This document shows, one piece after another, positions 1-18,277 of a DNA stretch of 18,277 nt (the first letter of the stretch is position 1; each line of letters opens with the position of its first letter). Below the pieces are notes generated by a model. The model worked only from the letters and a program-made list of their open reading frames with translations, had not been told where the DNA came from and made no database searches. The position numbers and the translations under genes are program-made. Origin of the DNA: a virus (taxonomy: Duplodnaviria; Heunggongvirae; Uroviricota; Caudoviricetes); IMG/VR virus record IMGVR_UViG_3300031993_006620; one strand, written 5' to 3'.

Positions 1-372
1 ATGATTCTGAAGGCAACCAAGAAACCCGTCACGGTCGATTGCGTCAAGTGGGACGGCACTAACAATGACGAGATCACCAATTTCTGCGGCAAGGACAACT
101 GCTCGTTCGAGCTGGACACCCACGCGTACGACGCCGGCGTCGCGCCACCGAGATGGAACCTCACCATCCACACTCTCGAAGGGGACCACTTTGCCCTGGA
201 AGGCGACTATATCATCAAGGGGGTCAAAGGGGAGTTCTATCCGTGCAAGCCGGACATCTTCGAGCAGACCTACAACATACACAGCCCGGACGGCAAGATG
301 TCGACAAATCCAGCCGTGGGGGCGATAGCATCGCTGTTGAAGATAATGCACAAAGTGTTTTTCACCAAGTAG
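1..372 (+). CDS. Conserved phage hypothetical protein (KKPV...TLEG...GDYIIKGVKGEFYPCKPDIF family)
   Basis: 123-aa ORF. Motifs KKPVTVDCVKW, TLEG and GDYIIKGVKGEFYPCKPDIFEQTY match a widespread small phage protein family of unknown function. Confidence 0.85.
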   Translation: MILKATKKPVTVDCVKWDGTNNDEITNFCGKDNCSFELDTHAYDAGVAPPRWNLTIHTLEGDHFALEGDYIIKGVKGEFYPCKPDIFEQTYNIHSPDGKMSTNPAVGAIASLLKIMHKVFFTK

Positions 373-379
373 GCCGGAC

Positions 380-817
380 ATGAAACATCTACTGATAAAG
401 TTCTTCAAGTGGATAGACCTGATGTTCAGGCCGCTACTAGATTTGGACAGATGGTCATCGTGGATTTTCCTTACCCTGTATGCATGCCTGTTTACCTGTG
501 CCTTTGCTGTGTTGTGCGAACCGTACCGCCATGGCATACTTACCCTTACTACCTGCTGGGTGATCGGTATCGCGATCGCGGTTTCCAATGGAATATCCTG
601 CTATTTTATGTATAAAGGCTTTAAACGCGGGCCGAGCAAAACCGGCCGGGTAGATGCCGGCATATGGTATACGGCCGCCATAGCGTTATCGGTCGTTTTA
701 GACATTACGTGCATTCTTTGGATATTAACGATCGTTATCGTCAAGATAATTCATTATCCGGTGACCGGACTCATAAAATGGCTATCAGAGGCGGATATAG
801 ACATTGAAAAGCATTAG
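380..817 (+). CDS. Hypothetical integral membrane protein (3-4 TM helices)
   Basis: 145 aa, starts 7 nt after the upstream stop, and has three to four long hydrophobic segments. Confidence 0.7.
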   Translation: MKHLLIKFFKWIDLMFRPLLDLDRWSSWIFLTLYACLFTCAFAVLCEPYRHGILTLTTCWVIGIAIAVSNGISCYFMYKGFKRGPSKTGRVDAGIWYTAAIALSVVLDITCILWILTIVIVKIIHYPVTGLIKWLSEADIDIEKH

Positions 818-833
818 AAACCAAGGGTCGCGG

Positions 834-1181
834 GTGTTGACGGCAGAAATGGCCAGAATGCTCGCCGAATGCAACAAGAAGAACTACATGTTCAAGATGC
901 CCGCCTGCTACAAGCGGTTGTTCAATGATGCGATGAAGGCCATCTACGAAACAGCCGCGTCCGGCAAGCACTCCGTCGAGCTAATTCATCCGATCACTTG
1001 CAAGTCGCGTAAAACAATGGACCGGTTCAGGCAGATGCTCGGCTACCTCGGCTACGAGGTAACCAAGTGCGGTTTCATGAACCACCCCTCGTTCATATCC
1101 GAGGCGTTCGTGCTGAAGCTGAAGTGGGGAGAGGACCCGGTGGCGAAGAAGGCCAAAAAACTTCGAATGGAGGACCGCTAG
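834..1181 (+). CDS. Hypothetical phage protein
   Basis: Start revised to GTG 834 (AAGGGT SD-like at 823-828), 115 aa. The LTAEMAR...AASG...LGYEV pattern resembles common small phage proteins. Confidence 0.7.
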   Translation: MLTAEMARMLAECNKKNYMFKMPACYKRLFNDAMKAIYETAASGKHSVELIHPITCKSRKTMDRFRQMLGYLGYEVTKCGFMNHPSFISEAFVLKLKWGEDPVAKKAKKLRMEDR

Positions 1182-1182
1182 A

Positions 1183-1281
1183 ATGCTGAAGGACATATTG
1201 AACGAGTGGATGGACGAAATCGTCGCCCATCCTTTCATATCCGCCATAGCGTTTTCAATCGGTTGGTTTGCCAACCTGTAG
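1183..1281 (+). CDS. Small 32-aa hydrophobic peptide (not in ORF track)
   Basis: ATG 1183 follows GGAGGA (1169-1174) and lies 1 nt after the upstream stop. Translation MLKDILNEWMDEIVAHPFISAIAFSIGWFANL*. Confidence 0.65.
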   Translation: MLKDILNEWMDEIVAHPFISAIAFSIGWFANL

Positions 1282-1354
1282 GCGGAAATCTAAATTTGAT
1301 CAATCAGTATTTGCAGGCTCCATCCGCGAGCCGGCGACAAATCACGGAGGACAT

Positions 1355-2899
1355 ATGGCACCCAGAGTGAAAATCTACGAAGAAAATGAACTCTTCCACG
1401 CAGGCGAATATCTCAAGGTTCTTGAGGGTTCGTCCCATCAGCCCGAGGAAAACGTCCTCAGGATTATTAAGGAGCTGTTTACTCTTCGTAAGGCGGCCAT
1501 CGCGTCCAAGTACGCGACACTCACCTTTACGGGCATGGTGTGCGACACCCAAGCAACTCTGGAAGTCTTTTTCCACGACCGCCATCGCAGCAGATGGCAG
1601 ATTACCGTGACGGCTTACGTCGGCGACTACAAGAAGAGCATCGAGGATATCGAATACTGCCTCAGCATCGGGTTCCCGGACTTTATGGATTGGGTCAAGA
1701 GTGTCATCCCCTACAAGAGGAACCTTCCGTTGGAACCGGGGCAGAACGCAGCTCCCGAACTTTGGTACGAGACCGAACCCGGCAAGAAGTTCATATCGCA
1801 GATGAAGGAAATCGGATTCGTCTCTAACTTGGATAGCAAGTATGGATATTACACTCCACTGGAGTTGGGCAAGAAGGCGCACGACAAGCTCGTTCCGCTC
1901 GTGTACAACGACGACCTCGGGCACTTCCGCCTTGCCGACCCCGATCATGATGTGAACGGATCTGTCGGTATCAAGATGAACGGAAAGGAGGCGAGAGTTT
2001 GGTTATATACAAGCGTGTCGGTAATTATGGAAAAACAGTTCAACAGTCCGATCCACATATTTGACCCTGACGCCGGTATGGAACCGGACAAGTTCGTCGA
2101 GGAAGTGAAGAAACTCTTGAAGTTCAACGAAGACCGTATCGACAAGATTGCCGCAGATAACGGCGGTCTCACTTGGAAAGGAATCGACTTCTCTACTCAG
2201 TGTCACGACAAGTGCGCCCGTCCGGAAGGTTTCACTAAGCTTCCTAAAAAAGACCGAGACCGAATCAACGAGCACTTGGCGAAGTTCAACGATAAGCGTT
2301 TGAGCGAATATGACGAGTTTTTCAAGAAATCCAAGTTCGCCAACCTCTACAACTATATCAAGGAACATGGGGAAATATCACTATACCCCAGCCAGTACGG
2401 AAACGAGCACCACATCGAGTTCAGGATTCCGCTCGTCCTTGAAGAGCCGATTAACTACGGGGAAAGTTTCAAGGCACACAACGTCTCGATTACCGGCGGC
2501 ATCTACGTCAAAGACAAACAATATGAAAGCTGGTCGGGCGTCAAGTACTATCCGGATTCCGTCAGAATACATATACCGGTCTGCTACTACACCGACAAAG
2601 GCGATTTCGCAAGCTGGGAGGAGGCCATTGCCGCCGGTAGCAATACTGAATACGGCGGAGCTTGCTATATCGATGGATGCAAGGTTCCTCGCGGCAAAAG
2701 CACTTTCTCTAGTCTCTACTTCAACCAACACTGGAACGACACTTCGTACATCAGCGACGAAGAGTTGAAACGCTTCGAATACATCCTTATGAACGTCAAG
2801 GAAGACTACGGGCGGTACCTCGTCGCCTGCCATTTGATCGAACCCGGACGCATTCTTAAACAGGAAGTATTAAAACAATCGAGCGTGGCTGGATTTTAA
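1355..2899 (+). CDS. Large hypothetical protein (514 aa)
   Basis: Long ORF. Start revised to ATG 1355 behind GGAGG (1346-1350). No family recognised. Confidence 0.8.
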   Translation: MAPRVKIYEENELFHAGEYLKVLEGSSHQPEENVLRIIKELFTLRKAAIASKYATLTFTGMVCDTQATLEVFFHDRHRSRWQITVTAYVGDYKKSIEDIEYCLSIGFPDFMDWVKSVIPYKRNLPLEPGQNAAPELWYETEPGKKFISQMKEIGFVSNLDSKYGYYTPLELGKKAHDKLVPLVYNDDLGHFRLADPDHDVNGSVGIKMNGKEARVWLYTSVSVIMEKQFNSPIHIFDPDAGMEPDKFVEEVKKLLKFNEDRIDKIAADNGGLTWKGIDFSTQCHDKCARPEGFTKLPKKDRDRINEHLAKFNDKRLSEYDEFFKKSKFANLYNYIKEHGEISLYPSQYGNEHHIEFRIPLVLEEPINYGESFKAHNVSITGGIYVKDKQYESWSGVKYYPDSVRIHIPVCYYTDKGDFASWEEAIAAGSNTEYGGACYIDGCKVPRGKSTFSSLYFNQHWNDTSYISDEELKRFEYILMNVKEDYGRYLVACHLIEPGRILKQEVLKQSSVAGF

Positions 2900-2981
2900 C
2901 CAACATCTGAGTCCAATAAGGATATTCCGCACTCTCCTACAGTATTTAACTGCATTAACACTTGTGCTACACGCTCAACTG

Positions 2982-3455
2982 TCATTGGGACTGCTTGCGG
3001 TTCCAGTCGTCTATCCTAGATTTTAGGTTCACCTTCGCCAGTAAGACCGAGTCGACGTGCTTGCTCTTCTTTCCTATATCCTTTTCAGGACAGTTGGGGA
3101 GGAATCCGTCTGTAACGCATTTGAACCGGTAGTTGTCCGTGTTGAACAATACCTCGATATGGAAGCAGGAAAGCCAGCCTTCAATGCTGGTCTTGCCGCA
3201 TTTGATGTCAGTGCAACCGTTCTCCAAGAGAAACTGCTTCAGCAGCTTGCGCTCCTCCTTGGTGACGGGCAACTGTTTGCGCATCCTCTTCCAGGTCTCG
3301 ATCGGGACGGCAAGTCCCTCGACAATCATATGCGCTGTGTAACCGATGCCGTCGGCGCAGTTCTCGCTGACATTGACGATGGCCTTATCTATGGCCTCGG
3401 ATTCGGAATCCGCCTCGATCGACATCGTCCTCGTGTAAGTAACTTCGTATTTCAT
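2982..3455 (-). CDS. Hypothetical protein with N-terminal IEADSESEA module
   Basis: 157 aa with AAGGAG SD upstream. Last gene of a leftward operon. Confidence 0.75.
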   Translation of the reverse strand: MKYEVTYTRTMSIEADSESEAIDKAIVNVSENCADGIGYTAHMIVEGLAVPIETWKRMRKQLPVTKEERKLLKQFLLENGCTDIKCGKTSIEGWLSCFHIEVLFNTDNYRFKCVTDGFLPNCPEKDIGKKSKHVDSVLLAKVNLKSRIDDWNRKQSQ

Positions 3456-3488
3456 ATAGCTTCCAGCTCCTTGATTTAGTCGAGTATT

Positions 3489-3677
3489 TTATTTTCTGGA
3501 CCTGCGTACCAAATCTAGCACATACTCCCTGCTGTGCTGATGGAACGCCGACGTGAACAGCTCGTCGTCCCAATGCGAGCACGCAAACCGCATTATGGCC
3601 AGCGTTGTATACCATGACGGATAATGGCGCCTGCGCCACACGCGTTTCAGCCGGGAAATCAATATTCTGAGCCTCAT
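3489..3677 (-). CDS. Small hypothetical protein (62 aa)
   Basis: Start revised to ATG 3677, which overlaps the upstream stop as ATGA (3674-3677). Confidence 0.6.
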   Translation of the reverse strand: MRLRILISRLKRVWRRRHYPSWYTTLAIMRFACSHWDDELFTSAFHQHSREYVLDLVRRSRK

Positions 3678-4366
3678 TTGTTTTCCTTGTCGTAGTGTTC
3701 GCAAATCGCGAGCTGCCTGCCCATTTCTTCCTCGTCGAACAGTTTGACCGAGGCCCGAGTAATTATATGCGGGTTGGTTCTGTTCGCTACGAAATGCTCG
3801 GGATTGATGTCGTGATTGTTGCAACACGAGTCCTTCCACGCGATTACCTTAGCCTCGTTCTCGGACCGGGCCCGTACATTCACGAACATAGTCTTCTTGC
3901 AGGTATCATCAACGTACTGCACATTCCACACGTCGTAATCGGGGTCGTTGAAGTAGGAAATCTGGATCTTGCCCGACCCCCAGTCGCAGTTCGCTCCTAT
4001 GTTTAGATTTGCGTCGACGCTGATTTGGATCATTCGGTTGGCGAACCGCTCAAGAGGAAGCTCGGCGTAATCCATACGGCCCATATCGATGATGCCGTCC
4101 CGCCGGGTCTCGACAATCAGGACTCCGTCCTTTATCCTGACATGGCAGTAGATACCGCAGTCGATACAACCCGGTGTATGCCAGTCAAGCTCGAACACGG
4201 GTAGCGACAGCGCGTATTCCTCGCCGAAAACCCACGACGGGCATTCCAAAATCTCGGGCGCGTCGGGCCATTTCTTCTTGTCGTAATAGGACGGGAGTGT
4301 TTTCTGGTAGAGAGTGTTGTTGCACTGCTTCTGCATCGCCCGATATTCGGTATCGTTGTCAATCAT
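3674..4366 (-). CDS. Hypothetical protein (230 aa)
   Basis: Start revised to ATG 4366 with AGAGGG SD, 1 nt after the stop of the upstream gene. Confidence 0.75.
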   Translation of the reverse strand: MIDNDTEYRAMQKQCNNTLYQKTLPSYYDKKKWPDAPEILECPSWVFGEEYALSLPVFELDWHTPGCIDCGIYCHVRIKDGVLIVETRRDGIIDMGRMDYAELPLERFANRMIQISVDANLNIGANCDWGSGKIQISYFNDPDYDVWNVQYVDDTCKKTMFVNVRARSENEAKVIAWKDSCCNNHDINPEHFVANRTNPHIITRASVKLFDEEEMGRQLAICEHYDKENK

Positions 4367-4367
4367 A

Positions 4368-4751
4368 TTAATCCCTCTTTTCTGTTTCGCCTGTCGTGGC
4401 AGAACTGTCCAGCACAATGGACTTCATGTATTCAACCAGGACCTTGGCGATATGTTCAGGCGAGTCGTTCGGGTCTATGTCCAGATTGCCGATATGTTTC
4501 CATTCGTACACACTGGTGTCCCAATGGCGCACCTCGCCGTTCTCGACTGTAATCGAGTTGATGTATATCGTGTCACCGCCCGATGTCTTCACCGGCATAG
4601 TCGGAAAACTGAGTCCAACAATAGCCGGGTGTTCTTTATCAACGTTGATGGACACCGACCCCTCGAACAATATTGGAAGTCCGAACTCCTTCTTCGTATT
4701 GTAGAACATGAGGTCCAGGTTCGTTCGCTTCTCTTCTATGGTGTATTCCAT
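4368..4751 (-). CDS. Hypothetical protein (127 aa)
   Basis: Start revised to ATG 4751 (MEYTIEE) with GGAG SD, downstream of the promoter motif at 4797-4806. Confidence 0.75.
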   Translation of the reverse strand: MEYTIEEKRTNLDLMFYNTKKEFGLPILFEGSVSINVDKEHPAIVGLSFPTMPVKTSGGDTIYINSITVENGEVRHWDTSVYEWKHIGNLDIDPNDSPEHIAKVLVEYMKSIVLDSSATTGETEKRD

Positions 4752-4796
4752 TAGCTTTCTCCGTGCTGGGCTCGCTTGACAGGTTTTCTCTCCGAC

Positions 4797-4829
4797 AATA
4801 TAGCATTTCAAACCAAGATATGCTATAAT
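4797..4829. promoter_or_regulatory. Back-to-back divergent extended -10 promoters
   Basis: ATGCTATATT on - strand (4797-4806) and ATGCTATAAT on + strand (4820-4829), between divergent genes. Fits the TGnTATAAT consensus. Confidence 0.75.
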
Positions 4830-4856
4830 ATGGACACCAAACCACCGTAATTCCAT

Positions 4857-5372
4857 ATGATAAAATCGACACTAGCATCTCCGGAAGCGCTCAGGGACTT
4901 CATAAAGGACCAGGCCCGCAAGTACGGCGCCGACAAGGTCACCCTCAACTACGGTTACAGGCACACACTCATATACAACTTCTATATGTTCCAGTTCCTG
5001 TTCCTAGTGAACCACAATATGTCCGTGGCGGACAGCGAGACGGCCAAGTACGAGCTTTCCCCCAAGCCGGTCACGCTGTTCGAGATCAAATCGCTCGACC
5101 CGACCGGCAATCACTTGTCGGCTGGCATCGGCATAGAATCTGGATTCTACGACTGGAATGACGGCGACGCCGTCGTGGATAGAATAATCAAGTCGCCCGA
5201 GTACAGGAAGGACGGCACCATAAAGTCGCCGGACATCATTCACGGAACCACTACGGTGCTTCTGCAGTTGGACAACGACGAGAAGCTGGACACGTGGTGC
5301 AAGGTCGCCTTCAAGCACGTCATACAGGGGTGGGAGGACGGCCGGTGCCCTCTCGAGTCGGAAACCGAATAA
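4857..5372 (+). CDS. Hypothetical protein (171 aa)
   Basis: ORF directly downstream of the + strand promoter motif. No family recognised. Confidence 0.75.
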   Translation: MIKSTLASPEALRDFIKDQARKYGADKVTLNYGYRHTLIYNFYMFQFLFLVNHNMSVADSETAKYELSPKPVTLFEIKSLDPTGNHLSAGIGIESGFYDWNDGDAVVDRIIKSPEYRKDGTIKSPDIIHGTTTVLLQLDNDEKLDTWCKVAFKHVIQGWEDGRCPLESETE

Positions 5373-5373
5373 T

Positions 5374-5841
5374 ATGGCTAGGAACCGCAAGCTGGCTGGT
5401 TCCATTATGGATGCCAACTTCGGTCGAATCCACGAACAACTTGAGTATAAATGTAAGTGGAATAATATCCAGTTAGTGAAGGCTCCGCAATTCTATCCGT
5501 CTAGCCAGATATGCTCTGAATGCGGTTGCTTCCAAAAGAAAGATTTGAAACTCACCGACCGTGAATGGACTTGTCCGCACTGTGGATGCCATCATGACCG
5601 AGATGTAAATGCTGCCAGAAACCTTCGGTTTTATGGCTTGTGGCTGTACGGCTTCGTGCAGTCCACTCCTACGGCGAGATACGCCGCTAACGCTTGCCTC
5701 GACGGTAAATGCCGTAGGGAAGGTAATGGCTCCGAGCCATACCCCAGAGACTTGAGGTTGCAGTTCTTTGAAACACAAGAACAGTGCAAGTCGCTGAAGC
5801 AAGAAATCACTAATACATATTTAATTGGTAGAAATGTGTAG
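5374..5841 (+). pseudogene. tnpB: 5'-truncated TnpB (IS200/IS605 or IS607 family): Zn finger + RuvC-III + C-terminal tail
   Basis: KLAGSIMDANF...LEYK, PSSQICSECG...WTCPHCG and HDRDVNAARNL are TnpB C-terminal signatures. The ORF starts just after where the RuvC-II EDL motif should be, and the HTH/WED/RuvC-I regions are absent. Confidence 0.9.
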
Positions 5842-5860
5842 AAATGATTTATCGGAACAG
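5660..5860 (+). ncRNA. Candidate TnpB omega-RNA scaffold
   Basis: Stems CCTACGGC/GCCGTAGG, ATGGCT/AGCCAT and TACATATTT/AAATGTGTA overlap the tnpB 3' end, where omega-RNAs are known to be encoded. Boundaries are approximate. Confidence 0.5.
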
Positions 5861-6191
5861 CCTGGATGTGATATGTTCGGAACCGGTGCAATGGGTGTCC
5901 GAGTATCGCGTCCCCGTGGTCCACGGAAAGATCCTGGACTGGTGCCATTACGACGGCGACCCCGGTATCATGGTCGACAAGGGTGAAGTCGAGCGCATGG
6001 TGCGCGACTATGTTTTAGCTCCATGGGCATACTGCATCGACGTCGGAGTGCTGGGTACCGGGGAGACCGCGCTCGTGGAAGTGAACGACGCTTTCAGCGT
6101 CGGGATGTACTCTATGAGCCCCGTGGTCTACGGCGACCTGCTGACGACCAGGTGGCAACAGCTGACCTTCGGGGAATCGTCTGGCCAGTAA
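5844..6191 (+). pseudogene. C-terminal half of an ATP-grasp protein (DUF4343/R2K-like)
   Basis: CSEPVQWVSEYR, AYCIDVGV and LVEVNDAFSVG...RWQQL match the ATP-grasp C-terminal lobe. The N-terminal half is missing. Confidence 0.7.
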
Positions 6192-6200
6192 CTATCCGGT

Positions 6201-6476
6201 TCAGTCTTTCGACAGCTTCCGCACCATCTCCACCACGTCCTCGTATCGGACGTACAGCCCGTCCCTGCACTTGTGCATGCTGGAAAGCGTATGTGGTTTA
6301 ATTCCAAACAGCTTGTCACCTACCACGTTACAGACCTGCGGATCGTAACGGGCGAGCCTCTTCACGCGCTCATCGAGCTCGGCGATGATAGATGACGCGT
6401 AGAACGAGCGCCAGAAGTTCTTGGGTAGCTTGGGTAGCTTCACGTCTTCAGGAACGAGTTCGGTATCGGTCGCCAT
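6201..6476 (-). CDS. Small hypothetical phage protein (91 aa)
   Basis: GAGGT SD. RYD...M...DGLYVRYEDV motif is typical of small phage proteins. Contains a 9-bp tandem TTGGGTAGC x2 (LPKLPK). Confidence 0.75.
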   Translation of the reverse strand: MATDTELVPEDVKLPKLPKNFWRSFYASSIIAELDERVKRLARYDPQVCNVVGDKLFGIKPHTLSSMHKCRDGLYVRYEDVVEMVRKLSKD

Positions 6477-6497
6477 AGAATTACCTCTAGTAGTTGA
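6445..6497. repeat. Direct repeat copy 1 (53 bp)
   Basis: 48/53 identical to 7952-8004 with a perfect 30-bp core (6451-6480 = 7958-7987). Confidence 0.95.
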
Positions 6498-7863
6498 TGG
6501 CCTCTTCCGGCGTGAGGAAGCCGTGGATTCCGGAAGCGCAGTCGTTGTCGGTCGTGTCGAATCCGTACTTGGGCTTGACGATTTTGCCGACCTTGTACTT
6601 GAAGTTATGGTCGTGGATGGAGCGGACTGTCGTGAAGATGTCCGGCTCGTACGGCGTCGCCGAGAGTTTGCCGTTGTCGATGGCGTAGAACTGGGTCACG
6701 ACGGCCTCGCTGACGCGGATCTTGCCCGACGCGAAGTCGACGTGGCGTTCGGCGTTACGAGGCACTTCGAGCTTGGCGATGATGTTCGCCGCCTTGCTGA
6801 TTCCGTATGTGTGGAAGAACGCATTGAGCTTGGAATATATACGCACTTTCTTGTAGAGGGTCAGCGGGTTGAAATTGCCGTAGCCGACCGACTTGGTCGG
6901 GAACAGGTTGAGGTTTTCGCTCGTACAGTTCTCTAGGTCGCGTGGGTTCCGGAAGATGCACTTGTTGCAATCCATCTTGACAATGTTGGACGCCACGTCC
7001 GCGTAGAGCAACTTGACTATGCTGTTGGTCACGCGGACTCTATCGAGCTTCGAGTTGATTGCGTTGAAGTGTACTACGGAGCTATCGATGTGAATCGGTT
7101 CGCCGATTTCGCAGTTAGTGAAGTACAGAGCGTTTCCGGGGTAGCCGGAATGCATACCGTTTATGTAGAACCGGTTGTAGGTGAGCACTTCGCCCAGTAC
7201 GCCGGTTATCTTGCAGTCGGCGAACGAGACCTTGCAAGAGTCGTCGATCGAGAAATACTTCGGCACGCCGTCCGCTTTCACCACCTCGACGACGGGGAAG
7301 CTGTTGACCGTCAAGTGAAGCAGTTCGTTATAGCCGAGACCTTCCAGACGGCAGGACGACGCCTTGGCATCGGACGCGACGAACACCGCGTCCCTGCCGT
7401 TACAGTTGACGAAGCCCAAGTGTTTCTTGGTGCGGATGGTCGCGCCGTCGAAGAACTTGCAGCTCTTGAAGACGCAGTTCTCGCCGAGACATAGGCTCGC
7501 GCCGGTGTGCGACTTCGGGTTCGCCTTGTCCAGCATAGTGTAGAACTGGCAGCGTTGGAACTGAATAACCCACATCGAGTCCTTGTCGCCGTCGAGTGAA
7601 CCCTTGAGAAGGGTCAGATATGTGCCGGTTTCCGGGTGGTGTTGTTTCGTCAGGGCGGAAACGTCGAACTGGCAGTCGTAGACGGTCAGTACGTTGGCCG
7701 ATACTAGGAAATTGACCCCTTCCTTGGACAGGTAATCGTAATCCTTCACAAACTTGTATTCGCCGTTCTTTACGATAAAGTCGGCCAGTGCCTCGTATGA
7801 CGGCGGGGTGACGAGCGTGTACGCGTTGTCCTTATCGAGCCTTATCAGCTTCTTTTTCGACAT
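6487..7863 (-). CDS. 458-aa protein: beta-strand/repeat-rich N-terminal region plus DUF5758-like C-terminal domain
   Basis: C-terminus LYKKV...IIAKLEVP...VRSIHDHNFKYKVGKIV...DCASGIHGFLTPEEAINY resembles the DUF5758 domain seen in phage pentapeptide-repeat proteins. Has its own promoter and GAGG SD. Confidence 0.75.
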   Translation of the reverse strand: MSKKKLIRLDKDNAYTLVTPPSYEALADFIVKNGEYKFVKDYDYLSKEGVNFLVSANVLTVYDCQFDVSALTKQHHPETGTYLTLLKGSLDGDKDSMWVIQFQRCQFYTMLDKANPKSHTGASLCLGENCVFKSCKFFDGATIRTKKHLGFVNCNGRDAVFVASDAKASSCRLEGLGYNELLHLTVNSFPVVEVVKADGVPKYFSIDDSCKVSFADCKITGVLGEVLTYNRFYINGMHSGYPGNALYFTNCEIGEPIHIDSSVVHFNAINSKLDRVRVTNSIVKLLYADVASNIVKMDCNKCIFRNPRDLENCTSENLNLFPTKSVGYGNFNPLTLYKKVRIYSKLNAFFHTYGISKAANIIAKLEVPRNAERHVDFASGKIRVSEAVVTQFYAIDNGKLSATPYEPDIFTTVRSIHDHNFKYKVGKIVKPKYGFDTTDNDCASGIHGFLTPEEAINY

Positions 7864-7882
7864 ATATCCTCTGTTTTCTTTA

Positions 7883-7892
7883 AATATAGCAA
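7883..7892 (-). promoter_or_regulatory. TTGCTATATT extended -10 promoter
   Basis: Exact motif, 19 nt upstream of ATG 7863, with an SD in between. Confidence 0.75.
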
Positions 7893-7947
7893 TCCGTGTT
7901 GAGTTTGTAACTGTATACGCTATATTTCTTTTTGGTGTATAAACATT

Positions 7948-7983
7948 TTACTCTTCTGGAACGAGTTCGGTATCGGTCGCCAT
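7948..7983 (-). pseudogene. 11-codon duplicated gene start MATDTELVPEE*
   Basis: Same SD and first ten residues as 6201..6476, followed by TAA. Confidence 0.8.
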
Positions 7984-8004
7984 AGAACTACCTCCAGTGG
8001 TCGA
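7952..8004. repeat. Direct repeat copy 2 (53 bp)
   Basis: Partner of 6445-6497. The copies are 1507 bp apart. Confidence 0.95.
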
Positions 8005-8698
8005 CGTTGAAATCCTTGAACAGGGTAGCATAGGCCTGTTCCAGCGTAATTCCTCCAGGTACGATATTCATATCTTCCAGCGTGGGCAGCTTGTATTCAA
8101 TGAACTCACCGAGGTCAGCGTCGTATCCCCATACTTGGACCGATATGATATTGAAATCGCAGCTCGGGTTGAGTATGCGCCCATACATGTATGACGCGAG
8201 CGCGTTCTGTATCAGGGGGACGTCGTCCCACTTGGCATAGAAGCTCAGTTCCCTGTACTTTCCGCTCATGAGGCTGAACCTGCCCAGTTCCTCCCTGCTC
8301 GGCTTTCCCGGCTTGCGGACGGACGAAATCACGATATTCTTCCGGTCGTTCTGGTCTATGTGGAATTCCGCGACATAGAACGAACCTTCATTGTGCGGAA
8401 CCGTCTTGGACTCTACCGTGAACTCCAGCTTTACTTCGGGGTACGTGATGGTGAGGGTGTCAATCTCCCCAGGATTGATCATGACCTTCTCGGCTGTTCC
8501 GCCGGGTAACACCAATATGACCGCGGCGAAGTCTTCCGAATTGCTCCATGCTCTTGACTGGACGGCCCCTTCTACCACCGTCCCATCCTTTTTTATGATG
8601 GTCAGGATTTCTCCTATGATGAATAACGGAAAGGGTTTCCCATCGCGTATGGAAAGTTCGCCTTCCCATACCAGTTTGTCTTCTCTGTATACCTTCAT
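7988..8698 (-). CDS. Hypothetical protein (236 aa), probably leaderless
   Basis: Start revised to ATG 8698, which lies 6 nt after TATATT of the motif at 8705-8714. No SD. Confidence 0.75.
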   Translation of the reverse strand: MKVYREDKLVWEGELSIRDGKPFPLFIIGEILTIIKKDGTVVEGAVQSRAWSNSEDFAAVILVLPGGTAEKVMINPGEIDTLTITYPEVKLEFTVESKTVPHNEGSFYVAEFHIDQNDRKNIVISSVRKPGKPSREELGRFSLMSGKYRELSFYAKWDDVPLIQNALASYMYGRILNPSCDFNIISVQVWGYDADLGEFIEYKLPTLEDMNIVPGGITLEQAYATLFKDFNVDHWR

Positions 8699-8704
8699 GC
8701 CACT

Positions 8705-8714
8705 AATATAGCAA
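8705..8714 (-). promoter_or_regulatory. TTGCTATATT promoter, leaderless geometry
   Basis: TTGCTATATT-AGTGGC-ATG. Confidence 0.75.
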
Positions 8715-8871
8715 CAAATGCTCAATCTGGCTACTTTCGCGGGTGTCCATGCATTCGAGACTATGGTACCCATAGTTCCGGACTTGCGAAGGGTTGCCTA
8801 CTTGCTCGAACCGGTGCGTAGTTGCCACGTACGGGCTGATGTGCGTCCAGTCGGTCTCCGAGAGTATGTAG
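8715..8871 (-). ncRNA. Candidate structured RNA or long 5' leader
   Basis: Lies downstream of TTGCTATAAA (8878-8887) with no nearby ATG. Four GCAA and one GAAA potential loops, plus hairpin ACTATGG/CCATAGT. Confidence 0.35.
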
Positions 8872-8877
8872 CAGTGC

Positions 8878-8887
8878 TTTATAGCAA
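8878..8887 (-). promoter_or_regulatory. TTGCTATAAA promoter-motif variant
   Basis: Matches the recurring motif and points left into the 8715-8871 segment. Confidence 0.55.
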
Positions 8888-8950
8888 ATTCGTATCGGCG
8901 TGTCTACGCCTCGCTACGATCCGGTTAAGCGACTGTATAAACTTGGTGGT

Positions 8951-9694
8951 ATGAGCGAAAGACTAGACTGCATAATTGCAATGACTTCGTGGAAGGGCCG
9001 CATCAATAGCGAAATCCTTCGATTAACTCTTTTTAGTTTTATAAAGCAGCCCAAGGTGTGTAACTTTAAGGTTATCTTGGTGCTTAGTACGGACGAGTTT
9101 CCTATGAAGGAAGTTGAGCTGCCCGCCGAACTGGTTACTGTTATAAAATTAGCCCCGAACGCTGAGTTGATGTGGACTGGTGCGAATACTAAGGCTTACA
9201 AAAAATACTTCCCAGTGGCTCGTGCTTACCCAGATGTTCCTATCATCACGGTCGACGACGATTCCCCGGCGAAGAACAATTTCTTGACTACGCTGTGGGA
9301 ACTCCATACCAAGGATCCAGATCGAGTTATCTATGGGTATAACCACGTATTACCCGATTTAACACTTAACGGCTGTATCGACAATGTTCGGTATGGTGTT
9401 GCCCTTTATCCGCCTAATTCACTTTATCCGTTGGATGAGACTTTTGGTCATGAGTTCTTTAAGGATATGGATGACGAATTTATGCGGCTGTTGCATGTTC
9501 TGAATGGTACACGATATAGAGCGGTTGACGCTTATTCGATCTTGCATATGCAAGCTAGTAATCAAGATGTCGCTATGGGTCGAATTATGAGTGACCAGTG
9601 GGGGCAGATTTCATCTATGTGGAATAAGCTGTGGAAGGTTTCCCCAGAATTGAAGAAGATTTGGGATAAGAATAAATGTATTCAAAATTACTAA
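8951..9694 (+). CDS. GT-A fold glycosyltransferase (GT2-like)
   Basis: AMTSWKGRI, VILVLSTDEFP, YKKYFP and IITVDDD (DxD metal-binding) motifs match glycosyltransferases of capsule loci. Start revised to ATG 8951 (GGTGGT upstream), 247 aa. Confidence 0.8.
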   Translation: MSERLDCIIAMTSWKGRINSEILRLTLFSFIKQPKVCNFKVILVLSTDEFPMKEVELPAELVTVIKLAPNAELMWTGANTKAYKKYFPVARAYPDVPIITVDDDSPAKNNFLTTLWELHTKDPDRVIYGYNHVLPDLTLNGCIDNVRYGVALYPPNSLYPLDETFGHEFFKDMDDEFMRLLHVLNGTRYRAVDAYSILHMQASNQDVAMGRIMSDQWGQISSMWNKLWKVSPELKKIWDKNKCIQNY

Positions 9695-9724
9695 CATCAT
9701 TCAACCTATTTATCCGAGGATAAT

Positions 9725-11497
9725 ATGTCTAAAATTATGCAAGTCTATGCCGCATACAATCGTCATGATATCGATCGGTTTAATAGTAGCAGCGGGGGTA
9801 TGTTTTCAGCTTTTGCCAGCAAAGTTTTAGCCGATGATGGGTACGTATTCGGCGCGGTGTTCGATACGGACTTTAGTGTGGTTATGAAAGGAACTAACTC
9901 CGATATCACGCCTATGATGGGGTCGAAATATTTGAGGGCTAAACCTGGTACCTCATTCAAGGATTGCGAAGACTTATTGGAAGCTGGTACGACGGTGTTA
10001 TACACGGGAACCCCGTGCCAAATATATGGTTTAAAAGCCTTCCTAAAGAAAGACTATGAAAACTTGTACACGGTCGATATATTTTGCCATGGAACACCGA
10101 ATGCGAACGCATGGCAACGCTATTTAAGGGAACTTGGAAAACCAATTGAATCAGTTAATTTTCGTGACAAGCGAAACGGGTGGACAAATTATGGTATTTC
10201 GATTAAGTTCAAGGATGGAACCGAGCTATACGAATCCCATAATACTAATCGTTATATACAGTTATTCTTAAATAATACCATTTTAAATAAGTCGTGTTTC
10301 GAGTGTAAATATAGAGCGAACAGCGTGGCCGATATTAGTATTGGCGACCTGTGGGGTTACACACAACTCGGTGACAAAGTGCCTAGCGACAATCGAGGGT
10401 TATCCGCTGTCGTCATTCATACTGAGAAGGGTCAGAAACTGGTTGAGTTGGCTGATATCAACAAGGTACAAATTGATTATTCCTTTGTTACCAAGAACAA
10501 CTGTATTGATATGAAACTGACGGTTCCACCATATCATTCATTTTACACTAAACTCACAACACAACCGAAAATTGGCATCGTCACGGATCAAGTGTACAAA
10601 AATGTTGGCGGAATTTTACAGGCGGTGTCGCTTTCCAGCATAATTCAAGAATATACTGGATTCCAACCAGTATTTCCTAACCAAATTGACAATGGGCATC
10701 TTAAATACTTTGATAAGCACTGTAAATGGGAGTCTAACTCAATAAATGATAGTTACCAGGTGATGGTGGTTGGTAGCGATCAAGTATGGAATCGACTTTA
10801 CTGTACGCCGGTACCATTTAATGATAAATATTGTATTCATCCAACCATCAAAAAAGTTGTCTATGCAGCTTCGTTCGGTCATCACGACTACTTATATAGT
10901 GATGACGAAATACGTCGTATTAGAGAGTCGCTTAAACAAGTCAAGTACATATCGACTCGCGAGCTGTTTGGTCAGGTAATGACCCGGCGATGGTTCCACG
11001 TCGACTCGACGCCGGTGCTCGATCCGACGATGTTGCACGACGCTAATTTCTACTTAAATACTATCAATGAGTCACCTTGCCTTGATAATGACGGTATATT
11101 TGCCTATATACTTGACGACAGTACCGAATGGCAGTCTTCATTGAACAAACTAGCCAATACACTAGGAACGCAAGTTCTTCCATTTGATGGGAGCTGTGAG
11201 CAGTTTATCAGCAATATGAACAAAGCTAAGTATGTCATAACCGATTCATACCACGGTACTGTATTCAGTTTGATATTCAACAAGCCATTCATAACGTATC
11301 GTAACGTCGCTCGTGGGAACGACAGGTTCGATGACTTGTGCTTCCGGTTCAAACCAATTAGGAACCAGTTCGTAACCAAAGTCGCTGATATATGTAACAC
11401 AGACTTGCTGAATGCGACACCTAACGTCCAGAATTATATCTTGTACTTCCGCCAAGGAAGCCTAGATTTCTTACGGCGTGGATTGATGCAGATTTAG
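9725..11497 (+). CDS. Fusion: coenzyme F420 hydrogenase beta-subunit-like (FrhB/FdhB) domain + polysaccharide pyruvyltransferase domain
   Basis: N-half: SSSGG, GSKY, GTPCQ, DIFCHGTP, SCFECKY, ADISIGDLWG. C-half from ~10560: KIGIVT...NVGGILQA, VVGSDQVWN, YAASFG, ISTRE, DPTML, TDSYHGTVFSLIFNKPF. GAGG SD. Confidence 0.88.
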   Translation: MSKIMQVYAAYNRHDIDRFNSSSGGMFSAFASKVLADDGYVFGAVFDTDFSVVMKGTNSDITPMMGSKYLRAKPGTSFKDCEDLLEAGTTVLYTGTPCQIYGLKAFLKKDYENLYTVDIFCHGTPNANAWQRYLRELGKPIESVNFRDKRNGWTNYGISIKFKDGTELYESHNTNRYIQLFLNNTILNKSCFECKYRANSVADISIGDLWGYTQLGDKVPSDNRGLSAVVIHTEKGQKLVELADINKVQIDYSFVTKNNCIDMKLTVPPYHSFYTKLTTQPKIGIVTDQVYKNVGGILQAVSLSSIIQEYTGFQPVFPNQIDNGHLKYFDKHCKWESNSINDSYQVMVVGSDQVWNRLYCTPVPFNDKYCIHPTIKKVVYAASFGHHDYLYSDDEIRRIRESLKQVKYISTRELFGQVMTRRWFHVDSTPVLDPTMLHDANFYLNTINESPCLDNDGIFAYILDDSTEWQSSLNKLANTLGTQVLPFDGSCEQFISNMNKAKYVITDSYHGTVFSLIFNKPFITYRNVARGNDRFDDLCFRFKPIRNQFVTKVADICNTDLLNATPNVQNYILYFRQGSLDFLRRGLMQI

Positions 11498-12075
11498 TAT
11501 AGCATTAATACTTGTATATGGTGCTCATTGATTGATTCTACAAATCCTTGCAGAACGTCAATCAATTTAGTGCAATCCGATATGAGAGTGTTTCGATCGT
11601 TGTCGGAAAGCTCCTCGATGTTATATTTAGTTTTTGCACAAGTTTCAATGTGTTTAGATAATTGTTCGAGTAACGTATGAATTGTCGTTGAATGTTTCTT
11701 TGCTATTCGAATGCATCTGTGTAAAAAATCAAAGCCGGTCAAATCAACTCTGGTCTCGTACTCTCTAATACCGTCAATAATCTCATTTGCCGATACGTGC
11801 TTGGTTCGAGCTTTATCACGAAGCTCGGTTAAAAAATCATGTAATGCACCGTAACCGGTTTCCTTAAAGAACCAAGCCATATCATACAACTGTCGGTAAG
11901 CAATGTGTTTCAATATATTTTTTATTCGTGTTCCAATACTGGTTAAATATGATACCGCCAGTTTTACCGCTTCTATCGGGCCAGTCCATTTTGATTTACA
12001 AATAAGATATACACAGATTACAAAGCATAATGCACCTATTGAAAATTTACCTAATTCGGTTAAATTGATATCCAT
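11494..12075 (-). CDS. Hypothetical protein with N-terminal membrane anchor (193 aa)
   Basis: Hydrophobic FSIGALCFVICVYLIC followed by a helical region. AT-rich. Its stop overlaps the convergent stop (TTAG 11494-11497). Confidence 0.75.
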   Translation of the reverse strand: MDINLTELGKFSIGALCFVICVYLICKSKWTGPIEAVKLAVSYLTSIGTRIKNILKHIAYRQLYDMAWFFKETGYGALHDFLTELRDKARTKHVSANEIIDGIREYETRVDLTGFDFLHRCIRIAKKHSTTIHTLLEQLSKHIETCAKTKYNIEELSDNDRNTLISDCTKLIDVLQGFVESINEHHIQVLMLY

Positions 12076-12090
12076 TTGGGCATTCCTTTA

Positions 12091-12133
12091 AATATTGACA
12101 TACTTCATTACATGTCAACATTTAATATAGCAA
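12091..12133 (-). promoter_or_regulatory. TTGCTATATT promoter with adjacent inverted repeat
   Basis: Motif at 12124-12133. Inverted repeat AATATTGACAT (12091-12101) / ATGTCAACATT (12112-12122), 10/11 complementary. Confidence 0.65.
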
Positions 12134-12309
12134 AAATTAAGTATTTTGCAACTCACTCAACGTTCCGACCGCTTACCAAGGACGAGCTGGTTATTCTTAT
12201 TCACAAATCCTCGAAAAATGAGCACTGACTTCCACGATCAGTTTATACCGGGCACGCGCCATATATAAATATATGCGTGGCCATGCCACCGGTTGCCCTG
12301 TGTCAAAAA

Positions 12310-12319
12310 TTGCTATATA
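12310..12319 (+). promoter_or_regulatory. TTGCTATATA promoter, leaderless geometry
   Basis: TTGCTATATA-TGGATC-ATG(12326). Confidence 0.75.
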
Positions 12320-12325
12320 TGGATC

Positions 12326-13204
12326 ATGGAATACAATAATGTGACTCTCTTTGGCAACGAATACCAAGTGTTTTACGGGTCGTGCTGCGCAAGCAACTCC
12401 CCTAAGCGTACCCTATATGTTGAGTTTACCGACGTATGTAATGCCCGTTGCCCATTTTGCTCGGCGCAACACGGCACGAGGGTACTATCGCCGAAATCGT
12501 TGGAGAAATGCTTGGCCGAACTCGTGTCAGCCGACGTGATTGACCGCGTATCCGTCACCGGAGGCGAACCGCTTATCGTCCCCGACCATATCACCCTGTC
12601 CAATCTGTTCGACGTATTGGACAACGGCGGACTGGACTACTATGCCGTGACGACCAACGGTAGATACCTGGCGAAAAACTTCGTACTTCTTGAAGGCCTG
12701 GCCAAATTGAAATACCTGAACGTCAGCCGTCACCATTACGACGATGCGGTGAATCGCGACATATTCGGTGACAGGGATATTCCCGGGCTGGACACGGTGG
12801 CCGCCATATTGCACATGCTGAAACCGGATGTAATACGTAGCCGGTTGAATTGCACATTGTATACGGCTGACATCAACCCGGAATGGGTACAGTCTTACAT
12901 AAGGTCGGCGTCGGAACATGAAATCAAATCCGTACTATTCCGCCCCAACTACTTCGGCACACGGAATTCCGCCATATCGAATTGGTTCGCCAATAAACTT
13001 ACAGGTCGCAAGGATTCAACCAAGTGCCACTGCATGCAGGGTTGCGTGGGGAATGTCATGGTGGAATACCGTGATGTTGACGTTGCGCTTGAACGGAAAA
13101 TTGAAATGTCCGGTCAATACATAAGAAACTTCGTATTGCATGCCGACGGCCGGCTTACCGGTGGATGGTCAAACGAGTCGATAGTATTACACGATTTTGG
13201 GTAA
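12326..13204 (+). CDS. Radical SAM enzyme, substrate unknown
   Basis: CNARCPFC (CxxxCxxC), VTGGEP, TTNG and NVSRHHYDD motifs. Start revised to ATG 12326, 292 aa. Confidence 0.92.
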   Translation: MEYNNVTLFGNEYQVFYGSCCASNSPKRTLYVEFTDVCNARCPFCSAQHGTRVLSPKSLEKCLAELVSADVIDRVSVTGGEPLIVPDHITLSNLFDVLDNGGLDYYAVTTNGRYLAKNFVLLEGLAKLKYLNVSRHHYDDAVNRDIFGDRDIPGLDTVAAILHMLKPDVIRSRLNCTLYTADINPEWVQSYIRSASEHEIKSVLFRPNYFGTRNSAISNWFANKLTGRKDSTKCHCMQGCVGNVMVEYRDVDVALERKIEMSGQYIRNFVLHADGRLTGGWSNESIVLHDFG

Positions 13205-13269
13205 GCCGTACATTTCACAACCGTGGCCGTAAGTTGCACTACAAACCGGCTTTTCCTATCTTTCCGGTT

Positions 13270-13878
13270 ATGCAAAAGGACCCAAGATTCACACCGCTGG
13301 AACGGTTGCCCCACCGGGACAAGCTGAACCGGTACTGGCCGAACGTACTATATCCGGGAGCCGGAGTCGTCGGTCTGGCCGAATGCACGGCGCAAGTCAA
13401 CAAGGATTCGGCACGCAAGAAGCGTATAATCGACGCCTTGAGGGATTTACGGGTCAGGATAACCAAGGACAAGGTGTTCTTGAAGGTTCCGAACGTACAG
13501 TTTTACGATTTCTACTTAAATCTCAGATATACCGGCGAGCTGTTCGATTCCAGTGACTGGAACGGCCGCGAGGCCAGAGTAGGCGTCAGGGCCGTCTTCT
13601 ACACCGGGAAATACCATTGGCGGGACGTGGACGTGCGGTGCGTCCTGGACCAGTACAACAGCGACTACAGCTACTACAGCGGACTCGGACTGACCGTTCG
13701 CCGCAGGAAAGACGGGATGTACTACGCCACCGTGTTCCTTTTCAAGGTTCATTACGAATGGAGCGACAAGAGTTCATACGGCTACTACATAGGCCACGAG
13801 TTCGAGGCCGACCTCGTCGGTTCGGCAAGCCGTGGTATGCGGCTGAAGCTGGCTCCTAAAGGTACCGGCAAGCGATGA
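13270..13878 (+). CDS. Hypothetical protein (about 202 aa)
   Basis: First ATG after the radical SAM stop. The longer GTG-start version would overlap the upstream gene. Confidence 0.7.
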   Translation: MQKDPRFTPLERLPHRDKLNRYWPNVLYPGAGVVGLAECTAQVNKDSARKKRIIDALRDLRVRITKDKVFLKVPNVQFYDFYLNLRYTGELFDSSDWNGREARVGVRAVFYTGKYHWRDVDVRCVLDQYNSDYSYYSGLGLTVRRRKDGMYYATVFLFKVHYEWSDKSSYGYYIGHEFEADLVGSASRGMRLKLAPKGTGKR

Positions 13879-14083
13879 AGAATATGGTCGAGACGACCAC
13901 GCTGATTATCACGAATATCTGGTAGTTTCTGAACGTCTTCGGTGTCGGGGTTACGCCGTCGTCGGCTGTCCCGAAGAAGATCGAGAACATCTCGAAGAAG
14001 CAGAATATCGACAGCTCGACTATGCACAGAACCAGCCACCAAGTGCCTTCTTCGCCCAGATGTTCTACAAGAAACGAGTTCAT
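13856..14083 (-). CDS. Small two-TM membrane protein (75 aa), probably leaderless
   Basis: Two hydrophobic segments. TTGCTATATT-TCCGGT-ATG immediately upstream. Confidence 0.75.
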   Translation of the reverse strand: MNSFLVEHLGEEGTWWLVLCIVELSIFCFFEMFSIFFGTADDGVTPTPKTFRNYQIFVIISVVVSTIFFIACRYL

Positions 14084-14099
14084 ACCGGAAATATAGCAA
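14079..14099 (-). promoter_or_regulatory. Leaderless promoter/start unit, 21-bp exact repeat copy 1
   Basis: TTCATACCGGAAATATAGCAA is identical to 15833-15853. Confidence 0.85.
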
Positions 14100-14137
14100 C
14101 AAGTTGCTAAGTGTCGACGCTGGGTGCCCCTGTTGTT

Positions 14138-14174
14138 TTGACAAATAGCACGAAACCGTCATAATTGCTATATT
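14138..14174 (+). promoter_or_regulatory. Tandem promoters: TTGACA-16-CATAAT and TTGCTATATT
   Basis: TTGACA 14138-14143, CATAAT 14160-14165 and motif 14165-14174, all upstream of ATG 14214. Confidence 0.6.
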
Positions 14175-14213
14175 TATGCACAAGGAGCTGATTGTAATTT
14201 TGAAAAGGGTAAT

Positions 14214-14765
14214 ATGCTAAAGCCAGAAGTACAGCAAGCGCTGTTCGACAAGTACGCACCGGATCCGACCGGTGCCAAGTGGGACATCAAACGTTTCACC
14301 GAGCGAATAGCTACCGAACCGTCACCAAGGGGAGACTGGTTGCGGAAGTATCTGCACGCCGTGTGCGACGACACCATCAAGACCAAGTTCAACGACCCGG
14401 ATGTGACGGAAAGTATCGTGGCAAACCCTAGTTGGCTGTTTTGCGGAGAAGCTCATTCCAAATTTCCGTCATTGCTCAAGGGAGTCGACTGGCACCACGT
14501 CACCGACGAGATGGTCGACAAGTTGCTCCAGCAGCTGTCGGATTCATTCTCATTACACGCCGCTGGCAATGCGATCAATCTGCTTGCGTCGTTCAAGTAT
14601 AACGATACTAGCCTCGAACGCCAAGAAAAGGCTAAGGAATGCCTCGAAAAACTGCTGCCTGATTCAGTGGAAGCCTTCTTCGAAGGACCTGCTATCAACA
14701 TTCCGATCGAGGAACGTCTAAAAGCAATTAAGTACCGTATGATCGAGTACATCACCAACCTATAG
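14214..14765 (+). CDS. Hypothetical helical protein (183 aa)
   Basis: AAGGGT SD and upstream promoter. No family recognised. Confidence 0.8.
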   Translation: MLKPEVQQALFDKYAPDPTGAKWDIKRFTERIATEPSPRGDWLRKYLHAVCDDTIKTKFNDPDVTESIVANPSWLFCGEAHSKFPSLLKGVDWHHVTDEMVDKLLQQLSDSFSLHAAGNAINLLASFKYNDTSLERQEKAKECLEKLLPDSVEAFFEGPAINIPIEERLKAIKYRMIEYITNL

Positions 14766-14775
14766 AAGAACCCAA

Positions 14776-15033
14776 ATGAAACACGGCCAGTTGAATCCGA
14801 GAATTGGTGCTGGAATGCTTAAAGTAAAGGCAATGCAAGTGACCTTGCCTATCAAGGCTGAAATTACTTGGGAGTGTCCGCACTGCAACGCACGAGGTAC
14901 CCACGAATATCCGTTACGCGACATGTTCGATAACCATTCCAAGATTGTAGCGAAGTGCTGGAATTGCGACAAATCCGTCGTCGTGCGTCTAACCGGAATT
15001 TCTACAGAACTCAAGAAGGAAAAGCGTGGTTAA
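14776..15033 (+). CDS. Small Zn-ribbon protein
   Basis: CPHC...CWNC pair in 85 aa. Confidence 0.7.
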   Translation: MKHGQLNPRIGAGMLKVKAMQVTLPIKAEITWECPHCNARGTHEYPLRDMFDNHSKIVAKCWNCDKSVVVRLTGISTELKKEKRG

Positions 15034-15389
15034 GGCATCTCGTTGCTGAAAGCAATCGCCAGATAGTCGGCAATGATGCTGTTACGCAACTGTTCGAACT
15101 GTTCGTCATCCCTAGTATCGTATTTACGTTTTTGATATGAGATACGTGCGTATAGAACAGTCTTGTGTTCGTGCAAGATGTCTAGGTCGTCGAGTATTTT
15201 GCGTAGTCCAGATTGGAACGAACACGACCTGGTATAGACCCAGCCCCATAGTCTAGCCTTCCCTCGCTTCGAGTAAGGATTCCGTGCGTATTCGGCTATA
15301 CTCAACTCGGTACAGCCTTCGAACTGCCAATATGTTTTATATGTCGTGTACCGTCTGTAGTTTTCTGAAAATAGATATGTCGGGTCCAT
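15030..15389 (-). CDS. Hypothetical protein (about 119 aa)
   Basis: ATG 15389 follows AGGGG SD. The alternative start is ATG 15404. Confidence 0.7.
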   Translation of the reverse strand: MDPTYLFSENYRRYTTYKTYWQFEGCTELSIAEYARNPYSKRGKARLWGWVYTRSCSFQSGLRKILDDLDILHEHKTVLYARISYQKRKYDTRDDEQFEQLRNSIIADYLAIAFSNEMP

Positions 15390-15414
15390 ATATCCCCTAA
15401 GCATAATGCCGGAC

Positions 15415-15837
15415 CTATAAGCCGTCTCGAACCTTCAGTTTAACTCCGAAGAAACGTTCAAGCAATTCGGTAAGCTGCTTTTCGGTGTCGATCACGTAGT
15501 CGTGCGTCTCGTTTTTTCCGTCCGGCGTCTTCAATTCCGTGCGGATAATCGCTTCCGACGTATGGCGGCCGTCATCCGATGTATGGTAGCGGCTGTGCCC
15601 CCAGGTCACGTTATGGTTCCAGCCGTTGTGCATCCAGATGTCGTCGTGGATGTTCGCAAAGCCTACATCTGGATAGCAACGCCAGTCCCAGTCGGCTGGG
15701 GCGTAGGTAAGTCCGAACTGTTCGAACTTTCTGCAGACGTTTTCGAACTCCGCTTCGGAAATGTGATGTATCGTCTTGTCACCGTTCCGGTAAGTGTAAG
15801 TCTTGGTAGTTTCGTCGTAGGTGTAGTCGGTTTTCAT
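15415..15837 (-). CDS. Hypothetical protein (140 aa), probably leaderless
   Basis: TTGCTATATT-TCCGGT-ATG upstream, no SD. Confidence 0.8.
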   Translation of the reverse strand: MKTDYTYDETTKTYTYRNGDKTIHHISEAEFENVCRKFEQFGLTYAPADWDWRCYPDVGFANIHDDIWMHNGWNHNVTWGHSRYHTSDDGRHTSEAIIRTELKTPDGKNETHDYVIDTEKQLTELLERFFGVKLKVRDGL

Positions 15838-15853
15838 ACCGGAAATATAGCAA
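15833..15853 (-). promoter_or_regulatory. Leaderless promoter/start unit, 21-bp exact repeat copy 2
   Basis: Identical to 14079-14099. Confidence 0.85.
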
Positions 15854-15877
15854 GAATTCGACCAATGAACTACTTAA

Positions 15878-16138
15878 TTAACCTCGCCCGTACATTTCCA
15901 TCAGGCTCTTCCGTTTCTCGCTGGACTCCTTGTCCTCGATCCATTTCCCGCGCTCGTCCTGTACTAATACCTGTGCCAGTTCATACTCCAAGGGATGAAC
16001 CACCGTCCGCATGGTGCATGAAATCTTGCCGGACGACAGCCCGAGCGGGTCGTACGGGTCGTACTCGTTTGACGACGGTTCCGGCTTCTTTTCGGAACCC
16101 AGCAGAAAGTCGTATAATTCCGAATTCGGTGCAGGCAT
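15878..16138 (-). CDS. Small hypothetical protein (86 aa)
   Basis: Fills the gap in the leftward operon, 16 nt after the ferredoxin-fusion stop. Confidence 0.6.
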   Translation of the reverse strand: MPAPNSELYDFLLGSEKKPEPSSNEYDPYDPLGLSSGKISCTMRTVVHPLEYELAQVLVQDERGKWIEDKESSEKRKSLMEMYGRG

Positions 16139-16154
16139 GGCTACTACTGGACAA

Positions 16155-17018
16155 CTATTTCAGCATCTTTACCAGTTCGAGCTGTTCCGTCAAGAACTTC
16201 CGGAAAGCCTCGACAGTAACCTTGTAGTAGTTCGCCTTCGACGAGCGAGCCTTGACCGGTTCGCCCATAAGGTTCTTCACGTACATAGTGTAGGAGAAGC
16301 CGCCGTGGTCGAAATACAAGTCGAAGCTACAACGGCGGCTCTTTACGTACTTAATGCGCTGCTTCTCGGTCATAGGACGCCAGAGAACGCCGCAATAGTT
16401 CAGTACGGTGTCGAGGCCGAACGCCTTTTCGAGACTGCCCACACCTTTGCAAATCCGGCCCGGGAATATGCATTCTTTAGGGAACATCTCGTACACCATC
16501 TCGAGTGCCATCTCGAACGACATCGGCGGCTTGAACTCCGTGGAAGTGCTGAACTTGATGGCGTGCTGCGGACAGTTCTCGACGATTTCGCGAATTTCCT
16601 TGTCGAACTTCTCGTATCCGTTCTCGCGCATAACACGGACAAAGTCATAGCGAACTCCGGTATTGTTGTACTTGCCTATGTCCGGTTCGGAACGGAACAT
16701 AGCCTTGCACTTGTCGCTGCACATTCCACATTCCCCGCAAACCTTCTCGTTACGGACCTTGTGGTCGATCCAGACCTTGGTTATGGGCTTGTCGGGCGGT
16801 TCCCCCCGAGTGAACTTGATACATTCGCCCGGACAGGATACGACCGCCTCCACGATATCGCTGTCATAGGTGCCGTCAAACTTCTTCAGGATAACCTCGG
16901 CAACGTCGTCAACGCGGAACACTTCCTCGGCACAGCATTCGCACGCGCCGCACGAGCAACAGTTCTCTATAGGATTGTCGATCCATACTTTGTTAATGAT
17001 TGTGTTAATGTTACTCAT
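16155..17018 (-). CDS. Tandem ferredoxin-domain protein with unknown C-terminal domain
   Basis: Two repeats: KVWID...CCSCGACECC...CPGECIKF and KVWID...CGECGMCSDKC...CPQHAIKF, each with CxxCxxC plus a distal CP. Followed by ~140 unassigned residues. ATGA-coupled to the upstream gene. Confidence 0.85.
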   Translation of the reverse strand: MSNINTIINKVWIDNPIENCCSCGACECCAEEVFRVDDVAEVILKKFDGTYDSDIVEAVVSCPGECIKFTRGEPPDKPITKVWIDHKVRNEKVCGECGMCSDKCKAMFRSEPDIGKYNNTGVRYDFVRVMRENGYEKFDKEIREIVENCPQHAIKFSTSTEFKPPMSFEMALEMVYEMFPKECIFPGRICKGVGSLEKAFGLDTVLNYCGVLWRPMTEKQRIKYVKSRRCSFDLYFDHGGFSYTMYVKNLMGEPVKARSSKANYYKVTVEAFRKFLTEQLELVKMLK

Positions 17019-17476
17019 TTCTTCTCCTCGAACTCGTCCACCTCGTTCTTCTGGTTATCTATAAGCCGGTGGATGGCGTCGCAAAGCGTTCTTGTGTCTC
17101 CCCAGATGCAAGTGTTGGCGATGACTTTGTAGAACCATTTGAGGTCTCCCTTGGAAAGCTTGAGCTTCCGGTCGAGAGCCGCCTTGTGCTCCGCCTTGAG
17201 TTCCTTGATTTCCAGCCGGTGACGCTGTTCCATCTGACGTTGGATGATACTGATTGCCTGCTGTTCGATTCCGCTGCGTTTGCAACAGAACATATTCACG
17301 CTACGGGCGAACCCGTAGTTGACACCTGCCGGCACGTCCCGCTCGTCCATGAAGTAGGCATCTTCTGGACTATGCGGGTTGGTAACGCGACCTTTCCTAC
17401 GCTTGATAGTCACTTCAAGGTCGTTGTCGGTTTCTGGTACGAAGAAGTACGGCGAACAATCCAGCTCGTTTTTCAT
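17015..17476 (-). CDS. Hypothetical protein with coiled-coil segment (153 aa)
   Basis: Start revised to ATG 17476 (GGGGTG SD). Its stop overlaps the next start. Confidence 0.75.
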   Translation of the reverse strand: MKNELDCSPYFFVPETDNDLEVTIKRRKGRVTNPHSPEDAYFMDERDVPAGVNYGFARSVNMFCCKRSGIEQQAISIIQRQMEQRHRLEIKELKAEHKAALDRKLKLSKGDLKWFYKVIANTCIWGDTRTLCDAIHRLIDNQKNEVDEFEEKK

Positions 17477-17495
17477 CTGCACCCCGTCAGCTTGG

Positions 17496-18122
17496 CTATA
17501 GCTTGTACCAGCACCGGCGGAAGAACTCGCGGATGTCGTCGTCCGTGTACGAGTCCGCCCAGATAGTGCCCAGATAGCATCCAACCTGACTGCTGTCCTG
17601 CATGTCGAGGCACTTGCTGATAAGCTCATATCCGTTGAACTTCCCGACCGTCTTCGAGCGGATGATGGCGAGCCACTTGTCCAGGAACTCTTCGACGGTC
17701 AGCTCGCCGTTGTACCGTCCAGCGACGTACTCGTCCACCGTTAGATTGCAGGGGATGTAACTGGAATCCTTCTTGTAATCGATAGACGCCTCTTCGATAT
17801 TGTCGAAAAGCAACTCCAAGTCGTAGTCGCACCGGTCGCGGTCATGGTTGTCCTTTTCGTACCAGTACCGGCAGGCGTTCCAGAGGTCCCTCATCTTCTC
17901 CTCAGAGAACTCCTCGGGCTTCAGGGAAACCGGTTTGGGCTTCTCGGATTCCGCCTTCTGCTGTTGTTCCTTGTACCAGTCCTCGTACTTGCGCTCGAAA
18001 CGGGGCAGATAGCCGTCGGCGTCGACCTCGGCCACGAAGCTGTACATCATGGCCAGCTTGTAGGCGAGCTGCTCGGGGGACATATCCTTAAATTTGCTCG
18101 GATGGCAGTAAGAATCGCTCAT
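17496..18122 (-). CDS. Hypothetical acidic protein (208 aa)
   Basis: GAGGT SD. First gene of the leftward operon. Confidence 0.8.
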   Translation of the reverse strand: MSDSYCHPSKFKDMSPEQLAYKLAMMYSFVAEVDADGYLPRFERKYEDWYKEQQQKAESEKPKPVSLKPEEFSEEKMRDLWNACRYWYEKDNHDRDRCDYDLELLFDNIEEASIDYKKDSSYIPCNLTVDEYVAGRYNGELTVEEFLDKWLAIIRSKTVGKFNGYELISKCLDMQDSSQVGCYLGTIWADSYTDDDIREFFRRCWYKL

Positions 18123-18142
18123 TTTCTAACCTCGGTTAACGA

Positions 18143-18157
18143 AAATATAGTATATTT
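18143..18157. promoter_or_regulatory. Palindromic overlapping -10-like site at a divergent junction
   Basis: AAATATA-G-TATATTT, with perfect 7-bp arms, between ATG 18122 (-) and ATG 18179 (+). Confidence 0.55.
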
Positions 18158-18178
18158 GGATTTAACAGGCGAGAACCT

Positions 18179-18277
18179 ATGGCACTGACCTACGAACAGT
18201 ATAGCAAACTCTGCGACGCGGAGAAGTATTTCAAGCGGCTGTACGACGATACAGAGCGATACATCTATGTGGAAAAG
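18179..18277 (+). CDS. Partial hypothetical protein running off the window
   Basis: ATG 18179 opens MALTYEQYSKLCDAEKYFKRLYDDTERYIYVEK, with no stop before the window end. Confidence 0.6.
   Translation, partial: MALTYEQYSKLCDAEKYFKRLYDDTERYIYVEK

What the first reader, a model, noticed from the sequence alone, without database searches (positions are those of the whole stretch)
8951..11497. Phage-like element carries a glycan-modification module with a single-chain FrhB-like reductase/pyruvyltransferase
Seen: a GT-A glycosyltransferase followed by one 590-aa ORF joining an FrhB/FdhB-like domain to a polysaccharide pyruvyltransferase, with no stop or frameshift at the ~10560 junction. Known: these two families usually occur as separate neighbouring genes in bacterial capsule/EPS loci, FrhB domains bind FAD and an Fe-S cluster, and pyruvyltransferases use PEP. 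Inference: the fusion could perform a MurA/MurB-like two-step reaction (enolpyruvyl transfer, then flavin reduction to a lactyl ether) on a sugar installed by the adjacent GT. No flippase, polymerase or sugar-synthesis genes are present in the window, so it looks like a minimal decoration kit. Possible targets are host surface receptor (superinfection exclusion), virion proteins or glycosylated phage DNA.
Basis: partly seen in the sequence, partly recalled or inferred. Interest (0 to 1): 0.85.

Follow-up and report, generated by a model that had tools for sequence, protein, structure and literature searches.

The report
Phage cassette: glycosyltransferase plus reductase-pyruvyltransferase fusion
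A 5-kb gene cassette that moves between large cattle-gut phages carries a sugar-adding enzyme and a two-domain enzyme that probably attaches lactic-acid (or pyruvate) groups to sugars. The two-domain enzyme is common in bacteria, but this copy belongs to a phage-only branch whose target is still unknown.

Summary
ORF 9725-11497 is one uninterrupted 590-aa protein with an FrhB-type flavin/[4Fe-4S] reductase half and a PS_pyruv_trans half. The upstream ORF 8951-9694 is a GT-A glycosyltransferase, recognisable only by fold. The context is viral: an identical cassette lies in a 253-kb IMG/VR phage (CheckV 99%).

The rarity claim does not hold. The fusion is very common in cellular polysaccharide loci (at least 555 species genomes, thousands of protein clusters), and this scan has met it several times on other DNA.

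New here:
- All six relatives whose context I checked are phage-borne. They fall in one clade of 24 sequences that excludes all 15 cellular rows (SH-aLRT 99).
- The fusion travels with a new small GT-A family.
- The 5.2-kb low-GC cassette is about 98% identical between two otherwise unrelated jumbo phages.
- In two diverged T4-like, TGA=W phages the fusion sits between the major capsid and neck genes.

The MurA/MurB-like lactyl-ether reading is plausible. Klebsiella K22, K37 and K66 carry a pyruvyltransferase plus a flavoreductase gene, yet their capsules have no pyruvate ketal, and K22/K37 carry carboxyethyl ethers. The chemistry and the acceptor (virion protein glycan or host envelope glycan) remain untested.

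The parts
7958..13208 (.). Mobile low-GC cassette shared with an otherwise unrelated 253-kb phage (G001 = IMGVR_UViG_3300037454_000906)
   Evidence: blastn gives 97.6-98.6% identity over about 5.0-5.3 kb, and nothing else but three short pieces of 60-115 nt. tblastn of 25 window ORFs against G001 finds only the cassette proteins, TnpB and one 38% match. GC is about 40% against about 51%.
7988..8773 (-). 261-aa ORFan inside the cassette, divergent from the GT gene. Function unknown.
   Evidence: No Pfam, PHROG or NCBIfam hit and no Atlas lead. It is 91-92% identical in G001.
8951..9694 (+). 247-aa GT-A fold glycosyltransferase of a new small family, with DXD = D102-D103-D104
   Evidence: 32 homologues, none with a Pfam domain. 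AF2 pLDDT is 93.3. Foldseek matches TarP/RmlT/TarS, viral GTs and AFDB GT2 clusters at TM 0.75. A profile hit covers the DXD regions of heparosan synthase. Paralogues lie next to the fusion in phage loci L084/L085, L087, L090 and L109.
9725..11497 (+). 590-aa single-chain FrhB-like reductase / PS_pyruv_trans fusion (P0002)
   Evidence: AF2 pLDDT 90.5, pTM 0.84.
9725..10480 (+). FrhB/FdhB-type flavin + [4Fe-4S] reductase half (residues 1-252). It lacks the N-terminal 2x[4Fe-4S] ferredoxin domain found in the sister subclade.
   Evidence: Foldseek matches 8rja_E, FrhB, Fsr and HCAR at E 1e-11 to 1e-9. Profile hits to 8rja_E, Fsr 7npa/7np8 and HCAR 5dqr align the GG, PCQ and CxxC motifs. S22, S23, G24, G25, C81, C98, C121, C191 and C194 are invariant, and S21 completes the SSSGG motif in the window protein. 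The Fer4 domains of relatives are listed.
10562..11497 (+). Pyruvyltransferase-family half (residues 280-590, GT-B-like)
   Evidence: Pfam PF04230. The best solved match for this half is Pvg1p 5ax7, E 8e-7. R412, D507, S508, H510, G511, R530 and R534 are invariant. The motif T-D-S-[YF]-H-G replaces the R-x-H of ketal-forming WcaK, CsaB and Pvg1p.
11494..12075 (-). 193-aa helical protein with an N-terminal hydrophobic segment, convergent with the fusion and overlapping it by 4 nt. Function unknown.
   Evidence: Only a sub-threshold Ferritin match (20.4 bits, cut-off 24.5). Hydrophobic stretch at residues 7-25. Atlas gave nothing usable. It is 100% identical in G001.
12293..13204 (+). 303-aa radical SAM enzyme at the right end of the cassette. 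Subfamily unassigned.
   Evidence: Pfam Radical_SAM at 5.1e-11. NCBIfam gives only far-sub-threshold MoaA, viperin and QueE-like hits. It is not conserved next to the fusion in other phage loci.
7952..8004 (.). Second copy of a 53-nt direct repeat (first copy 6445-6497) at the left cassette border. Possible recombination joint.
   Evidence: 91% identical copies 1507 nt apart that bracket the DUF5758 gene. The shared region with G001 starts at 7958-7963.
16155..17018 (-). 287-aa protein with an N-terminal single-cluster ferredoxin domain. A speculative electron donor for the reductase half, outside the cassette.
   Evidence: Pfam Fer4_13 at 2.3e-6. A distant homologue lies 9 kb from the fusion in phage locus L087. 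It is absent from G001, so the link is weak.

Best explanation
Window 8951-11497 is a two-gene glycan-decoration operon. It sits in a 5.2-kb low-GC cassette that is exchanged between virulent jumbo phages of the bovine gut.

Shown:
- Gene 1 is a soluble GT-A glycosyltransferase of a previously unnamed family.
- Gene 2 is a soluble single chain. A complete FrhB-type module (flavin-binding GG motif plus conserved cysteines for one [4Fe-4S] cluster) is fused to a PS_pyruv_trans-family domain.
- The gene belongs to a phage-only branch of a family that is otherwise widespread in cellular polysaccharide loci.

Inferred:
- The GT-A puts a sugar from a host nucleotide sugar on an acceptor that is reachable in the cytoplasm.
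- The C-terminal domain transfers the enolpyruvyl group of PEP to a hydroxyl of that glycan.
- The N-terminal flavo-iron-sulfur domain takes electrons from a ferredoxin-type donor and reduces the enol ether to a 1-carboxyethyl (lactyl) ether. This is analogous to MurA/MurB and is built from unrelated folds.

The acceptor is not established. I favour a glycan on phage virion proteins (about 0.4) over a host lipid-linked or wall-polymer glycan (about 0.35), because related phages keep the fusion and its glycosyltransferases between the capsid and neck genes and none of the islands has a flippase, polymerase or priming transferase.
For: Architecture and integrity.

Folds: FrhB/Fsr/HCAR for the N-terminal half and Pvg1p for the C-terminal half. 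GT-A for gene 1.

Cofactor motifs are invariant across 21 homologues, so the reductase is under selection as an enzyme.

From established knowledge: FrhB-family members outside methanogenesis include ferredoxin-dependent substrate reductases, namely HCAR and the 8-vinyl reductase BciB. C=C reduction is therefore within the family's chemistry.

Gene and structure correlation in Klebsiella (PMC4616057):
- K22 and K37 uniquely share pyruvyl transferase wclZ plus a 'nitroreductase'.
- K66 uniquely has pyruvyltransferase wcqF plus a 'coenzyme F420 hydrogenase'.
- All three are listed as having pyruvyltransferase genes but capsules without pyruvylation.
- K22 is 'another glycan containing 4-O-[(S)-1-carboxyethyl]-D-glucuronic acid' (title cited in PMC3857182).

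The PEP-site motif differs from ketal-forming enzymes: S-[YF]-H instead of R-x-H.

Viral context:
- IMG/VR contig with CheckV 99% completeness.
- Baseplate wedge hit at 2.9e-26.
- No integrase.

Phage clade: SH-aLRT 99. Phage contexts were checked.

Conserved partners in phage loci: the same GT family, UDP-galactopyranose mutase, a GNAT and other GTs.

Head-module position in two diverged T4-like phages.

Both proteins lack membrane segments.
Against: - No enzyme of this fused family has been assayed. Every characterised PS_pyruv_trans member (CsaB, WcaK, Pvg1p, PssM) makes a ketal, not an ether.
- The Klebsiella correlation rests on three serotypes. For K66 the lactyl-type sugar is only my recollection and I could not verify it here.
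- The E. coli and Shigella lactyl-sugar gene clusters could not be examined with the tools.
- In the window's own lineage the cassette is about 45 kb from the structural genes of G001.
- The best solved matches of the GT are wall-teichoic-acid glycosyltransferases, including prophage TarP. That fits a host-envelope target equally well.
- The electron donor is unknown, and the window protein lacks the ferredoxin domain of its nearest subclade.
Confidence: 0.5

Rival explanations
1. Ordinary ketal pyruvylation. The C-terminal domain makes a 4,6- or 3,4-pyruvate ketal like CsaB or WcaK. The FrhB-like half does something else, such as redox sensing, reduction of a different group like a keto-sugar, or a structural role.
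For: All biochemically studied PF04230 enzymes form ketals (PMC6801904 and PMC10435577). The Pfam match is well above threshold and the fold matches Pvg1p.
Against: The flavin and Fe-S motifs are invariant across fused relatives in phages and cells. The pairing of PvT with a flavoreductase recurs with two unrelated reductase families, FrhB-like and nitroreductase, in Klebsiella types whose capsules lack pyruvate ketals. The R of the R-x-H PEP motif is replaced in this family.
Confidence: 0.25
2. The target is the host envelope. The cassette modifies a host lipid-linked or wall polymer (teichoic acid, capsule or O-antigen precursor) at the inner face of the membrane during infection. This would block superinfection or adsorption of progeny to debris, in the manner of TarP or Gtr systems. 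The chemistry is as in the best explanation.
For: The best solved matches of the GT are TarP, RmlT and TarS, which glycosylate teichoic acid in the cytoplasm. Natural acceptors of CsaB and WcaK are undecaprenyl-linked glycans (PMC10435577). The absence of a flippase or polymerase would be explained by use of the host's own.
Against: G001, which carries the identical cassette, has no tyrosine integrase. Its only resolvase gene lies a few kb from TnpB and looks to me like part of an IS607-type element. Serotype conversion by a prophage is therefore unlikely. Related phages place the fusion and GTs between Gp23 and gp13. GT-A matches at TM 0.5-0.6 are generic for the fold.
Confidence: 0.35
3. The module decorates glycosylated phage DNA, that is, a hypermodified base bearing a sugar.
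For: The enzymes are cytoplasmic and phage-encoded. A MazG-like nucleotide pyrophosphohydrolase lies at 1-372. G001 encodes a thymidylate-synthase-family protein.
Against: The Thymidylat_synt match is full-length at 421.8 bits, which looks to me like a genuine ThyA rather than a hydroxymethylase. The partners in related phages (UDP-Galp mutase, GT8, GT92, Stealth, UDP-glucose dehydrogenase, GNAT) are those of protein or polysaccharide glycans. To my knowledge no PF04230 member acts on nucleic acid.
Confidence: 0.05

Closest known systems
Uncharacterised cellular FrhB-like / polysaccharide pyruvyl transferase fusions and gene pairs in EPS, CPS and O-antigen loci (for example Klebsiella K66 HG203 + wcqF; Akkermansia, Alphaproteobacteria, Clostridia and Bacteroidales loci)
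   Same: The same two Pfam families with the same invariant motifs, and often the same domain order.
   Different: The window protein belongs to a separate clade that holds all six phage-context-checked rows and none of the 15 cellular rows. Identity to species genomes is at most about 42%. It lacks the N-terminal 2x[4Fe-4S] domain. It sits in a phage with a novel GT-A partner, not in a locus with Wzx/Wzy and many GTs.
MurA / MurB (UDP-GlcNAc enolpyruvyl transferase and UDP-enolpyruvyl-GlcNAc reductase)
   Same: The proposed reaction logic is the same: PEP-dependent enolpyruvyl ether formation, then flavin-dependent reduction to a lactyl ether.
   Different: There is no homology. No EPSP_synthase or FAD_binding_4/MurB_C domain was found. 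The folds here are GT-B-like and FrhB-like. The donor is probably ferredoxin and Fe-S rather than NADPH. The acceptor is probably a glycan rather than a nucleotide sugar.
Ketal pyruvyltransferases CsaB, WcaK, Pvg1p (PF04230)
   Same: Same family and fold. The conserved His (H510) and an Arg (R412) are candidates for the PEP-site H308 and R148 of CsaB.
   Different: The R306/R337 of the R-x-H motif is Ser here. The domain is covalently linked to a reductase. The product is predicted to be an ether, not a ketal.
Ferredoxin-dependent FrhB-family substrate reductases: HCAR (5dqr), and BciB from my own knowledge
   Same: FrhB fold with flavin and Fe-S, working outside F420 metabolism.
   Different: Different substrates (chlorophyll side chains). 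HCAR has extra clusters. No fusion to a transferase.
Phage- and virus-encoded glycan systems: prophage TarP, mycobacteriophage virion glycosylation and chlorovirus capsid glycans (the last two from my own knowledge)
   Same: Virus-encoded soluble GT-A enzymes that act in the cytoplasm without a flippase or polymerase. The best PDB match is TarP, and viral GTs reach TM up to 0.76.
   Different: To my knowledge none of these systems includes a pyruvyl or lactyl-adding enzyme. Among 50,697 deposited phage records only weak (below 40% identity), mostly partial matches occur, and no named cultured phage has the fusion.

Membership tests
PS_pyruv_trans (PF04230) | Profile match above the curated threshold | tested here: met
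   67.1 bits against a cut-off of 25.3, residues 293-525 covering profile positions 1-276 of 280.
PS_pyruv_trans (PF04230) | GT-B-like two-lobe fold as in Pvg1p | tested here: met
   Foldseek match to 5ax7_A at E 8.1e-7, TM by target 0.53.
PS_pyruv_trans (PF04230) | PEP-site residues R148, R306-x-H308 and K328 (CsaB numbering) | tested here: inconclusive
   The His is invariant (H510) and an invariant Arg (R412) is present. The R of R-x-H is Ser (S508) in 43 of 47 family members, against R in WcaK, CsaB and Pvg1p. No residue-level structural superposition was possible.
PS_pyruv_trans (PF04230) | Forms a pyruvate ketal from PEP | not testable with these tools
   Needs an enzyme assay.
FrhB/FdhB family (PF04432 + PF04422) | C-terminal domain profile match | tested here: met
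   90.5 bits against a cut-off of 23.3, residues 90-244.
FrhB/FdhB family (PF04432 + PF04422) | N-terminal flavin-binding domain with a GG motif | tested here: met
   Pfam PF04422 was not reported for the window protein. A profile of the family aligns positions 11-102 to 8rja_E and 20-262 to Fsr, including the GG motif. S22-S23-G24-G25 are invariant. The fold match covers about 280-300 residues.
FrhB/FdhB family (PF04432 + PF04422) | Cysteine ligands for a [4Fe-4S] cluster (PCQ and CxxC motifs) | tested here: met
   C98 (PCQ), C121, C191 and C194 are invariant. PCQ and CxxC align with Fsr. Cluster binding itself was not tested.
FrhB/FdhB family (PF04432 + PF04422) | Uses coenzyme F420 | not testable with these tools
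   By inference it is unlikely, because most carriers are gut bacteria that are not known to make F420. HCAR shows that the fold works with ferredoxin.
GT-A glycosyltransferases (GT2-like) | Rossmann-like GT-A fold | tested here: met
   pLDDT 93.3. TarP, RmlT and TarS at E 1e-7. AFDB GT2 clusters at TM 0.75-0.76 and E down to 2e-16.
GT-A glycosyltransferases (GT2-like) | DXD metal and nucleotide-sugar motif | tested here: met
   D102-D103-D104 are invariant in 33 sequences. They align to the DDD of heparosan synthase.
GT-A glycosyltransferases (GT2-like) | Match to a curated GT sequence family (for example PF00535) | tested here: not met
   No Pfam family at E<=10, and no NCBIfam or PHROG family.
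MurA/MurB pathway | EPSP-synthase-fold enolpyruvyl transferase and FAD_binding_4/MurB_C reductase | tested here: not met
   No such Pfam domains and the folds differ. This is a functional analogy only.
Prophage serotype-conversion modules (TarP or Gtr type) | Carried by a temperate phage or prophage with an integration module | tested here: not met
   No Phage_integrase match in the 99%-complete G001. The window's own phage is known only from fragments.

The most novel reading that the evidence does not exclude
A phage-specific lineage of reductase-pyruvyltransferase fusions, working with phage glycosyltransferases, builds an acidic (lactyl-ether or pyruvylated) glycan coat on virion proteins. 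In T4-like TGA=W phages it is encoded inside the head-gene module. In rumen jumbo phages it moves as a 5-kb cassette. This would be the first acidic non-sugar decoration of a phage virion glycan. It would also be a compact soluble system for showing how lactyl ethers other than muramic acid are made.
Probability: 0.2. Interest if true: 0.8.

Novelty: new variant of a known kind. Interest (0 to 1): 0.5.

Why it matters
Lactyl-ether (1-carboxyethyl) sugars occur in many bacterial capsules, O-antigens and rumen exopolysaccharides. In the papers I could search, no enzyme that makes them outside peptidoglycan has been characterised. The reductase-pyruvyltransferase family is the obvious candidate and is very widespread.

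A 590-aa soluble, single-chain phage version without the extra ferredoxin domain is a convenient form to express and assay.

On the phage side, a conserved, horizontally exchanged glycan-decoration module would extend virion or infected-cell glycosylation beyond the few known cases. In some lineages it is wedged between capsid and neck genes. It could matter for phage adsorption, immune recognition or persistence in the gut and rumen.

The finding does not show a rare fusion. That part is ordinary.

Tried and rejected
- Near-identity DNA search of the whole window against 50,697 phage records: no match.
- No genome is held for the window.
- Terminase_6N and Terminase_6C searches on G001: no match. 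Phage nature was shown instead by a baseplate and a virion-protein PHROG hit.
- Literature searches (10 of 10 used) for FrhB or F420 with pyruvyl, lactyl or carboxyethyl terms found no paper that assigns a function to the fusion. 'FrhB' plus 'pyruvyl' returned zero papers.
- I could not verify the Klebsiella K66 sugar or the Butyrivibrio lactyl sugars that I recall. They are marked as memory only.
- I tried to reach E. coli O-antigen clusters of lactyl-bearing serogroups (O58, O69, O124, O146, O150; PMC7685785).
- BLASTP and hhalign of the PvT half against E. coli WcaK gave no usable alignment. A profile of the PvT half found no solved relative by sequence. The motif comparison was therefore done by eye.
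- Atlas look-ups for the 193-aa and 261-aa cassette proteins gave nothing usable.
- Promoter and terminator scans were at chance level.
- No RNA holder was listed among public runs, so expression was not assessed.
- No complex prediction was run, because no binding claim is made.
Full report
**1. What is in the sequence**

The window (18,277 nt, about 51% GC) contains a low-GC island of about 40% between roughly 9.0 and 12.3 kb. Inside it, ORF 9725-11497 (+) reads through as 590 residues. It carries Pfam FrhB_FdhB_C at residues 90-244 (90.5 bits) and PS_pyruv_trans at residues 293-525 (67.1 bits).

The preceding ORF is best started at ATG 8951, giving 247 aa. The conserved first beta-strand lies upstream of the alternative ATG at 8981. 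A GGTGG precedes 8951. It is separated from the fusion by 30 nt that contain a GAGG ribosome-binding site.

This ORF has no hit in Pfam (even at E<=10), NCBIfam or PHROGs. It belongs to a small family of 32 database proteins, none with a Pfam domain. An AlphaFold model built on that family is confident (pLDDT 93.3, pTM 0.91) and is a GT-A fold:
- The best solved matches are the teichoic-acid glycosyltransferases TarP, RmlT and TarS (E about 1e-7, TM 0.5-0.6).
- AlphaFold-DB GT2 clusters reach TM 0.75-0.76.
- Viral GTs reach TM up to 0.76.
- D102-D103-D104 is invariant and aligns with the DDD motifs of heparosan synthase.

**2. The fusion is not an assembly artefact**

The identical protein was called on JGI, ENA and Logan contigs. 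Contigs of four public runs cover the junction without any insertion or deletion. One of them is a 95-99% variant that spans 9172-10882. Relatives at 75%, 69% and 68% identity have the same length and domains.

**3. Both halves look catalytically competent**

A model of the whole protein is confident (pLDDT 90.5, pTM 0.84).

The N-terminal half matches FrhB subunits, FdhB-like subunits, the F420H2-oxidase domain of Fsr, and HCAR (E 1e-11 to 1e-9). A sequence profile finds 8rja_E, Fsr and HCAR and aligns the GG, PCQ and CxxC motifs. Across 21 homologues S22, S23, G24, G25, C81, C98, C121, C191 and C194 are invariant.

The best solved match of the C-terminal half is the yeast pyruvyltransferase Pvg1p. 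R412, D507, S508, H510, G511, R530 and R534 are invariant.

In CsaB the PEP site is R148, R306-x-H308 and K328, with R337-L-H339 as the equivalent in Pvg1p (PMC10435577). E. coli WcaK has G-T-R-L-H-S. The reductase-linked family has T-D-S-[YF]-H-G in 43 of 47 sequences examined. This is a family-specific change in the donor site. Its meaning is untested.

**4. How common is the fusion?**

It is very common.
- A word-indexed search scored 7,110 proteins at E<=1e-3 among 8,000 candidates. Almost all of the 120 best hits carry both Pfam families, many with an added N-terminal 2x[4Fe-4S] ferredoxin domain.
- An exhaustive HMMER search of 1.84 billion cluster representatives gave 26,150 hits at E<=1e-3 and 4,652 at E<=1e-30. 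The FrhB part lies either before or after the transferase part. Some of the weaker hits match one domain only.
The carriers include Bacteroidales, Akkermansia, Alphaproteobacteria, Clostridia, Melainabacteria, Brachyspira and Thermoplasmata.
- One bacterial example on a 1.5-Mb contig sits in a typical locus with seven glycosyltransferase genes.
- Of 18 cellular loci inspected, 10 are fused. In 8 (the Bacteroidales and one Ruminococcus) the match is split over two adjacent ORFs.

The fusion in itself is not special. This scan has also flagged the fusion repeatedly on other DNA.

**5. The context is viral, and the phage copies form their own branch**

No genome is held for the window. The identical gene lies on IMG/VR contig IMGVR_UViG_3300037454_000906 (253,117 nt), rated 99% complete by CheckV. 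That contig has:
- a block of very large genes at 187-240 kb;
- a baseplate wedge hit (phrog_219, 2.9e-26) and a virion-protein hit;
- two tRNAs;
- no tyrosine integrase;
- a ThyA-type gene, one further GT2 and a UDP-galactopyranose mutase gene about 10 kb from the fusion.

The window's other ORFs are mostly ORFans. Recognisable ones are a MazG-like pyrophosphohydrolase, a TnpB fragment, an R2K ATP-grasp fragment, a DUF5758 protein and a ferredoxin-domain protein.

The cassette DNA occurs at 0.99 of sampled words in two bovine gut metagenome runs from two studies. Either run may be the source of this DNA, so neither is independent support.

I checked the genomic context of relatives at 68%, 52%, 44%, 43% and 37% identity. 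All lie on phage-like contigs with dense small ORFans, TnpB genes and T4-type structural genes. Two more from the TGA=W subclade were checked afterwards.

In a maximum-likelihood tree of 39 fused proteins, the six rows whose phage context had been checked by then fall in one clade of 24 rows. That clade contains none of the 15 cellular rows (SH-aLRT 99). The other 18 rows of the clade were not context-checked when the tree was built. The nearest cellular neighbours are Firmicutes (Pseudobutyrivibrio, Eubacteriales).

Among 50,697 deposited phage records there are only 13 weak matches, all below 40% identity and mostly partial. Twelve are unannotated faecal fragments of 5-25 kb. No named cultured phage carries the fusion.

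**6. The cassette is mobile**

The window and the 253-kb phage share 7958/7963-13208 at 97.6-98.6% nucleotide identity and essentially nothing else. Of 25 window proteins, only the cassette proteins, TnpB and one 38% match are found in that genome.

The cassette holds:
- the 261-aa ORFan (-);
- the GT-A (+);
- the fusion (+);
- a 193-aa helical protein with a hydrophobic N-terminus (-);
- a radical SAM enzyme (+).

Its left border coincides with a 53-nt direct repeat (6445-6497 and 7952-8004, 91% identical) that brackets the DUF5758 gene. A TnpB gene lies about 0.9 kb from the cassette in the 253-kb phage, and a TnpB fragment lies 2 kb from it in the window.

Variant contigs in two further runs diverge from the window after 11360. 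This suggests another recombination point inside the 3' end of the fusion gene.

**7. Conserved partners**

The new GT-A family accompanies the fusion in divergent phage loci:
- 60% and 33% identical copies in L087;
- 41% and 37% in L084/L085;
- 37% in L090;
- two copies in L109;
- a 57-residue remnant beside a TnpB gene in L083.

Other recurrent neighbours are UDP-galactopyranose mutase (G001, L084/L085, L090), a DUF1919-like protein, a GNAT, a GT92 and several ORFan families.

In two diverged T4-like phages whose genes need TGA=W (10 in-frame TGA in the fusion of L110; 32% GC), the order is as follows:
- L110: Portal_T4, prohead protease, Gp23 major capsid, one ORF (120 aa), fusion, a 258-aa DXD protein, gp13 neck protein.
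- L112: Portal_T4, prohead protease, Gp23 major capsid, two ORFs (301 and 267 aa), fusion, a GT8, gp13 neck protein.

A third TGA=W phage places the fusion among GT2, UDP-glucose dehydrogenase, a cytidylyltransferase and a Stealth phosphotransferase.

None of these islands, and nothing in the window, encodes a Wzx- or Wzy-like polytopic protein or a priming phosphoglycosyl transferase (from the Pfam lists and a hydropathy scan). Both window enzymes are soluble.

**8. Mechanism**

What is shown is the anatomy above. The chemistry is inferred.

A PS_pyruv_trans domain uses PEP. Ketal formation needs no redox step. A permanently attached flavo-Fe-S reductase under strong sequence constraint therefore calls for a reducible intermediate. 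The enolpyruvyl ether is the obvious one, and its reduction gives a lactyl (1-carboxyethyl) ether, as in MurA/MurB. The FrhB family includes ferredoxin-dependent reductases of small organic groups: HCAR, and from my own knowledge the 8-vinyl reductase BciB.

Independent support comes from published Klebsiella data:
- In the homology-group table of PMC4616057, K22 and K37 alone share pyruvyl transferase wclZ plus a 'nitroreductase'. K66 alone has pyruvyltransferase wcqF plus a 'coenzyme F420 hydrogenase'.
- The paper states that K8, K22, K37 and K66 have pyruvyl-transfer genes although their capsules are not pyruvylated.
- K22 is described as 'another glycan containing 4-O-[(S)-1-carboxyethyl]-D-glucuronic acid' (reference title). 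From memory, the earlier glycan was K37.
- A review of pyruvylated glycans does not list K22, K37 or K66.

My recollection that K66 and Butyrivibrio exopolysaccharides contain carboxyethyl sugars could not be checked.

E. coli O58, O69, O124, O146 and O150 carry lactyl groups (PMC7685785). [quoted passage not shown] I could not inspect those clusters.

Earlier notes of this scan reach the same reading on other genomes. They are not independent evidence.

I put the lactyl-ether chemistry at about 0.5 and a plain ketal at about 0.25.

**9. Target**

- DNA is the least likely, about 0.05. The partners are those of protein or polysaccharide glycans.
- Between virion and host envelope the evidence is indirect. 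The head-module position in two diverged phages, the absence of priming, flipping and polymerising genes, and the apparently virulent lifestyle favour virion-protein glycans. The TarP-, RmlT- and TarS-like fold and the lipid-linked acceptors of known pyruvyltransferases favour a host polymer.
- In the 253-kb phage the cassette is about 45 kb from the structural block, which is uninformative.

**10. Verdict**

The fusion is a member of a large, uncharacterised but well-populated family. New here are the viral clade, its dedicated GT-A partner family, the near-identical cassette in unrelated rumen jumbo phages, and the capsid-adjacent position in T4-like recoded phages.

Novelty: a new variant of a known kind. 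Interest: 0.5.

Noticed in passing
window 6445-6497 and 7952-8004: A 53-nt direct repeat (91% identical) brackets the DUF5758 gene and coincides with the left border of the cassette. It contains a ribosome-binding site, an ATG and the first codons of a minus-strand gene. It may be a recombination joint for module shuffling.
   Followed up: partly
window 5374-5841 and 5844-6191: A C-terminal fragment of a TnpB (Cas12f1-like TNB domain) abuts a C-terminal fragment of an R2K ATP-grasp gene. This looks like an IS insertion or deletion scar. A full TnpB lies next to the same cassette in the 253-kb phage.
   Followed up: partly
window 2870-2978 and 5742-5856: Two short pieces (109 and 115 nt) are 94-96% identical to sites near the cassette in the 253-kb phage. 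They are possibly IS ends.
   Followed up: no
L110 8001-9890 and L112 9001-10878 (related phages): T4-like phages that need TGA=W (10 in-frame TGA; 32% GC) carry the fusion plus a glycosyltransferase between the Gp23 capsid gene and the gp13 neck gene.
   Followed up: partly
L111 (related TGA=W phage): The fusion lies in an island with GT2, UDP-glucose dehydrogenase, a cytidylyltransferase and a Stealth phosphotransferase. Next to it is a full NAD-salvage set: NAPRTase, NUDIX, PRPP synthase, NAD synthase and PARG.
   Followed up: no
P0002 residues 506-511 (window 11240-11257): The pyruvyltransferase donor-site motif is T-D-S-[YF]-H-G in the reductase-linked family. Ketal-forming WcaK, CsaB and Pvg1p have R-x-H.
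   Followed up: partly
window 11360 onward: Contigs of two other runs (95-99% variants) match up to 11360 and then continue with unlike sequence. This suggests a recombination breakpoint inside the 3' end of the fusion gene.
   Followed up: no
window 1-372: A MazG-like nucleotide pyrophosphohydrolase (phrog_419, phrog_4159) lies at the window edge. The source contig also has an RNA 2'-phosphotransferase (PTS_2-RNA) just upstream.
   Followed up: no
window 16155-17018: A 287-aa protein with an N-terminal single-cluster ferredoxin domain (Fer4_13). A distant homologue lies near the fusion in phage locus L087, but none is found in the 253-kb phage.
   Followed up: partly
L083 4810-5109: In the phage whose fusion is 68% identical, only a 57-residue remnant of the GT-A family survives, next to a TnpB gene. 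Two other ORFan families, shared with L084, lie upstream of the fusion instead.
   Followed up: no
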